64,000 bases of DNA from Candidatus Marinacidobacterales bacterium. Its GTDB lineage: Bacteria; Acidobacteriota; Vicinamibacteria; Marinacidobacterales; DATDRI01. The translations under genes were made by a program, and so were the position numbers. Under the pieces are notes generated by a model. It was not told where the DNA came from. It saw only the letters and a list, made by a program, of their open reading frames with translations, and made no database searches. Below are positions 1 to 64,000 of the stretch, piece by piece. Location of the stretch: assembly GCA_965219415.1 (NCBI GenBank), contig CBDCNP010000002.1, positions 4,672,001-4,736,000 on the forward strand, given 5' to 3'. The first letter of the stretch is position 1, and the number at the start of each line of letters is the position of its first letter.

Positions 1-118
1 GTTTCCGCGCGCAAGGCGACGCTGTTGAATCCCACCGAGGAAGACGAGACGGTTCAAGTGCTCCTCCGGCGCCTGTTCGAATCCATCGATACGATGAAGA
101 GCCCGACGGTGATCGATG
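1..118 (+). pseudogene. Fragment of a DUF499-like ATPase, cut by the MITE at 119
   Basis: Translates ARKATLLNPTEEDETVQVLLRRLFESID, resembling the post-Walker-B segment of DUF499 ATPases; continues off the window edge. Confidence 0.5.
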
Positions 119-284
119 GGTGCTTGCGCTGTTTACTGTTGGTGATGTGTACGCATCTCTTTGCAAAAGAGGCGCTTACGCTCCATTTAGCGCGCAGCGA
201 AGGTCACGAGCGATATTGTGGCTGTAACTTAATGCACCGTAATGTCTTAGCGTCACATCACCAACACTTGATGGCGGAAGCACC
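119..284. mobile_element. 166-bp MITE (family A), copy 1
   Basis: Imperfect TIRs GGTGCTTGCGCTGTTTACTGTTGGTGA / TCACCAACACTTGATGGCGGAAGCACC; same length and closely similar sequence in 6 places. Confidence 0.9.
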
Positions 285-343
285 AAACGAGGAGAAACAG
301 ATAGGCCGCGCCGACGGAGCACCGCGCCAGCCTTCGACCTTAC
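285..343 (+). ncRNA. Group II intron 3' end (domain VI) remnant
   Basis: GAAACAGATAGGCC...ACCGCGCCAGCCTTCGACCTTAC; near-identical to 23095-23153 and typical of a long bacterial intron DVI ending in AC. Confidence 0.6.
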
Positions 344-367
344 CGGGAGTCTTGACGGGAAAAAATT

Positions 368-2542
368 TCACTCAGGCTTTTCGAAGACTCGGATCTCGGA
401 GATCGACCACGGTAGCTCGAAGCCGTCTGTCTCGGTGATTCGTATCATCAGTTCCCATACTCGCGGCTCCCTGAGCTCGACGTCTACACTGGCCGACAGA
501 GGATCATACAGAAGTTGGGTGAACAAACGCTCATATACCGCGGCGCGATCAAAGGGTAGCCGAGCCCATGTCCGGTCCTCCAATAGTCCCAGTACCTCGA
601 AGCGCATGGGAAACTGATGGCGGTCGCCGAGCATCATCGAGATTCGCGCCGGTTTCCTGACCGAGGGGAAGGAAACGGCGATGAAGTAATGCTCGCGCTG
701 CATGGTCTCGGTACTCCAGAACGTGGTCGGGTCACCGTCGATGGCCCGCGACGCGCCGCGGAGGTTAGTTCGCGCCTTCCATCCCTCCGGGTCGATTTCC
801 AGCAGTGCCGGCTGCGCATCGGGCAATGGCGTGAACTGCAAACCGGCCGAGCGGTTCAAGCGTAACAGGATGTCACCATCACGAGTGGGGCCACTTCTCG
901 TCCAGCGCGGGTCTGCCCCGACAGACAGGCCGTCATCGGGATGCACCACGACGGTGTCCACCCCGAGTTTTTCCAGAAAGCTCACCGCCTCTTGGTCGGG
1001 GAAGTGAAACAGGCGCCAGCGTAGAAAGTTGTAAGCTGGCGGGAAGTGCCCGGTAAAGCCCTGCACGGTATGTTTCCAGTGAACCGTTGAGTAGTACATA
1101 GGATCGGCGTCGGCGCGCTCGCTCTTGAAGCGAGTGGTCGGAACCTCTGCCACCACTTTGGCGCTGGGGTCTTTCGCAATCCAGCGGTACACCTCGGGAG
1201 TCTCGTCTCCGGTGGGAAGGTGGGCCAGTTGGAGAGGAATGGATAGGTGCTCGAGGAACAAGATCCCTCCAAGCACGACCACGACCGGCTTACCCAGCCT
1301 GTGGCTCAGACGGTCGAGTCCTATCGCCACCATGGGCGCCAATCCCAGAATCAGCAAGATGGAGAGCCGCTCCGGGTAGCGGACACTCCCGAATCCCGGC
1401 ATCCATCGAAAAAACGCGGCATAAGGACCTGGCCCCAGCTTGTGTTCTCCGAGGCGAATCTCGGTGCCGAGACTCAGGAAGAAACCGGCGACAATGAAGA
1501 AAACGAACAGCGGACGGTACCAATTCGGCTTTTCGTCGGGTTTCGAGCTGCATGCGAACAACCCGATAAGCCCAAGCCCCAAAGCGGTGAAGCCCAAGAA
1601 ATGAGCCGCGTTCTCATTGGCCCTGGCAGTTCCTAGCCATTCGGAGTAGAGCAGGTTGCCGGGTAAGACATCGAAATATCGGTCGACAGGCACCGGGTTG
1701 GGTTCCTCGCGGTGAAAACCATATTCGCTGGAGTTCTTCAAATAAGGCACGAAGAAAATCGCTGTCACTAGGATTGCCCAGCCGAGATTCACCGCCAGCG
1801 GGAGTAGTTTCCGCGAGCGCAGGCGATGCCGGACCTGCAGGAGAAGAATCGTCGGGAGACAAACCAGGGGCAGATAAAGTGCCCAATACATACAGCTCAG
1901 GCTTTGAAGCGCGTAAGTGAGCCCTACCCACACGCCCCGTCGAGGGCTCGGGTGTCGGAAGAACCGCAAGAGAGCGTGCAGCAAGAAAGGGAACCACTGG
2001 TTGGAAAGGATCTGAAGGCGGATGAGCTCGTTGATGTTCCAGGTGTGAAACGCGTACAGCATGCCGGCAACGAAGGCAGCGGCGTTGTTTCCCGTCAGTT
2101 CGCGGCAGAGTAGGAACATACCCACGCCAGCCAGTGCCAGGCTGATGAGACTCACAGCGTTGTGGGCGAGAACAGGATTGTTGCTAACCGCCAGCCAAGG
2201 TGCTGCTAGGAGTGAAGGAACGAAGAGATGCTCGGAGAAGGCGAGGCTCTTGGGGTAAGGAAAAAAAACGTTGCCATCGAAGAGTGACAACGGATCTTGC
2301 ACAAGTTGTCGGTTAACCCATGACAAAGCCCAAATGTTGAGTGGAGGGGTGCCGAGTCCGAAGACATGGTTGGTAGCTTGAAATGTCAACGGGTAGGTGG
2401 CGACTATGGCAAGAGCTAGATAAGCCGCGAACAGAGCGAGCCATGCGGCAGAATATTTGAATTTTGAAGTATGGCGAGCCACCTGAGTATGGACCCATAT
2501 CGAAAAGTTCTTGGTGCTATGGGCGATTCGAGATGGTAGCAC
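368..2542 (-). CDS. Multi-pass membrane protein, GT-C/YfhO-like glycosyltransferase with C-terminal discoidin-like domain
   Basis: 724 aa, many TM segments, LFDGNVFFP and VRYPER motifs, C-terminal AIDGDPTTFWS. Confidence 0.7.
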   Translation of the reverse strand: MLPSRIAHSTKNFSIWVHTQVARHTSKFKYSAAWLALFAAYLALAIVATYPLTFQATNHVFGLGTPPLNIWALSWVNRQLVQDPLSLFDGNVFFPYPKSLAFSEHLFVPSLLAAPWLAVSNNPVLAHNAVSLISLALAGVGMFLLCRELTGNNAAAFVAGMLYAFHTWNINELIRLQILSNQWFPFLLHALLRFFRHPSPRRGVWVGLTYALQSLSCMYWALYLPLVCLPTILLLQVRHRLRSRKLLPLAVNLGWAILVTAIFFVPYLKNSSEYGFHREEPNPVPVDRYFDVLPGNLLYSEWLGTARANENAAHFLGFTALGLGLIGLFACSSKPDEKPNWYRPLFVFFIVAGFFLSLGTEIRLGEHKLGPGPYAAFFRWMPGFGSVRYPERLSILLILGLAPMVAIGLDRLSHRLGKPVVVVLGGILFLEHLSIPLQLAHLPTGDETPEVYRWIAKDPSAKVVAEVPTTRFKSERADADPMYYSTVHWKHTVQGFTGHFPPAYNFLRWRLFHFPDQEAVSFLEKLGVDTVVVHPDDGLSVGADPRWTRSGPTRDGDILLRLNRSAGLQFTPLPDAQPALLEIDPEGWKARTNLRGASRAIDGDPTTFWSTETMQREHYFIAVSFPSVRKPARISMMLGDRHQFPMRFEVLGLLEDRTWARLPFDRAAVYERLFTQLLYDPLSASVDVELREPRVWELMIRITETDGFELPWSISEIRVFEKPE

Positions 2543-2631
2543 AATCGATAGGGTTAGAATTTCCCCATAGACGTTTCCTTCGAGCTACATCGCTTGCTCG
2601 TCCTTGAGCCTTTCAGCTATCATGAGCGCCG

Positions 2632-3651
2632 ATGCAAACGACTGGTGCTCGAAGAAGCCGAAAGCTCCTATTCGCAGCCGTGATGGTGCTGATGTTTCTC
2701 GGCTCTGTCGAGATCTTGCTGCGTTTCGTCGGGGTGGATCGCCCGGCTAGTCCTCGTTTGGTCGTCCGGGCTATTGACATCGACATCAGCTATCCCTTCA
2801 TGCGTCCGGACCGCGAGCTCTTCTGGTCACCGATTCCAGGGTTTCGCGGTGAGTTCCTGGCTGAGACGGTAACGATCAACTCAGTGGGGCTCCGGGGCGC
2901 TGAAGTGACCGTCCCCAAGCCGAAGACCAAGAGGCGAATCCTATGCTTCGGTGACTCAATCACCTTCGGCTACGGCGTAAGTGACGATGAGACGTACGCG
3001 TTTCACCTCGGCCAGGCCTTGAACTCCGCACGTATCGAGGTGGTCAATTCCGGAGTTACCGGCTACAGCAGTTATCAGGTTTTGCATCTTCTGCGCCGAA
3101 TCGGGAGGACGCTTGAGGGTGACGTAGCGTTGTTCTTGATTGGGTGGAACGACGCGAATCAGCGGCCAGTCGATGATATGGCTTACGCTCGTCGGGTACA
3201 GCTAGCGATGGCGGTGGAGCCCCTGTCGGACTACTGGTATCTCTACCGTCTGATCAAATCGTTCCATCTTCGCTCCTTCGAGCACGAATGGGAGGAGGCG
3301 CAGTCTCTTGTACCAAGGGCCACCACGAGCGAGTATCGCAAGAACATGGAAGCGATCGTCACCGCTTGTCGGTCCTGGGGAATCGTTCCTGTTTTCATCG
3401 AGCTGCCCCGGCGCAAGCAAGAGGGCGAGGCTGCCTTTCAGTTCGCCTACGCCGACACCTACGCCGACATACTCAAAGATGTTGCCGTCAGGATGAACGT
3501 TCCGATAATAGACCCCGGCGAGCTCGGCCTCGAAACCGCCTTGCCTTCCAACGACCGCTACTTCATCGACACCCTGCACTTCAGCCCCGAGGGTCACACG
3601 TACCTGGCGGAGCGCCTGGCGCGCCAGCTCGCCGAGTTCGGTGTGCTGTAA
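2632..3651 (+). CDS. SGNH/GDSL hydrolase with N-terminal anchor
   Basis: GDSITFG, NSGVTG, GWNDA and DTLH blocks. Confidence 0.9.
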   Translation: MQTTGARRSRKLLFAAVMVLMFLGSVEILLRFVGVDRPASPRLVVRAIDIDISYPFMRPDRELFWSPIPGFRGEFLAETVTINSVGLRGAEVTVPKPKTKRRILCFGDSITFGYGVSDDETYAFHLGQALNSARIEVVNSGVTGYSSYQVLHLLRRIGRTLEGDVALFLIGWNDANQRPVDDMAYARRVQLAMAVEPLSDYWYLYRLIKSFHLRSFEHEWEEAQSLVPRATTSEYRKNMEAIVTACRSWGIVPVFIELPRRKQEGEAAFQFAYADTYADILKDVAVRMNVPIIDPGELGLETALPSNDRYFIDTLHFSPEGHTYLAERLARQLAEFGVL

Positions 3652-3718
3652 TCGGGAAAGCTCATCGCGCATGAATTACTTCACCCGCAAGGTCAAGGCG
3701 ATCAACCCGCCGTGAGGT

Positions 3719-4192
3719 GGTGTTGTTGCACAGCGCGGAGCAAATGGCTGACCTCCCTGTGCCGGTCGCCGAGTCACCCGGCGCAGTACGTATCGGGCAT
3801 GCCGAGCGCGGTCATCTTGTTAAGTATCTCGCACCCAATCCGGTGTTCAACTCGTTGCCTCGCCAACGTTCGAGCCCGCATCTCGGACCCGATGATCGCT
3901 TTGTAACGATAGACCGCGTTCTCCACCATGCTTCGCTCCGTGCAGCCTGAGAGCCTTGTACATTCACGTCGGCCGTGTCTTTTAATGGCACGAATATGGC
4001 GATCGTGCTCCTGCATGGCGGTGTTCGAATTCTGACTGAGCGTGGCGTTTCGTTGCGGCGGAATCACCACGCGTGTCCTTCGCCCAGGGCTGTGCGCTTC
4101 GATGGCTTCGTAGACCTGTGCTCCGAAAATAGTCGATCCAGCGTTGATTGCGCAGTTTAGACCTGTCATGTTCGGCTGTTTCTTGTCGCCAC
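3719..4192 (-). pseudogene. IS5 (IS903-like) transposase 3' remnant with terminal repeat
   Basis: RSMVENAVYRYKAIIG...LNKMTALGMP; end GGTGTTGTTGCACA at 3719. Confidence 0.8.
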
Positions 4193-4750
4193 CCGTCCTG
4201 TCCAAAAACACAAACGAACTCAAGACTGGCGCGCCGGGCCGTTTCGATCGTCATCGCCCCGTGGCGAGCCCCAGATCTGGGGCGTGTCGGAGGCGATGTC
4301 GGCGATTCGGGTTCCCCGTACGCGCAGGGAAAACACCGTCCAGCAACGGGATGTCACGATCCCGGGCGGAGACCTGGATCCAGGCCCGGGCCGCACCTGG
4401 ACCAGAACGTGCTAGCCCGCTACGCCGCGGTAACCCCGGCCTCGATTCTGGAGGCATCGGGTGGCCTCTTTTTTGGCCGCCGTACGGCACCGCCAGAGTC
4501 CGCTCTCCCGTTTAGCCCAAACTTGGCACTCGAAAATCGGGATTAGAGACGAAAACCGAGAATGAGCCCCTTTCCGCCCTTTTAGCGGGTCTCTAGTGCC
4601 CGTGAGGTCAAAATACTCATGCGGCTTCCCGATGGTAGAAACGTAGCAGCCCGCCAAGCCGTTCACGGGAGCGCACCTTGCGCTCGGACTGAGGTAACTG
4701 GTCGCTGGCTGGGAACAGCAGCAGATTCTCCTTGCCTTGATGATTCCTCT
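4193..4750. mobile_element. Stack of integrase-element termini (F end 4193, shared H segment, E end 4600)
   Basis: CCGTCCTGTCCAAAAACAC recurs at 10889 and 11822; CCGTGAGGTCAAAATACTC recurs at 10741, 11888, 13250 and 36043; H segment recurs near 19560 and 32720. Confidence 0.75.
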
Positions 4751-4916
4751 GGTGCTTGCGCTGTTTGCTGTTGGTGATGTGTACGTATCCCTTTGCAAAA
4801 AAAGCGCTTACGCTCCATTTAGCGCGCGGCGAAGGTCGTGAGCGCTATTTTGGCTGTAATTTAATGCAGCGTAAAGTCTTAGCGTCATCTCACCAACACT
4901 TAATGGCGGAAGCACC
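4751..4916. mobile_element. 166-bp MITE (family A), copy 2
   Basis: Same TIRs and length as 119-284. Confidence 0.9.
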
Positions 4917-5111
4917 ATGAAAAGTCGGTACGTGACACAGCCATCCAAACGGCATTTGCCGCGACGCCCCGCCTGAAGTCCAGCGATCGCCGCGCCCACC
5001 ACCGAGAATGACGGATTGAGCGCTTTCGGGCGCATGTCGATGGTACCTACCACGAAGAAACGTAGCAATCGGGCCGTGATAGGATAGGCGTCGTAAAGGA
5101 ACTGGTCGGTC

Positions 5112-5879
5112 GTGCTTTCGTTTGGGCCAAAGGTCTGGGTAGTGACACTGATGACGGTTGCTGCCGCCTACATTGGAGTCGTTGGGTGGAGCGTCCGCCC
5201 GCTCCCTCTTCCGCTTGAGCTTCGCTTCTCCGAAGCCATGCCCCGCCCGGTTAGCTTGAGCGGTTTTTCCAGTGCTGAGCCTTGGGGTCGCTGGTCGACG
5301 AGCAAAGAGGCCTCGGTCAGCTTCATGGGGAGGCTTCCAGGCAGCTTTTCGCTGATTCTCACCGCGAAAGCCTTTGGACCCAACGCCAGCGAACCGATTG
5401 GAGTCACGGTTGGGGACGCGTACCAGGTGTTACCTCTATCGGCAGAGCTGGAACGGCACGAGATCTTCTTCGAAGAGATCGGCGCCTCTCGAAGTGTTCA
5501 CTTCACTGTTCCTCACCCGATAAGCCCACGAGAGCTCCAGGGAGGCGACGATTCGCGTTTACTGGGCCTGGGCATGGCCTCGATGGAGATCGTCCCGCTC
5601 TCCCCGGCCGATAGAGATCATGGTTGCCGTCACGGCGCAGCCTGCCGCTCCTACAGAAAAGGCTTCCGATTACGAGAAAAACCGTACGCTCTTTCTTTCC
5701 CTGCTGTTGCTGGCTACCGTGGCTCCTCTGGTTCTCATGCCGCTCTTGGCAAGGGTCACGCCTGCCTCTACCAGTATCGAGTCGGTTACCAACCTGTTGA
5801 TCTTCCTGGGCGCCAACGGTCACGTCGCGACGACTTTATTCTTCTATACCGACAGACCGCTGAAGAGCTACATGCGTGA
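5112..5879 (+). CDS. Membrane-anchored protein with beta-sandwich domain like the OpgB C-terminus; 3' part overlapping the next gene is probably spurious
   Basis: TM helix, then SGFSSAEPWGRWS...DSRLLGLG. Confidence 0.55.
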   Translation: MLSFGPKVWVVTLMTVAAAYIGVVGWSVRPLPLPLELRFSEAMPRPVSLSGFSSAEPWGRWSTSKEASVSFMGRLPGSFSLILTAKAFGPNASEPIGVTVGDAYQVLPLSAELERHEIFFEEIGASRSVHFTVPHPISPRELQGGDDSRLLGLGMASMEIVPLSPADRDHGCRHGAACRSYRKGFRLREKPYALSFPAVAGYRGSSGSHAALGKGHACLYQYRVGYQPVDLPGRQRSRRDDFILLYRQTAEELHA

Positions 5880-6660
5880 ACATCGCGGTCGCTATTTGGT
5901 GGCGCCTCTGACTCTGGTTCTGGTCACCGGTCTCCTCTATCACTCGCTGGGTGTCGCCTATACCTCTTACATTCTGCTCTATTATTTCTCCTGGCAGACC
6001 TACCACTACATGCGGCAGAACTACGGGATCCTTGCCTTTGTTTCGGCCGCGACCGACACGGTGCGACTGCACTGGCTGGAGAAAGTGATACTGAATCTGG
6101 GAGTGATTGCAGGGATTCTGGGGATGGTGCGATTGATGGGGCTTCAGGAAGGAACCGTTCTGGAAGGTTCAGAGGTCCTTCTCTACTACACCGGGCTCGC
6201 CGTCTATCTCGTCCTGCCTTTGTTCGTGATAGGCGTGCTCGTTTCCAATCCAGCCATTATCAGGTCACCGGCTCGACTCGGGGGTCTGCTTCTCTGTGCT
6301 CTCTTCTATCTACCCACGTTCTTGTTCCGCGACATGCCCTCTGCCATATTGAGCTACGCGCTGGCGCATGGATTCCAGTATTTCGTGTTCATGTATTTCG
6401 TGAGCGGCAACCGTCGGCAGGGAAGGGCTCTCGGGCGGGTAGCCACCGTTGCGCTTCTGGCGTTGATTGGCGGCGGAGTGCTGATGTTGATGAGTGACGA
6501 GCTCATCTGGGGTGGCGGCGGTCGTTTCGTTTTTGGCTGCTACCTGGGCCTAGTGATGTCTCACTTCGTGGTCGATGCCGGCGTATGGCGGTTGAGCGGC
6601 TCGTTTCAAAGGCAGTATCTATCCGAGCCTTTCGATTTCATTCTTGCCCGGCCGCGGTAA
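5620..6660 (+). CDS. Multi-pass membrane protein with conserved His motifs
   Basis: 346 aa hydrophobic; GHVATT, WQTYHY..QNYG, HGFQY, HFVVDAGVW. Confidence 0.75.
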   Translation: MVAVTAQPAAPTEKASDYEKNRTLFLSLLLLATVAPLVLMPLLARVTPASTSIESVTNLLIFLGANGHVATTLFFYTDRPLKSYMREHRGRYLVAPLTLVLVTGLLYHSLGVAYTSYILLYYFSWQTYHYMRQNYGILAFVSAATDTVRLHWLEKVILNLGVIAGILGMVRLMGLQEGTVLEGSEVLLYYTGLAVYLVLPLFVIGVLVSNPAIIRSPARLGGLLLCALFYLPTFLFRDMPSAILSYALAHGFQYFVFMYFVSGNRRQGRALGRVATVALLALIGGGVLMLMSDELIWGGGGRFVFGCYLGLVMSHFVVDAGVWRLSGSFQRQYLSEPFDFILARPR

Positions 6661-6759
6661 ATCAAGTCACGTAATCGCGTTGCCGGCGGGCTTCGGCGAC
6701 ATGCGCTCGGTTGCGCCACAACCACCACCTCACGCAAAAAACACTCGACCGTCCTCGCA

Positions 6760-7035
6760 GACAGAGGAGATGATCCGGACGCCTCGCCACCGGCGCGACG
6801 CGGTAATGAGCGTGGCGTACATAAGGTCAGGGACGACGTCTCAGAAGGAGACCGCGGGATCACCTTGGAGCGACGCTGGCCCTCGCCGTAAAGTCGTTCG
6901 AGTCGATTGGTGGTTCGGATGTGCTTGTGATGTCCCGTGGGAAAGCGAAGATAGATGACGGTCTCCTTGAGGTCCTTCTCCAGACACTGGATGGCGGAGG
7001 GGTAACGATCTCGGAAACGCGCGACCAGAGAGCGG
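6760..7035 (-). pseudogene. IS256-family transposase fragment
   Basis: Minus strand reads RYPSAIQCLEKDLKETVIYLRFPTGHHKHIRTTNRLERLYGEGQRRSKVIP. Confidence 0.8.
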
Positions 7036-7175
7036 CCGAGTTTCAGTGAATTTGCTCTGGAAGAACAGGAGAATAGAGATAAGCGAACAGGGGAAATATT
7101 ACGTACAGCACATAACGGGTTCCATTGGAACCATCGCGGGCACAGCTAGCTTTTCGTCAAACTTGGCAGTACCCG

Positions 7176-7796
7176 TCAGGGAGTTGGAACAGGATCGCGT
7201 TCAACGGCAGCATGATAGACCTTAATGCCGAGTTCACGGGCGTCGCGCGAGCCCACGATCAGATTCGCTGGCACGAACGTCCGGTCCACAGTGATCTGAA
7301 TCTCGGCCCTATCCCCATTTCCCAGCACTGCGGCGGGGAGGAGAATACGGCGGCAGCGGCGGCGGCCAGAAGCATCGGTGACGAATGACTGCAGCAGTTG
7401 GCCGCCGACGCTGACCGTGACCGTCTGCTTCGCGCGTGCGGCGTAGTCGAGGGAGAACGTCGCGTCCGCTTTCGGGTTCAAAAACGACAGTGTGGCGGCC
7501 TGATGGGTCCATCGCCCCGGCGTTTCGCCTCCTGTTTCCTTCGGGTACCAGCCGCTGGTGTAGGTCAGTACAATAATTAAGGGGAGGCGTCTTTTGTCCT
7601 CGGTCGTGACCAGCCAACCATCGTACTCGGCGTAGGCACAACACCTCGCGATGACCGGATGTTCTTCGCCGGGCGTTTGCGGCCAACGCCTAAACCCCCA
7701 GAGTCCCCAGACGAGCGAAGCGGAAGCGGCACCACCGCCGAACCCCATCACGAATGTCCGTCGTGAGATGCGGCGTGTCATGTCAGGCATCTTCAC
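7176..7796 (-). CDS. Tat-signal exported hypothetical protein
   Basis: SRRTFVMG twin-arginine motif; coupled to the upstream oxidoreductase. Confidence 0.7.
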   Translation of the reverse strand: MKMPDMTRRISRRTFVMGFGGGAASASLVWGLWGFRRWPQTPGEEHPVIARCCAYAEYDGWLVTTEDKRRLPLIIVLTYTSGWYPKETGGETPGRWTHQAATLSFLNPKADATFSLDYAARAKQTVTVSVGGQLLQSFVTDASGRRRCRRILLPAAVLGNGDRAEIQITVDRTFVPANLIVGSRDARELGIKVYHAAVERDPVPTP

Positions 7797-9181
7797 CGTG
7801 ACGTCGCGAGAGTGTCAGCCAGTCGCAGAGACAACGCGACAATCGTCAGCGTCGGGTTCGCGTACCCGCCGGTGGGAAACACGGACGAGCCAGCGACGAA
7901 CAGGTTGCGGTACCCGTGCACCCGGCAGTCTCGATCGACCACCGAAGTCGACCGACTCGTGCCCATTCTGGTCGTTCCCATGATGTGCCCGCCACCGTCC
8001 GCCCGCCGGTATAGGACATTATTGTGAATGCGTACCCGGCCCTTCTTCGACTCTATCAGCAATTCTCCGAGGAGCCGCAGCGTCGTCTCCGCGTTGAGGA
8101 AGTCCCCGGCGTTGAAGACACATCGGACGCTGGGCCGGTAGAACCCCGCGGCGTCGCGTTCCCCGGTCAGCAACACACGGTTACTGGCAGAGGGCAACAT
8201 TTCAGATCGTACCGAGCTGGTGTAGTGATAGAAGGGCTTCCCGTACTCCCTGGAGAGATACTCGACCATTGGATGATCGGTAGTTTGGTCTTGACAGTCC
8301 ACACTGCACCCGAATAACCCGTGCTGCATCGTCAGGGCATTGTCCGGCACCATCGCATGGGTGATTCCCCCAAAGGCAGCGGGCCTGGGTTGCCGGTTCA
8401 GGTCTTCGTCAAGCACGAGTTCGGCCACTCCAATGAAATGCGGATGCTCCATCAGGAACTTCCCCGCCTGGTCGCTCTCGTTGCCGACCGGAACCGCACC
8501 GTCCGATCGAGGCTGAAGTAGCAGTTGCGCGTTGCTGATGCCGCCGCCCGCGAGGACGACCGGCTGTGCGGGATGGATGGCAAGCTGGTGCGTGGTGCCC
8601 GAAGAATGATGACAATACGTCAGCGTCCGTACCGCGGAGCGCGACGTATCGGCGTCGAGGCCAACCACCGAGAATCCGAGCGCAACGTGAATCGTCGAGG
8701 ACTTCTCCAGTACATCGAGATACTTGAGGCCGAGGCGGGTCGGAGTAGCTCTTGAGAACGGTCGGTAGACGAACCCGGGCACCAGGGGTGTCTCGACATC
8801 GACGATAGAGGTGTCTCGGTCCAAGACTTCAGTCGCGCGCCGATAGTACGGCACCAACTCGGGGCGAGTAATCGGCCAGCGAACGCCGACGGCCGGGTTA
8901 TCGAAATCCCGTTCCGTCAGCGTGATACACCAGCCCGTCCAAACCTTTGAGGTGCCACCGAGTGTGCGGATAGAGTGTTGATCCCACCAGCCGTCTGGGA
9001 GGTGTCCTTGGTTGATGGCGTTTGGCATGTCGGCCCGAGCATCCGTTGCAGTGCCGGACTCAAAGACCAGCACCTTCTTATTTTTCTTGGCCAGCTCCAG
9101 GGCGAGCGTGATGCCCGCCGGGCCAGAGCCGATTACATAGCAGTCGTACCCCGGGCGGATCGTGCCGGAAGTAATCCACAT
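7793..9181 (-). CDS. GMC-family FAD oxidoreductase
   Basis: GSGPAG Rossmann motif, LGGTS, HIMGTTRMG, NPTLTIVAL. Confidence 0.92.
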   Translation of the reverse strand: MWITSGTIRPGYDCYVIGSGPAGITLALELAKKNKKVLVFESGTATDARADMPNAINQGHLPDGWWDQHSIRTLGGTSKVWTGWCITLTERDFDNPAVGVRWPITRPELVPYYRRATEVLDRDTSIVDVETPLVPGFVYRPFSRATPTRLGLKYLDVLEKSSTIHVALGFSVVGLDADTSRSAVRTLTYCHHSSGTTHQLAIHPAQPVVLAGGGISNAQLLLQPRSDGAVPVGNESDQAGKFLMEHPHFIGVAELVLDEDLNRQPRPAAFGGITHAMVPDNALTMQHGLFGCSVDCQDQTTDHPMVEYLSREYGKPFYHYTSSVRSEMLPSASNRVLLTGERDAAGFYRPSVRCVFNAGDFLNAETTLRLLGELLIESKKGRVRIHNNVLYRRADGGGHIMGTTRMGTSRSTSVVDRDCRVHGYRNLFVAGSSVFPTGGYANPTLTIVALSLRLADTLATSR

Positions 9182-9661
9182 TGCGCCAGGCAGAATACAC
9201 TACGGTGAACCTTCACGCCATAAACCTGTGCTCCGCAATAAGTTGATCCAGCTTTGATTGTGGGTTTTAGACTGCCATGCTCGGCTGGTTCGTGCCGGTC
9301 GACCTGGCTCTGCCAAATCTGTCTTAGCAACGCTGCCCAAGTGGAGCGGAGAAGCGCCCGGGGGCGCGGTCCCTGGGGTCGCCTTACCCGAAGCCAGTGA
9401 ATTTGAGATAATCGAACAGGGAATTGAGATGACCGATCAGGCAGTGTCACGCGCAGCACGTGACGGGTTCAGTTGATGGCAGAAGCACCTCGAGCCGCTC
9501 CCAAAAAGGTCATTGCGCTCGAAGGATGTCGGACCGCCCGCGCCGGACGAATGGTCGAGAGCGTCCGAGACCTTTCCGAGCCGTAGCAACCGATCTCGAT
9601 AAGGGCGAGGATTCCCCTGAGAACAGTTAGATTCAGCGGCGACTATACTGCCCCCCGTTTC

Positions 9662-10135
9662 GTGGCGGTGTTTCTCCTCCTCGGCACTGGACTGGGTCTT
9701 TGTTTCCACTACGTCATTGCCGGCCACTACGCTGGTGCCGCCTGGCCGCTGAGCGGCTTCGGGGAACGTCCCGATCTCGTCGTCAACGATTACGTCCGAC
9801 CGCTGGGTATCAGCAGCAAGCTGGCGCCCTTCGACAACATCAGAGCCTACCTCCCCTTCGAAGCCGTGCCCTACGGTCCGTTCGGCCTGCTTGTTTACGC
9901 TGGTCTGGCGCAACTCCCCATGGCCTGGGCGACGGTTCTGTATCTGGGCGGCTTCCTGTTGTTTTTTTTCTTTCTCGTCGACCGGAGCCTCGACGGCTTG
10001 GAGCTACCCGAGCGCTTTTTGATCGCCATCCCCCTGGTTTTCTGCAGCTATCCGGTGTTGTTTCTCCTGGACCGGGGGAACGCCGACGGATGGGTCTTTG
10101 TCTGGATTTATCTTGCCCTGACCGGCTACCAGTGG
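9662..10135 (+). pseudogene. GT87/DUF2029-like glycosyltransferase N-terminus truncated by MITE
   Basis: PYGPFGLL and FLLDRGNAD motifs; interrupted at 10136. Confidence 0.6.
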
Positions 10136-10301
10136 GGTGCTTCCGCTGTTTACTGTTGGTGATGTGTACGCATCTCTTTGCAAAAGGGGCACTTACGCTC
10201 CATTTAGCGCGCGGCGAAGGTCACAAGCGCTATTCTGACTGTAACTTAATACACCGTAAAGTCTTAGCGTCATCTCACCAACACTTGATGGCGGAAGCAC
10301 C
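10136..10301. mobile_element. 166-bp MITE (family A), copy 3
   Basis: Same TIRs and length. Confidence 0.9.
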
Positions 10302-10887
10302 CCAAGGAGAACAAGTCCTGGGGCTACGACCGGATTGCCGGGGCGCTAGCCAACCTCGGGCATGAAGTGGCCGACCAAACCATCGGTAACATTCTGAAAC
10401 GCCCCGGCATTCCGCTCGCACCAGAGCGTCGGAAGACCACGACGTGGAGGGAGTTCATCCGCTCGCACATGGACGTGCTCGCGGCGACAGATTTCTTCAC
10501 CACGCAAGTGTGGACTCAGGGCGGGTTGGTGACGTACTACGTTCTGTTCTTCATGCACCTGGCTACCCGTCGAGTCCACGTCGCCGGCATCACGCCGCAT
10601 CCGAACGAACAGTGGATGACTCAAGTGGCTCGCAACGTGACCATGGCAGATGTCGGCTTTCTGTCCTCGAGCCGATACCTCATTCACGACCGGGACTCGA
10701 AGTTCTGCGAGTCGTTCCACCGGACCATCGAGGCGGTTGGCCGTGAGGTCAAAATACTCATGCGGCTTCCCGATGGTAGAAACGTAGCAGCCCGCCAAGC
10801 CGTTCACGGGAGCGCACCTTGTGCTCGGACTTGAGGTAACTGTTCGCTGGCTGGGAACAGCAGTAGATTCTCCTTGCCTTGATGATT
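10302..10887 (+). pseudogene. Integrase-core transposase internal fragment followed by an E end
   Basis: WGYDRIAGAL...AATDFFT...LIHDRDSKF; E terminus at 10741. Confidence 0.8.
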
Positions 10888-11229
10888 CCCGTCGTGTCCA
10901 AAAACACAAACGAACTCCAGACTCACGCGCCGCGCCGGGCCGTTTCGTATTAGACGTGTCTACGCTTGGTTCGCCAATGGAAGCTAGAATCCTCGGTGAT
11001 GAGCACGCCGAGCCAGCCCTTGACATTGTTGGTCGTCGCCATCGCTACATCCGTAGGAATCTGGACCGTGTCTCAGTTCCAGTGTGGCCGTCTGCTCTTT
11101 AGGGCAGCGATACCGTTCTGGTTTGTCAACTTCGTGTAAGACCATTAGAATAGCGCCGTTTGAGTATCGCTCGAAGCTCAACCACCCAATACGTCGAGTT
11201 AGCTGCAAACGAAAAAGGAGACTTGAGGA

Positions 11230-11547
11230 ATGGCGAAAAAACCCATGACCCAAACCCAAATCGTGGCCCAGATGTCGGAAACGATGCAGGTTCCGAAGAA
11301 GCAGGCCGCTGCATGGTTCAAGTCGATTGCCGATCTCGCGGTAAAGGAAACGAAGCGAACGGGCCAGTTCGTCATTCCCGGAATCGGAAAACTCGTGAAG
11401 TCGAAACGAAAGGCTCGCAAGGGACGCAACCCCCGGACCGGCGAACAGATTCGAATCCCGAAAAAGACGGTGGTCAAGTTTCGAGTAGCGAAAGCTTGCC
11501 AAGACGCCGTCGTCCCACCGAAGAAGAAGCTCACAAGCGACGCCTGA
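11230..11547 (+). CDS. hup: HU family DNA-binding protein
   Basis: IPGIGKL...RKGRNPRTGEQIRIP..VKFRVAK. Confidence 0.93.
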   Translation: MAKKPMTQTQIVAQMSETMQVPKKQAAAWFKSIADLAVKETKRTGQFVIPGIGKLVKSKRKARKGRNPRTGEQIRIPKKTVVKFRVAKACQDAVVPPKKKLTSDA

Positions 11548-11887
11548 GAATGTTCTTACTGATCGACGGATGCACGCCGATGATCTATGCGTAAAAAGCG
11601 CACGAGGAATCGGGCAAAGGCGGACACTGAGAAGCCGATGGAAACCAAACCATTGCAGGTTCCAGAGACCCCACCAATCCGGCCGGAGGTGCCAACGGGG
11701 GAGGGAAATGTTGGGTTGCGCCTTCTACTTATTCATCCGCGCGCACCGAACTTGATTAGTCTTCGGTCTGCCGGCACCATGCCTGTATAATTTCGTCGTT
11801 TGTTCGCGCTCTCATCTCTGCCCGTCGTGTCCAAAAAAAGAGAAACCAACTCCAGACAGGTGCACCGGGACGTTTCGGATTAGAGGT

Positions 11888-12100
11888 CGTGAGGTCAAAA
11901 TACTCATGCGGCTTCCCGATGGTAGAAACGTAGAAGCCTGCCAAGCCGTTCACGGGAGCGCACCTTGCGCTCGGACTGAGATAACTGATTGCTGGCTGGG
12001 AACAGCGGCAGATTCTCCTTGCCTGGATGATTCCTCTCGTGGTGATGGTAGACGTGCAAACTGCTGACCCGCTGGGCGTTCGAGTATTTTGACCAGACGG
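11888..12100. mobile_element. Mini-element (E family) with inverted ends
   Basis: CGTGAGGTCAAAATACTC ... GAGTATTTTGACCAGACGG; retains transposase tail RLGRLLRFYHREAA. Confidence 0.8.
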
Positions 12101-12246
12101 CCATAAATCAGCAACTTAGTGTCTAAAGTCTTAGCGTCATCTCACCAACACTTAATGGCGGAAGCACCAATTTTCGGACACGACGACCTCCGTAAACAGT
12201 GATTGCGCCGACCCTGGGAGTGGTAGTATCATTTTGGTAGGTTCGA

Positions 12247-12999
12247 ATGAAACACATCAGACTGGTTGAGGCCTTCGTGCCAAAGAAAGATCGGTCGGAG
12301 GAACTGCGTCGCCAAGTAAACGAGCGCTATGGCGGCGAGGGTTTGACCCTCAGCGTAGGCTACCCAGAAGGGGAACCGGAGTTCGAAACAACGGAATCCG
12401 TCACCGCGCTCAGCCTTTCTGTACCCCAGCTCATCACGGATGCCGTGAAGGCCGAGCGGGAAGGGGTGGATGGAATCGTCGTCAACTGCATGGCCGATCC
12501 CGGCGTGCGGGAGATGCGCGAGAATGTTGCCATCCCGGTGCTCGGGCCCGGCCAAACCTCGATGCATGTGGCCACCTTGGTGGGGCGACGGTTTAGTCTC
12601 CTGGTGACCAGCGAGTTCTCTGCACGTTATTTCGAGGAACAGGCGGAGAAGGTAGGGCTGGGCGCGCGGCTTGCATCCTGCGAAGTAGTTGGTATTCCGC
12701 CCGAGGAGATAGGGGCCGATCCGGGACGAACCACAGCTTTACTGGTCGAAGCGGCCCGGAGAGCGATCTGCGGAGCGAATGCTGACACGCTAGTGCTTTG
12801 CTGCACGGGGTTTGCGTTTCTTGCCGGAGATCTCCGGAAGAAACTAAAGGCCATGAAGTTGAGCGTGCCCCTCGTCGACCCGCTTGCCGTCACCATCCAT
12901 ACACTGGCGGTTCTCCTGGATGCCGGGCTCACCCACAGCCGGATCGCTTATCCCGGTATTCGTGCGTCCCTGGGTACCGTCAAGTTGACGAAAAACTAG
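12247..12999 (+). CDS. Asp/Glu/hydantoin racemase family protein
   Basis: VNCMADPG and LCCTGF two-cysteine motifs; last codons come from an IS6-like end at 12973. Confidence 0.9.
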   Translation: MKHIRLVEAFVPKKDRSEELRRQVNERYGGEGLTLSVGYPEGEPEFETTESVTALSLSVPQLITDAVKAEREGVDGIVVNCMADPGVREMRENVAIPVLGPGQTSMHVATLVGRRFSLLVTSEFSARYFEEQAEKVGLGARLASCEVVGIPPEEIGADPGRTTALLVEAARRAICGANADTLVLCCTGFAFLAGDLRKKLKAMKLSVPLVDPLAVTIHTLAVLLDAGLTHSRIAYPGIRASLGTVKLTKN

Positions 13000-13060
13000 C
13001 TAACCGACCCCGTCCTGTGCGGTGCTTCCGCAATCAAGTGTTGGTGGCTGCCGCGTAACC

Positions 13061-13250
13061 CCGTCTGGTCAAAATACTCGAACGCCCAGCGGGTCAGCAG
13101 TTTGCACCTTTCCAAGAGCCGCTTGAATCCGCCATGCACTTAGGGAGCACGTCGTCTACCATCACCACGAAAGGTGCGCTCCCGTGAACGGCTTGGCGGG
13201 TTGCTCCGTTTCTACCATCGGGAAGCCGCATGAGTATTTTGACCTCACGG
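13061..13250. mobile_element. Mini-element (E family), inverted relative to 11888-12100
   Basis: CCGTCTGGTCAAAATACTC ... GAGTATTTTGACCTCACGG. Confidence 0.8.
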
Positions 13251-13351
13251 GTTGAGTTTAGGCGGTTTTTTTCATTTTCCTCCTTCGGTCTCTTGGGTTT
13301 TGGCAGACAGCGGACGAAGACCTCCGCTGGTGTCCTTCCCTGCATTTTAGA

Positions 13352-13853
13352 ATGAAACGTTTCTCAAAGAAAAGTTGGGTTTCCGGCACGGTGGTCCGGA
13401 AGCTGTTTCCCGAAGTCGAACACCATTCGATCGATGCTTTGACAGCGGTCTGGGACGAAGTCGTCGATTGGATCATCAGTGAGATGATGACGCTGTCCAA
13501 AGCCAATAATGTCGAACTGCACATCAACGTCCGTGAGGACATGGTGATGGAACTTGCACGGCTTCAGTTCTGGCTAGCCGAGCGGGTCGTCGAGAAGCGG
13601 GTCACCGGCCGAGAATTGTCATCCATCGATCCCGAACAGGAACGGGAGGAATGTCTGGGCCCGGAAGGCGCAGACACCATTCGCGGCAAGGCCCGGATGG
13701 TTCATGAGCGCATCTGGTCGAAACGCTTGGAAGAGCGATGGAAACCGAAGTCGGCTAAGGCGATCGAACGCGAGGCGAACCCCAAGCTGGCAAAGCTCGC
13801 GGTCAAGCCGGTCGGCAAGAACCATTTCATTCCGCGCTGGTTCATCCGTGACC
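13352..13853 (+). pseudogene. Hypothetical protein truncated just after a DUF4238-like motif
   Basis: KNHFIPRWFIR immediately before the D end at 13854. Confidence 0.4.
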
Positions 13854-14061
13854 TGTGCATCGTCAAAACTGCTCCGCCCACGAAATCAAGGACTTACGCT
13901 CCGCTTGAATTCCGGGCCGAAGACGGCGAAACTCCGCCGCTATGCTCAACGTTGTTGTCTTCTTCGTCTCACTTGGCGTCCGTGCCATTCGGGCGATGTG
14001 TCGGCGCCGCGCCGACCTGGTGTTGGAGAACGTCGCTTTGCGGCAGCAAGTGACGGCGCTG
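13854..14061 (+). mobile_element. Left end of integrase element D, truncated by IS1-like element
   Basis: Near-identical to 36664-36870. Confidence 0.9.
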
Positions 14062-14170
14062 GGTGCTTCCGCAATTAAGTGTTGGCGGCCAGCCCCTAAC
14101 CGGTCTGCGTGCTAGAGTTTGAACCAGAATTCCGAAGACACAGTTCTCTCATCGTCAGGGCCGAGCCAAA

Positions 14171-15238
14171 GTGAAGAATCGCAGATGTCTCAATCTCGCA
14201 TGTCCGTTGCGGGGCAAAGTCAGTTCCGGAAACATCGTTCGCCACGGATTCTACCGAACCAGGTCCGGGAAACGCCGTCGATACCGGTGCGGCGAGTGTG
14301 GAAAGACGTTCTCTTCGACGAAAGGCACGCCCTACTACCGTCTCCAACATCGAAGAGCTACTTTCGAAGGGGTCATCGCTCTCAGAGTCGAGGGTGTCAG
14401 CATTTCCGCGATTTCCCGGATCAAAGGGATTGCCTGGAACACCGTCGCCCGCTGGCTCGAGAAGGCAGCCCAAGTGTGTCGTCGATTCAATCACAGAAGG
14501 ATCGCTGGCTTCGCCGCCGAAGAGCTTCAAGCCGACGAGATTCGCACGTTCGCGGGCAACAAGAAGACACCGAGTTGGGTCTTCGTTACGATCGAGGTCT
14601 GGTCTCGGCTCTGGCCATCGACGGCGACGGGAAGGCGAAGCTACCGGAACACTCACGCTCTGTTTCGCGACCTTTCGAGACGGATGAATTTCGAGCGTCT
14701 TCCCTTGATCGTCACGGATGGATTCGAATTCTACCAGAAAGTCATCCGTCGCTTCTTCGGTCCGGCGTGTCTCTACGGCCAGGTCCTAAAAACGCGCAGG
14801 AACGATTGCATCATCAAGGTCGAACGGAGAGCGCTGCACGGAGCCGCGTGGCGATTCGAAGACGCGCTCAATAACTCCGAGGACTCTTCGACATTGAACA
14901 CGTCGTTCATCGAGCGGTTGAATCTGACCATCCGGCAAAGCTCGGCATACCTTTCGAGACGAACGCTTTCCCACGCTCGCTCGACGGAGAGGCTCGATGA
15001 GCACCTGGAGTTGCTCCGTTGCTATTACAACTTCGTCCGACCGCACGGAGCTCTGAAGTTCGGACGTGAGATCCGAACTCCGGCTATGCAGGCTGGTCTG
15101 ACGACGCGACGGCTCACCTTTCGAGACATCTTCTTGGCGACGACGATTCCTTTGTGGTCGCGGATCGAGGTTTTCCTGCTCAGTAGGGCGCGCAACCCGG
15201 TCTCTTCCGCACCTGTACCACTGCCCGCAGCCGCGTAG
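14171..15238 (+). CDS. IS1-family transposase
   Basis: Zn finger CLNLAC..CGEC, HTH, DDE motifs QADE / VTDG / IERLN. Confidence 0.9.
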   Translation: MKNRRCLNLACPLRGKVSSGNIVRHGFYRTRSGKRRRYRCGECGKTFSSTKGTPYYRLQHRRATFEGVIALRVEGVSISAISRIKGIAWNTVARWLEKAAQVCRRFNHRRIAGFAAEELQADEIRTFAGNKKTPSWVFVTIEVWSRLWPSTATGRRSYRNTHALFRDLSRRMNFERLPLIVTDGFEFYQKVIRRFFGPACLYGQVLKTRRNDCIIKVERRALHGAAWRFEDALNNSEDSSTLNTSFIERLNLTIRQSSAYLSRRTLSHARSTERLDEHLELLRCYYNFVRPHGALKFGREIRTPAMQAGLTTRRLTFRDIFLATTIPLWSRIEVFLLSRARNPVSSAPVPLPAAA

Positions 15239-15344
15239 CAACATATCTGGACTCCTCTAGTCAAGCCCCTTTCTTTCTAGTCACGCCCCTTTCTTAATAA
15301 ATCTTCCATCGAAGCTGCGCATCCATCGCGTCGTGACGAGTGGG

Positions 15345-15520
15345 TCAGACTGCAAACGTATCTTCGGCCTCAGTGAGGAGCGTCTTGGGTGCTCCGGGCC
15401 ATGATGGAAAATCCGCGCGCGAGGAGCCAATCACTTTGAACGACCTCTTAGGGCCAGTGTTGCTATTGGCTTGACCCCGCGCCGGTCCGACCGGTACGCC
15501 ATCAGTTGGATGGGTATCGT
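15345..15520 (-). ncRNA. Predicted bridge/seek RNA of the IS1111 element (ends approximate)
   Basis: Contains segments matching the target (TAGCAACACT, AAGTG) and the donor junction (TTCCATCAT, AGATACG) in two stem-closed loops. Confidence 0.8.
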
Positions 15521-15573
15521 CGCAGCCTCTTTTGGAAGGGAAAAAGGAAAACACGAAAGTGGAGCCTCTAAAT

Positions 15574-16605
15574 CTAAGCGGCCACCGGCGACTGGAATTC
15601 ACTCTCGCGGGTGGAGACGGCCCAGACGATCCGGGCGAGTTTGTTGGCGACAGCAATCACGGCCTTGTTGTGTCCCCGCGAGCGGTGGACCTTCCGAGCC
15701 CAGGCGCGGAGCTTGTCGGGCGGGCTCTTGCTGACGTTCGCCGCGCGGAGCACGGCGCGCCCGCCCTGGGTGAGGAGCATACGGAGGTAGGAGTCGCCAC
15801 GCTTGGTGATGCGTCCGAGGCGGCGAATGTCGCCACTGGAGTTTTCCTTGGGAACTAGGCCGAGGTAGCTCGAGAAGCGGCGCCCCGATGGGAAGCGGCG
15901 AAGATCGCCGACGAAGCCCACGATGGCGGTCGCGGCCAGAAGTCCGATGCCGGGAATGGCGAGAAGTCGTTGGACTTCAGGAAGCTGCTTGGTGAGCGCC
16001 TTGAGCTCGTGCTCGATGCTAGCGCACTTGTCCTTGAGTTCTCGAATCTCGGAGCAGGCATCACGGAGATGCGAACGGAGCACGTCGGGCAAATCAGAAT
16101 CAGCGTCTTCGACGAGTTCGAAGAGGGCGGGCACGACGAAGTGAGCGCCCTTTGGGATGATGAATCCGAGTTCGCGCAGGAGCCCGCGTACGGCATTGAT
16201 GCGTGCGGTCCGTGTGGAGAGCCATCCTGAGCGCAGGCGATGGAGCGCAGCGAGGGTGTGCTGGTGCACGGACTTGATGGGTACGGGAAGAAGCTCCTCG
16301 TTCCTGTAGGCCTCGAGCAACGCCTTCGTGTCGGCGCGGTCGTTCTTGCTCCCGCGTCGATACGGCCTCACGAGGTGAGGTGGGAGCAGGACGACGTCGT
16401 GTCCCAACCTTCGGAACGTCCTTGCCCAGAAGTGAGCCGAGCCGCAGGCTTCGAGAAGCACGGTGGCAGCGCTCTGTTTGGCAAAGAACGACACCAATTT
16501 GGGTCGACTCACACGGAGTTGCTTGGACACCTTCCCCGCTTCTCCCGAGATGGCAATCTCGAAGACGTTCTTTGCAAGATCCACAGCGATTGTCGTATCT
16601 TTCAT
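15574..16605 (-). CDS. IS110-family (IS1111) recombinase
   Basis: DEDD motifs AVDLAK, LEACG, KNDRAD; C-terminal ENSSG serine; RBS AGGAGG before ATG 16605. Confidence 0.95.
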   Translation of the reverse strand: MKDTTIAVDLAKNVFEIAISGEAGKVSKQLRVSRPKLVSFFAKQSAATVLLEACGSAHFWARTFRRLGHDVVLLPPHLVRPYRRGSKNDRADTKALLEAYRNEELLPVPIKSVHQHTLAALHRLRSGWLSTRTARINAVRGLLRELGFIIPKGAHFVVPALFELVEDADSDLPDVLRSHLRDACSEIRELKDKCASIEHELKALTKQLPEVQRLLAIPGIGLLAATAIVGFVGDLRRFPSGRRFSSYLGLVPKENSSGDIRRLGRITKRGDSYLRMLLTQGGRAVLRAANVSKSPPDKLRAWARKVHRSRGHNKAVIAVANKLARIVWAVSTRESEFQSPVAA

Positions 16606-16706
16606 TCGGACTCCTCCTTTTCGATGCGTATTCGACTGACTTTGGCACATCGATGCCGTCTATGTCAGTGGAGGAGTCCATTCCATCACTTGATGGCGGA
16701 AGCACC

Positions 16707-17784
16707 GTCGCCTGGGTTTGCGGCCTGGGGCGCCGATCGGGCGGCGCCTGCCGGCGACTGTGGAAGTGGAACGCCGTTCTCTGCGCGCCTATGCGGAGCT
16801 GGTGCGATGACGGCGTCGACAGTGGAGCGGCGCGACCGGCTACGGGGGATGCTGGCGGATTTGAAGATGCCGGGTGCGCTTGAGGCAGTCGACGGCATCC
16901 TGGCGCAGGTCGACACCGGGGCCGTGACCGCCGGCGAGGCAATCGAGCAGTTGTTGACGGCACAGATCCTGCTCCGCAACAACCGCCGTCTACAGACGGC
17001 CATGCGCGCCTCGCGGCTGCCGGCCGTGAAGACGCTGGCGCAGTTCGACTTCACCTTCCAGCCCAGTATCAAGCGGGAGCAGATCGAGAGCCTGCACGAG
17101 CTCGGTTTCCTCGAGCGTGCCGAGAACGTCATCCTGCTAGGGCCGCCCGGCGTGGGCAAGACGCACCTGGCCATCAGCCTGGCCGTTGCGGCCGCCGAGG
17201 CGGGCCGCCGCGTCTACTACGGCACGTTAGCCGGGTTGATCGACTCGCTCACCGAAGCCAAGGCGGCGGGCAACCTCTCCCGGCGCCTGCGAGTGTTGAC
17301 ACATCCGGCGCTGCTCGTGGTGGACGAGATCGGCTACCTCCCGGTCAGCCAGGAGGGCGCCGTATTGTTCTTCCAGTTGACCAACGCCCGGCACGAACGG
17401 GCCTCGACAGTGCTGACCTCGAACAAGGGCTTCGAGGAGTGGGGGCACGTGCTCGGCGACGAGGTAATGGCGGCGGCTCTCATCGACCGCCTGCTGCACC
17501 ATTGCCATATCGTCAACATCCGGGGCAACAGCTACCGGATGCGAGAACACCGGAATCTGCTGCGAGCCACCTCCGACAAGACTGCCGAGCGTGTGGTGGG
17601 GTGAACTCGGTCCATGGGAACCGACCGATGCGTTTGGTGCCGGTCTCCGGTCGTTCCGCTCCATGCGTCCAGCACCAAACGCGGAACGGCGACTCCGACG
17701 CGGACCTCGGCGCCGCTCCGGACCGTTAGAAAAGTGTGCGGTTTCCGGTTGTCTAAAGTGTGCAGTTTTCGGTTGTCATTGACA
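16707..17784 (+). mobile_element. IS21-family 3' half (istA tail, istB, right end)
   Basis: istA tail VEVERRSLRAYAEL; tandem AAAGTGTGC repeats ending TTGACA at 17784. Confidence 0.85.
16807..17604 (+). CDS. istB: IS21 helper ATPase IstB
   Basis: GPPGVGKT, LVVDEIGY, TSNK, IDRLLHH, GNSYR. Confidence 0.95.
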   Translation: MTASTVERRDRLRGMLADLKMPGALEAVDGILAQVDTGAVTAGEAIEQLLTAQILLRNNRRLQTAMRASRLPAVKTLAQFDFTFQPSIKREQIESLHELGFLERAENVILLGPPGVGKTHLAISLAVAAAEAGRRVYYGTLAGLIDSLTEAKAAGNLSRRLRVLTHPALLVVDEIGYLPVSQEGAVLFFQLTNARHERASTVLTSNKGFEEWGHVLGDEVMAAALIDRLLHHCHIVNIRGNSYRMREHRNLLRATSDKTAERVVG

Positions 17785-17824
17785 ACGACGAGGTGATCGT
17801 GCCATGGAAAGCTTAACTAGGCAT

Positions 17825-17864
17825 TGACCTGACCCCACGGTTAGTACCACGTGGGGTCGGGTCA
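17825..17864. repeat. 40-bp palindrome made of two IS3-like ends
   Basis: TGACCTGACCCCACG...CGTGGGGTCGGGTCA; same end recurs near 42719. Confidence 0.6.
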
Positions 17865-17981
17865 CCCTTCCCCGAAGGTTTCGAACTGGTCGCGACTAGT
17901 ATTCGTCACAGTCGGAGCGGGTTCGATATGCGACCTGATTCAAGCGTGTCAGCCAACCGATACAGGTCGCACGGGTGCATC

Positions 17982-18074
17982 CCGTCCTGTGCCAAAACTC
18001 GGATCTTTCGAAATAGACCATAAATCAGCAGCTTAGCAAGTTCGGTGCGCGCGGATGAATAAATAGAAGGCACA
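17982..18074. mobile_element. B-C mini-element (93 bp)
   Basis: B end CCGTCCTGTGCCAAAACTC joined to inverted C end AATAAATAGAAGGCACA. Confidence 0.8.
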
Positions 18075-18090
18075 TCCAGATCCAAACTGT

Positions 18091-19218
18091 CTATCCTGAA
18101 GGGAAGCTTACGAGAGCATCGCGACGAGCAACGCGCAGGCGCTCTGCGACATGTGTCTCGTCCAGAGGCTCCGTGTAGTCGACGGTGATCAATCGCACGC
18201 CGTGGCCGGCGCATAACTCAGCTTTTCTGGCGTCACGTTGCTGCTGCGACTTCAGAGCAGTGTCTCCTCCCCAGACTGAGACTGAGTGGAAGTGCTGCTG
18301 GCCTTGGTATTCGATCCCGAGCATGCGCGCTGGAATGAAGATGTCCAGTTCCAGACCTTCAAGCCAGTCCGGACGATGATGCCGAAGAATCGTGTCATCC
18401 GGCAGTAGCCGTCTCACAACGTTGAAAAGGATGGACTCGCTGATCCACCCATCACCGACAGCACGGAATCCAAAGTCTTGTCGCGTAGTGCTCTCAACGT
18501 CATTCAGGACGGCCTGTCTGAGTCGGCCTGCTTCCCGCCGAAGGGCGACGAACCTGTCCTCCTCGCCCATCCTCACGTTGCGCCAGTACGTTGGCTCGTC
18601 GGGAGAGATTTCACTCCTTGCCGGTCCCTCGGCGAGGGCCAGCAGCCGGGCCCGTTCTGCTTGATGCTCGCGCTCAACCTCCCGCCAGACCAGCACCTTC
18701 TGTGCAAGCTTCGAAGGGCAGGAATCCTCGAGATAGTCGAGGTCACCCGGCCGAAGCCCCAATCTCAGAAAGGTCTGGTTCACGTACCATCCGAACTTCT
18801 GTAGGAATTGCCCGCCGTACATCTCGTGGCAGTACCGGAGTACGGGAGTCGCCAGATTACAGCGATGACATACCCGAGGCTCGAATCGCAACCACTTCAA
18901 CGGGTTGTCGGACTCGAGCAGCGACCTCTCGGAAAGAGAGTCTGGGAAGTATGCGTCAGACAACGGTGCGAGCCGACGTCGGTCGCTGTACGATCGACCG
19001 TCCAGGTTCGTCAGCCTGATTGCATTCTGAACAGATACCCTTGCGCACTCACAGAGGGTGAATGGTCCCTCCGGTCGATCGGCAAAAGCAAAGAAGGCGC
19101 CATAGTGGCTTGGATACATGACCCACCGCAACGGCAATGCTTCTTCAAAGAGTTCCTCCGCGATCGCGACCCGGGTGGGACGGCTCCGATGTGGCTTGAG
19201 TTTCCTGCCCATGAGCAA
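18091..19218 (-). CDS. Hypothetical protein with Cys motifs and C-terminal DUF559/Vsr-like nuclease domain
   Basis: CEC, CHRC; LELDIFIP..GIEYQGQQH..RDARK. Confidence 0.7.
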   Translation of the reverse strand: MLMGRKLKPHRSRPTRVAIAEELFEEALPLRWVMYPSHYGAFFAFADRPEGPFTLCECARVSVQNAIRLTNLDGRSYSDRRRLAPLSDAYFPDSLSERSLLESDNPLKWLRFEPRVCHRCNLATPVLRYCHEMYGGQFLQKFGWYVNQTFLRLGLRPGDLDYLEDSCPSKLAQKVLVWREVEREHQAERARLLALAEGPARSEISPDEPTYWRNVRMGEEDRFVALRREAGRLRQAVLNDVESTTRQDFGFRAVGDGWISESILFNVVRRLLPDDTILRHHRPDWLEGLELDIFIPARMLGIEYQGQQHFHSVSVWGGDTALKSQQQRDARKAELCAGHGVRLITVDYTEPLDETHVAERLRVARRDALVSFPSG

Positions 19219-19402
19219 ACGTGGTTCGCAGCACTGAAGATCCTACCTCACATACGGCCACACGCGCCATGCTGAAATGGGGCTGTCCTGAGAAACCTGT
19301 GACCCGAAAAAAGAAGCTCGTGTATCGACGGCGTCGTGTCCGAAAATTCGAACTGAGCCGAAAGTCTGAATTTTCGAGGCGTTGTCGAAATTCGCGGAGA
19401 CC

Positions 19403-19786
19403 CCGTCCTGTGCCAAAACTCGGCCCTTTTGAAATAGACCATAAATTAGCAGCTTAGTGTCTGTGTTTGCGACCGGGCCAAGGGCCGTAAGTGTGGACGA
19501 GCAGGACTGGTTCGCGGTCGAATGGGACGACGGCGGCGGCGAAGGCGACAAACGCCCCGCACCTGGACCAGAATGTGCTAGGCCAGCTACACGGCGATAG
19601 CTCCGGCCTCGATTCTGGGCTTCTCGGGTGGCTGCCGAAGATCGACATTTCTCGAGAGTCAGCTCGCGACGAGCCTTAAAGGCAGAGACGAGAGCGCGAA
19701 CAAACGACGAAATCATGCCGGCATGGTGCCGGCAGACCGGAGACTAATCAAGTTCGGTGCGCGCGGATGAATAAATAGAAGGCACA
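19403..19786. mobile_element. B-C mini-element (384 bp)
   Basis: B end at 19403, inverted C end at 19786, retains start of the C transposase. Confidence 0.8.
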
Positions 19787-20046
19787 ACACACCGAGCTTG
19801 AGAGCGGTCACGCACCGACCGTCTCCTACGGCGAAAGTCGTCGCACTGCCGCGAGTCGGTGGATTGCACCATCGATACGAGTGGCGAGAGGCAGCCTGAG
19901 TCAGCTTGGTCGCTCGCGTTACTCGGCTGGTCGCCGAGAAGTTCGTCCTCAGCACCTTTCCTCGCGCGCTGACCACGCTCTCCAGCATGTGCTCGAGGGC
20001 AGTCCGGGCCTAGAGTCCAGTCCCGGACAAATAATGATGATGGACA
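19787..20046 (+). mobile_element. Right end of integrase element D
   Basis: GGLHHRYEWREAA tail and ATAATGATGATGGACA end. Confidence 0.9.
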
Positions 20047-20101
20047 GCCCAGAATCCCTGCCAATCCTCACTTCAGGAGCAAAATGCTGAAGGCACCCAG
20101 T

Positions 20102-20278
20102 TGTGCCTTCTATTTATTCATCCGTGCGCGCCGAACTTGATCGGTCTCCGGTCTCCCGGGACCATGCCTGCATGATCTCGTCGTTTGTTCGCGCTCGGCC
20201 TTGGCACGGCCGCAAACACAGACACTAAGTTGCTGATTTATGGGCTATTTCAAAAGGGTCGAGTTTTGGCACAGGACG
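20102..20278. mobile_element. C-B mini-element (177 bp)
   Basis: TGTGCCTTCTATTTATTCATCC ... GAGTTTTGGCACAGGACG. Confidence 0.8.
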
Positions 20279-20442
20279 ACCAGCGCCCGGCCGTGATAGT
20301 CTTCACGCTGAACCGAAGAAGGAGAGGTGGCATGAGATGGATACTGGCTCTTGCGTGCGCGCTGTCTGCGGTGGGCTGTAGCGGGAACACGCGAGTGGAG
20401 TCCTTTTCGGGGGACTCGGCGGAATCAGAAAAGGAGTGAGCG

Positions 20443-21213
20443 ATGTTTGAGCTACCGTTGGCTTGGTTTATTGGTTTTATTCTTCTCGCAATCTTCTTCC
20501 TCAACTGGATCAAGGTTCTCAACGAGTACGAGCGAGGCGTCATTTTTCGTTTCGGGAAACTCCTGCCCTACCCGAAGGGGCCGGGCCTCATTCTCGTCTT
20601 CAGTCCCATCGACCGCATGGTGAAGATGAGTCTACGCCTGGTCGCGCTCGACGTTCCGCCCCAGGATGTAATCACGCGCGACAACGTTTCGGTGAAGGTA
20701 AACGCGGTGATCTTCTTCCGTGTCGTTCATCCGATCAAGGCGGTGGTCGAGGTGGAGAACTTTCTCCATGCGACTTCTCAGCTTGCGCAAACGACGCTCC
20801 GCAGCGTCCTCGGTCAAGTGGAACTCGATGGTCTCCTATCCGAACGTGAGCGGCTCAACATGCAGCTCCAGGATATCCTAGACAAACACACCGACCCGTG
20901 GGGCATCAAAGTCACCTCCGTGGAGGTCAAGCACGTCGATCTGCCGGCGGAAATGACGCGCGCGCTGGCCAAGCAGGCGGAGGCGGAACGGGAGAAGCGA
21001 GCCAAGATCATCCACGCCGACGGTGAGTTCGAAGCCTCTGATAAGTTGGCGGCGGCGGCGAAGATCGTCGGCCGACACCCGATGGGGATCCAGCTACGCT
21101 ATCTACAGACTCTTACCGAAATCGCAACCGAAAAGAACTCGACGGTCATATTCCCACTTCCGATCGATCTGATGCAGGAGTTCTTGAATCGGGCCAAGGG
21201 TGGCTCTTCGTAA
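20443..21213 (+). CDS. SPFH/band-7 (slipin) protein
   Basis: [37 protein letters not shown]; RBS AAGGAG. Confidence 0.95.
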
Positions 21214-21274
21214 GGGGGACGTTGTCGGAAGTTGGCCTCGTCTAATGACATGACGATGCACAACCTTTTTTGAC

Positions 21275-22723
21275 CTATCTCTGGAGGCCCAGGCGGTACG
21301 GAAACTCCACGCGGAGTGCCTCCTCGGCCTCGTCCTGAGTGTTTCCAATGGCGATGACATCTAGCTTGCCGAATCTGCGGAGGGGACCTGCATTGTACAG
21401 TAAGTAGCGTCCCCGCCCGGTGCTGGCATCGTAGAGCGCCTCCCCAAGGCGGGACAGGATGTCTGAGAAAGGGATGCCGACCAGCTCGGGATGAACGAAG
21501 TCCTGCGCTCGATACGGGGGCCGCTCTCCTGGTACGACTCGGTCGACCAGATGCATGGGGATGCTCGTTCCGCCCCAGCGGCCATTGCATTCCACGAACA
21601 TCAGCCGGCAGTCGCCGAGCGGATCGCCCACTGCAAGCAGATCGAACGAGCATCGACCGACGTATCCCAGCGACTGGAGACCCGCCCCGAGGCGTAACGC
21701 GGCGTGGCCGATGCGCTCGTTGATCGGGCGAGGCAACGTGGAAGGACGGCTGCCCACGAAGACCCTGGCCTCGCCTTCGAGGATCTGCTCATAGATGCCT
21801 TCAAGCTCGGGAGTCCCTTTATCGATCGGTGGAATCCAGAGCTGGGTAGAGGGGGATAGGTCGGTCTGCTCCCAGGAGATGAGCACCTCTTGCCTTCCGT
21901 CCCAGTGGGTTCTCTCAAGGAACGCCCGCACGTCTTCTTCGATCTCCGGCCGAGCCCTGGCGCGCAGGCGTTTCGACTCGAAGACGTGATTCCCCATTCC
22001 CGAAGTGCATCGCGTTCGTTTGAGCGCAACAAGCGGATGGAGTTCTGAAAGGCCGAGCAGATGCTCCGCCATCACTTCGGGATGTCGGGCGGTGCGTGTA
22101 TCGACGTTCCAATCGTCTCCCAGCACCCGCGCGACAAGCTCACGAAAGTGCGCCTTGTCGTTGGCGAACTCTGTCAGTGGCGGTGGGGGACCGAGCACAC
22201 GAACGTCATGCCCCGTTTTCTCCTTGAGGCGTTTGGCAAGGCGCCAGACCGGCTCAATGCTCATGTAGGGGTGGAGGACGATGCCGTTCGCGCGTGCCCT
22301 CCGAGCGATCCCTCGAAAGGCTTCTGCCCGCAAGCACGCCTGCGTCACCGCTATGGGACCGGCCACCGGCTCCGCCACCAGGGCATCCGGACTCCCCAGC
22401 GCGAGACGTTGGCGACAGTAGACTTCGTAGCCGGGCGCGGGCGACGTGACGGCGGCGAAGAGGTCCCGGTCGTTCGCGCGAACCCTGGCTCGATGCTGAT
22501 ATTCTTCCACGCCCAGGATCCCGTCGAGGAAGGGAAGTTCGGAGACATCGTCCAGGTACAGTGTCGGACGGGTTTCTCCTGCACCCACCCAGACACGATC
22601 GCTGTAGGGCTCGACGAGCTCCGACAAGTGCAGTGGCTCAGAAACCTCCTTCCCGGCCTCGCGAGCCCGCTCGTACTCCGCCGGGCTCACATCAAGCATC
22701 ATCACCACACGTCTATTCTCCAT
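21275..22723 (-). CDS. Pre-ATP-grasp/ATP-grasp domain protein
   Basis: ANDKAHF, SGMGN, GRCSFD, VECNGRWGG. Confidence 0.8.
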   Translation of the reverse strand: MENRRVVMMLDVSPAEYERAREAGKEVSEPLHLSELVEPYSDRVWVGAGETRPTLYLDDVSELPFLDGILGVEEYQHRARVRANDRDLFAAVTSPAPGYEVYCRQRLALGSPDALVAEPVAGPIAVTQACLRAEAFRGIARRARANGIVLHPYMSIEPVWRLAKRLKEKTGHDVRVLGPPPPLTEFANDKAHFRELVARVLGDDWNVDTRTARHPEVMAEHLLGLSELHPLVALKRTRCTSGMGNHVFESKRLRARARPEIEEDVRAFLERTHWDGRQEVLISWEQTDLSPSTQLWIPPIDKGTPELEGIYEQILEGEARVFVGSRPSTLPRPINERIGHAALRLGAGLQSLGYVGRCSFDLLAVGDPLGDCRLMFVECNGRWGGTSIPMHLVDRVVPGERPPYRAQDFVHPELVGIPFSDILSRLGEALYDASTGRGRYLLYNAGPLRRFGKLDVIAIGNTQDEAEEALRVEFPYRLGLQR

Positions 22724-22837
22724 TAGAATTCGTCGGGTGGAAATGCGGACCGGATGGTTCCCGTGCGCGATGGCGCGAGTCGGTGGAGAGTCTCTGGCGT
22801 TGAGGGCCGGCGGTCTGACGGTTTCTCATCGATAACC

Positions 22838-23044
22838 TGTGCCTTCTATTTGTTCATGCGCGGGCACCGAACTTGATTAGTCTCTGGTCTGCCGGCACCA
22901 TAGAGTCCGTGTCCGCCCCGCCTGTCGCGGAGCGCCCGTGGCCGAATCACGGCGGGGGACAACGATGGAGCCTGACCAGAAGCCCGCTGCGCCGGACGGT
23001 TCCTCCGCTGATGCCCAGGGTGCCGACTATAATGATGAAGGACA
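22838..23044. mobile_element. Mini-element with C left end and D-type right end
   Basis: TGTGCCTTCTATTTG ... ATAATGATGAAGGACA. Confidence 0.7.
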
Positions 23045-23153
23045 ACAGGCCGGAAACGGACTTACGGTGCGGCTAAGTGAGGCACTCCCACAGGAAACGG
23101 GGAGAAACAGATAGGCCGCGCCTACGGAGCACCGCGCCAGCCCTCGATCCTAC
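23045..23153 (+). ncRNA. Group II intron domain VI remnant
   Basis: GGAAACGGACTTACGG...ACCGCGCCAGCCCTCGATCCTAC; paralogue of 285-343. Confidence 0.6.
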
Positions 23154-23202
23154 CGGGCACGGCGGCAACCTTCAAGTTCTGCAAGAGCTGCGGCAACCGC
23201 GT

Positions 23203-23850
23203 TCACGGAACGCGCTCTCGCCATTCCTCTTCGGTCATGTAGCCGGGCCCTGGTCCAGGGAAACTGCTAATCTTGCTCTCTTCCCAGACGATCCATGAGT
23301 CCATTGTGTGTTTGTTCCCAAGTGAGTCAAAGCACCGTGGCCGCACGCGCACCGGTGTTCCTCCCCCGTTCAGCTTTAGCTCCTCGACGACATGGGCTTC
23401 ATCGAACATCACTTGTAAGGTCTGGCCATACTGAAGCCGGTGGGGTAGCGAGACGTTCGACAGGAGCGAGTCCTTATATCTCGTAACATGAGGGAACCAA
23501 ACCACCGTAGAGATCCGGCTGTCGCTGTCAATTGGTATTCCCTGTTCGAATTCGATGGACGTGATGGTTATGTCGAACGGGCTCGCGTTTGCGATAGTTA
23601 AGCCAACAAACGACTTCCAATTCGGGTTGCCGAACTCGTCATCGCCATCCTGCACTGTGTGGAATGCGGGTGTAATCTTCACGGTGGGCACACTCCGTTC
23701 TCGGTTTCTCTGTTCCGATTCAGCCAAGATGCGAGCCTGTTTGCTCGTGTAAACCGCTTGGACGAGAACGGAGATTGCAATGATGATGGTCAGGACGATC
23801 ATCATTCCCTGTTCGAACGTGAGGTCGATGAGGAACTGAGGCGGCTGCAT
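23203..23850 (-). CDS. Hypothetical protein with N-terminal TM helix
   Basis: 215 aa ORF, TM then beta-rich domain. Confidence 0.65.
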   Translation of the reverse strand: MQPPQFLIDLTFEQGMMIVLTIIIAISVLVQAVYTSKQARILAESEQRNRERSVPTVKITPAFHTVQDGDDEFGNPNWKSFVGLTIANASPFDITITSIEFEQGIPIDSDSRISTVVWFPHVTRYKDSLLSNVSLPHRLQYGQTLQVMFDEAHVVEELKLNGGGTPVRVRPRCFDSLGNKHTMDSWIVWEESKISSFPGPGPGYMTEEEWRERVP

Positions 23851-23972
23851 CGCTTTGCCGTTAGTAAAGAGGTGATACGGTCTAAGACCGGGATTTTAAT
23901 CTGAATCCTCGGTAGTGTCCTAATTTAAATCGAAACTCGCCGACAGCAGCTCCCTAGGCCCCAAGAGACGAA

Positions 23973-24138
23973 GGTGCTTCCGCCATTAAGTGTTGGTGAG
24001 ATGACGCTAAGATTTTATGCTGCATTAAATTACAGCCAAAATAGCGCTCACGTCCTTTGCCTGGAGCTAAATGGAGCGTAAGCGCTTTTTTTATAACGGG
24101 ATACGTACACATTACCAACAGCAAACAGCGCAAGCACC
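23973..24138. mobile_element. 166-bp MITE (family A), copy 4, inverted
   Basis: Same TIRs and length. Confidence 0.9.
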
Positions 24139-24689
24139 CACGGACCTCGGGACACATCCCCTAGCAACACTCGATGACGGAAGCACCTTTGCGGACCACA
24201 AGCAGCTGATCACTCGTCAACCCCCATCTGGATCTCACCATTCCTGAGATAGGAAGAAACGGTCACGGACGGCAACCCACCGCACTGACTAGCATGCAGG
24301 GCTACGTGGGTGTATCGTGTGGGGCCCATCGCGAATCTGAATGTAAAGTAACGTGACTGTGATCCGGCAACACAAATCGGTAGTCTCGTCCGTTGCGGCC
24401 GTTATTGCCGTCATCTGTCACCCGGGAATTCTCTGGGCCCAGAATTGTGTCGACCTTTCGCCCCGTGTCGAGGTCAGCCAGCAAAGGCTTGCGGTCAAGT
24501 TGTCTGGAAGTTGGGAGTTCTTCACTCCCGAGTCTCCAGAGAGGAAAGTAGCCCTCCGACTATGCTTACTGCATCGGCGAATGGTATGCCGCGCGGAGAG
24601 CTGACAGAGGCCAGAGCGTGGCTGTGCGACACGCCGGTCCACATGACTTTTTACGACGGTGAGCGATCTCAGGGTCTTCGAAAACCAAA

Positions 24690-25892
24690 ATGAAAATTCC
24701 ACGACACGCAAGCGCATCGCATAGCGCTTCTGCTTCCATGACTGGCTACCTCTTTCAGGCTCGTTTTGCTCTTCTGCGCGGTTTGGAAGAAGGCAGGCGC
24801 CATCCAGGACATGCGCTTTCAATTGAAAGATTTGATGATGTGGCTTTTGAGGACGCTGGTGGCCCCTTTGAACTCATTCAGACGAAACACCACGCAAAAG
24901 GCGGGAATTTATCGGACGTCAGTGCGGATCTGTGGCGGACACTCAATATCTGGATCAAATTGATTATCGAAGATCCAACAACTTCGGCTAACACACGTTT
25001 TGTTTTTCTTACCACCAATGCAGCCCCAGCTGGTTCCGCCTTGTCGATGTTGAGCCCGGTGCAAGATAAGCGTGACGAATCCTGCGCAATGGAGTTACTC
25101 TGCAAGGCAGCAAACGACTCGCAGAATCAAGCGACGGCAGATGCTCGCGATGCTTTCCTAGACCTCACTACTGTTTCAAGACAGCTTTTGGTTCAGAATA
25201 TCTGGGTATTTGACAGGGGACCAAGCATTATCGATGTTCGCGAGGAGATCGAAGAAGTTCTTCACTACTCAGCGCCACCTGAAAAAGTTGGGACCTTCAC
25301 TGACCATCTGGAAGGTTGGTGGTTTGGCCGAGTCATTCTTGCGCTGAGCGATCCGAATTCCGCCGCAATCCCTCTTGCGGCGATTCAAAATAAAGTCTCG
25401 GAGCTTCGAGAAAGCTTTAAAATCCGAAATCTTCGCCTCGATGAGAACATCGAAACGATGCCACCGCCCAGTGTGCTGCCCAGAGACGATAGAACTTTCA
25501 TCCGCCAGATGACATTGGTCGACGTGTCAGAAGAAGAAATGATAGCCACAGTCCATGACTATTATCGTGCATATGAACAACGTTCTCGATGGGCAAGGGA
25601 GAATCTGCTTCTGGACGGCGAAGCTGATCGCTACGACCGGGTCCTCGGCGACGCGTGGTATCGTCGTTTCCTTTCTTACACCGCTGACGTTACTGAGGGT
25701 TGCGATGATGGAACGAAGAAGGCACAGGGAAAAAAAGTATTTCGGTGGGCTCGCGAGTATCAGAAACCCTTACGAAACCGAGACGAAATCTGGCTGTCTT
25801 CTGGGTCTCTTCAGATGCTTGCGGACGAAGTGAGAATCGGTTGGCATCCAGATTACAAAACTCTACTCGCATCCGGGAAGGATGAAATGTGA
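24690..25892 (+). CDS. lmuA: Lamassu/ABC-3C effector with Cap4-like nuclease N-terminus
   Basis: GYLFQ..IERFDDV..IQTKHH nuclease motif; C-terminal GSLQMLAD..IGWHPDY. Confidence 0.78.
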   Translation: MKIPRHASASHSASASMTGYLFQARFALLRGLEEGRRHPGHALSIERFDDVAFEDAGGPFELIQTKHHAKGGNLSDVSADLWRTLNIWIKLIIEDPTTSANTRFVFLTTNAAPAGSALSMLSPVQDKRDESCAMELLCKAANDSQNQATADARDAFLDLTTVSRQLLVQNIWVFDRGPSIIDVREEIEEVLHYSAPPEKVGTFTDHLEGWWFGRVILALSDPNSAAIPLAAIQNKVSELRESFKIRNLRLDENIETMPPPSVLPRDDRTFIRQMTLVDVSEEEMIATVHDYYRAYEQRSRWARENLLLDGEADRYDRVLGDAWYRRFLSYTADVTEGCDDGTKKAQGKKVFRWAREYQKPLRNRDEIWLSSGSLQMLADEVRIGWHPDYKTLLASGKDEM

Positions 25893-26398
25893 GTTTGTAT
25901 CACTGGCAGGAACGCTGGCCATCCGAGGAGGCCAATCACTTTAACCCCGCCTATTGCGGTGTGCTCATTTACGAGTTCGTCCGCGCTTATGAAAGGGCGA
26001 AAAGAGTATCGCCGTCATTCGCGCTTTTGTATTGTGCCCTCCCCATTTCGCTTCACCCTGCCACCCGCGATCGCCTACCGAAATCCACCGTCACCGGCCT
26101 ATTTCCCTGGCTTGAAAATAATCGGGATGTCCGAGTGGGTTTTGCTGATCGAGCGCGCAACCTCACCCCCTATGTTCGGGAAGCGTTTCGGTACGCGGCA
26201 GCACGCAGTGCAATTCGTTTTGCTGATGGCGGGGTGGTTACCATCGGGCCCAAACGGGCCTCTTTTACACAATCGGAACTCGATAAGGCTACTACTGATG
26301 TTCGCGATACCGTCGACGCCATTCGCAAGGTGGCCCGGTGGTTCGCCGCAGCAGGGGACACGCCAACAATTCTTGCCGCATGGGGTATACGCGTATGA
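25889..26398 (+). CDS. lmuC: ABC-3C middle component
   Basis: FNPAYCG..LPISLH..R..LP; overlaps both neighbours by 4 nt. Confidence 0.75.
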   Translation: MSLYHWQERWPSEEANHFNPAYCGVLIYEFVRAYERAKRVSPSFALLYCALPISLHPATRDRLPKSTVTGLFPWLENNRDVRVGFADRARNLTPYVREAFRYAAARSAIRFADGGVVTIGPKRASFTQSELDKATTDVRDTVDAIRKVARWFAAAGDTPTILAAWGIRV

Positions 26399-28332
26399 GT
26401 TTCACACTTCGGTCCATTAGCATCTACAGTACGCGTGGCGCGTGCCGCACGGTTAAATTCCGCCAGTCAGGCCTAAACATACTCACTGGACGAGCCAAGA
26501 CCGGCAAGTCAGCGATCATAGATATTCTCGACTATTGCTTCGGCCGTTCAGAGTGCTATGTCGCCGAAGGTGTCATTCGACAGCACGTGTCATGGTTCGG
26601 GGTGGAGATTGAGAATGGCGAGGATGTTCTTTTTGTTGGTCGACGCAATCCAGGTGAGAGCAGGCGCACCAGTCAAGACATCCATATTCGTCGCGGGCGG
26701 CACGATAGTCTGCCGAAATATGCCGACCTGCACAAGAACATCACCGAAGAGGCACTGATCCGCCTACTGACCCGCTTCACGGGGATCGCCGAGAACGAAA
26801 ATCAACCGCTCACAGGGATTCGGAGGCCGTTGCAAGCCACTATCCGACACGCTCTCTTTTTTTGCTTCCAGAAGCAGGACGAGATCGCGAGTCGAGATCG
26901 GCTTTTCCATCGGCAGGGAGATCAATTTATTCCGCAGGCAATCAAAGATACAATCCCCTACTTTCTCGGCGCTGTTGATGAAGACCATTTTCTTCGACAA
27001 AACGAACTGGACGACGCTAAGCTGTCACTGCAACAGCTCGAAGCGCGTCGTAATGTCATGCAGAGTAACGACGATACCCAAACAGGAATCAGGCGCCTTT
27101 TTCTAGATGCACGCCGCGTTGGCCTTGTCGATGAGGGTTTTGAAACTACTGAGATAGAACTAGCACTACAAGAGTTGAGGCGTGTTCTGGCGATGGATCT
27201 TCAATCTCCAACCATTGTCTCTGGTGCCAGTGATGTGATCGTTAGGCTTGAGAACGAGCTCCGCACGCTTCATCAGCAGTTGGAAGATGTTCAAAACGAC
27301 ATTCGGGCAACCCAGCATTTTTTGCGAGAACAAACCAGCTATTCGAGGGAAGTGAATGAACAACGCGCGCGTCTTGTTTCACTTGACCTCTATACGGGTG
27401 TGTCAGATGTAGACAATGTCTGCCCGCTTTGCGAAGCACATCTCGAGACGCCGACACCAGCGGCATCAGATCTTTCCAGCTCTCTTCGGGCCCTTAATGT
27501 GCAGTTGGACGCTGTTAGCGCGGAACGTCCGCACCTTCAGAAGCGCTTAGATGAGTTTAGCAGGAAACGCACAGAGATTGAGAGAGCGATTGTCGCGACA
27601 CAGCGTGATCTCGAACGCGCCTATAGGGATGATGAAAGGGCACGTCAGCAACGCGATGAAGTCATCGAGCGAGCGCGTGTTGTCGGAAGAATCGGCGCAT
27701 TTCTGGACCGAACGAGTTTGTCGGACGAAAAAGAAGATCTTGATAAACGCATCGATGAAGCCCGGCGGCGGGTGGAGGTTCTCGCTGAGCGTGTGAGTGC
27801 AGACGACATAGATGAAAGAGTATATACCTTCCTCAATCTAATCGCGGACCATATGACGGGCTATGCTACCGATCTTGACCTGGAACATGCTGAAGGACGT
27901 ATACGGCTTGATTTGAAAAAACTTTCTGTCGTGGCTGAAACGGTTACGGGCCCGATTCCCCTTAACCGGATTGGTAGCGGAGAGAACTGGGTTGGGTATC
28001 ATGTGGTCACTTTATTGGCGCTCCATCGTTGGTTCAGAGAACAGAACCGTCCAGTACCCGGAATTCTCGTGTTCGATCAACCGTCTCAGGCACATTATCC
28101 ACCTGATTTGGATCAACACGGCAGAATTGACGTGCTCCAGGATGCAGACCGTCGGGCTGTACACAATCTTTTTGAACTCATGCACTCGGCAAGCCAAGAA
28201 ATAGGCGAGGGCTTTCAGCTTATCGTTCTCGACCATGCCCATCTTGATGATGATTGGTTTAATGCGAACATCGTTGAGGAATGGCGCGGTGACTCAGGGC
28301 TCGTACCGGTTGAGTGGAGGACGACGTCGTGA
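26395..28332 (+). CDS. lmuB: SMC-like ABC ATPase (DUF3732)
   Basis: Walker A GRAKTGKS, coiled coil with CPLC hook, GSGEN, LVFDQP, LDH. Confidence 0.85.
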   Translation: MSFTLRSISIYSTRGACRTVKFRQSGLNILTGRAKTGKSAIIDILDYCFGRSECYVAEGVIRQHVSWFGVEIENGEDVLFVGRRNPGESRRTSQDIHIRRGRHDSLPKYADLHKNITEEALIRLLTRFTGIAENENQPLTGIRRPLQATIRHALFFCFQKQDEIASRDRLFHRQGDQFIPQAIKDTIPYFLGAVDEDHFLRQNELDDAKLSLQQLEARRNVMQSNDDTQTGIRRLFLDARRVGLVDEGFETTEIELALQELRRVLAMDLQSPTIVSGASDVIVRLENELRTLHQQLEDVQNDIRATQHFLREQTSYSREVNEQRARLVSLDLYTGVSDVDNVCPLCEAHLETPTPAASDLSSSLRALNVQLDAVSAERPHLQKRLDEFSRKRTEIERAIVATQRDLERAYRDDERARQQRDEVIERARVVGRIGAFLDRTSLSDEKEDLDKRIDEARRRVEVLAERVSADDIDERVYTFLNLIADHMTGYATDLDLEHAEGRIRLDLKKLSVVAETVTGPIPLNRIGSGENWVGYHVVTLLALHRWFREQNRPVPGILVFDQPSQAHYPPDLDQHGRIDVLQDADRRAVHNLFELMHSASQEIGEGFQLIVLDHAHLDDDWFNANIVEEWRGDSGLVPVEWRTTS

Positions 28333-28454
28333 GGCAATCGAGCCATGACAGCCTCATTCCCACCGAGAATTGTCAAGCCAGATGAAAGTGGTATCAAATG
28401 TCGGGTGGTGGCAATCTGGAACGGGCAGACGAGGAGCGGAGACGCCGTGGGGCT

Positions 28455-28696
28455 GCCTTGGTGCACAACTCCGATAGAGGCCGAGAGCTCGCTTGGCCCC
28501 GGCTCCCATCATCCGATCATCTCGCTATTAGGCATCCCGAGCACCGTCATGGTGTTGAGAATCTTGCACCCGATCCTTGCCTCACCTCTCTGTGCCGCCA
28601 ACCCTCTCGCTCGCATCGCTGAGCCCACGATAGCCTTGTAGCGATGGAACGTTGTCTCGACTTTGCTCCGTTTGCTGTAGCCCGATTCTGTGTGCC
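28455..28696 (-). pseudogene. IS5 (IS903-like) 3' remnant
   Basis: RYKAIVG..RIGCKILNTMTVLGMP on the minus strand. Confidence 0.7.
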
Positions 28697-28845
28697 TGTG
28701 CCTTCTATTTATTCATCCGCCAGCCCCATGGGTCGGAAGTCAGCCCTGCGGCGCGAAATACCCTGGATTCTGCGCGGATTTCAAGGGCGTCTAAGCTGCT
28801 GATTTGTGGTCTATTTCAAAAGGGCCGAGTTTTGGCACAGGACGG
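28697..28845. mobile_element. C-B mini-element (149 bp)
   Basis: C end joined to the DUF2924-upstream segment and B end, as at 56455-56574. Confidence 0.8.
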
Positions 28846-28996
28846 GGTCCATTGGTACAACACGCAACGACTCTTGGAGCCGATCGGAAATGTCTCCCCC
28901 GTCGAGTACGAGATGAACTACTATCGGTCGCAGGAAGGCTCGCTAGAGATGGCGAGACTCAACTAAAACAGTCTCCGGAAAACCCGGGGCGGTTCA
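28846..28996 (+). pseudogene. IS3-family 3' remnant
   Basis: WYNTQRLLEPIGNVSPVEYE; right end CTCCGGAAAACCCGGGGCGGTTCA. Confidence 0.85.
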
Positions 28997-29080
28997 GCTT
29001 GGCGTTTAGGAACATCTTGGTGTGCACGCCGACACAGGTAGTCCAACTGACACTAGCATTCAAACGCGACGTAGCAACAC

Positions 29081-32000
29081 TTGATGGGGCGGAAGCACGA
29101 GCCATCGAGAAAGAAAAATGGAAAATTTGAGGCGTTCGCACAATTGCAACTGACAGCAGCAGTCGAGACCTACTTCACCGAGCTTCGGCGGATGCGCGCG
29201 TCGGGTGGTGGGACCGGAGAGCGGTCGAGCTATCCGGCGCTGGCGAACCTGCTCAATACCGTCGGTGCGACTCTCAGGCCGAAGGTGTTTTGCGTTAGCG
29301 AGCTTGCGGAGCAGGGAGCGGGTCATCCCGACTTCGGCCTCTACGCGGCGAAGCAAGTGCAGAAGGGCCGGCTGCGCGAGGGACAGATACCGGCCCGCGG
29401 CGTGGTCGAGGTGAAGGGCGTCGAAGATGATGCGTGGCTGACCGCAGACGGCGAGCAGGTAAGCCGCTACTGGAGTCGCTACCAGCTGGTGCTGGTGACG
29501 AATACGCGCGACTTCGTGCTAGTGGGCATGGATGCGGCGGGCCGTCCTTCGAAGCTGGAAACGTTCCGGCTGGCTGACAGTGCCGAGGCGTTCGACCGCC
29601 GTCTTGAGAAGCCGCGGGCCTTTGCTCACGACGTGGGTGCGGGTCTGGGCGAGTACCTTAGTCGAGTACTGTCGCATCGTGCGGCGCTCGCCGAGCCGAA
29701 GGACTTGGCATGGCTGCTCGCGTCCTATGCCCGCGACGGGCTCGCGCGTGTCGAAGCCGCGGGCGATACAGCGTCGCTCAAGGCGGTCCGCTCGGCGCTC
29801 GAAGAAGCACTCGGGGTGCGCTTCGAGGGCGAAAAGGGTGCTCGCTTCTTCCACTCGACCCTGGTGCAGACGCTGTTCTATGGCGTCTTCTCCGCCTGGG
29901 TGCTGTGGGCGCGGCAGACGCCACCGCCGAGCGCCAAGTTTAACTGGCATGATGCAGTCTGGCATTTGCGTGCGCCAGTCCTTCGGGCGCTATTCCAGCA
30001 GCTCTCCGACCCCGGCCGCCTGCAACCGCTCGGCCTGGTCGAGGTGCTGGACTGGACTTCTGCCGCGCTTGACCGGGTAGACCGGTCGTCGTTCTTCACC
30101 CGCTTTAGGGAAGGCGAAGCGGTGCCTTATTTCTACGAACCGTTCCTGGAATCCTTCGACCCTCATCTGCGTAAGCAGTTAGGGGTTTGGTACACGCCGA
30201 TCGAGGTGGTGCGCTACATGGTTGCTCGCGTGGACAAGGCGCTCAAGGATGATCTCGACATTCCAGACGGGCTCGCGGCAGAGAATGTCTATGTGCTCGA
30301 CCCGTGTTGTGGAACCGGAGCCTATCTCACCGAAGTGCTGCGCCGCATCGCGGCCAATCTAGAGAGAAGGGGCCTGGGTGCGCTCACGGGCGCGCGGGTC
30401 AAACAGGCTGCAATGGAGCGTGTGTTCGGTTTCGAGATCATGCCCGCACCGTTCGTCGTCTCCCATCTACAGGTCGGGATTACCATGCAAGACCTCGACG
30501 CGCCGCTGGCGGAGGACGGAGTGGAGCGCCCTGGCGTCTTCCTCACCAATGCGCTTACCGGGTGGGAGCCGAAAACGACGAAACCACTGCCTTTCCCTGA
30601 ACTGGAGGAAGAGCGCGACCGTGCGGAGCGGGTGAAGCAAGAGACACCCATCCTCGTGATCCTTGGCAACCCGCCCTACAACGGCTTCGCCGGTATGGCC
30701 GTGGAGGAAGAACGTGAACTTTCCGAAGCCTACCGCACGACCAAGCGCGTGCGGCGGCCCGAGGGCCAAGGCTTGAACGATCTGTATGTCCGTTTCTTTC
30801 GCATGGCGGAACGGCGCATCGTCGAGAAGACGGGCCGGGGCGTCGTCTGCTTCATCTCCAACTACTCCTGGCTCGACGGGCTGTCCTTCACGGGGATGCG
30901 GGAGCGTTACCTTGAAGCGTTCGACGCGGTCCGCGTAGACAATCTGAATGGCGACAAGTACAAGACAGGCAAGGTCGCGCCCGACGGCACATCGGACCCC
31001 AGCATTTTCTCGACGCCGGGCGATCCGGTCGGTATCCAGGTCGGAACCGCCATCACGACACTTGTGCGCAAAGCCGACCATGCTCAGGCCGGGGAAGTCG
31101 GTTTTCGCCATCTGTGGGGACAAGCCAAGTGCGCAGAACTGATGGCCACGGCGGAGGAGGCACCGGATACGCTTTACGAAGGCGTCGAGCCGGTCCTGCC
31201 GCTCGGCTTGCCGTTCGTGCAGACAGAGGTGAGCGAGGGTTGGTTTGACTGGGCGGCGCTACCCGACCTGTTCCCAGCGTCGTTTCCTGGCGTCAAGACA
31301 AGCCGCGACGGATTTCTCGTCGACGTCGATCTGGACCGGCTCAAGGCGCGGATCGCCGATTACTTCAATACAGATGTGAGTCATGAAGAGATTGCACGCC
31401 GCTATCCGGGCGTGATGAAGACCACGGCGCGGTTTGATGCCCGAGCAATCCGCGATGCGCTGGTCGCGCGCGGCGGGCCGACCGAAGGCGGTTTCGTCCG
31501 TTTCACCTACCGGCCTTTCGACAATCGCTGGCTCTATTGGGAGGGGGATGGTGGCCTGCTCGATCGTCCACGTCCCGACTACCGGCCCCATGTGTTCGAG
31601 GGAAATCGGTGGCTGGTCGCGCAGCAGAAACCGCGTAGGGAATGGTCGCCTCCACAGGTGATTTCGCATATCGGTTGTCTCGATCTCATGGACAGGGGCG
31701 CGACTTGCATTCCGGTGAGGCTCCGTGAAGACGGTATAGGGAATGATGGCGATGGCGTGCGCCGCCCCAACATATCAGCAACTGTTCAGCGCTATCTCGA
31801 CCGTCTCGGCATGGGTGTGGAAGACCTGTTCCATCACGTCCTGGCCGTGCTGCACGATCCTGCATACCGCAAGGCGAACGCCGGGGCACTGCGCATGGAA
31901 TGGCCGCGCATTCCGCTACCAGGTTGGCCGGACGGTGCGGCAGAGGGCGCGGCGGAGGTGCTCGCCGCGTCAGCGGTGCAGGGTCGGGACCTCGCCCGGC

Positions 32001-32461
32001 TGCTCGATCCGGAGACGCCCGTCCCGGGTGTCACGCAAGGCGCATTGCGGCCGGAGATTGTCGCAATCGCCGTACCCACAACGACGGACGGACACAACAT
32101 GACCGGCGACGATTTTTCGGTGACGGCAGGATGGGGACACTTCGGAATTGGCGACGCCGTGATGCCTGGCCAAGGCCGGGTTGTCGAGCGTCCCTACACG
32201 CCGGAGGAGCTGGTCGCTTTGGGCGAGACAGTTGCCACCCTTGGTGAGACGACGTTCGACGTGTATCTCAATGCCCGCGCCTTCTGGCGTAACATCCCTG
32301 CTTCCGTCTGGCGCTACAAACTGGGCGGCTACCAGGTTCTCAAGAAATGGCTCTCCTACCGTGAGCGCTCTATTCTCAACCGCCCGCTCAAACCCGAGGA
32401 AATCCAGCATTTTGCTGACACCGGTCGGCGGATTTCGACGATGGCGCTTACCCGCGTTTAA
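29081..32461 (+). CDS. Single-polypeptide RM enzyme (nuclease + N6 MTase + type ISP-like TRD, no helicase); true start probably slightly downstream
   Basis: GHPDFG..VEVK, WYTP, LDPCCGTG, GNPPY, YRPFD, LGGYQVLKKWL. Confidence 0.85.
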   Translation: MMGRKHEPSRKKNGKFEAFAQLQLTAAVETYFTELRRMRASGGGTGERSSYPALANLLNTVGATLRPKVFCVSELAEQGAGHPDFGLYAAKQVQKGRLREGQIPARGVVEVKGVEDDAWLTADGEQVSRYWSRYQLVLVTNTRDFVLVGMDAAGRPSKLETFRLADSAEAFDRRLEKPRAFAHDVGAGLGEYLSRVLSHRAALAEPKDLAWLLASYARDGLARVEAAGDTASLKAVRSALEEALGVRFEGEKGARFFHSTLVQTLFYGVFSAWVLWARQTPPPSAKFNWHDAVWHLRAPVLRALFQQLSDPGRLQPLGLVEVLDWTSAALDRVDRSSFFTRFREGEAVPYFYEPFLESFDPHLRKQLGVWYTPIEVVRYMVARVDKALKDDLDIPDGLAAENVYVLDPCCGTGAYLTEVLRRIAANLERRGLGALTGARVKQAAMERVFGFEIMPAPFVVSHLQVGITMQDLDAPLAEDGVERPGVFLTNALTGWEPKTTKPLPFPELEEERDRAERVKQETPILVILGNPPYNGFAGMAVEEERELSEAYRTTKRVRRPEGQGLNDLYVRFFRMAERRIVEKTGRGVVCFISNYSWLDGLSFTGMRERYLEAFDAVRVDNLNGDKYKTGKVAPDGTSDPSIFSTPGDPVGIQVGTAITTLVRKADHAQAGEVGFRHLWGQAKCAELMATAEEAPDTLYEGVEPVLPLGLPFVQTEVSEGWFDWAALPDLFPASFPGVKTSRDGFLVDVDLDRLKARIADYFNTDVSHEEIARRYPGVMKTTARFDARAIRDALVARGGPTEGGFVRFTYRPFDNRWLYWEGDGGLLDRPRPDYRPHVFEGNRWLVAQQKPRREWSPPQVISHIGCLDLMDRGATCIPVRLREDGIGNDGDGVRRPNISATVQRYLDRLGMGVEDLFHHVLAVLHDPAYRKANAGALRMEWPRIPLPGWPDGAAEGAAEVLAASAVQGRDLARLLDPETPVPGVTQGALRPEIVAIAVPTTTDGHNMTGDDFSVTAGWGHFGIGDAVMPGQGRVVERPYTPEELVALGETVATLGETTFDVYLNARAFWRNIPASVWRYKLGGYQVLKKWLSYRERSILNRPLKPEEIQHFADTGRRISTMALTRV

Positions 32462-33057
32462 AGACACTGCCGCTTGGCCTGTGCTCTGCAAAAAGTCGAT
32501 CCAGCGTTGATTGCGCGGTTTAGACCTGCCATGTTCGGCTGTTTCTTGCCGCCACCTCTTCCGTCGGTGCAAACGCTCCCCTCGGAAACCAGGATTCGAG
32601 ACCGAGACGCCAAGTAGTGACCTGGGTACACGGGCGGTGCGCCGGGGAAGAACCACAGGAGGTGCAGAACCTTGGTTGAGGCCCAATTCGAGACAACAAA
32701 GGACATGAAGGAGGTTCAGGCGCACCTGGACCAGAACGTGCTAGTCCGCTACGCCCCAGTAGCCCCGGCCTCGATTCTGGACCCCTCGGGTGGCCTCTTT
32801 TTGGCGGCCGCACGGCCCGGTCAGCGCCCGTTCTCCTATTTGGGCGCAAACGTGGCACTCGAAAATCGGGATTAGAGACGAATACCGAAAACGAGGCCCT
32901 TTCAGCCCTTCTAGCGCGTCTCTGGTGACACCTACCCCTGCAAAACCCCGCCAACCGCGCGGAAAATCTCACCCGTCTCTGCAGTGCCACAATTGGCCAG
33001 ACTGGGTGGCGGATGGCACAGTTTGGAGCTATCCGGTCTCGGCTGGAAACCAGCAAG

Positions 33058-33241
33058 AACAGGGAAAAACAGGGAATTTGGGCCATTATTGAGGCTGATC
33101 GGGCCGTTTTTGACGTGGTAACCATCTGTATCTAAAATGGTTAGATGACAATTCCCTGTTCCGAAATAACAGGGAATTTGAGATGACCGAACAGGGAATT
33201 TGAAATAGGCAAACAGGGAATTGCTCTGGAAGAACAGGGAA
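33058..33241. repeat. AACAGGGAA motif cluster
   Basis: Direct copies at 33058, 33068, 33168, 33190, 33212, 33233; inverted copy at 33152. Confidence 0.85.
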
Positions 33242-33736
33242 TTAAGAATCACGCGCTCGCCGATGCGGCTACCGCGTAACCCGCTCGCGAGCTAGAGTTT
33301 GAGCCTGACTTCGAGAGACGCCGTTCTTTCGGTGATGCCGGTTGGGCTGACCACGCGGTGCCTGACGTTCAGAGACATGTCTGTATGTACGCCGACATCC
33401 TTATTGATAGCGATGGCTTGCGCCGACACGCCCAGGCCAACTGACACTAGCATTCAAATACCTCTACCGCGACGACCAAGAACGTCCCAGGGTTGGATCG
33501 GCGTGCTCATGACCGAGTATTCCAGCTTCCCTTGGCGGAGCAAGCGTAGACGCGTCTATACGAAACGCTCTGGCTGATGCAGGTCTTGAGTCCGTTCGCG
33601 TTTTTTGGACACGACGGGAAGGTCTGCTCGGAATTGCCTATCGCAGACCCAGTGCCGCATCGGCTGGTCTCCGCGAATTTCGACAACGCCTATAGGATTC
33701 GAGATTTCGGCTCCGCTCGCATTTTCGGACACGACG

Positions 33737-33806
33737 CCAGTGCGTTAGCAGCGCTCGCTGGGATCTGTGCGGGGAGCCGCCCGTAAGGGCGGTCCCTACC
33801 GCGAAC
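33737..33806 (+). ncRNA. Group II intron domain V-VI remnant
   Basis: CCAGTGCGTTAGCAGCGCTCGCTGGGATCTGTGCGGGGAGCCGCCCGTAAGGGCGGTCCCTACCGCGAAC; DV 5' triad removed by an F end. Confidence 0.75.
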
Positions 33807-33830
33807 GTATCGCTTGCTTCCACCAAGCAA

Positions 33831-33859
33831 TTGACCAACATCTGTATACAATATAGAAT
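33831..33859 (+). promoter_or_regulatory. Sigma70 promoter of the TA operon with palindromic operator
   Basis: TTGACC-17-TAGAAT; TGTATACA palindrome in spacer; ATG 6 nt after the -10 box. Confidence 0.7.
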
Positions 33860-33865
33860 ACCCAC

Positions 33866-34099
33866 ATGAAAGCTATACAGGTGACTTTCGACGAGCAGTT
33901 GCTCGCGGAGCTCGACAACAGCGAAGAAGTGACACGTGAGGGACGGTCCGCCGTATTGCGCCGTGCCGTCAAGGAGTACATCCGGCGGCGACGGCGACGC
34001 TCCATCGCAGATCAGTACCGCCAAGCCTATGGCGAGGAAGGTGGTCTCGGCGAGGAATACAAGGGTTGGGAGGAGCAGGGCGGATGGCCTCTCGACTGA
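33866..34099 (+). CDS. RHH/CopG antitoxin
   Basis: MKAIQVTFDEQLLAELD..RSAVLRRAV; acidic tail. Confidence 0.85.
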   Translation: MKAIQVTFDEQLLAELDNSEEVTREGRSAVLRRAVKEYIRRRRRRSIADQYRQAYGEEGGLGEEYKGWEEQGGWPLD

Positions 34100-34413
34100 A
34101 TCGCGGTGAGATTTGGATGTTCACGTTCGCGCCGCCGGACAAACGACGCCCGGTTTTGGTGCTCACCCGACAAGAAGTTATTGAAATGCTGCGGACCGTC
34201 ATGGTCGCCCCAATCACCTCGACGATGCATGGAGCCCCCAGTGAAGTCATCGTTGGGACCGACGAAGGCTTGAAGAGAGAATCGGCGATAAACCTTGATC
34301 ACGTGCAGACCGTGGACAAAGCGCGCCTCAAACGCTTTATCGGCAGTGTCGGGCCAGAGAAGATGACTGCGGTTTGCCAGGCCCTCAACATAGCTACAGG
34401 ATGTGCAAGCTGA
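34084..34413 (+). CDS. mazF: PemK/MazF toxin
   Basis: RGEIW..KRRPVLVL..VAPITS..NLDHVQTV. Confidence 0.9.
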   Translation: MASRLNRGEIWMFTFAPPDKRRPVLVLTRQEVIEMLRTVMVAPITSTMHGAPSEVIVGTDEGLKRESAINLDHVQTVDKARLKRFIGSVGPEKMTAVCQALNIATGCAS

Positions 34414-34506
34414 CTTTGTTTAGGCTAATTGGTGGGGACGGTAGTGGTCTAGTTTGAATTTCCTGCCTCTTGCAACGTGGGCAGCCTTTGGTCAATACTC
34501 CTGCCA

Positions 34507-34720
34507 TGAAAATAGAGGATGGAACCCAATCAGCCTTCCGCGTTCTCCAACAAGTCATTGACGAGACCGAGGACGGCGAAGTCTCCCACAAGAATCCGGC
34601 TGCCGTGGCTCTCGGCCGCAAGGGGGGCTGGCATCAGCCAAAGTTCGTATGAAGAAAATATCGCCAGAACGGCGGTCGGAAATCGCTCGCAAAGCAGCTA
34701 ACGCGAGATGGAAAGAGTGA
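34507..34720 (+). pseudogene. Small basic KNPAAVALGRKGG protein, frameshifted in a G6 run
   Basis: Second half KKISPERRSEIARKAANARWKE lies in another frame. Confidence 0.6.
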
Positions 34721-34835
34721 AAGCCTAGACTGCTAGGATCCGCCGTGTGGAGGACTGTGGCCGCGGCAAGAACTTGGCCAGAGAACCGGGTGGCGCTGGA
34801 GCAGCCGACGTGAGGCCTGGGACGATGGACCACTG

Positions 34836-35591
34836 TTGTCTTGTATAATGGTGGAATATCAAGAAAGGAGGGGCTTGACCACCGCCCAGCATATGCCGAG
34901 TCATATCAGTGATTTGATCGGCTTGGGTATCTATTCGGTGCCCGAAGCCGGCCGCCTTACTGGCATCAAGTCGCGAACGATTCGAAGATGGCTCCGTGGC
35001 TACAGCTACAAAGTTGGCGACGAACTCCACCACTCGTCAGAGGTCGTCCTTGCGGATCTCAGGCAGACTAAGGAAGCCTTCGCACTAAGCTTTCGCGACC
35101 TCATTGAGGTCCGATTCGTACAAGCGTTTCGACGCCACGGCGTGAGTTGGAAGACTCTCCGAGCGGCCAGCTGCCTTGGTCAGAAGATGCTTCAGACCAC
35201 CCATCCCTTCTCGACGAAGGCCTTCCGTACTGACGGAAAAAAGATTTTCGCTGAACTCGCCGATGGCAGTAGAGACCCAAAACTGTTGGATCTTCTCGAT
35301 AACCAATATGTATTCAGGGAGATCCTGGCGCCGCACCTTTACAGCGGCCTCGAGCGATCGCCTGACGACGAAGTTCTCCGGTGGTGGCCGATGAACCGGA
35401 CCGGTTTGGTCGTCCTAGATCCAGGTCGCAGCTTTGGACAGCCGATAATCAACGAAGAGGGAGTGTCGACCTGGGTTCTGGCCAAAGCCTTTGAGGCGGA
35501 AGAATCGATCAACCGGGTGGCGGGATGGTTTGATGTGAAACCAGCTTCAGTACGTGCAGCGGTCACATTCGAAAATAGACTGGCTGTATGA
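34836..35591 (+). CDS. HTH + DUF433 antitoxin (VapB45-like); start uncertain
   Basis: YSVPEAGRL..IRRWL, LSFRDLIE, LDPGRSFGQP. Confidence 0.85.
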   Translation: MSCIMVEYQERRGLTTAQHMPSHISDLIGLGIYSVPEAGRLTGIKSRTIRRWLRGYSYKVGDELHHSSEVVLADLRQTKEAFALSFRDLIEVRFVQAFRRHGVSWKTLRAASCLGQKMLQTTHPFSTKAFRTDGKKIFAELADGSRDPKLLDLLDNQYVFREILAPHLYSGLERSPDDEVLRWWPMNRTGLVVLDPGRSFGQPIINEEGVSTWVLAKAFEAEESINRVAGWFDVKPASVRAAVTFENRLAV

Positions 35592-36001
35592 ATTTTTTTG
35601 CGGACAACAACATTTCCCCCGCGATCGCAAACGCTTTAAGTTCATTGAGCCAAAGGGAAGGCGTCGAGGTTGTCCCACTCCGAGAGAAATTCCCACCGAG
35701 CGTCGAAGATCGGGTCTGGCTGGAGTCACTTGGTAAGGAACGAAACTGGGTAATTTTATCTGGAGATATTTCGATCACTCGCAAACCGCACGAGCGCCTT
35801 GCGTGGCAGCAGTGTGGCCTGACAGCGTTCTTCCTTCAGAAGGGTTGGATGGGCATTCGCTTTTGGGATCAATCGTGGAAGCTCGTCAAATGGTGGCCAA
35901 CGATTATAGAAACAGCCAAGCGTTTCGAGACGGGACACTTATTTTCGGTACCAGTCAAAGGAAGTAAGTTAAAGACGATCGCCACGCCAGGCTCAGCATG
36001 A
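35588..36001 (+). CDS. PIN-domain toxin (VapC45-like)
   Basis: FFADNNI, EDRVWL, ILSGD. Confidence 0.85.
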   Translation: MNFFADNNISPAIANALSSLSQREGVEVVPLREKFPPSVEDRVWLESLGKERNWVILSGDISITRKPHERLAWQQCGLTAFFLQKGWMGIRFWDQSWKLVKWWPTIIETAKRFETGHLFSVPVKGSKLKTIATPGSA

Positions 36002-36245
36002 TGACAACCGTGAGGGAAGTACGCAGGTGAAACGTTCAGAACCCGTGAGGTCAAAATACTCATGCGGCTTCCCGATCCGCCGAGTATGAGACCCAGTCCT
36101 CGGCAGGCAATTCGCCAACCAAACCTAGACACCTCTAATCCGAAACGGCCCGGCGTGAAGGACGCCATGAGCTTCCAGTACGGGCCTCGTGACTCGATTC
36201 ATTTGTGGCATCCAGGAACTCGACCCGCGCATCACTGATATAGGG

Positions 36246-36663
36246 CTAATTCTTCACCGCAAGCTCGAACAAAGCCGCCTCCCGGTCACTGCGCACCAAA
36301 AGATACGGACCAACGAGCGCGGGGCTATTCCACAGCTTGCTGTCGAACAAATGGAGCCGTCCCAGCTCCAGGAGCTCCTCGGGGTTAGGCTCGACGAGCA
36401 TCATCTCACCGTGCTCGGTCTGGACTAAGAGTAGACCCTCCACCAGGAGCATCTGGCCGTGACCGTAGCGACCCCGCTTCCACTGGCGTTCACCGGTCGC
36501 AGCGTCCAGGCAGACCATGATCCCGTCATCGAGTCCGTAGATAAATCCCTCGTGCACGACGAAGTTGGCGAATTTCGCCTTGAGTCGATTGTTTTCCCAG
36601 ACGAGCGTTGCCTCGAGCTTCCCGTTGGCTCCGCGCTGGATCTGAAAACGTTTGGCACCGACC
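36246..36663 (-). pseudogene. PQQ-like beta-propeller C-terminal fragment
   Basis: IYGLDDG..CLDAATGERQWK..WNSPAL; 5' part removed at the D end. Confidence 0.8.
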
Positions 36664-37948
36664 TGTGCATCGTCAAAACTGCTCCGCCCACGAAATCAAG
36701 GACTTACGCTCCGCTTGAATTCCGGGCCGAAGACGGCGAAACTCTGCCGCTATGCTCGACGTTGTTGTCTTCCTCGTCTCACTTGGCGTCCGTGTCATTC
36801 GGGCGATGTGTCGGCGCCGCGCCGACCTGGTGTTGGAGAACGTCGCTTTGCGGCAGCAAGTGACGGCGCTGAAGAAAGAGCGCCCACGCCCACCGCTCGA
36901 CGACACGGAACGGGCTTTCTGGGTTGCTCTTCGAGGTTCGTGGCCCGTATGGGCGAGCCGCCTGCTCATCGTCCACGCGGACACCGTGGCCCGTTGGCAT
37001 CGCGACCGATTCCGACGGTACTGGGCAAAGATCTCGCAGCGCCGCCATCCCGGTCGGCCTCGGATTGATGCCGAGATTCGCCGCCTCGTCCGCACGATGG
37101 CGCAAGACGGCTGGGGGGCGCCACGCATCCATGCTGAGCTCACCAAGCTCGGTTTCATCATCTCCGAGATTACGGTGTCGCGATACCTGCCGCGGCATCC
37201 TGCGGAGCCCGACCAACTGAAGCGATGGATGGCTTTCTTGCGCAACCATAAAGACGATATCGCCGCCATGGATCTGTTCACCGTGCCCACCGCTTCGCTC
37301 CGGCTGCTGTACGGCTTCTTCGTCATCGAGCACGGGCGTCGGCACATCGTTCACTTCAACGCCACGTTCCACCCGACGTCTGCTTGGGTTATTCAGCAAC
37401 TGCGTGAGGCGTTTCCCTACGACACCGCTCCGAAATATCTCATCTTCGATCGCGACTTCATCTTTAGCGCTGCGGTCATCGAGTTCATCAAAGCAACGGG
37501 CACAAAACCCGTTCGCACTTCGTTTCGCAGCCCATGGCAAAACGGAACTGCGGAGCGGTGGGTCGGCAGCTGCCGTCGCGAGCTCCTTGAGCACGTCGTG
37601 GTTCTCGGCGCATGTCATCTCATCCGGCTCGTGCGAGCTTACATCAGCTACTATCACGAGGACCGTTGCCACTTGGGGCTGAACAAGGACACACCGAGCT
37701 TGAGAGCGGTCACGCACCGACCGTCTCCTACGGCGAAAGTCGTCGCACTGCCGCGAGTCGGTGGATTGCACCATCGATACGAGTGGCGAGAGGCAGCCTG
37801 AGTCAGCTTGGTCGCTCGCGTTACTCGGCTGGTCGCCGAGAAGTTCGTCCTCAGCACCTTCCCTCGCGCGCTGACCACGCTCTCCAGCATGGGCTCGAGG
37901 GCAGTCCGGGCCTAGAGTGCAGTCCCGGATAGATAATGATGATGGACA
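36664..37948 (+). mobile_element. Integrase element D (IS481/IS3-like), 1285 bp, complete
   Basis: Ends TGTGCATCGTCA / TGATGATGGACA; no TSD. Confidence 0.9.
36752..37801 (+). CDS. Integrase-core DDE transposase
   Basis: WGAPRIHAEL, AAMDLF, IFDRD, QNGTAERW. Confidence 0.92.
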   Translation: MLDVVVFLVSLGVRVIRAMCRRRADLVLENVALRQQVTALKKERPRPPLDDTERAFWVALRGSWPVWASRLLIVHADTVARWHRDRFRRYWAKISQRRHPGRPRIDAEIRRLVRTMAQDGWGAPRIHAELTKLGFIISEITVSRYLPRHPAEPDQLKRWMAFLRNHKDDIAAMDLFTVPTASLRLLYGFFVIEHGRRHIVHFNATFHPTSAWVIQQLREAFPYDTAPKYLIFDRDFIFSAAVIEFIKATGTKPVRTSFRSPWQNGTAERWVGSCRRELLEHVVVLGACHLIRLVRAYISYYHEDRCHLGLNKDTPSLRAVTHRPSPTAKVVALPRVGGLHHRYEWREAA

Positions 37949-38723
37949 GGGAGTTGAAATCCTGTTCGAGACCCTCTTCAGCGCTCTTTCGGGTATAGAT
38001 GGCGCAGCGGATTTTCGTCATGTCAGGCCTTGCGCTTGGGCGTCAGACCGAAAAAGCGTGGTCCCGACCAGTGTGTGCCGGTGATTCGCTTTGTGATGGT
38101 GGTGAGGGACGGGTAGGTTTTGCCATCAAACCGATAGCCGTTGTCGGAGTACCTCGACCTGATAGGTCCTGCCATTCCACTCGCGGACGAGATGGGTGCC
38201 GGCAGAAACGGACCCTGCGGGAGCAGAGTGTTTTGGTGTGCCGTTCGCCATGGCGGCCAGAGCGCGTCGGGTTGCGGCCGAATGCCCCCCATGGGTCCGG
38301 CACTGGTGTTCGCACGCAAGAACGCGGCGCAGGAGAGCGCGTGAGAGCGAGCTTGGCGGAGCGGACCCAAAGGTCTGCTCCCAGGCCCGCCGCAGGCTGG
38401 CGAGGTCCAAACCGTCCAGAACGACCCTCCGGCCAACTCTTGTATCCTGCGGCATCACCGGACGTTCGCTCTTTTGCGCCGTAAAGTCCAGTCCAATGGG
38501 CGCTTCCGCGGGTGCGCAGTTCGCGGCCTGCAGCTCGTCCTGCAGCCGATTTGAGCCAGCCAGCCGTGCGTACCCCAGTGGGCCTGTCGCCCGCCACCCG
38601 CAGCCCAGGGGTCGGAAGCACGCCCCGCGGCGCGAAATACCCTGGATTCTGCGCGGATTCCAAGGGCGTCTAAGCTGCTGATTTGTGGTCTATTGCAAAA
38701 GGGCCGAGTTTTGGCACAGGACG
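37949..38723 (-). pseudogene. DUF2924 gene (frameshifted), first 24 codons of serine recombinase, and B end
   Basis: Near-identical to 55804-56574. Confidence 0.85.
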
Positions 38724-39166
38724 ACAGCGCATAGAGAGTCCGGACCGTTTCGGCCTCAGCCTCGTTGATGCGCAGCGTGCGCCCGTCCTGCTCGTAGCCG
38801 AGCGGTACATGGCCGCCCATCCATAGTCCCTTGCGCTTGGAGGCAGCGACCTTATCGCGGATCCGCTCGGCCGTGACCTCTCGCTCGAATTGCGCGAAGG
38901 ACAGCAGCATATGCAGCGTCAGTCGTCCCATGCTGGTCGCGGTGTTGAAGGACTCGGTCACCGAGATGAAAACCGCGCCAGCCGCCTCCAGCCGTTCGAC
39001 GGGCTTCGCAAAGTCGGAGAGGGAACGGGTCAGCCGGTCGACCTTGTAGACCACCACCTGCTCGACGAGATCGGCATCGATGTCGGCGAGCAAGCGCTGC
39101 AGGCCCGGACGCTCCAGGGTTCCTCCCGAGATCCCCGCGTCCTCGTAGACAGTTGGCAGCAGCACC
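38724..39166 (-). pseudogene. Internal fragment of the serine recombinase between two B termini
   Basis: Near-identical to about 55303-55746. Confidence 0.85.
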
Positions 39167-39341
39167 CCGTCCTGTGCCAAAACTCGGCCCCTTTTAATAG
39201 ACCATAAATCAGCAGCTTAGTGTCCGTGTTTGCGACCGGGCCAAGGGCCGTAAGTGCGGACGCTCAGGACTGGTTCGCGGTCGGGGTTTTGCACGGGCAC
39301 CCTGTTACTAATTTCAGGGAAAATTGTTACGATAGGGTCCC

Positions 39342-41276
39342 ATGAAGGATCGCTTTCTTGCGGCGTATCTGAAAGACTTTACCGACGACTTCGGGCTTGC
39401 GGAATTCGATGAGAACGAATTGTTCGAACACTTCGTGAACTATTCAATAATCTCCAAGCACCACCCTGAATCCTTCCAACCCGAAGACGTTGCCGTTGGA
39501 GGCTCAGGAGACCTCGGCATCGATGGACTTGCGATCGTCGTAAACGATCACCTCGTCACCTCGACGTCCGACGTGGATTACTTGAAGAAGGTGTTGAGAA
39601 GACTCGATGTGGACTTCATCTTCATTCAAGCCAAAAGTTCTTCTCATTTTTATGCCGCGGAGATCGGCGCGGCCTTCTCAGGAATCCGTCAATTCTTCGG
39701 GCCAAGCGTACCCAACGGCGCCAATAACACAATCCGCGGGCTTCATTCGGTTAAAGAGTACATCTTCGACCATAGCATAGACATGGAACAAAGCCCATCG
39801 TGTCGCATCTATTTCGCCACGACGGGAGTCTGGACCAATGAGCAGGTGCTGCGGACCCGCGCGGACCAAGGCGTCGCTGACCTGCGGGCGACTCAACTTT
39901 TCTCGTCGGCATCTTTTGTTCCGGTCGATGCGGAGGCACTCAAGAAGCTTTATCGAGATCTGAAGAAGAAGATCGTTCGGGAGTTTTTGTTCGAGAAGCA
40001 CACGATTGTTCCGCAGATCAGCGGCATACAGGAGGCATACATCGGTATCGTTCCCTGCTCCGAGTACTTAAAACTGGTGTGTGACGAGGATGACTCTCTG
40101 AACAGACGACTATTCTTCGACAATGTTCGAGACTTCCAAGGCCACAATCCTGTCAACTCCGAAATCGAAGCGACGATTAACGATGCTACGCGAAGCGACC
40201 GTTTTGCTCTGCTCAACAACGGCGTCACGGTCGTGGCTCGGGACGTTAACAAGGTTGGCGCGCGCTTTCGGCTCAATGACTACCAGATCGTGAACGGCTG
40301 TCAGACGACACACATTCTTTACTCGAATCGTGGGAAGCTGAAGCCCAGTATATACCTGCCGCTTAAGCTGATCGTCACGACGGACGCGGAGGTGACTAAC
40401 CAAATAATTCAGGGCACGAATAGACAGACTGAAGTCAAACTCGAAGCATTCGAGTCCCTTGCCCCTTTTCAGAAGGAGCTTGAAGAACTCTATCTCACGA
40501 TGGGGCGTGGCCGTGGCGAACCGTTGTATTACGAGAGACGGTCCAAACAGTACGAGCACTTGGAGATTCGGCGGGAACGAATCATTTCGCTGGCCGTCCA
40601 GGTCAAGTGTTTTCTCGCAATGTTCTTGAATGAACCCCACAGCACGCATCGCTATTACGGCGAACTGCTTAGCGCCTATCGAAACCGGTTGTTCATCGAA
40701 TCACATTCGCCGACCCCCTACTACGTGAGCGGCTTGGCTCTGGCTACACTGGAGCGCCTCTTTCTGAACGGTAAACTTCCGCGCTCGTGGCGGCGTGACA
40801 AGTACCAGTTGTTGATGGTGTACCGCCTTCAGAACAAGTCTGACCTCTCGGCACTGAACGGCAAGGGGATCGAAAAATACTGTGACGGCCTGCTCACAAA
40901 GCTCGGTGATACGCTAGCGGTTGAAGCCGATTTCCGACGCGCAGGCGAGCTAACAGAGGTGGTGCGCCAGCAATCCGCGCCATTTCGGGAGCCTCCGGAA
41001 CGAACCCGCGCGTTCACAGAAGCCCTTGAGAAGGCAGTCGTTCGTCCCGGCCAGTCTACTCTCGCCAAGACCGACCAGGAGACGGGAACTGTCAAGCGAT
41101 TCAGCGACATCCGGGGGTACGGGTTCGTAGAGCGTGATTCTGGCGGCGACGCGTTTGTTCACTATTCGTACATATCTGGCAAAGGCTACCGCTCCTTGTC
41201 GGAGGGCCAGCGCGTCAGGTTCTCGGTAGTTGAGACACCTCGCGGAATTCAAGCAGTTGATGTAGAGACTATCTAA
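39342..41276 (+). CDS. AIPR family protein with C-terminal cold-shock domain
   Basis: DLGIDG, IQAK, LFFDNVRDFQG, LNNGVT, QIVNGCQT; C-terminal GTVKRF..RGYGFV..AFVHYS. Confidence 0.88.
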   Translation: MKDRFLAAYLKDFTDDFGLAEFDENELFEHFVNYSIISKHHPESFQPEDVAVGGSGDLGIDGLAIVVNDHLVTSTSDVDYLKKVLRRLDVDFIFIQAKSSSHFYAAEIGAAFSGIRQFFGPSVPNGANNTIRGLHSVKEYIFDHSIDMEQSPSCRIYFATTGVWTNEQVLRTRADQGVADLRATQLFSSASFVPVDAEALKKLYRDLKKKIVREFLFEKHTIVPQISGIQEAYIGIVPCSEYLKLVCDEDDSLNRRLFFDNVRDFQGHNPVNSEIEATINDATRSDRFALLNNGVTVVARDVNKVGARFRLNDYQIVNGCQTTHILYSNRGKLKPSIYLPLKLIVTTDAEVTNQIIQGTNRQTEVKLEAFESLAPFQKELEELYLTMGRGRGEPLYYERRSKQYEHLEIRRERIISLAVQVKCFLAMFLNEPHSTHRYYGELLSAYRNRLFIESHSPTPYYVSGLALATLERLFLNGKLPRSWRRDKYQLLMVYRLQNKSDLSALNGKGIEKYCDGLLTKLGDTLAVEADFRRAGELTEVVRQQSAPFREPPERTRAFTEALEKAVVRPGQSTLAKTDQETGTVKRFSDIRGYGFVERDSGGDAFVHYSYISGKGYRSLSEGQRVRFSVVETPRGIQAVDVETI

Positions 41277-41496
41277 GGTTACACCATGGCGGTTGCGGCA
41301 TCGGTGAGCGCTGCCGGGTTTCGGGGCAAGCGTCTCAGGCTTTCTGACGACGACCGGCGTAGGCTCGCCGTCAAGGCCCAGGCTTTGAGCGGTGCTTGCG
41401 CTGTTTACTGTTGGTGATGTGTACGCATCCCTTTGAAAAAAAGCGCTTACGCTCCATTTAGCGCGCAGCGAAGGTCACGAGCGCTATTTTAGGGGT

Positions 41497-42169
41497 TGTG
41501 CATCGTCAAAACTGCTCCGCCCACGAAATCAAGGACTTACGCTCCGCTTGAATTCCGGGCCGAAGACGGCGAAACTCCGCCGCTATGCTCGATGTTGTTA
41601 TCTTCCTCGTCTCACTTGGCGTCCGTGCCATTCGGGCGATGTGTCGGCGCCGCGCCGACCTGGTGTTGGAGAACGTCGCTTTGCGGCAGCAAGTGACGGC
41701 GCTGAAGAAGGAGCGCCCACGCCCACCGCTCGACGACACGGAGCGGGCTTTCTGGGTTGCCCTTCGAGGTTCGTGGCCCGTGTGGGCGAGCCGCCTGCTC
41801 ATCGTCCACGCGGACACCGTGGCCCGTTGGCATCGCGCCGGATTCGGACGGTACTGGGGAAAGATCTCGCATCGCCGCCATCCCGGTCGGCCTCGGATTG
41901 ATGCCGAGATTCGTCGCCTCGTCCGCACGATGGCGCAAGACGGCTGGGGGGCGCCACGCATCCATGCTGAGCTCACCAAGCGTGGATTGCACCATCGATA
42001 CGAGTGGCGAGAGGCAGCCTGAGTCAGCTTGGTCGCTCGCGTTACTCGGCTGGTCGCCGAGAAGTTCGTCCTCAGCACCTTCCCTCGCGCGCTGACCACG
42101 CTCTCCAGCATGTGCTCGAGGGCGGTCCAGGCCTAGAGTCCAGTCCCGGACTAATAATGATGATGGACA
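41497..42169 (+). mobile_element. Integrase element D with in-frame internal deletion
   Basis: Both ends present; ORF 41585-42022 joins HAELTK to GLHHRYEWREAA. Confidence 0.9.
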
Positions 42170-42276
42170 GCTACCTCATCGCAGCCAAGTACGATGGTTG
42201 TGCTCCGCAAAAAATCGATCCAGCGGTACGCGATCTTCTTTTTTGCGGATCACTAGAGTCTGACGCCGAGCAGCCG

Positions 42277-42627
42277 TCACACCAGCGCCAGACTGCCTTC
42301 GTCTACCTCCACGTCGTATATGCCCAGCTGTCCCTTGACCGGAAATGGCTTCAGTGCCCGAACGTCACGTAGAATCCACGCGAACGCGCCAGCATAAATC
42401 GCGCATCGTGCTTTGATTTCATCGGATTTAGTCATTGGCCGACACTCGACGAGCTGCGCTACGGCGACCGCGCAGCCCGCAGGCGGAATGGCGGGGGTCT
42501 TCGACGACACGATCAACAGCGGGCCACGGTAGGCGGTCGGCCATTTGCGCGTCTCAATCGTCTTCTCTCCCGAGGCAATCATGTTCGCCCACGGCTGTTT
42601 CAGCGACAGGGCTTTGAGTCTCTGCAT
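42277..42627 (-). CDS. ASCH domain protein
   Basis: ALSLKQPWA..GEKTIETRKW..YRGPLLI..KGQLG. Confidence 0.9.
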   Translation of the reverse strand: MQRLKALSLKQPWANMIASGEKTIETRKWPTAYRGPLLIVSSKTPAIPPAGCAVAVAQLVECRPMTKSDEIKARCAIYAGAFAWILRDVRALKPFPVKGQLGIYDVEVDEGSLALV

Positions 42628-42846
42628 GCTGGTGCTATAGCTTCAGACGCCTTGGGACGGCACGCACTGGCCGATCTGCGTATTCGCGTTGCCATCCGCG
42701 ACGAGCGCCACGCGGGCCTGACCTGACCCCACGGTTGGTACCACGTTGTATCTCAGTTATTCGGTGCTGACAAGAGCTGGTTGAAGCCGGCGTAGCGGAG
42801 CCGGTTTCAACCAAATCGTTTCCGGCGACGTTAGAATGGCTTCGTT

Positions 42847-43605
42847 ATGTCGAAGCTGTACTTTCGGACTCTATGGGCCGGCGTCGCGTCGCCCTTTGCG
42901 GCAGCGGGTCTTGGCCTGTTCGTCTATCGGAGCCTGACGCGTGCGAGCACCGACAGGGACGCCGACTTCGTCTTCCGTCTCTCCATAGTCGCGATCGCGA
43001 TGGCCTTGCCGGGCGTCATCACTCTCGTCCTCGCGCTCGCCGACCACCGCAAAGGAGCCTTCTCAACCGTGAGCAAGGTGGGCCTGATGCTCGGCATTCT
43101 GTCGCTCGGTCTCGTGTTCCTTCCGATTCGAGGCGTCGTCGAGCGCGCTACGCAGGCGCGGAACCTAGCGCTCAGTGACGTCGAGGCGCCGCCTTTCTCG
43201 ACGGCGGATATCCACGGCAACACGCATCGTCTCGACGAGCATGGAGGAAAGGTCGTGCTCGTAAACGTTTGGGCGACCTGGTGCCCGCCGTGCCGCAAGG
43301 AAATGCCGGACCTCGACAAGCTCTATCAGGAACGCAAGAAACAGGGATTCATGGTCTTCGGCCTCTCCATAGAGGACCTCGAAACGCAGCTCGACTTCGA
43401 AGAAAACGTCCTGTCGGTGAGCTACCCCCTCCTGACGATCGAGGGGGACGTCCCCGAGATTTATCAGACGACGGCGCGATACCCCGCCAACTACCTAATC
43501 GATCGCGAAGGACGGCTGCAACCCGCTCCGAGCACGGAGCAGCCTTTCGAGAATCTCGTCGTCGCCGTCGACGCGCTCCTGAAGCAGCAGATCAATCGTC
43601 GGTAG
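42847..43605 (+). CDS. Membrane-anchored TlpA-like thioredoxin
   Basis: 3 TM helices, then NVWATWCPPC. Confidence 0.9.
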   Translation: MSKLYFRTLWAGVASPFAAAGLGLFVYRSLTRASTDRDADFVFRLSIVAIAMALPGVITLVLALADHRKGAFSTVSKVGLMLGILSLGLVFLPIRGVVERATQARNLALSDVEAPPFSTADIHGNTHRLDEHGGKVVLVNVWATWCPPCRKEMPDLDKLYQERKKQGFMVFGLSIEDLETQLDFEENVLSVSYPLLTIEGDVPEIYQTTARYPANYLIDREGRLQPAPSTEQPFENLVVAVDALLKQQINRR

Positions 43606-43612
43606 CGACGGC

Positions 43613-43778
43613 GGTGCTTGCGCTGTTTGCTGTTGGTGATGTGTACGTATCCCTTTGCAAAAAAAGCGCTTATGCTTCATTTAGCGCGCGGCGAAGGTCG
43701 TGAGCGCTATTTGGGCTGTAATTTAATGCAGCGTAAAGTCTTAGCGTCATCTCACCAACACTTAATAGCGGAAGCACC
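43613..43778. mobile_element. 166-bp MITE (family A), copy 5
   Basis: Same TIRs and length. Confidence 0.9.
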
Positions 43779-43844
43779 CACAGGACGGGTTCGCGAACCT
43801 GCAATTGCGCTCGTCGAAACCCGCGGTCTACACTGCGCATCCAC

Positions 43845-44725
<881 letters not shown>

Positions 44726-44741
44726 ACCATGGCTGGGACGT

Positions 44742-45056
44742 CGTCCTGTGCCAAAACTCGGCCCTTTTGAAATAGGCCATAAATCAGCAGCTAGTGTCTG
44801 TGTTTGCGACCGGGCCAAGGGCTGTGGGCTTTACAATCGTCTGGCCCGAGGGTGTTATCTTCGGATCCACCATGACGTACCATGTGCAAATCCTACTGTT
44901 GGTCAGGCAGCCGTTGTTCGATCGGGCAGCCCTGCTGCCCACACAGACCTCATGGGTGCTTCCGCCATTAAGTGTTGGTAAAATGACGCTAAGACTTTAC
45001 GGTGCATTAAATTACAGCCATGGTCTTTCAAAAGGGCCGAGTTTTGGCACAGGACG
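44742..45056. mobile_element. B-B mini-element containing a partial MITE A (44955-45020)
   Basis: Inverted B termini at both edges. Confidence 0.7.
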
Positions 45057-45140
45057 CGGTCGAAACCGACGTTTACCGGGCACTGAGAAACCGCATCGGC
45101 CTTTTCGAATCCGTGGTCGGCCGCTTGCAGCCGATTCTGG

Positions 45141-45306
45141 GGTGCTTGCGCTGTTTACTGTTGGTGATGTGTACGCATCCCTTTGCAAAAGAGGCGCTTA
45201 CGCTCCATTTGGCGCGCAGCGAAGGTCACGAGCGCTATTTTGGCTGTAATTTAATGTACCCTAAAGTCTTAGCGTTATCTCACCAACACTTAATGGCGGA
45301 AGCACC
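45141..45306. mobile_element. 166-bp MITE (family A), copy 6
   Basis: Same TIRs and length. Confidence 0.9.
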
Positions 45307-45358
45307 AAAGATGGCAGCGAAGGCACGCTGGCAGAAGAAGTAGGCGCTCGGCTGTTCT

Positions 45359-46533
45359 TCAGTTCTTATTGCGAAAATGGATTACCGATTCCGACTTTTC
45401 TCCATCGACAAGCCTAAGTTTCATGTTTGGTCCCTCCATGGTCGTTATTGATCCAGGTGGTAGTCCAAAAAGCTCCTCTTGCAGACTGCACGGAAGGGGG
45501 ATTCGCTTGCGGAGGACGTTCGCTATTTTTGTCGGGCCGCCAAGGGCGTCGATTGCTTTAGCGATGAGTTGAGGTTGCTCGGGCGCCAGCTCATCGTCTA
45601 GGGGCTCACGACGCCTGTAACCACGCGCTCCGTAAAGACGCCAAAGTCTAGTATTGTATGCATCGTCGATGAGCCCGAGTTCTCGTAGGCGCATGAGCAT
45701 GGCCCCTATAGAAACACCCCACGTTGGTTTTAACGTCCTTAGGTAATCGAGACTTATCGCATCGACATCATCAAGGAAAGACTCTTCTGGCATTAGAAAT
45801 GCCCCTGCAAATTGAAAAGCCTGGGTTTCCACAAGCTTCAAAGTCTCTGGCTTCCTGAGAAGCGTAGGCGACATATGACGGTGCAGTATCTGATGGCCGA
45901 TCTCATGAGCGGTATCAAAACGTATTCTCGCTGCAACGTTTTTCTCTGTGTTCAAAAGAACAAACGGCCGCGCGGAACACTCAGGCCAGCGAGAGAAAGC
46001 ATCAAGAGCTTCAGACTCCATGAGAAATTGACTAACAACGAATCCCGCCGTCTCAGTGATCCGAACAAGGTTGCCAACCGGCCCATCTTCAATACTCCAG
46101 TGTTCGCGTAGGCTGGTCGCCGCAGACTCGATCATTTCACATGTTATTGACTGAGGGTCATCGGGCAAATCAAATTCTGGGATGTTCACCATGGGAAATT
46201 CGACAAGTTCCTCAAGAAAATCAACAGCCTCTCGCAACCAATCCGCGCGCAACTCGGCTTTGCGTCGGGCGCTCTTCGTCGCCGCGGAGAGCGATCGATA
46301 GAACGTGGGTGCGGTATCAGGTGTAGGCGGGGTACAGGAGAAAAAGCCGATTGGCATAGCCAACCGCAACGAGATTTGCTCAAGCAAATCGGCATCTGGT
46401 GCCAGTTCATCCTTTTCGTACTTAGAGAGCGTGTACCGGCTTATGTTTAGTATCTCAGCAAGTGAGATAATCGTTAGTCCACGCGCCTCGCGGGCTTGAC
46501 GTAAACGTTGTCCCTTGAAGCTGCTTAGGCCCT
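45359..46533 (-). CDS. XRE HTH + ImmA/IrrE metallopeptidase; native start removed by element D
   Basis: RLRQAREARG HTH, RFDTAHEIGH, ETQAFQFAGAFLMP. Confidence 0.88.
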
Positions 46534-47818
46534 TGTGCATCGTCAAAACTGCTCCGCCCACGAAATCAAGGACTTACGCTCCGCTTGAATTCCGGGCCGA
46601 AGACGGCGAAACTCCGCCGCTATGCTCAACGTTGTTGTCTTCCTCGTCTCACTTGGCGTCCGTGCCATTCGGGCGATGTGTCGGCGCCGCGCCGATCTGG
46701 TGTTGGAGAACGTCGCTTTGCGGCAGCAAGTGACGGCGCTGAAGAAAGAGCGCCCACGCCCACCGCTCGACGACACGGAACGGGCTTTCTGGGTTGCCCT
46801 TCGAGGTTCGTGGCCCGTGTGGGCGAGCCGCCTGCTCATCGTCCACGCGGACACCGTAGCCCGTTGGCATCGCGACCGATTCCGACGGTACTGGGCAAAT
46901 ATCTCGCAGCGCCGCCATCCCGGTCGGCCTCGGATTGATGCCGAGATTCGTCGCCTCGTCCGCACGATGGCGCAAGACGGCTGGGGGGCGCCACGCATCC
47001 ATGCTGAGCTCACCAAGCTCGGTTTCATCATCTCCGAGAGCACGGTGTCGCGATATCTGCCGCGGCATCCCGCGGAGCCCGACCAGCTGAAGCGATGGAT
47101 GGCTTTCTTGCGCAACCATAAAGACGATATCGCCGCCATGGATCTGTTCACCGTGCCCACCGCTTCGCTCCGGATGCTGTACGGCTTCTTCGTCATCGAG
47201 CACGGCCGTCGGCACATCGTTCACTTCAACGCCACGTTCCACCCGACGTCTGCTTGGGTTATTCAGCAACTACGCGAGGCGTTTCCCTACGACACCGCTC
47301 CGAAATATCTTATCTTCGATCGCGACTTCATCTTTAGCGCTGGGGTCATCGAGTTCATCAAAGCAACGGGCACAAAGCCCGTTCGCACTTCGTTTCGCAG
47401 CCCATGGCAAAACGGAACCGCGGAGCGGTGGGTCGGCAGCTGCCGTCGCGAGCTCCTTGAGCGCGTCGTGGTTCTCGGTGCATGTCATCTCATCCGGCTC
47501 GTGCGAGCTTACATCAGCTACTATCATGAGGACCGTTGCCACTTGGGGCTGAACAAGGACACACCGAGCTTGAGAACGGTAACGCACCGACCGTCTCCTA
47601 CGGCGAAAGTAGTCGCACTGCCGCGAGTCGGTGGACTGCACCATCGATACGAGTGGCGAGAGGCAGCCTGAGTCAGCTTGGTCGCTCGCGTTACTCGGCT
47701 GGTCGCCGAGAAGTTCGTCCTCAGCACCTTCCCTCGCGCGCTGACCACGCTCTCCAGCATGTGCTCGAGGGCGGTCCGGGCCTAGAGTCCAGTCCCGGAT
47801 TAATAATGATGATGGACA
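46534..47818 (+). mobile_element. Integrase element D, complete copy
   Basis: Same ends and length as 36664-37948; no TSD. Confidence 0.9.
46622..47671 (+). CDS. Integrase-core DDE transposase
   Basis: Near-identical to 36752-37801. Confidence 0.92.
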   Translation: MLNVVVFLVSLGVRAIRAMCRRRADLVLENVALRQQVTALKKERPRPPLDDTERAFWVALRGSWPVWASRLLIVHADTVARWHRDRFRRYWANISQRRHPGRPRIDAEIRRLVRTMAQDGWGAPRIHAELTKLGFIISESTVSRYLPRHPAEPDQLKRWMAFLRNHKDDIAAMDLFTVPTASLRMLYGFFVIEHGRRHIVHFNATFHPTSAWVIQQLREAFPYDTAPKYLIFDRDFIFSAGVIEFIKATGTKPVRTSFRSPWQNGTAERWVGSCRRELLERVVVLGACHLIRLVRAYISYYHEDRCHLGLNKDTPSLRTVTHRPSPTAKVVALPRVGGLHHRYEWREAA

Positions 47819-49023
47819 GGCTTGACTAGAGGAGTCCAGATATGTTGCTACGCGGCTACGGGCAGTGGTTCAGGTGCGGAAGAGACCGGGTTGCGCGCCC
47901 CAGTGAGCAGGAAAACCTCGATCCGGAACCACAAAGGAATTGTCGTCGCCAAGAAGATGTCTCGAAAGGTGAGCCGTCGCGTGGTCAGACCGGCTTGCAT
48001 GGCGGGAGTTCGGATCTCACGTCCGAACTTCAGAGCTCCGTGCGGTCGGACGAAGTTGTAATAGCAACGGAGCAACTCCAGGTGCTCATCGAGCCTCTCC
48101 GTCGAGCGAGCGTGGGAAAGCGTTCGTCTCGAAAGGTATGCCGAGCTTCGCCGGATGGTCAGATTTAACCGCTCGATGAACGACGTGTTCAATGTCGAGG
48201 AGTCCTCGGAGTTATTGAGCGTGTCTTCGAATCGCCGCGGCTCCGTGCAGCGCTCTGCGTTCGACCTTGATGATACGATTGTTCCTGCGCGTTTTGAGGA
48301 CCTGGCCGTAGAGACACGCTGGCCCGAAGAAGCGACGGATGACCTTCTGGTAGAATTCGAATCCATCCGTGACGATCAGGGGAAGACGCTCGAAATTCAT
48401 CCGTCTCGAAAGGTCGCGAAACAGAGCGTGAGTGTTCCGGTAGCTTCGCCTTCCCGTCACCGTCGATGGCCAGAGCCGAGACCAGACTTCGATTGTAACG
48501 AAGACCCAACTCGGTGTCTTCTTGTTGCCCGCGAACGTGCGAATCTCGTCGGCTTGAAGCTCTTCGGCAGCGAAGCCAGCGATCCTTCTGTGATTGAATC
48601 GACGACACACTTGGGCTGCCTTCTCGAGCCAGCGGGCGACGGTGTTCCAGGCAATCCCTTTGATCCGGGAAATCGAGGAAATGCTGACACCCTCGACTCT
48701 GAGAGCGATGACCCCATCGAAAGTAGCTCTTCGATGTTGGAGACGGTAGTAGGGCGTGCCTTTCGTCGAGGAGAACGTCTTTCCGCACTCGCCGCACCGG
48801 TATCGACGGCGTTTCCCGGACCTGGTTCGGTAGAATCCGTGGCGAACGATGTTTCCCGGAACTGACTTTGCCCCGCAACGGACATGCGAGATTGAGACAT
48901 CCGCGATTCTTCACTTCGGCTCGGCCCTGACGATGAGAGAACTGTGTCTTCGGAATTCTGGTTCAAACTCTAGCACGCAGACCGGTTAGGGGCTGGCCGC
49001 CAACACTTAATTGCGGAAGCACC
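47819..49023 (-). mobile_element. Frameshifted IS1-family copy with IS1111 right-end remnant (47819-47842) at the same TIR position
   Basis: Inverted homologue of about 14062-15268. Confidence 0.88.
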
Positions 49024-49500
49024 CCAACACCAACTCGAAATGACCTTCGAGCACATGCCACACCGGCTTCCAATACACTCCGGTCGCTTCCATCGCTACA
49101 ATCGTGCAACCGCTCTGCCCCAGCCAATCCGCCATTTCCAGCAATTCGCTCGTGGCTGTACCGAACACACGCGTCTCGCGTACCACCTTCCGCTTCAACG
49201 CAACCCGCACGCAAGCCGTAATCGATTTCTGGTGGACGTCCAATCCGGCGCATCGCTTATGAACCACTCTCATCGCAGCCTCCTTCACGTCGCACCGGCG
49301 TGGAGCCCACGAACTTGTAATCTAATAGACGCGCTCAACAATCCCAGCTGGATAGAAAACGCAATTTGGGGTACGCGCAGGACTCCCAGCCAAACTTGAC
49401 AACGGGCTCAGTCGCACCAACGTTGAGCCGACCTCTGAGCCGGTGCCACCTACAGAGACTACCGCGTTTCATTCATTCGGGGTGGCCGTCAGGCCGTGAA
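49024..49500 (-). mobile_element. IS110 remnant: left non-coding end plus recombinase N-terminus
   Basis: CAGLDVHQK..VAMEATGVYWKP, cut by the IS1 end; upstream non-coding region carries a 10-nt match to its flank. Confidence 0.85.
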
Positions 49501-49504
49501 AAAC

Positions 49505-49533
49505 TTGACAGTACCATTAGCAAAGAAGATAAT
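49505..49533 (+). promoter_or_regulatory. Possible hybrid promoter for the TonB receptor
   Basis: TTGACA inside an IS6-like end, 17 bp spacer, GATAAT. Confidence 0.5.
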
Positions 49534-49585
49534 CCGAAGGTTTCTAGTGCTGACTAACACTGCCCCGAATATAAGGAGGACGAAC

Positions 49586-52537
49586 ATGAGATCGAAAGAT
49601 CATGCGATCTTGGGGACCACTTCTTTAGTCTTATTCCTATATTTGAGTCTTCTGGCGGTTCCAGCGTCCGCGCAGGTTGGAGAAACCAGTATCACCGGAA
49701 CGATCGCTGATGGGACTGGAGCTGTTCTACCGGGGGTGACCGTTACCGCAACCTTCGCGGCGATGAATGTCGTTCGCACCACGGTCTCCGGCGCCGATGG
49801 GAGGTATCGCTTTAACAATCTTCCGGTCGGCAGGTGGAGTTTCGACTTCACGCTGGATGGCTTCGACTCCACCAAGCTCGAGAACTTTGAGCTCAATGTG
49901 GGTCAAAGCCCTACGATCAACATCACGATGCAGGTGGCTGGAGTCGCGGAGACCATTACCGTGCAAGCCGAGACGCCGGTCATCGAGACGACTCGGTCCG
50001 AGCTCTCACACACGATCCAAGACATCCAGGTCGAGGAGCTCCCGCTCCTCGGCAGGAACTGGCTGGACCTCGCGGTTCTGGCAGCGGGCGTGAAGTCCGA
50101 TGGCGGCTCGGCGGACGACGCTCCCACTGCGGGCATCGGTGTGGGTCGCCAGGACAAGGTCCTCATCGATGGATCGGACGTCAACAACCGCTCCACACAC
50201 CGGACGGTCGACATCAAGCTTTCCAGGGAGTCCATCGCCGAGTTCGAGATCAAGACCAACCAGTTCGACGCCCAGCTCGGCCAGAGCGGCACGTCGGTGA
50301 CCCAGGCGGTCACGAAATCGGGAACCGATGCTTTCCACGGAAGCGGCTTTTACTACCGCCGCGACGGTGACTGGGCAGCCGCGGACTTCTTCACCGGGAC
50401 AAAGAACTCAGATTTCTCGAACACGCAGGTTGGCGGCACGATCGGTGGCCCGATTCTGGAGGGAAAAGCCTTCTTCTTCTTCAGCTACGAGTGGCAGGAC
50501 ACGCCGCAAACCTGCTCCTCCAATACAGGAATCGCCGGAATCGACTCGCAGGAGGTCGGCTGTGGGGACAATCGAAATCTCTGGTTCATCCGAGGCGACG
50601 TCACGATCAACGAGAACCACCGCACTGCGTTTCGCTACAACCGAACGACACGCATACAGCCTTTCGCCCGCACCGGCGGGAGCACGCCACCGGGCGGCGC
50701 GCTCGACTACGACTTCTCGTTCAACCGCTTCAACTGGTCCTTGAACTCGGTGTTCGGCGGCAACGTCGTGAACCGCTTCATCTACAACTACCTCGACACC
50801 AACCGCTTGTTCGGCAAGGTGGGCGACGAGATCATCGGCCCCTCGGTCAGCCCGAAGCTCACCACCGCCGGTCCGAGCCATCAGTTTCCGAGCGCCATCC
50901 TGGGTGGGACCCGAGGCGGTGGTTTCGAGAACCCCGACTATTGGTCCATCCGCGATGACGTCTCCACCTTCTTCGAGAAGGGCGGGGATCACAATCTGAA
51001 GTTCGGTGGCTATCTGGAGCGGGCGCAGCTACAGGGCTTCTTCCTCTTCCAGACCAACGGGGTCTACTTCTTCGACCAAGACCCGGCCAACATCCAAGAG
51101 TGTTGCAACTCCGTGAACTGGACGGAGTGGGATACCTCTCAGTTCCCGATCCCGCTTCGATACTCCGCCAACCTGGGTCAGCCCGAGATCTTGACCCCCC
51201 AAAACGTCTACTCGGCCTATGTCCAGGACGATTGGACCATGAACGAAAAGCTCACGCTGAACCTGGGGTTGCGATGGGACTTGGAGACCGGCTCTATGTT
51301 CAATGACGAGCCGGACCTCCTACTCCAAGAGCAGTTCGGTAACGACTTGAACAACTTCCAGCCGCGGCTCGGCGTCGCCTTCGACACCGGAGGGAACGGA
51401 AAAACGGTCGTTCGAGGCGGGCTCGGGAGGTTCCACTCACAGGCCTTCTTGAACATTGCGCTCTTCGTCCAGCGCTCCAATCGACCTCAAGAGATCAACG
51501 TCACCGTCACCAACGATGACATGGACCCCAGGTTCTACGAAGATCCTCTAGGCGGGCGAGGGTTCGAAGACTTCGCGGGCCAGATCGGATCGATTCCGTT
51601 CGACGTTTCTATTTTTGCCCCCGGCTCGGTGATCCCGAGCCTCTGGTCGTTCACCGGTGGCGTGGCGCACCAGATTACGCCTTCGATGGCTCTCGAGGTC
51701 GACTACATCCACCAGAGGACCGACGATCAGTACCGCTCGGTGGATACCAACCTCTTCCCGAATGCCAATGGCACCGGGAACCTCCCAGTCAACGACGGGT
51801 TCTTTCCCGAGCTCGGCGGTCACGTGACCGGTGTCGGGCGCCCGGACCCGCGCTGGGCGGTCGTCCGGAGCTTCGTGAACGAGGGCACCGCCCGCTACAA
51901 CGCCCTTTCGGTGTCTCTCCAGAAGCGATTCCAGAACAACTACTCCCTCGGCTTTACCTATCTGCTATCGAAGAACCAAGACAACTTCAACGATGTCTTC
52001 GACTATCCCAGTAATATGTTCGACCTCGCCGACGAGTACGGCACTTCGCTCCACGATCAGAGACACCGCATGACGGCGAACTGGGTGTGGGTATTGCCGT
52101 ACGAGTTCGTCTTCAGCGGCCTAATGTACACCGCGTCGGGAATCGCGAGGCCGACGGTGGCCAATGGACAGGATCTCTTCGGTATCGCTCCCGAGCAGCG
52201 CGGTCTGAGCCCGCGACCAACCTGTGGACTCGATCCGCAGTTCGACGGCGCGTGCAGTGTCCTGGGGATCGCCGATGGGACGCGCGTGCCTCGAAATGCG
52301 TTTCGTAGCGACAGCGTCTTCCGACTCGACGTCCGCCTCGGCTGGCGTGGTTACATCTCCGAAGGCGTCTTCGTCGAGCCGACCCTTGAGGTCTTCAACC
52401 TGTTCAACCGGCAAAACAACGACCCCCGCCGCTTCAACACGAACCTGGCGAGCGGCGGCTTTAGCGCACCTGGTCGATCGACCAACCTGCCCTACTTGCC
52501 GCGTACGCTTCAACTCGGTGTAATCCTGCGTTTCTAG
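49586..52537 (+). CDS. TonB-dependent receptor with carboxypeptidase-like regulatory domain
   Basis: RBS AGGAGG, signal peptide, GAVLPGVTV, TKSGT..FHG, YVQDDW, QPRLG, terminal F. Confidence 0.93.
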   Translation: MRSKDHAILGTTSLVLFLYLSLLAVPASAQVGETSITGTIADGTGAVLPGVTVTATFAAMNVVRTTVSGADGRYRFNNLPVGRWSFDFTLDGFDSTKLENFELNVGQSPTINITMQVAGVAETITVQAETPVIETTRSELSHTIQDIQVEELPLLGRNWLDLAVLAAGVKSDGGSADDAPTAGIGVGRQDKVLIDGSDVNNRSTHRTVDIKLSRESIAEFEIKTNQFDAQLGQSGTSVTQAVTKSGTDAFHGSGFYYRRDGDWAAADFFTGTKNSDFSNTQVGGTIGGPILEGKAFFFFSYEWQDTPQTCSSNTGIAGIDSQEVGCGDNRNLWFIRGDVTINENHRTAFRYNRTTRIQPFARTGGSTPPGGALDYDFSFNRFNWSLNSVFGGNVVNRFIYNYLDTNRLFGKVGDEIIGPSVSPKLTTAGPSHQFPSAILGGTRGGGFENPDYWSIRDDVSTFFEKGGDHNLKFGGYLERAQLQGFFLFQTNGVYFFDQDPANIQECCNSVNWTEWDTSQFPIPLRYSANLGQPEILTPQNVYSAYVQDDWTMNEKLTLNLGLRWDLETGSMFNDEPDLLLQEQFGNDLNNFQPRLGVAFDTGGNGKTVVRGGLGRFHSQAFLNIALFVQRSNRPQEINVTVTNDDMDPRFYEDPLGGRGFEDFAGQIGSIPFDVSIFAPGSVIPSLWSFTGGVAHQITPSMALEVDYIHQRTDDQYRSVDTNLFPNANGTGNLPVNDGFFPELGGHVTGVGRPDPRWAVVRSFVNEGTARYNALSVSLQKRFQNNYSLGFTYLLSKNQDNFNDVFDYPSNMFDLADEYGTSLHDQRHRMTANWVWVLPYEFVFSGLMYTASGIARPTVANGQDLFGIAPEQRGLSPRPTCGLDPQFDGACSVLGIADGTRVPRNAFRSDSVFRLDVRLGWRGYISEGVFVEPTLEVFNLFNRQNNDPRRFNTNLASGGFSAPGRSTNLPYLPRTLQLGVILRF

Positions 52538-52553
52538 GCCTCCGAAACGCGGG

Positions 52554-52582
52554 AAAAAAAGCCCCGGCCCTCACGGGCCGGG
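52554..52582. terminator. GC hairpin with upstream A7, clipped by the C end
   Basis: CCCGGCCC-TCAC-GGGCCGGG. Confidence 0.55.
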
Positions 52583-52992
52583 TGTGCCTTCTATTTATTC
52601 ATCTGCGCGCACCGAACTTGATTAGTCTCCGGTCTGCCGGCACCATGCCTGCATGATGTTGTCGTTTGTTCGCGCTCTCATCTCTGCCTTCAAGGCTCGT
52701 TGCGAGCTGGCTCTCGAGGATGTCGCTCTTCGGCAGCAGCTCGCCGTCCTCCACCGTTCGGTGAAACGGCCGCGGCTCTCGAATGTCGACCGCGAGTTTT
52801 GGGTGCTGTTGCGCAGAATCTGGACTGACTGGGAGAGTGTCCTCGTCATCGTGAAACCTGAGACGGTCGTCCGCTGGCACCGTCGGCGTAGGCCTGGACG
52901 ACCAGGCGTCGCTCTCGAAATACGTGGGCTGATACGGAACATGAGCAGGGCCAACCCCGTGGGAAACGCTCGTACTTGCTGTCGTCGGAGGT

Positions 52993-54338
52993 TGTGCATC
53001 ATCAATATCCGTCCGCTCCTGAAATCAAGGATTTACGCACCGTTCACGCCTCGGCCAACGAGCGCATCTCCCGCTTGAGATCCCGGTCTTGAGACGGCAA
53101 ACTCTGCCGCCATGCTCCGTGTCCTCATCTTTCTCGTCTCACTCGGCGCCCGTGCGATCCGGGCGATGTGTCGGTGCCGAGCCGACCTCGTGATTGAAAA
53201 CCTGGCCCTGCGGCAGCAAGTTACGGCGTTGAAGAAGGAGCGCCCCCGGCCACCGCTCGAGGACACGGACCGAGCATTCTGGGTTGCGCTCCGAAGCTCG
53301 TGGCCAGCGTGGGCGAGCCGGCTCGTTATCGTGAACGCCGACACGGTCGCCCGGTGGAATCGAGATCGGTTCCGCCGATACTGGGCTCGGATCTCCCGTC
53401 CGCGCTATCCAGGTCGACCTCGGATTGATGCCGAGATTCGTCGTCTCGTCCGCACGATGGCCCAAGACGGCTGGGGTGCACCTCGTATCCACGCTGAGCT
53501 GACGAAGCTCGGATTCGTTGTCAGCGAGATGACGGTGTCGCGATACATGCCGCGCCGCCGAGCCGAACCCGACGAAGTGAAGCGATGGATTGCGTTCTTG
53601 CGGAACCACAAGGACGACATCGCCGCGATGGATCTGTTCGCCGTACCGACGGCGTCGCTACGGCTGCTGTACGGCTTCTTCGTCATCGAGCACGGCCGTC
53701 GCCATATCTCGCACTTCAACGCGACGTACAACCCCACGTCAGCGTGGGTGATTCAACAACTGCGCGAGGCGTTCCCATACGACACGGCACCACGATACTT
53801 GGTCTTTGACCGCGACGCGATTTTCAGCCCTGCAGTGGTGGAGTTCATCAGGGCCATGGGCACAAAGCCTGTTCGCATTTCTTATCGCAGCCCTTGGCAA
53901 AACGGTACCGCCGAACGCTGGATCGGAAACTGCCGCCGCGAGATGTTAGAGCGTGTAGTTGTCCTCAGTGAGCGGCATCTCGTCCGGCTCATGCGCTTGT
54001 ACATCAGCTACTACCACGAGGACCGTTGCCACTTAGGTCTCGACAAAGACACCCCGAACTCAAGACCCGTCACGCCCCGACCATCACCGACCGCAAAAGT
54101 CGTCGCGTTGCCGCGAGTGGGTGGGCTCCACCACCGCTACGAATGGCGCGACGCCGCCTGAGCCAGTTTAGTCGCTGCGCGTCGATTGCTGGGGTCCCTC
54201 GCGATTGTGTTGTCCAGCTCCGCGACCCATTGATCGCGTGATCTCGGCAAGTGCCCCCGCGCGCCGACCCGGGTTTCTTCGTTCGTCGTAGGGCCACCAG
54301 CGGTACCATTCCCGCTGGATCAATAATGATGAAGGACA
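52993..54338 (+). mobile_element. Diverged integrase element D variant
   Basis: Ends TGTGCATCATCA / TGATGAAGGACA. Confidence 0.88.
53112..54161 (+). CDS. Integrase-core DDE transposase (variant)
   Basis: 349 aa, same DDE motifs. Confidence 0.92.
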   Translation: MLRVLIFLVSLGARAIRAMCRCRADLVIENLALRQQVTALKKERPRPPLEDTDRAFWVALRSSWPAWASRLVIVNADTVARWNRDRFRRYWARISRPRYPGRPRIDAEIRRLVRTMAQDGWGAPRIHAELTKLGFVVSEMTVSRYMPRRRAEPDEVKRWIAFLRNHKDDIAAMDLFAVPTASLRLLYGFFVIEHGRRHISHFNATYNPTSAWVIQQLREAFPYDTAPRYLVFDRDAIFSPAVVEFIRAMGTKPVRISYRSPWQNGTAERWIGNCRREMLERVVVLSERHLVRLMRLYISYYHEDRCHLGLDKDTPNSRPVTPRPSPTAKVVALPRVGGLHHRYEWRDAA

Positions 54339-55876
54339 GCCATGAAGGCATAGCCGATGGCCTTGCGCACGCGGGCCGTTGAGATGGCGTCTTCGATGGC
54401 AATCTCCTCATAGGTTTTGCCCGCTTTGATTCGGTCAAGCCAGGAGAGGGCATTGGCGATATTGCGCAGGAGGGTGCGGTCAACGGATTTCGTGGGGTTG
54501 CCCAGAACGAGCTTGGTCTCGACGCCGCGTCGACGCAAGCGGAACGGTGCGTGGATGCGGAGTGCATCCTCGCGAATGCGGTCGGGTCCCATAGACAGGC
54601 AATCAGCGAACGTATTGCGGTCGAGCAGGATGGACACAGAGCCTGGGCTGATATCGACCCGCCGGATGAAACGGAGCAGGCTGGCTGCCGAGGCACTATC
54701 ATCATTACTACCGGAACACAGCCCGTCTAAAAAGCGACGCACCGAGGCGAGCTCTTGCATCGTCGGAGTGTGGATCAACGAGGCCGAGAAGGTCGTGGCA
54801 TCCACATGCTGTCGGATGAGATGCACGACGGTCTGTTCCAGCATCGGGGCGGGCAGTCGCCAGCCGGAGAGGTCCTTTTGGCCACTGTGCTGGATGAGGC
54901 GCCGGGAGACGTAGTAGCGGAGCCGTTGCCCGTTTTTCTTTTTGGTGTGGCTCGGCGTCAGCCGGTCCCCGGTCTCATCGAAGAGCTTGCCTGCCAGTGG
55001 GGAACGGGTTGCACGGCCCTTCGTCGTGCGTCTCCTTGGTTTGGCAGCCCCTGCCTGCAGCTGCGTTTGAACCGCGTCCCAGAGCTCCGGAGCAATGATC
55101 GATGGATGCTGGCCCTCGTAGACACGCCTCTGGTGCCGGATGCGGCCGGCGTAGAGAGGATTGGTCAGCAGGCAGTGGAGGTGTCCGCGACGGAACGGCA
55201 GCCCGCCCGTTAGGGTTCCATCCGCGGCGAAGCGTCGCTTGGTGCGCAGTCCCAGACGGTCCGCGTCGGCCTTCACCTGCCGGAGCGTTCCGTGCTTTCG
55301 GTACAGCGCATAGAGCGTCCGGACCGTTTCGGCCTCAGCCTCGTTGATGCGCAGCGTGCGCTCGTCCTTCTCATAGCCGAGCGGTACGCGGCCGCCCATC
55401 CATAGTCCCTTGCGCTTGGAGGCAGCGACCTTATCGCGGATCCGCTCGGCCGTGACTTCTCGCTCGAATTGTGCGAAGGACAGCAGCATATGCAGCGTCA
55501 GTCGTCCCATGCTGGTCGCGGTGTTGAAGGACTGAGTCACCGAGACGAAAACCGCGCCGGCCGCCTCGAGTCGCTCGACGAGCTTTGCAAAGTCGGAGAG
55601 GGAACGGGTCAGCCGGTCGACCTTGTAGACCACAATCTGCTCGACGAGACCGGCATCGATGTCGGCGAGCAAGCGCTGTAGGCCCGGGCGCTCCAGGGTT
55701 CCTCCCGAGATCCCCGCGTCCTCGTAGACGGTTGGCAGCAGCACCCAGCCCTCCGCTTTCTGGCTTGCGACATACGCGGCGCAGGCCTCTCGCTGCGCAT
55801 CGAGGGAGTTGAAATCCTGTTCGAGACCCTCTTCAGCGCTCTTTCGGGTATAGATGGCGCAGCGGATTTTTGTCAT
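54339..55876 (-). CDS. Large serine recombinase, C-terminus clipped
   Basis: YTRKS, SGG..RPGL, DRLTRS, FERE..ERI, LTNPLYAG. Confidence 0.9.
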
Positions 55877-55877
55877 G

Positions 55878-56309
55878 TCAGGCCTTGCGCTTGGGCGTCA
55901 GACCGAAAAAGCGTGGTCCTGACCAGTGTGTGCCGGTGATTCGCTTTGTGATGGTGGTGAGGGACGGGTAGGTTTTGCCGTCGAACCGATAGCCGTTATC
56001 GAGTACCTCGACCTGGTAGGTGCGGCCATTCCACTCACGAATGAGATGGGTGCCGGCAGAAACGGACCCTGCGGGAGCAGAGTGTTTTGGTGTGCCGTTC
56101 GCCATGGCGGCCAGAGCGCGTCGGGTTGCAGCCGAATGCCCCCCATGGGTCCGGCATTGGCGTTCGTACGCAAGAACGCGGCGCAGGAGAGCGCGTGAGA
56201 GCGAGCTTGGTGGAGCGGACCCAAAGGTCTGCTCCCAGGCCCGCCGCAGGCTGGCGAGGTCCAAACCGTCCAGAACGACCCTCCGGCCAGCTCTTGTATC
56301 CTGCGGCAT
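55878..56309 (-). CDS. DUF2924 domain protein
   Basis: GTHLIREWNG..YPSLT..ITGTHWSGPRFFGL. Confidence 0.85.
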   Translation of the reverse strand: MPQDTRAGRRVVLDGLDLASLRRAWEQTFGSAPPSSLSRALLRRVLAYERQCRTHGGHSAATRRALAAMANGTPKHSAPAGSVSAGTHLIREWNGRTYQVEVLDNGYRFDGKTYPSLTTITKRITGTHWSGPRFFGLTPKRKA

Positions 56310-56819
56310 CACCGGACGTTCGCTCTTTTGCGCCGTAAAGTCCAGTCCAATGGGCGCTTCCGCGGGTGCGCAGTTCGCGGCCTGCAGCTCGTCCTGCAGC
56401 CGATTTGAGCCAGCCGTGCGTACCCCAGTGGGCCTGTCGCCCGCCACCCGCAGCCCAGGGGTCGGAAGCCAGCCCTGCGGCGCGAAATACCCTCGATTCT
56501 GCGCGGATTCCAAGGGCGTCTAAGCTGCTGATTTGTGGTCTATTTCAAAAGGGCCGAGTTTTGGCACAGGACGGGAAGGATGACGCGTTGTTCTTCCATC
56601 GGAGTTGGACCGGATTCTGCACATACGTCGTACGTTTCGCCGCAGACGGGGACACCTGGAGGATGATTCGGGCGGACATGAATCGAGACCGCCGGCAGTA
56701 CGGGGAGACGGATGACGACGGGGGTCTTCGATGGCAATCTCCTAAGCGCTGCACCTCAACCGACCGTTCCGCACGTCGAACGTACCAACTCCTTCAGACG
56801 GTCTCTTGTGCTGGACGAC

Positions 56820-57935
56820 TCAGGGGGTGGCGGGTCCGAGTTTTTCCGCCAGAAAAGCCAGCGTCGCAGCATCGCGGAGTCGACACACGACGTTCTGGTT
56901 CGCGAAGATCCCCGGCATCGTGTACGCATCGGATACGGAGACAGTCTGAACCCAGCGCACCGCTGCCAGCCACTCGCACTTCTCTGCATCGTCGGAGTTC
57001 TTCTTCAGGCCCGGCTGGTCGAGTTCTGCGTCGAGTATCGTACCGGTCTCCCCGATCTTAAACTCCTTTACCGGCACAGCCTTGGCCACGACCTCACCCA
57101 GTCCAACGTATCCCGCACCTTTCTGATACGCGTAGATCTTGTCTCCAGGCTGCAGCTTTCGTAGTGAGCTACTCCATTTATGCGCGCCGCCGGCCGACAC
57201 GAAACCGTATCGGCGGAAATCCTCCCAGCTTCGTGATTTTCCCTCGGCGACATTTACGTAGAAGTAACCGGTCCAGTCGCCCCGGATTCGATGACGCTGT
57301 GCAATGCTTTTCTCTCGGATCCGCACTTGGTAGTCGGCAGCTTCGGGCAACGGGATTATCTGCTGCACATCAAGTAGTACACGAGCTCCGAGTCGGTAGG
57401 GCGAAATTCGGATGCAGCGGATATCAAGGTCGCGCCCGCTCAACCACATCACGGCGGTCGTGAGCTCTCGAGAGAAGTCCTGGGCGACGAGCAGGACTCG
57501 AACATCTGAGGCGAAGCTCTCCTCGTCGACATCGTCCCATTCGAGAAAATCAAGAATCTCCTGCTCTGGGTCGGTGTCCTTGCCATCGAGTGTGAGGATT
57601 CCACGATAGGCTTCTACCGCTTGCGCGAAGGTCATTGTCGAGACCATTGCTGCGTACCGGAGCGCTTGCAATTCCATGTGGCCACCATCTTCGGTTCTCT
57701 TCAACTCAATCACCACCAGATTGGCTTTCCGGTCAAGGGCGAGCAGATCGATACGACGGCGACTCTCTTCCCAGTTCCCGTACTCTTCCGCGAGCACTAG
57801 CAAATCTGGGTCCAGAATATCGATTCGCGACCTGAAAATTTTTTGTAGGTTTTTCCTCTCCTTTACTTCCTCGGCGATGAAGGAGGTCTTCGGCAGCTGG
57901 ACGATTTGGTCTTTCTCAAGTTCGAAGATGCTCAC
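56820..57935 (-). CDS. NucS/EndoMS-like PD-(D/E)XK nuclease with C-terminal EVE/PUA-like domain
   Basis: RIDLLALD..VVIELKR..QALRY; C-terminal W..F..YGFVSAG..LQPGDKIYAY..GYVGLGEV. Confidence 0.7.
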   Translation of the reverse strand: MSIFELEKDQIVQLPKTSFIAEEVKERKNLQKIFRSRIDILDPDLLVLAEEYGNWEESRRRIDLLALDRKANLVVIELKRTEDGGHMELQALRYAAMVSTMTFAQAVEAYRGILTLDGKDTDPEQEILDFLEWDDVDEESFASDVRVLLVAQDFSRELTTAVMWLSGRDLDIRCIRISPYRLGARVLLDVQQIIPLPEAADYQVRIREKSIAQRHRIRGDWTGYFYVNVAEGKSRSWEDFRRYGFVSAGGAHKWSSSLRKLQPGDKIYAYQKGAGYVGLGEVVAKAVPVKEFKIGETGTILDAELDQPGLKKNSDDAEKCEWLAAVRWVQTVSVSDAYTMPGIFANQNVVCRLRDAATLAFLAEKLGPATP

Positions 57936-58662
57936 GAATCACCTCTACAAAACGCGATAACGCTGCCAAATTTGTCGAACCGCGCAGCCTGATGCAGGGC
58001 CGGAAGTGTGGGCCTGCGCAGTGAGCGTGGCCTCTTCCCCCCTTCGGGCGGCCTTTACTGCTCGCACGAGGTCTGCTCCTTCAGCGAATCGACTAGGCCG
58101 GACGGGTCGAGATTACCATAAGACTCGTTGTATTCCTTAAGGGTGACCATCCCGTCCTGTGCCAAAACTCGGTTCTTTTGAAATAGACCATCAATCAGGG
58201 TTGTGATCCGCAAAAAAGAAGATCGCGTATTGACGGGCAGACAGCCATGGGAGTTGAGGTCCTGCGAACTCGTCTTCGCCTCGGTGGAGGTTCTGCACTC
58301 TGTTGCTGCCGGGCCACCGACGCAATAACGTGCTCGAGAAAGAACGCTTTGTTCCCCGTCCTGTGCCAAAACTCGGTCCTTTTGAAATAGACCATAAATC
58401 AGCAGCTTAGTGTCTGTGTTTGCGACCGGGCCAAGGGCCGTGGGCTTTACAATCGTCTGGCCCGAGGGTGTTATCTTCAGATCCATGATGACGTACCACT
58501 CGTCGTCGCGAAACGGCCAATCCTGGCAGGTCTAAACCGCGGAATCAGTGACGGATCGAGTTTTTGCGGAGCACAGGTGTTTCAATATCGATAAACCACC
58601 CCGGTCTTTCCCGCTCGAGCAAGACTTTCGTACCCGCTATGAGAATGCGTTATGCTGATACC

Positions 58663-58899
58663 ATGGCGAGGCTCCGAGGACGCACCAAGCTCGCCAGGCT
58701 GATGGTCAACCTGGACCGCCCGACCTACGCTTCCCTAGTCGAAGTCGCCAAACGGGAGGATGTATCGGTCTCATGGGTGGTCCGCTACGCCATAGAGGCG
58801 CTTCTCGAACGGGATGGTACGACCGCTGTCGGACCAGCGCTCGCGTCGACGATAGACCAAGGCAACCGGATCAGTTTCGGCGATATCGCGCCACAATGA
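58663..58899 (+). CDS. RHH/CopG regulator of the RM operon
   Basis: RLMVNLD..LVEVAKREDVSVSWVVRYAI; ATGA overlap with the MTase. Confidence 0.75.
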   Translation: MARLRGRTKLARLMVNLDRPTYASLVEVAKREDVSVSWVVRYAIEALLERDGTTAVGPALASTIDQGNRISFGDIAPQ

Positions 58900-61088
58900 G
58901 CATCGAACGGAGGTTCGACGTTTCGCTCATCGCGCAAATGGCGCTCCGGGAGAAGCAGATCCAGCAAAACTACCGCCCCATCATCGGTGTTCACAAGTGG
59001 TTCGCCCGCCGTCCGGGAACCTTGTTTCGTGGCCTCATCCTCGCGGAATTCAGCGACGACTACCTGGAACAAGCCTTTTTCCAATCGAATGACTTTCCCG
59101 GCCTGCGGATCGTCGACCCTTTCATCGGTGGTGGCACGCCACTGATCGAGGCAAACCGCGTTGGCTGCAACGTCGAAGGCTTCGACGTCAACCCTATGTC
59201 CGCCTGGATCGTCCGCGAGGAGATCGAGCACCTCGACATTGGCGCCTACGAACGGGCGGCGAACGCCCTCATCGCCGCACTCCGTGCCGAGGTCGACCGC
59301 TACTACAGGACTTCCTGCCCCCTCTACGGCGACGAGAATGTACCTGTCAAATCCTTTCTCTGGGTCAAGGTACTCGACTGCGAAGCCTGCGATTCGTCCT
59401 TCGATTTGTTTCCAGGGTACCTGCTGGCGGAGAATCGCCGGCATCCGAAGAACGTCCTAGTCTGCCCTGCATGTGGTGATCTCAACGAAGTCGAAGATCG
59501 GAAGAACCCCGGAAGTTGCACGACCTGCGAGGCCGCACTCCACCAGGCCGGACCTGCTCGCCGCAGACGATGCGATTGTCCGCACTGTGGCCATACCAAC
59601 GCCTATCCCGGTAAAAGAAAGACCCCACTCGACCACCGCCTCTTCGCGATCGAGTACTACAACCCTGAACGGAAGGCCGAGCACAAGGGCCGTTTTTTCA
59701 AAAAGCCCGATGCAGAGGACATCGCCCGCGTGTCTGCCGCGACGAGGCAATGGGAGCAGATGGCGGCTCGCTTCGTGCCAAAACAGCACATCCCGGCTGG
59801 CGACGAAACGGCTCGCCTGCATCGATGGGGCTATTCCAGCTATCGCGAGATGTTCAATCCGCGTCAGCTCCTCGGCTTGGAACTGAGCTGCCGACTGATT
59901 GCCGGGACCAAAGATGAGCGCATCCGCCATGCGCTCGCTACCAACCTTTCCGACCTTCTGCGCTACCAAAACTTGCTGTGCCGCTACGACACGATGGCAC
60001 TCAAATCACTGGACATCTTTTCGGTCCACGGCTTCCCCGTCGGCTTAGTGCAGTGCGAGTCCAACCTGCTGGGGATTGTCAACAGCACCGGGTCGAATGT
60101 CGGCTCCGGCGGTTGGTCCAACATCGTGGCCAAGTATGTCAAGGCTAAACGCTATTGCGAGGCGCCTTACGAGGTCCGGCACACGGGCTCGCGCAAGGTC
60201 CGGGTTGCGATTGAAGGCGAACGGATCGGCGGGAGTCTCAACGGAGACCGTCGCCGCGTAGCCATCCGTTGCAAGAGCGCGACCAAGACTAGGTTTGCGG
60301 CCAATAGCCTCGACGCCGTGTTTACCGACCCGCCTTACTTCGACAACGTGCAGTACGGAGAGTTGATGGACTTCTGCTATGTCTGGCTACGGCGCCTCGT
60401 CGGGAAGGAATCCGAGGGTTTCGACCGACTGTCGACACGATCACCGGACGAGTTGACGGGCAACGTCACCCAAGAACGTAGCCTCGAGCATTTCACCGAA
60501 GGGCTATCCGAGGTCTATTCCCGCATGGCTCGAGCCCTGAAACCGGGCGCACCCCTCGTCTTCACCTACCATCACAACAGGCTCGACGCCTATTGTGCCG
60601 TCGGTGTGGCGATCCTGGACGCCGGCCTTGTCTGCTCCGCATCCTTGCCTTGTCCCGCGGAAATGGGCGGCTCGATCCACATTCACGGAACGATGTCGTC
60701 GATCGTCGACACCGTGTTCGTCTGCCGGGTATCCGGCGAGACGCCCGAGAAGTGGCTATTCGACTCGCCCGAGCGACTGGTCGAGATCGTCAGCGAGGAT
60801 CTCGCGCAATTGTCGACCGCTGGCAGGAGGGGCACCTACGGCGACACCCGTTGCATCGTTTTAGGCCACCTAACCCGAATCGCCGTATGGCAGCTCCGGA
60901 CGGACTGGGATCGATCGAGATCGACGGCAGAGAAGATCGTCGCATTGCGCGACACAATGAATGGATACGGGGACCCCGATGAGCTTGCGCGACTGGCGGC
61001 AACCGCCGAACCACCCGGAGACTTGCCGCTGTTCGCGCCGATAGCGACCCGGCCGGAGGAAGGAATTCAGAGTGCCGTTTCCTTTTGA
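58896..61088 (+). CDS. DUF1156-like adenine MTase with Zn ribbons
   Basis: HKWFARR, DPFIGGG, four CxxC pairs, TDPPY. Confidence 0.88.
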   Translation: MSIERRFDVSLIAQMALREKQIQQNYRPIIGVHKWFARRPGTLFRGLILAEFSDDYLEQAFFQSNDFPGLRIVDPFIGGGTPLIEANRVGCNVEGFDVNPMSAWIVREEIEHLDIGAYERAANALIAALRAEVDRYYRTSCPLYGDENVPVKSFLWVKVLDCEACDSSFDLFPGYLLAENRRHPKNVLVCPACGDLNEVEDRKNPGSCTTCEAALHQAGPARRRRCDCPHCGHTNAYPGKRKTPLDHRLFAIEYYNPERKAEHKGRFFKKPDAEDIARVSAATRQWEQMAARFVPKQHIPAGDETARLHRWGYSSYREMFNPRQLLGLELSCRLIAGTKDERIRHALATNLSDLLRYQNLLCRYDTMALKSLDIFSVHGFPVGLVQCESNLLGIVNSTGSNVGSGGWSNIVAKYVKAKRYCEAPYEVRHTGSRKVRVAIEGERIGGSLNGDRRRVAIRCKSATKTRFAANSLDAVFTDPPYFDNVQYGELMDFCYVWLRRLVGKESEGFDRLSTRSPDELTGNVTQERSLEHFTEGLSEVYSRMARALKPGAPLVFTYHHNRLDAYCAVGVAILDAGLVCSASLPCPAEMGGSIHIHGTMSSIVDTVFVCRVSGETPEKWLFDSPERLVEIVSEDLAQLSTAGRRGTYGDTRCIVLGHLTRIAVWQLRTDWDRSRSTAEKIVALRDTMNGYGDPDELARLAATAEPPGDLPLFAPIATRPEEGIQSAVSF

Positions 61089-62100
61089 GGTCACTTTCGA
61101 CCAGCTCCAATCTGATCTCGACACCTATGTCGACGCTGTCTTCCGCTGTCTCGAGTCCGAGTTTCTCGTCATGCCCAAGGGCGAAGGGTTCGTCGAATTC
61201 CCAGCATTTGAGAACGGATACGAAGCCCTGAAGCGCGCCACCGGGAGCTTCCGCAACGTTACACCCGACACTATCACTCCGGTCATCGTCCAAACACCGA
61301 TCGCCCTTATCGTCCTTCGTTGCATGCTGGGCTTCACGCCACCGGAGTGGGCCTACTACGCCAGCCGGCACACCGGCGTCGAGGTGACACAGGGCGCGGC
61401 CCGCACGATCGACAGGAACATTCGCATGGACCCGGAAGCCCAATTGCCGAAGGGAGGTGTGACCGAACGGCGCATTCGCGCACTGATCACCGCCGCCTGC
61501 CACGCCCTGGAATCCGGTGTGCCGGAACAATCCTCCGATACCCTTCACAGGCTCGAAAAAGCCGACACCAAGGCCGGACTGGTCAGCGTTCGATCATCGG
61601 CCGACCTTGGAGTTCCCTATTCTATCCTGCTCTACGAACGTCTTCTCGGCCGTCCTTTTGCGGGCCATCGTGATTCCATCAGCGAGCTGATCGGCAACAT
61701 CGTCGAGAATGCTATCGAGGACGCACTTTCCCGCGCGGGCATCAGCTACCGGAAGACCAAGCGGGCGGAGCGCCTCCACGGATTCGATCAAGCACCCGAC
61801 TTCGTCGTCCCGAACGAATTCAATCCCCAAGTGGTCATCGAAGCGAAGCTAACCGAGGACGACGGCACCGCGCGCGATAAGGTGACCCGCGTCCAGCATC
61901 TCGGCTCGCTCAGCATGCAGGGCGAGCCTCCGAATCAACCCAGATTCGAAGTCGTCGCCTGCATCGCGGGACGCGGATTCGGCATCCGACGCCAAGACAT
62001 GAAAAAACTGCTCCTATCTACGCGCGGGAAGGTCTTCACGTTACAGAACATGTGTCAGCTGGTAGACCACACCCGTCTTGCCGAATTCCGCTCTCGGTAG
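61072..62100 (+). CDS. Putative type II restriction endonuclease
   Basis: APDFVVP..VIEAK..DDGTARDK; overlaps the MTase stop. Confidence 0.78.
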   Translation: MPFPFEVTFDQLQSDLDTYVDAVFRCLESEFLVMPKGEGFVEFPAFENGYEALKRATGSFRNVTPDTITPVIVQTPIALIVLRCMLGFTPPEWAYYASRHTGVEVTQGAARTIDRNIRMDPEAQLPKGGVTERRIRALITAACHALESGVPEQSSDTLHRLEKADTKAGLVSVRSSADLGVPYSILLYERLLGRPFAGHRDSISELIGNIVENAIEDALSRAGISYRKTKRAERLHGFDQAPDFVVPNEFNPQVVIEAKLTEDDGTARDKVTRVQHLGSLSMQGEPPNQPRFEVVACIAGRGFGIRRQDMKKLLLSTRGKVFTLQNMCQLVDHTRLAEFRSR

Positions 62101-62375
62101 CTAGCCCGATGCATCGACGGCTACCAACGTCTGAGCGAGGTTCTCGAACACGCGGAGGTTGCCGCCTGATATGATACTCTGATGACGGAGTGGAGGGTGC
62201 CGTTCTTTTTCCACGAACCTCGGGACACATCCGACATGCGGGATTGAGACATCTGCGATTCTTCACTTCGGCTCGGCCCTGACGATGAGAGAACTGTGTC
62301 TTCGGAATTCTGGTTCAAACTCTAGCACGCAGACGGGTTAGGGGTTGGCCGCCAACACTTAACTGCGGAAGCACC
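62101..62375. mobile_element. IS256-like 3' remnant (to 62231) and IS1-family left end (to 62375)
   Basis: RCIDGYQRL..AA stop then CACGAACCTCGGGACACATC (also at 24139); remainder matches 14062-14205 inverted. Confidence 0.7.
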
Positions 62376-62691
62376 CTGTGGTGGCATCACTGAGTGAAGT
62401 GGAAATGTGAGAAGCTTCCGGATGGATCAGTACTGGTCAGGCCGCCGACCTCGGCCCCGATCTCTTCGGAGAAGAAAGTGCTGAATTGGCCAAGGCCCAT
62501 GCCGCCGTTGAGCAAAGGGTCGTCATAAGCGCGCGCGGTGGGCTGCGCCTGCCTGAAGTGCAACGCCGCTTCATCTGGCATTCGACCCGCATCGGCGACC
62601 TGCTCGCATCGCGCTACCGTAGCGATTCTGGTCGTTTCCCCACGAAACCGTACCTGCAATTAGCGCCCCCTCGACTCGAGACGGAAAGCCC

Positions 62692-64000
62692 ATGAAAGCC
62701 ATCGACTGTCCCTTTGCAAAAATCATCAATGGAACCTCCCAGTTTCTAATTCCCGTCTTTCAGCGCGACTACAGTTGGAACGAGGTGGAGTGCGAACAGT
62801 TGTGGCGGGACATCCTCCAGATCGCATCGGATCCGTCCGAGCGAGGTCACTTCCTGGGGTCCGTCGTCTACATCCCGACGAGAGACACCTCGGCTGCATT
62901 CACTCGCTGGCTCCTAATTGATGGTCAGCAACGCGTCACCACGCTGACGCTCCTCCTGGTAGCGCTTCGCGACCACATCGTCGAAAGCGAATGGTCCGGG
63001 ACCGATGATGGGCCGACCGCGAGGCGTGTCGAGGCTTACTTCTTGAAGAACGTCGAAGAGAAGGGTAGCCGCCGGCCCAAGCTCGTGCTGCGTCGTCGCG
63101 ATCAGGCGACCTTGCGGGCGATCCTCGACGGAAATGAGCCTCCCAAGGAGATCTCTGAGCGCATCCGAGATAACTACGACTGGTTCCGCGAGCAATTAGC
63201 CAATGCTGACCCTGAGCTCGTGTACCGCGGCATCAACCGGCTGATTGTCGTCGATGTCACCCTCGATCGTGGCACTGACAACCCTCAGCTTATCTTCGAG
63301 AGCCTGAACTCGACTGGCATGGATCTGAGCCAGTCCGACCTGATCCGTAACTTCGTCCTGATGCGCCTTCCGGAGGCGGAACAGACCCGTTTGTATGAGA
63401 CCTACTGGAGTAAGATTGAGAGTCTTTTCCGTGGCTCTGAGAGGACCTTCGACGCGTTTGTAAGGGACTACCTTGCGCTTCGGTCGCGTGCCACAAAACA
63501 AGAGAAGGCCGACGAGATCTACTTCGCCTTCCGCCGCGAGTTTGGAGCCATTGGGACTGAAGAGAAGCGACTCGACAAGTTGCTCGAAGAGCTACTACGG
63601 TTTGCTCGTTACCACGCTGCTTTCAGCCTCGGAGCCGCCGTGCCCGAGCCAGTGCGAAAGCCTTGCGCGCGCCTGCGGCGCCTTCTGGACGTTCCCGCCA
63701 TCCTGATAATGCGACTATTCGAGTGTTACGATGTGCACGGGACGCTGGAGCCCGGTACGTTCGCGGAGGCCATCGAGCTGATCGAGAGCTACGTGTTTCG
63801 GCGCACGATCTGCGGCGAGCAGACTCGTGGGTACTGGCAAGTATTCGCGAACCTCGCTTACCAGATCGATTCCGTTCGTCCGCTCAAGTCCTTGGCTGTC
63901 GGGCTCGCCAGGCAGCGAGACACGTACAGATTTCCGGACGATACAGAGTTCCATCGGGCGCTCACGGATCGTGATGTCTACGGGAAGCGGGTGTGCGTTG
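62692..64000 (+). CDS. GmrSD-family DUF262 protein, runs off the window (absent from the ORF track)
   Basis: IPVFQRDYSW, HFLGSVV, IDGQQR, IFESLNSTG..LSQSDLIRN. Confidence 0.9.
   Translation, partial: MKAIDCPFAKIINGTSQFLIPVFQRDYSWNEVECEQLWRDILQIASDPSERGHFLGSVVYIPTRDTSAAFTRWLLIDGQQRVTTLTLLLVALRDHIVESEWSGTDDGPTARRVEAYFLKNVEEKGSRRPKLVLRRRDQATLRAILDGNEPPKEISERIRDNYDWFREQLANADPELVYRGINRLIVVDVTLDRGTDNPQLIFESLNSTGMDLSQSDLIRNFVLMRLPEAEQTRLYETYWSKIESLFRGSERTFDAFVRDYLALRSRATKQEKADEIYFAFRREFGAIGTEEKRLDKLLEELLRFARYHAAFSLGAAVPEPVRKPCARLRRLLDVPAILIMRLFECYDVHGTLEPGTFAEAIELIESYVFRRTICGEQTRGYWQVFANLAYQIDSVRPLKSLAVGLARQRDTYRFPDDTEFHRALTDRDVYGKRVCV

Follow-up and report, generated by a model that had tools for sequence, protein, structure and literature searches.

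An insertion sequence of the IS1111 group of the IS110 family occupies positions 15242 to 16688, on the minus strand, of the window, the whole 64,000-nucleotide stretch of Marinacidobacterales DNA that we analysed. We put the probability at roughly nine in ten that the element is active, or was so recently, and that a bridge (seek) RNA, specified by the non-coding DNA 3′ of the gene, guides its DEDD/serine recombinase, a reading made from sequence. The DNA it enters is the end of another transposon. In the window, the element interrupts an IS1-like element of 1.2 kb within the latter's right terminal repeat, 20 bp from the outer end, and about 30 near-identical copies in the genome all share this repeat position and orientation. 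It is an unambiguous further case of a mechanism already described, and it reveals no new one.

The genome's perfect sites, 27 of them occupied and 79 empty, together with the empty site at 29072 of the window, fix the borders of the insertion sequence. At the left junction, TAGCAA (15236-15241) is followed by CA (15242-15243) and then by TATCT. At the right junction, TTCCAT runs up to 16686 and is followed by CA (16687-16688) and then by CTTGATGG plus GCGGAAGCACC as far as 16706. The CA, which is TG in the sense of the transposase gene, is the only dinucleotide common to both junctions; there is no target duplication, and a single target is used in a single orientation. The interior (15244-16686) is 1443 nt long, and counting one copy of the dinucleotide to the element gives 1445 bp. 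An initial annotation, made before this analysis, had reconstructed the junctions, the empty site, the circle junction and the guide motifs, and all of its coordinates for them proved correct to the base.

Subterminal inverted repeats can be read near both ends, named here in transposase sense. The left-end repeat (16671..16679, GAGGAGTCC on the plus strand) is a motif kept in relatives, and its right-end counterpart lies at 15249..15257 (GGACTCCTC on the plus strand). They match over 9 perfect bp (10 including the flanking T), a length inside the 7-17 bp given for the IS1111 group in PMC11208160 and below the 11-13 bp given in PMC11187229. Outside the repeats are terminal extensions at 16680-16686 (ATTCCAT on the plus strand, 7 nt) and 15244-15248 (TATCT). 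In transposase sense these are ATGGAAT, 7 nt, on the left and AGATA, 5 nt plus the ambiguous TG, on the right. Extensions of IS1111 elements are asymmetric, with 7 bp on the left and 3 bp on the right (PMC11187229), and the right extension of 5 nt (+2) departs from the 3 nt given there for the family. Just inside the right-end repeat, a −35-like TTGACT (15259-15264, minus strand) has TTGAC(A/G/T) at the same place in relatives and, by analogy with ISEc11 (PMC11187229), could be one half of a junction promoter. A promoter scan of 15150-16800 found no sigma-70-like promoter within the element, so we can only infer the source of RNA transcription.

The transposase ORF (15574..16650, minus strand) encodes 358 aa counted from the first ATG. 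The onset of homology and a ribosome-binding site make M16 the likely start (ATG at 16605-16603 behind AAGGAGG), which would give a protein of 343 aa. An N-terminal DEDD (RuvC-like) domain (Pfam PF01548, residues 22-161, E = 7.8e-12) and a C-terminal domain (PF02371, residues 227-305, E = 3.4e-24) are both present, and the protein scores 302.6 bits against NCBIfam NF033542, "IS110 family RNA-guided transposase", for which the cut-off is 140. Its C-terminal domain aligns with those of IS621 (8wt6) and ISCro4 (9t56). The alignment takes in the GL.P....SG serine motif, where GLVPKENSSG is aligned to the counterpart in both proteins (expected form GL-P----S(T)G). These results support the assignment proposed in the initial annotation, namely that the element is intact and is of the IS1111 type within the IS110 family. 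A second IS1111-type family is absent from the element's own genome, where the search returned only two distant matches of 29-31% identity.

The inner part of the interrupted host lies at 14062..15243 on the plus strand, with its left terminal repeat beginning at 14062. Its transposase ORF (14171-15238, plus strand, 355 aa) ends in a TAG stop (15236-15238) that also forms the first three bases of the target arm TAGCAA. The outer 20 bp of the right terminal repeat, CACTTGATGGCGGAAGCACC, are found at 16687..16706 on the plus strand, severed from the host by the insertion, and the junction sequence agrees with the earlier proposal that the insertion is inside this repeat. Intact copies of the host in the genome are 1202 bp long. 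The host had been placed in the IS1 family; IS1 is its best NCBIfam match (NF033558), but with 84.6 bits against a cut-off of 100, while PF03400 reaches 20.6 bits against 24.1 and the IS1/IS1595 zinc-binding domain is also under its cut-off, so we call the host IS1-like. Most of the 51 host-family elements checked have no target duplication of 2-10 bp, and their insertions cannot be dated in this way.

The window is rich in sites of this kind, with 11 matches to the target 16-mer at three or fewer mismatches where 0.22 are expected. Two had been singled out before as empty, matching sites. The one at 29072..29087 (plus strand) is exact, 16/16, and lies in a MITE-type (class B) repeat end, whereas the one at 24162 carries two mismatches. 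A second IS1 copy with the same junction had also been noted at 47843. The junction is indeed there, but all that is left of the IS is the ~25 nt at its extreme right end, in a remnant at 47819..47850 (plus strand) that continues with TG (47843-47844) and TTGCTAC of the host. The host of this remnant is a second IS1-like copy, inverted, at 47819-49024, and the rest of the insertion sequence has been replaced by another repeat.

A blastn search with the element gave 36 HSPs, 25 of them full length and 99.4-100% identical. The left junction reads ...AACA in 25/25 full-length copies, and in all 33 copies that retain the right end it is followed by CACTTGATGGCGGAAGCACC with at most one change, beyond which the DNA differs. 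In line with the initial annotation, every full copy is found at one and the same point of this terminal repeat, within several unrelated hosts that include a MITE. In two copies the flank past the repeat is shared as well, a sign of a segmental duplication. Repeat-like ends number 510 in the genome, and three truncated occupied ones were dropped from the occupancy test. Ends that are perfect in the 11 guide-covered bases are occupied in 27/106 cases, compared with 2/401 imperfect ends (Fisher p = 6.9e-18, a value that overstates independence because the copies are related by descent). Target arms reading CACCAA or TACCAA are never occupied. By host class, the occupied perfect sites amount to 13/65 in the 1202-bp IS1-like element, 10/28 in a 246-bp MITE, 2/6 in a third class and 2/7 among the others. 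Rearranged, chimeric and nested copies are also present in the genome.

Non-coding DNA in the element amounts to ~331 nt downstream of the transposase gene (15244-15573) and, upstream of it, 36 nt to the first ATG or 81 nt to the likely start. The downstream region, in which the initial annotation had located a guide RNA, holds a conserved, covarying fold. Its fold z-score is −3.39, and within it a 190-position covariance model, R1, places the bridge/seek RNA module at 15343..15535 (minus strand) with 168.8 bits. In the alignment, 85.5% of cells are paired, compared with 31-41% when the partners are slid, and compensatory changes on both sides occur in 28/39 base pairs, although these counts are biased towards the structure because the alignment was fitted to the R1 model. 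Rfam 15 has no family in 15343-15535, and its six weak matches across 14000-18000 are all far under the gathering score.

The closing stem (helix 1) pairs GGCUGC (15522..15527, minus strand) with GCAGUC (15348-15353) in the RNAalifold structure; it is 96.7% paired, and 3/6 of its pairs covary. The target-binding loop (15425..15471, minus strand; helices 4-6) is closed by the stem AGCCAAU/AUUGGCU, 15465-15471 with 15425-15431, which contains the GCCAAT/ATTGGC pairing described earlier for this loop. Within this stem lie the two target guides and an inner hairpin (15441-15455), in which the change A15443G, found in three genomic copies, turns a G.U pair into G:C. In the donor arm (15366..15400, minus strand), a GGCC/GGCC stem (15397-15400 with 15366-15369) surrounds the hairpin CGGAGC..GCUCC and is flanked by the donor guides within a three-way junction. 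Pairing reaches 92.4% in helix 7 and 83.4% in helix 8, with 3/5 and 4/5 pairs covarying. This layout agrees with PMC11208160, which puts the donor-binding bases of IS1111 elements in a multi-loop.

The 5′ target guide, UAGCAACACU, is encoded by the minus-strand motif TAGCAACACT at 15456-15465 and matches the empty site at 10/10 positions. It complements the transposase-sense top strand AGTGTTGCTA, which comprises the core and the right target arm. The 3′ target guide, AAGUG (15432..15436, minus strand), was read from the sequence; it has the sense of the top strand over the left target arm and core and would thus pair with the bottom strand. This guide is only 5 nt long when unbulged, and a one-base bulge lengthens the match to UCAA(A)GUG. 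The two target guides overlap by 4 nt on the target, with UAGCAACACU lying 5′ of AAGUG. Order and overlap conform to the rule for IS1111 seekRNAs, by which the complement of the top strand is 5′ of the complement of the bottom strand and shares target positions with it (PMC11187229). The 5′ donor guide, UUCCAUCAU, is encoded by TTCCATCAT at 15401-15409 on the minus strand, matches the predicted circle junction at 9/9 positions and complements the IS left end and core (A-TG-ATGGAA). The 3′ donor guide, AGAUACG (15357..15363, minus strand; AGATACG in DNA, as first noted), has the sense of the IS right end and core (AGATA-TG) and matches at 6/7 positions. Its one mismatch is at the first core base, where the junction reads AGATATG, and the 93%-identical relatives have a perfect AGAUAUG. 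Dinucleotide shuffling of the 330-nt non-coding region, repeated 5000 times, gave 13 sequences with an empty-site match of at least 10 nt and 56 with a circle-junction match of at least 9 nt, but none with both.

Variation among relatives supports the assignment of these loop segments as guides, which had first been made from the single sequence. In the alignment of relatives, the target-guide columns are variable and the scaffold is conserved. The 5′ target guide coincides with a variable segment that tracks the right junctions of the relatives (self 5.91, non-self 3.75; 0/10000 permutations as high), and the 3′ target guide tracks their left junctions (self 3.97, non-self 3.02; 0/10000). The 3′ donor guide follows the right-end tail in the same manner (self 6.23 of 7, non-self 4.82; 0/10000). 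Compared with the left end, the 5′ donor guide gave no self/non-self signal in relatives (5.26 and 5.27). We attribute this flat result partly to failed detection of the left end in several loci and partly to conservation of the end; the 5′ donor segment is kept as UUCCAUCA in most relatives.

The closest named transposase is that of ISPa25 (45.9% identity across 95% of the protein), and the 3′ non-coding region of ISPa25 matches R1 along its whole length with 95.4 bits. Relatives of 40-62% identity occupy attC-like sites. Much closer is a sister copy, L043, with a transposase 93% identical in amino acids. Its RNA is identical to that of the window's element at 142/174 positions outside the target guides and at 10/20 inside them, and it is inserted elsewhere, at an attC-like sequence with a 10-nt match to its own guide. 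Such a change of guides and of site at 93% identity shows that this lineage has been retargeted naturally. For the 98% class in a related MAG, the left junction lies in the repeat at 16/16 loci, and the right junction shows TTGCTA at 14/16. Two members of the 93% class still share (T)CAAG-TG-TTGCT; one (L048) is at a site that is clearly not the repeat, and the other (L047) possibly at a degenerate repeat. Relatives of the attC type have TG at the left junction and other dinucleotides at the right, and two crossover-adjacent bases differ between the junctions. A passage in PMC13626964 on mismatched bases beside the core, which concerns IS621, may bear on these junctions.

On the reading we favor, the ~190-nt RNA would form a three-way junction with a target-binding arm and a donor arm. 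In the target loop, the 5′ strand would pair with one DNA strand and the 3′ strand with the other, reading 11 bases, AAG-TG-TTGCTA in transposase sense. The donor guides would read AGATA-TG-ATGGAA, the abutted IS ends of a circular intermediate. Recombination at the common TG would then place the element 20 bp inside the right terminal repeat of the IS1-like element, always in one orientation, and would do the same in every MITE or fragment bearing the repeat. The RNA would need to be transcribed and processed, presumably with a contribution from a junction promoter on the circle, and the insertion may affect the mobility of the host element.

A single position could also arise by descent, if the element entered the host repeat once or a few times and was then carried to ~30 copies by transposition of the IS1-like elements and MITEs. 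All copies have the 20-bp outer repeat in common, these 20 bp might still work as a transposon end, many copies share inner host sequence, and the pair with the same flank past the repeat fits a segmental duplication. However, the host classes with occupied sites number at least three, and inside the junction they have just ~10 bp in common. Both IS haplotypes (the reference and C16607T, assigned for 23 copies with the remaining gapped copies left out) occur in classes A and B, and on a tree of 29 full-length hosts the three occupied ones need three changes, too few occupied hosts for a strong test. Since related genomes show the same site along with non-repeat look-alikes, and the guide sequence itself predicts the site, we consider hitch-hiking on the host highly improbable. 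Homologous recombination or gene conversion among repeat copies, with the split repeat providing homology arms, could draw on the 510 similar ends in the genome and would be in keeping with the rearranged, chimeric and nested copies. The homology available is, however, just 20 bp on the outer side and ~10 bp on the inner side between host classes, and of the 43 ends that depart from the 11 guide-covered bases at one position, none is occupied, leaving this route a close to negligible probability.

A different kind of objection is that the recombinase or a host factor reads the sequence or structure of the repeat DNA directly, with the RNA matches being coincidental or a by-product of a carried copy of the target. 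The subterminal repeats do suggest that protein reads the DNA of the ends to some extent, the 5′ donor guide lacks a covariation signal, and no RNA has been detected, the RNA-library contigs being uninformative on transcription. Against this, both target guides and the 3′ donor guide vary among relatives and track the flanks, and L043, which differs from the window's element mainly in its guides, has another target. In members of the family, the RNA has been shown by experiment to be both necessary and programmable (PMC11187229, PMC11208160). Given in addition the 0/5000 shuffles with both matches, recognition by protein alone seems extremely unlikely to us, and we retain RNA-guided insertion.

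IS4321 and IS5075, of the IS1111 family, reportedly insert in the terminal inverted repeats of the Tn21 family, as Partridge and Hall are said to have found in 2003. The element described here resembles them in insertion habit: each is of the IS1111 type and takes up one position, in one orientation, inside another transposon's terminal inverted repeat, a habit that makes each a parasite of a transposon family. The hosts differ, being the Tn3-type Tn21 family for IS4321/IS5075 and a 1.2-kb IS1-like element with its MITEs in an uncultured acidobacterium here. The IS1111 element of Coxiella, with which the family was founded, also enters MITE-borne sequence, the QMITE2 repeat, in 20/21 copies (PMC5896051); its target is a GTAG-type palindrome inside the MITE, not a terminal repeat, and the host family is different.

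In its RNA, the element is most like the IS1111-attC group (ISPa25, ISKpn4, ISPst6), which is found in integron attC sites (PMC11187229). The RNA module of ISPa25 is homologous and has the same guide layout. Here, though, the target is an IS terminal repeat and both target guides have been replaced, and the crossover dinucleotide TG is unambiguously common to donor and target, unlike in the attC group. With IS621, of the IS110 group, it shares a single RNA whose target and donor loops each read both strands around a 2-nt core, as set out in PMC11208160 and PMC11208158, and a DEDD and serine recombinase with an alignable C-terminal domain. Protein similarity to IS621 is ~35 bits and is confined to that domain. 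Unlike in IS621, the RNA is 3′ of the gene instead of 5′, the top- and bottom-strand guides come in the opposite order, the donor guides are in a multi-loop, and the subterminal repeats are long. A literature search (IS1111 with inverted repeats and MITEs; Marinacidobacterales) found no prior report of such an element; the supplements of PMC11187229 and PMC11208160 may list related elements or the ISPa25 RNA.

The element is a well-resolved natural case of an RNA-guided IS110/IS1111 system, its target, donor and two pairs of guides all being directly legible, and its genome, with 106 perfect and 401 imperfect sites, is a natural specificity data set. Close relatives appear to carry the same scaffold retargeted from attC sites to a transposon end. 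Insertion may immobilize the host element, and we speculate, as a joint proposal about which we are doubtful, that the element is an RNA-guided brake of one transposon on another whose specificity is recent. In this proposal, splitting the right repeat would disable a quarter of the perfect IS1-like/MITE ends and would leave untouched the left repeat and most MITE ends, which differ in guide-covered bases; both target guides of an attC-seeking ancestor would have been rewritten within ~7% protein divergence. If both parts were true, this would be natural retargeting of a bridge RNA between classes of mobile DNA, with measurable consequences for the spread of the host family. The element is a handy candidate for guide swaps, for measuring mismatch tolerance and for asking whether one transposon restrains another.

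RNA-library contigs from four runs cover the gene in part and reach the RNA module at its margins; they are uninformative on transcription, ends or level. Pieces of the transposase gene are present in libraries X1, X2 and X4. A 152-nt contig from X3 covers 15519-15670 with 0 differences. One from X2 matches 15345-15371 and 15475-15495 with 99 other letters in between, and probably represents a relative with a different middle part. A contig from X1 joins 15242 to 16687, which is the uninterrupted site.

The element appears, at the level of sequence, to work like the IS1111-type seekRNA / bridge-RNA systems. It spans 1445 bp (15242-16688), and its sole long ORF, on the minus strand, encodes the transposase (16650-15574; 358 aa counted from the first ATG). 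Since homology begins near residue 16-20 and an AAGGAGG lies upstream of the ATG at 16605, the product is likely 343 aa. The sole common variant in the full copies, C16607T (7 of the 23 listed), lies in the gap separating the ribosome-binding site from this likely start codon, 2 nt upstream of the latter. The protein carries a DEDD domain (PF01548) and PF02371, and scores 302.6 bits against the NCBIfam model NF033542, "IS110 family RNA-guided transposase" (cut-off 140). In the C-terminal domain, the protein can be aligned with the recombinases IS621 and ISCro4, whose structures are solved, and the alignment takes in the GL.P....SG serine motif. These domains, the nine-base subterminal inverted repeats (15249-15257 and 16671-16679), and the long non-coding region of 331 nt downstream of the transposase gene are hallmarks of the IS1111 group as set out in PMC11187229 and PMC11208160.

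The element lies within the right terminal repeat of a 1.2-kb host whose left repeat starts at 14062. The insertion point is 20 bp from the outer end of the right repeat and 4 bp past the stop codon of the host's 355-aa transposase ORF (14171-15238). IS1 is the best family match of the host transposase but falls below curated cut-offs, and we therefore refer to the host as IS1-like. The insertion may immobilise the host. The host ORF is left intact, with the element convergent to it, but the inner part of the right repeat is now 1.45 kb away from the outer 20 bp (16687-16706). Because both junctions carry CA, the empty site is TAGCAA-CA-CTTGATGG, and this exact 16-mer is present uninterrupted at 29072. 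The arm TAGCAA, which a guide reads, opens with the stop codon TAG of the host ORF (15236-15238). The empty site at 29072 is flanked by two large ORFs, one of 664 aa (26338-28332) and one of 1126 aa (29081-32461) in which an NPPY-type methyltransferase motif is present; they may represent a defence-type island. Directly beyond the split repeat is an IstB-like ATPase ORF of IS21 type (16807-17604; PF01695, 269 bits), which places the IS1-like element in or beside an IS21-type element. With ends as defined here, no direct target duplication of 2-10 bp was found in most of the 51 elements checked from the IS1-like family and its 246-bp MITE; either the true ends lie slightly elsewhere, within a few bases, or insertion of this family causes no duplication.

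A blastn search of the element's own genome (8.05 Mb, three contigs, 59% G+C) returned 36 HSPs, 25 of them full length and 99.4-100% identical. The left junction is ...AACA in 25/25 full-length copies. Wherever the right end is kept, the 20-bp outer repeat comes next with at most one change, and the DNA past the repeat varies among copies. The initial annotation had noted the same junction at a second IS1 copy. Genome-wide, we listed 510 repeat ends resembling the outer repeat with up to four substitutions and scored them on the 11 bases covered by both target guides, leaving out three truncated occupied ends (507 scored). Perfect ends were occupied in 27 of 106 cases and imperfect ends in 2 of 401 (Fisher's p = 6.9e-18, odds ratio 68, which overstates independence because copies share descent). 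Even a single mismatch was associated with no occupancy (0/43), as was the arm CACCAA, whether combined with an otherwise perfect right arm CTTGATGG (0/27) or with CTTAATGG (0/95 genome-wide). Of the two occupied imperfect ends, one is chimeric, its arm being of the left-repeat type, and the other holds a copy nested within the non-coding region of a further copy. A 166-bp MITE family (119-284, 4751-4916, 10136-10301, 23973-24138, 43613-43778, and 45141-45306) is related at its ends to this terminal repeat, though its arms are CACCAA and CTTAATGG. At C3:3315126-3316853 in the same genome, a 286-nt right-end/RNA fragment (equivalent to 15243-15528) abuts a full copy that comes after it. The two meet inside the 5′ half of the closing stem of the RNA, at a sequence resembling the normal left arm in 7/10 bases, and the arrangement may reflect self-targeting or rearrangement.

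A constant junction could also arise from a single insertion spread by its host, but several lines of evidence argue instead for repeated, sequence-directed insertion. Occupied perfect sites occur in the 1202-bp IS1-like element (13/65), the 246-bp MITE (10/28), a third short class (2/6), and other hosts (2/7), and inside the junction these classes have only ~10 bp in common. Both element haplotypes among the 23 copies listed, the reference (16) and C16607T (7), are found in the IS1-like and the MITE class. On a tree of 29 full-length hosts, a small sample, the three occupied hosts require three changes. Finally, in a related MAG, the 98%-identical class has the repeat at the left junction in 16/16 loci and TTGCTA at the right in 14/16. 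In the 93% class, a clearly non-repeat site (L048) and a possibly degenerate repeat (L047) share (T)CAAG-TG-TTGCT, with which several further sites agree in part only.

The initial annotation had also read loops in the non-coding region as guides matching both target arms and the donor junction, and base matches, shuffles, and (except for the 5′ donor guide) self versus non-self tests support this. The 5′ target guide UAGCAACACU (15456-15465) complements the top strand of the site as read in transposase sense, and the 3′ target guide AAGUG (15432-15436) is identical to that strand. The top-strand complement comes first, with a four-base overlap on the target, which is the IS1111 order given in PMC11187229. 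For the predicted circle junction, the donor guide UUCCAUCAU (15401-15409) matches at 9/9 bases and AGAUACG (15357-15363) at 6/7; the lone mismatch is the first core base, and the 93% relatives carry a perfect AGAUAUG. None of 5000 dinucleotide shuffles of the non-coding region had both a 10-nt target and a 9-nt junction match. Among relatives, the scaffold is conserved except in the loop guide segments, which vary and fit their own element's junctions better than those of other elements: 5.91 versus 3.75 for the 5′ target guide, 3.97 versus 3.02 for the 3′ target guide, and 6.23 of 7 versus 4.82 for the 3′ donor guide against the right-end tail (permutations as high, 0/10000 for each). The exception is the 5′ donor guide, which gave no signal (5.26 versus 5.27; 5683/10000). 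Within the genome, the guides are identical in 31/31 copies of the RNA region, three of which carry A15443G, a change that strengthens the inner hairpin.

IS4321/IS5075 insert in Tn21-family repeats and are a precedent for the ecology of this element. Another is IS1111 in a Coxiella MITE (PMC5896051). Supplementary tables aside, we found no earlier report in the literature of such an element and host. The novelty lies in the host family, made up of an IS1-like element with its MITEs and found in an uncultured acidobacterium, in guides that can be read directly, in a naturally occurring specificity table, and in evidence that the lineage was recently retargeted away from attC sites.

The relatives at 98% and 93% protein identity are from 'Candidatus Marinacidobacterales' MAGs, those at 55-62% from other Acidobacteriota, and those at ~40-50% from Proteobacteria and other phyla. 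On one side of the 40-62% relatives inspected is an imperfect palindrome and on the other a GTTRRRY-type motif; an RYYYAAC-type motif is present upstream. We take this layout to be that of attC sites. In these attC-type relatives, the left and right junctions do not have the same two bases beside the crossover. The closest named element, ISPa25 (45.9% identity), is located in a class 1 integron cassette array in the plasmid examined and is listed among attC-targeting elements in PMC11187229. The MAG that contains the 98% copies also has a sister copy, L043 (93% protein identity), which occupies an attC-like site and whose own 5′ guide matches that site over 10 nt. Its RNA is identical to that in the window at 142/174 positions outside the target guides and 10/20 inside. 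We conclude from this that replacement of both guides switched the lineage from attC-type sites to the IS1-like repeat, analogous to the ISEc11/ISXne4 pair in PMC11187229.

Folding of the non-coding region is better than that of shuffled sequences (z = -3.39). Across its central 170 nt, conservation in relatives is 73-76%, against a DNA identity of only ~65% in their transposase genes. RNAalifold recovered three stems from an alignment of 17 diverse non-coding regions; a fuller structure was drawn by eye, and the covariance model R1 (15343-15535, minus strand) was built from it. R1 gave 44 matches in 42 sources, and it also matched the 3′ non-coding region of ISPa25 (95.4 bits). In the model-fitted alignment, where fitting favours the structure, 85.5% of cells were paired versus 31-41% with 3′ partners slid 1-3 columns, 28/39 pairs had changes on both sides, and the covariation score was 0.437 versus 0.162 in shuffles (0/500 as high). 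In the predicted three-way junction, 15522-15527 pair with 15348-15353 to form the closing stem. The 5′ arm is made up of a small hairpin, a long stem that covaries, and the loop that binds the target (15425-15471); the donor guides flank the 3′ arm (15366-15400). This prediction agrees with the IS1111 RNAs in PMC11208160, where donor-binding bases are often in a multi-loop. A promoter scan found no sigma-70-like promoter within the element. A -35-like TTGACT (15259-15264, minus strand), conserved in relatives, lies just inside the right-end repeat and would fit a promoter that arises at the circle junction, as it does in ISEc11. Pieces of the gene and of the RNA module's edges appear among the RNA-library contigs of two studies, which is not proof of transcription. 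At eight loci in related MAGs (L031, L039, L040, L044, L045, L050, L051, and L055), the 1-1.5 kb downstream of a single transposase gene contain 2-4 tandem or nested copies of the RNA module; candidate explanations are nested insertions, deletions, or solo modules like the ISPpu9 ssr9 copies.

What the first reader, a model, noticed from the sequence alone, without database searches (positions are those of the whole stretch)
49290..49535. Second IS110 whose guide matches an IS6-like terminal repeat that also supplies a -35 box
Seen: AAACTTGACA occurs both inside the IS110 left non-coding end (49392-49401) and at its outer flank (49501-49510). The flank reads GGTACTGTCAAGTTT on the minus strand, and related ends occur uninterrupted at 7146-7173 and 12973-13000. 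The surviving 15 bp place TTGACA 17 bp from GATAAT upstream of the TonB receptor. Known: IS6-family TIRs carry outward-facing -35 boxes. Inference: a second, unrelated bridge recombinase also targets another IS's TIR, so TIR targeting recurs here, and the leftover end may drive the receptor gene.
Basis: partly seen in the sequence, partly recalled or inferred. Interest (0 to 1): 0.7.

Follow-up and report, generated by a model that had tools for sequence, protein, structure and literature searches.

The report
Bridge-RNA insertion sequence lodged in IS6 end
A broken copy of an RNA-guided (IS110-type) jumping gene sits inside the end of another jumping gene (IS6 type) because its guide RNA spells out that end, and the 12 bases left over offer a possible, untested promoter for the neighbouring outer-membrane receptor gene.

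Summary
AAACTTGACA occurs twice in the window (expected 0.06).

**The guide.** The inner copy (49393-49401, minus strand TGTCAAGTT) lies at the left-target-guide position of a bridge RNA in the left end of a truncated IS110-family element (49024-49503).
- In 59 of 78 related loci, the 9-mer at that aligned position equals the element's own left junction. Foreign 9-mers do so in 1 of 2496 tests.
- It is unpaired inside a loop closed by helices that covary.
- A second segment, CTCAAC, complements the target's right half, GTTGAG.

**The target.** It is the tip GGTACTGTCAAG^TTGASG shared by an 806-bp IS6-family element and small derivatives. In this genome, 19 of 20 occupied junctions carry the GG tip.

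**Prior knowledge.** RNA-guided targeting, and IS1111-type elements that target transposon ends, are already known. New here are the IS6 target, the lineage (Acidobacteriota), and a guide order opposite to IS621 although the guide region lies upstream of the recombinase gene.

**The promoter.** TTGACA-17-GATAAT is a good consensus match, and this receptor copy lacks its relatives' conserved leader. No transcript data cover it, so it remains a hypothesis.

The parts
49024..49503 (-). Truncated copy of a 1482-bp IS110-family element: complete left end (49289-49503) plus the first 93 codons of the recombinase (49288-49007 ORF; homology to full copies stops at about 49024).
   Evidence: 99% identical over 493 nt to full copy A, G000:C3:4303133-4304614. 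PF01548 E 7e-9. The full copy matches NF033542 at 2e-83 and carries PF01548 plus PF02371.
49393..49401 (-). Left target guide (LTG), TGTCAAGTT: five bases of the left target, the AG core and the first two bases of the element's own left end.
   Evidence: Aligned 9-mer after the conserved GAGCCCGT. It equals the element's own left junction in 59 of 78 loci and in 29 of 33 classes; foreign 9-mers do so in 1 of 2496 tests. It is unpaired at columns 140-148, between helices P3 and P2.
49422..49427 (-). Candidate right target guide (RTG), CTCAAC, complementary to GTTGAG (core G plus right target TTGAG).
   Evidence: In orthologues the segment before TGGTGC complements the right flank: mean run 2.42 against 1.39 +/- 0.14 for permuted pairs, 0 of 5000 permutations as high. 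Right flanks of this element read TTGA in 10 of 12 distinct non-tandem junctions.
49322..49329 (-). Left donor guide (LDG), TCTATTAG, matching the element's right end ...CTTATTAG.
   Evidence: The aligned segment matches the element's own right end over 6-8 nt in 28 of 29 representatives and changes along with it.
49292..49447 (-). Core of the predicted bridge RNA, enclosed by outer helix P1 (49439-49447 pairs with 49292-49299).
   Evidence: RNAalifold on 30 left ends. 97.8% of cells paired, 16 of 30 pairs with compensatory changes, 0 of 500 shuffles as high, and slid controls 33-45% paired.
49504..49515 (-). Leftover tip (GGTACTGTCAAG) of an IS6-family-type terminal inverted repeat, into which the IS110 inserted.
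   Evidence: The same tip heads an 806-bp IS6-family element and 119-120-bp miniature elements. In copy m3 the repeat resumes after the IS110 right end. 19 of 20 occupied junctions have the GG tip.
49505..49533 (+). Candidate hybrid promoter: TTGACA (from the repeat tip), 17 nt, then GATAAT (flank).
   Evidence: 11 of 12 consensus matches and the only site in 49250-49700; shuffles give a mean of 0.3. Function was not tested.
49586..52537 (+). TonB-dependent-receptor-like outer-membrane protein gene (983 aa from the ATG at 49586).
   Evidence: PF25183 1.5e-78, PF13620 1e-19, PF00593 weak. Homology to paralogues and orthologues starts only at 49561.
47800..49023 (-). High-copy insertion sequence ending in GGTGCTTCCGC..., which cuts off the IS110. 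The left limit is approximate.
   Evidence: The end motif lies at 49023-49013. Each 300-nt tile has about 45-57 genome copies of 200 nt or more. There are more than 60 matches to the terminal 24-26 nt.

Best explanation
Positions 49024-49503 (minus strand) hold a dead copy of a 1482-bp IS110-family, bridge-RNA-guided insertion sequence.

Shown by comparison:
- Its left end encodes a structured RNA of about 156 nt.
- One unpaired strand of that RNA (TGTCAAGTT, 49401-49393) has the sequence of the left half of the target plus the AG core and the element's first two bases.
- A second unpaired strand (CTCAAC) is complementary to the right half of the target.
- Together they specify TGTCAAG^TTGAG. 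In this genome that sequence is found above all in the tips of IS6-family terminal repeats (GGTAC-TGTCAAGTTGASG) and their miniature derivatives, so the element lands 12 bp inside those tips.
- In the window, the recombinase gene and everything beyond it, including the rest of the IS6-type host, were later replaced by a high-copy insertion sequence.
- What remains is the left end and a 12-bp repeat tip next to a receptor gene.

Inferred by analogy with IS621 and ISEc21: the RNA pairs with both DNA strands and the DEDD/Ser recombinase exchanges strands at the AG core.

Inferred and untested (my odds about 0.35): the tip's outward TTGACA, 17 nt from a flanking GATAAT, now serves as the promoter of the receptor gene.
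For: **Observation.** The repeat is beyond chance.

**Boundaries.**
- 16 left junctions share GGTACTGTCAAGTTTT after unrelated flanks.
- The right end ...CTTATTAG is followed by TTGA(G/C)G..., which in m3 and L008 continues the repeat seen uninterrupted elsewhere.

**Target guide.**
- 59 of 78 loci and 29 of 33 guide classes match their own junction 9 of 9, against 1 of 2496 foreign pairings.
- The core variant CT in L017 changes in both the guide and the junction.

**Structure.** 30 pairs in 7 helices, 97.8% paired, 16 pairs with compensatory changes, 0 of 500 shuffles as high; the guide lies in the loop between P3 and P2.

**Right target guide.** Permutation test gave 0 of 5000 as high.

**Donor guide.** It matches the right end in 28 of 29 representatives.

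**Host element.**
- An 806-bp element in 7 copies, with transposase NF033587 at 4e-63 and PF13610 at 1e-37.
- GG tips and a CTGT motif, as PMC7986276 describes for IS6 repeats (passages read).

**Site census.** Of 85 TGTCAAGTT sites, 10 are internal guides, 20 are occupied (19 with a GG tip) and 55 are empty.

**Promoter.**
Against: - A single-sequence fold of the left end is no better than shuffles (z -0.24). The structure rests on comparison only.
- No Rfam family matches, even at E 10.
- The right-guide signal is short: mean run 2.42, and only 4 of 27 classes reach 4 or more.
- I could not find the right donor guide.
- The AG crossover for this element is inferred from orthologues, because donor and target share AGTT.
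- The window copy cannot move: its recombinase is truncated. Full copy A has Lys in place of the DEDD Glu, and only copy B looks intact.
- Promoter: one -10-like hexamer among about 57 repeat tips is close to what chance allows. I estimate 0.2 expected, giving P of about 0.17, worked out by hand from the base composition and the counts.
- The 45 nt between the tip and the conserved part of the leader are of unknown origin.
- No RNA evidence exists.
Confidence: 0.85

Rival explanations
1. GGTACTGTCAAG is the IS110's own terminal sequence, and the inner copy is a donor guide rather than a target guide.
For: Every copy in this genome, including the 155-bp miniature ones, begins with this sequence after unrelated flanks.
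Against: The same tip, followed by TTGACG..., bounds 7 copies of an 806-bp IS6-family element and 119-120-bp miniature elements with no IS110 sequence. After the IS110 right end the repeat resumes (m3; L008, L088). In a related genome the element sits after CACAACTGTCAAG and ATTTTGTGTCAAG, with no GGTAC. In orthologues the 9-mer changes with the flank while the element ends stay conserved.
Confidence: 0.03
2. The receptor gene is transcribed from some other start, for example an ECF-sigma-type promoter in 49516-49585 or a start inside the IS110 left end, or it is silent. On this reading TTGACA-17-GATAAT is a chance match.
For: One good -10 among about 57 tips is near chance. Promoter rules for this phylum were not tested here. 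TonB-dependent receptor genes are often under alternative sigma factors (general knowledge, recalled). RNA contigs cover parts of the gene body but not its 5' end, which says nothing either way.
Against: It is the only sigma-70-like site in 450 bp, with 11 of 12 matches. It sits 52 nt upstream of a strong AAGGAGG/ATG. The conserved leader that holds the relatives' TTGACT box is missing from this copy. Hybrid promoters are described as a general property of IS6 elements (PMC7986276, passage).
Confidence: 0.55
3. The 10-base repeat is a coincidence of two unrelated sequences.
For: It is short, and 30 copies of the 9-mer are expected genome-wide by composition.
Against: Expected 0.06 in the window. 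The same positional relation holds in 59 of 78 orthologous loci with 29 different 9-mers.
Confidence: 0.01

Closest known systems
IS621 and its bridge RNA (IS110 family; PMC11208160, PMC11208158; passages read)
   Same: It has a DEDD plus Tnp recombinase and a guide region upstream of the gene. Two loops read the target and the donor. The left guides have the sequence of the top strand (they pair with the bottom strand) and include the core. There are no terminal inverted repeats. Insertion is site-specific.
   Different: The recombinase is only distantly related (E 8e-10, C-terminal domain only). The core is AG, not CT. [quoted passage not shown] One outer helix encloses both domains. The 9-mer guide runs two bases into the element's own left end, so it equals the integrated junction.
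IS1111-family seekRNA elements ISEc11, ISKpn4 and ISPa11, and the IS110-type ISEc21 (PMC11187229; passages read)
   Same: Short segments match both strands of the target. The order 'top-strand complement first, bottom-strand match second' is the order reported for IS1111 members. Guides are naturally re-programmed among relatives.
   Different: Here the guide region is upstream of the recombinase gene, and no subterminal inverted repeat of 6 nt or more was found. Both are IS110-type traits. The paper reports the opposite order for its one IS110-type example.
[quoted passage not shown]
   Same: An element of this superfamily inserts at a fixed position inside the terminal repeat of another mobile element.
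   Different: The target family differs (IS6-type tips), as do the host phylum and the element subgroup. I did not read that paper.
IS26 / IS257 / IS6100 hybrid promoters (PMC7986276; passages read)
   Same: An outward -35 box in the IS6-type terminal repeat is paired with a -10 in the flank.
   Different: Only 12 bp of the repeat remain here and the rest of the element is gone. The -35 is a perfect TTGACA. No expression data exist.

Membership tests
IS110 family (RNA-guided DEDD recombinase elements) | N-terminal DEDD (RuvC-like) domain | tested here: met
   PF01548: window fragment E 7e-9; full copy E 1e-26. NF033542 2e-83, 280 bits against a cut-off of 140.
IS110 family (RNA-guided DEDD recombinase elements) | C-terminal Tnp domain (Transposase_20) | tested here: met
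   PF02371 E 1e-23 in full copy A. The window copy lacks this domain because it is truncated at about 49024.
IS110 family (RNA-guided DEDD recombinase elements) | Non-coding end encoding an RNA with segments that match the target and the donor | tested here: met
   Target guide: 59 of 78 loci. Donor guide: 28 of 29 representatives. Right target guide: permutation 0 of 5000. Covarying helices. Whether the RNA is made was not tested.
IS110 family (RNA-guided DEDD recombinase elements) | No terminal inverted repeats; insertion at a specific sequence | tested here: met
   No inverted match of 6 nt or more between the first and last 70 nt. All junctions lie at TGTCAAG^TT.
IS110 family (RNA-guided DEDD recombinase elements) | Circular intermediate with abutted ends | not testable with these tools
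   Needs PCR or reads from a culture. Tandem right-end/left-end junctions in orthologues are insertions, not circles.
IS1111 subgroup | Subterminal inverted repeats of 11-13 bp and a guide region downstream of the recombinase gene | tested here: not met
   No such repeat. About 230 nt lie upstream of the gene, and only about 40 nt (RE ...TTATTAG about 40 nt after the stop codon) downstream of the stop codon.
IS6 family (the host element of the target) | IS6-type DDE transposase | tested here: met
   234-aa ORF of the 806-bp element: NF033587 4e-63 (212.7 bits, cut-off 125) and PF13610 1e-37.
IS6 family (the host element of the target) | Short related terminal repeats with GG tips and cTGTt / caaa motifs; length about 0.8 kb | tested here: met
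   Ends GGTATTGTCAAGTTGACG and GGTATTGTCAAATTGAGC; 806 bp. The motifs are as described in PMC7986276. The 12-bp remnant in the window cannot be assigned to the full element rather than to one of its miniature relatives.
IS6 family (the host element of the target) | 8-bp target duplications | tested here: inconclusive
   No copy has matching flanks on both sides. Copies b1 (left) and b4 (right) share GCTTGAAG, as expected after recombination between two copies.
Sigma-70-type hybrid promoter | -35 and -10 hexamers at 16-18 nt spacing, upstream of the gene, on the right strand | tested here: met
   TTGACA-17-GATAAT, 11 of 12 matches.
Sigma-70-type hybrid promoter | A transcript starting 6-9 nt after the -10 | not testable with these tools
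   The four RNA runs are held as contigs, and none covers 49516-49888.

The most novel reading that the evidence does not exclude
This element represents a distinct, widespread sub-architecture of bridge-RNA recombinases, found in Acidobacteriota, Planctomycetota and proteobacterial MAGs. The guide region lies upstream of the gene, as in IS110, but the guides follow the IS1111 order: the top-strand guide, a small hairpin, then the bottom-strand guide. Both domains sit under one closing helix, and the left guide reads across the future junction. The clade has been naturally re-programmed to at least 29 different targets. It spawns guide-less elements of about 155 bp that must be moved in trans. 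In this genome it lives on the tips of IS6-family elements. One such event left an outward -35 box that now drives a receptor gene which had lost its own leader.
Probability: 0.3. Interest if true: 0.6.

Novelty: new variant of a known kind. Interest (0 to 1): 0.5.

Why it matters
Bridge and seek RNAs are being developed as programmable recombinases, and natural diversity sets the design rules. This clade gives a ready-made comparative data set:
- 33 guide classes, each with its own junctions.
- A different loop order from IS621.
- An AG core.
- Evidence that about 66 nt of the left end plus about 85 nt of the right end suffice in cis, from the miniature copies.

Biologically, it shows one family of mobile elements using another family's ends as a landing pad in an insertion-sequence-rich environmental Acidobacteriota genome. 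Each landing interrupts the IS6 terminal repeat 12 bp from its tip, which should block use of that end (an inference), while leaving its outward -35 box in place. If the promoter reading holds, the locus shows two successive mobile-element events rewiring the expression of a nutrient-uptake receptor.

Tried and rejected
- **Rfam:** no family at gathering score over the whole window, nor at E up to 10 over 49200-49560.
- **Single-sequence fold of the left end:** z -0.24, uninformative.
- **RNA evidence:** of 23 listed runs, 4 are RNA. Laid as contigs, X20 covers 49250-49342 and 49436-49515, but the latter runs on into a different flank, so it comes from another copy. X19 and X21 cover parts of the receptor body from 49889 onward. 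X22 gave nothing. No contig covers 49516-49888, so there is no information on a start site or on expression of this locus.
- **Native promoter of the receptor:** I looked for it elsewhere in the window and genome using the paralogue's 400-nt upstream region. Only the last 31 nt match the window, at 49561-49591.
- **Right donor guide:** no segment complementary to the left-end start stood out. Left open.
- **Subterminal inverted repeats:** none of 6 nt or more.
- **First crossover assignment:** I first placed the crossover after AAGTT, with TT or GTT as the core. I dropped this after seeing orthologue right ends stop at TAG with varied flanks.
- **Earlier notes of this scan:** nothing for this genome or sequence. 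One note on another genome was found.
- **Literature:** full-text searches for an IS110-type element that targets IS6-family ends listed no such paper. The term 'IS6' also matched 'IS621', so one search was not specific.
- **Supplements:** they are closed, so the target tables of PMC11208160 and PMC11187229 may already list this clade or this guide order.

Full report
**Observation.**
- AAACTTGACA occurs at 49392-49401 and 49501-49510 and nowhere else in the 64-kb window. The expected count is 0.06, and 0 of 100 shuffles reach two matches.
- On the minus strand the outer copy is part of GGTACTGTCAAGTT (49515-49502). One-mismatch relatives lie at 7173-7160 and 12973-12986.
- The minus-strand ORF 49288-49007 is the first 93 residues of a DEDD IS110 transposase (PF01548, E 7e-9).
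- TTGACA (49505-49510), 17 nt and GATAAT (49528-49533) precede AAGGAGG and the ATG at 49586 of a 983-aa TonB-dependent-receptor-like protein (PF25183 1.5e-78, PF13620 1e-19).

**The element and its limits.**
- The window is G000:C3:4672001-4736000.
- The genome holds two full copies of this element: A at C3:4303133 and B at C3:4292121, 96% identical. It also holds several truncated copies and four miniature copies of 155-164 bp that keep about 66 nt of the left end and about 85 nt of the right end.
- All 16 left junctions examined read GG(T/C)(A/G)(C/T)TGTCAAGTTTT after unrelated DNA.
- The right end reads ...GAGTTTCTTATTAG, followed by TTGA(G/C)G....
- In miniature copy m3 the sequence after the right end, TTGACGAAAAGCTAGTTGACCGACC, continues the repeat that stands uninterrupted at window 12973-13000. 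The element therefore sits inside that repeat.
- In the window, homology to copy A stops at about 49024, where the end (GGTGCTTCCGC...) of a 50-copy insertion sequence begins. No other piece of the IS110 is in the window, so its 3' two thirds and the remainder of its host element were lost.

**The host of the target.**
- GGNNNTGTCAAGTT occurs 45 times in the genome; 18 of these sites are followed by the IS110 left end.
- The empty sites head several repeat families.
  - One is an 806-bp element in seven copies, with ends GGTATTGTCAAGTTGACG and GGTATTGTCAAATTGAGC. Its 234-aa transposase matches NF033587 'IS6 family transposase' at 4e-63 (212.7 bits, cut-off 125) and PF13610 at 1e-37.
  - Others are 119-120-bp miniature elements with the same tips.
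- GG tips and a CTGT motif are what PMC7986276 describes for IS6-family repeats (passages read).
- A census of all 85 TGTCAAGTT sites gives 10 guide copies inside IS110 left ends, 20 occupied junctions (19 with the GG tip), 32 empty sites followed by GASR or GGYG, and 23 empty sites with other continuations.
- In a related genome the same element also sits after CACAACTGTCAAG and ATTTTGTGTCAAG. The guide-matched bases define the site, not the repeat as such.

**Is the inner copy a guide?**
- A search of species-representative genomes with the copy A recombinase returned 80 loci. Four are 96% identical; the rest are 58-65% identical and come from Acidobacteriota (mostly Vicinamibacterales), Planctomycetota, Gemmatimonadota and proteobacterial MAGs.
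- Their left ends share a frame, GAGCCCGT-[9 nt]-(T/G)GGACC.
- The 9-mer differs between lineages (33 classes). An exact copy lies 80-140 nt upstream, at the element's left junction, in 59 of 78 loci and in 29 of 33 classes. Two of the four failing classes are mis-hits of my pattern.
- 9-mers taken from other classes are found there in 1 of 2496 tests.
- In multi-copy lineages the non-exact cases still match 6-8 of 9.
- The window's 49401-49393 is this 9-mer.

**Where the crossover lies.**
- In multi-copy orthologues the right end stops at ...TAG and the flanks diverge immediately, while the left junction always reads ...AG-TT.
- The core is therefore AG, and the element begins with TT.
- The 9-mer consists of five bases of left target, the AG core and the element's first two bases. 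That is the integrated left junction.
- Where those last two bases are not TT (L018 CC, L020 GT, L041 TC), the right flank does not start with them, so they are donor-derived.
- For the element studied here, donor and target share AGTT, so the assignment is by homology. On that basis the surviving repeat tip is 12 bp (49504-49515), not 15.

**Structure.**
- An alignment of 30 left ends gives a consensus fold of 30 pairs in 7 helices.
- 97.8% of cells are paired and 16 pairs show compensatory changes. 0 of 500 shuffles reach the observed value on any measure, and slid controls give 33-45% paired.
- An outer helix P1 encloses two domains.
  - In the first, helix P2 (GGUC/GACC) closes a loop. Its 5' strand is a variable segment ending before UGGUGC. 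A small hairpin P3 follows, and the 3' strand is the 9-mer guide.
  - In the second, helix P4 closes a domain whose 3' strand carries N5-TAG-A. This matches the element's own right end over 6-8 nt in 28 of 29 representatives and varies with it. It is a left donor guide.
- The inner repeat therefore lies inside the target loop.

**The second target strand.**
- The variable 5' strand is complementary to the core G plus the right flank. The mean contiguous run is 2.42 over 27 guide classes, against 1.39 +/- 0.14 for permuted pairings, and 0 of 5000 permutations are as high.
  - 56 of 69 loci were used. 13 were dropped by a crude filter for right flanks that look like another copy's left end, and that filter also removed copy A.
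- The signal is long in L015 (8), L013 (6) and L019 (6) and short in most other classes.
- In this element the segment reads CTCAAC (49427-49422), complementary to GTTGAG. 10 of 12 distinct non-tandem right flanks begin TTGA.
- A second allele, CTTAAC, exists, and one miniature copy has the right flank TTAAG.
- Together the two strands specify TGTCAAG^TTGAG, which is positions 6-17 of the IS6-type tip.

**Comparison with what is known.**
- PMC11187229 states that IS1111 members have the top-strand complement first and that the IS110-type ISEc21 has the reverse. It also states that the guide region is upstream in IS110 types and downstream in IS1111 types, which carry subterminal repeats (passages).
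- The present clade has an upstream guide region and no inverted repeat of 6 nt or more between its ends, but it has the top-strand-first order.
- Its recombinase is only remotely similar to IS621 and ISCro4 (E 8e-10 and 5e-7, C-terminal domain).
- Elements of this superfamily that insert into another transposon's terminal repeat are known: IS4321 and IS5075 target Tn21-family repeats. I saw this only as a reference title.
- The mechanism and the habit are therefore known. The IS6 target, the lineage and the loop order are the new points.

**The promoter idea.**
- TTGACA-17-GATAAT is the only sigma-70-like site in 49250-49700, with 11 of 12 matches; shuffles give a mean of 0.3.
- Two in-genome paralogues and two same-genus orthologues of the receptor share a leader of about 170 nt with a TTGACT box and GTGTACACCGTGTACCAT. 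The window copy is homologous only from 49561 onward, and 49516-49600 is unique in the genome.
- The gene has thus lost its relatives' upstream region, and the hybrid site is the best candidate start signal.
- Against this, only this one of about 57 repeat tips has a good -10 at the right spacing. My hand estimate from base composition gives about 0.2 expected, so chance is not excluded.
- RNA contigs do not cover the site.
- Hybrid promoters are described as a general property of IS6 elements (PMC7986276).
- I put the promoter at about 0.35.

**Activity.**
- The window copy is dead as a transposon but keeps a complete left end, 99% identical to copy A.
- Copy A has Lys in place of the Glu in AMEATGVYW. 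Copy B keeps the Glu and a full frame.
- The miniature copies lack the whole RNA core, so they would need the RNA and the enzyme in trans.

**Verdict.** The guide and IS6-end reading is well supported, at about 0.85. The promoter is plausible but untested. The claim that TIR targeting 'recurs' for the other IS110 type in the window is in doubt.

Noticed in passing
G000:C3:3521492-3521647, 4618555-4618709, 4370254-4370100, 4602933-4603096 (loci L003-L006); also many in related genomes G014, G018, G026, G034: Miniature derivatives (155-164 bp) of this IS110 keep about 66 nt of the left end and about 85 nt of the right end and lack the whole guide-RNA core. They sit at the same target sequence, so they were presumably moved in trans.
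   Followed up: partly
window 15400-16706 (minus strand) and 28 other copies in the genome: The other IS110 type (358-361 aa) starts with GGTGCTTCCGCCATCAAGTGATGG after unrelated flanks in 29 of 29 copies. It has an imperfect inverted copy (CCATCCAACTGATGGCGTACCGG) near its other end. This looks like an IS1111-style subterminal repeat of its own. The abundant pairs of GGTGCTT(C/G)CGC ends about 155 bp apart may be its derivatives rather than an independent element that it targets.
   Followed up: partly
L035, L038, L046, L052, L053, L056, L060, L071, L073 (right flanks): In 9 of 68 orthologous loci the right end is followed directly by the left end of another copy or of a sibling element (TT-NN-CCACCCGG). 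Some guides, such as TCTGTAGTT and TTCTTAGTT, spell sibling right ends. These elements pile into one another in tandem arrays.
   Followed up: no
G000:C3:3101431 (copy b1) and C3:4761719 (copy b4): The 8 bp GCTTGAAG flank the left side of one IS6-family copy and the right side of another, 1.66 Mb away in opposite orientation. This is the signature of an inversion or other rearrangement between two copies.
   Followed up: no
window 49586-49615: The receptor's 5' end reads ATGAGATCG-AAAGATCATGCGATC-TTGGGG, where relatives read AAGATCATGAGA... directly after the ribosome-binding site. This looks like a 15-nt in-frame duplication of the start region, adding five residues to the signal peptide's N-terminus.
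   Followed up: no
G000:C3:4131805-4132205, C1:2062103-2062301, L108, L109: The relatives of the receptor gene share a conserved leader with an inverted-repeat-like GTGTACACCGTGTACC about 80 nt upstream of the start. It may be an operator.
   Followed up: no
L001:729-1979 (copy A) against L002 (copy B): Full copy A carries Lys instead of the conserved Glu in AMEATGVYW (the DEDD Glu by position). Copy B and the 96%-identical copies in a related MAG keep the Glu.
   Followed up: no
window 46540-47800: An insertion sequence of about 65 copies, with a 349-aa rve_3 / HTH_21 transposase (46622-47671), abuts the element that truncates the IS110. The whole 44.8-49.5 kb stretch is a stack of insertion sequences around one unique HTH / M78-peptidase gene (45359-46561).
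   Followed up: no
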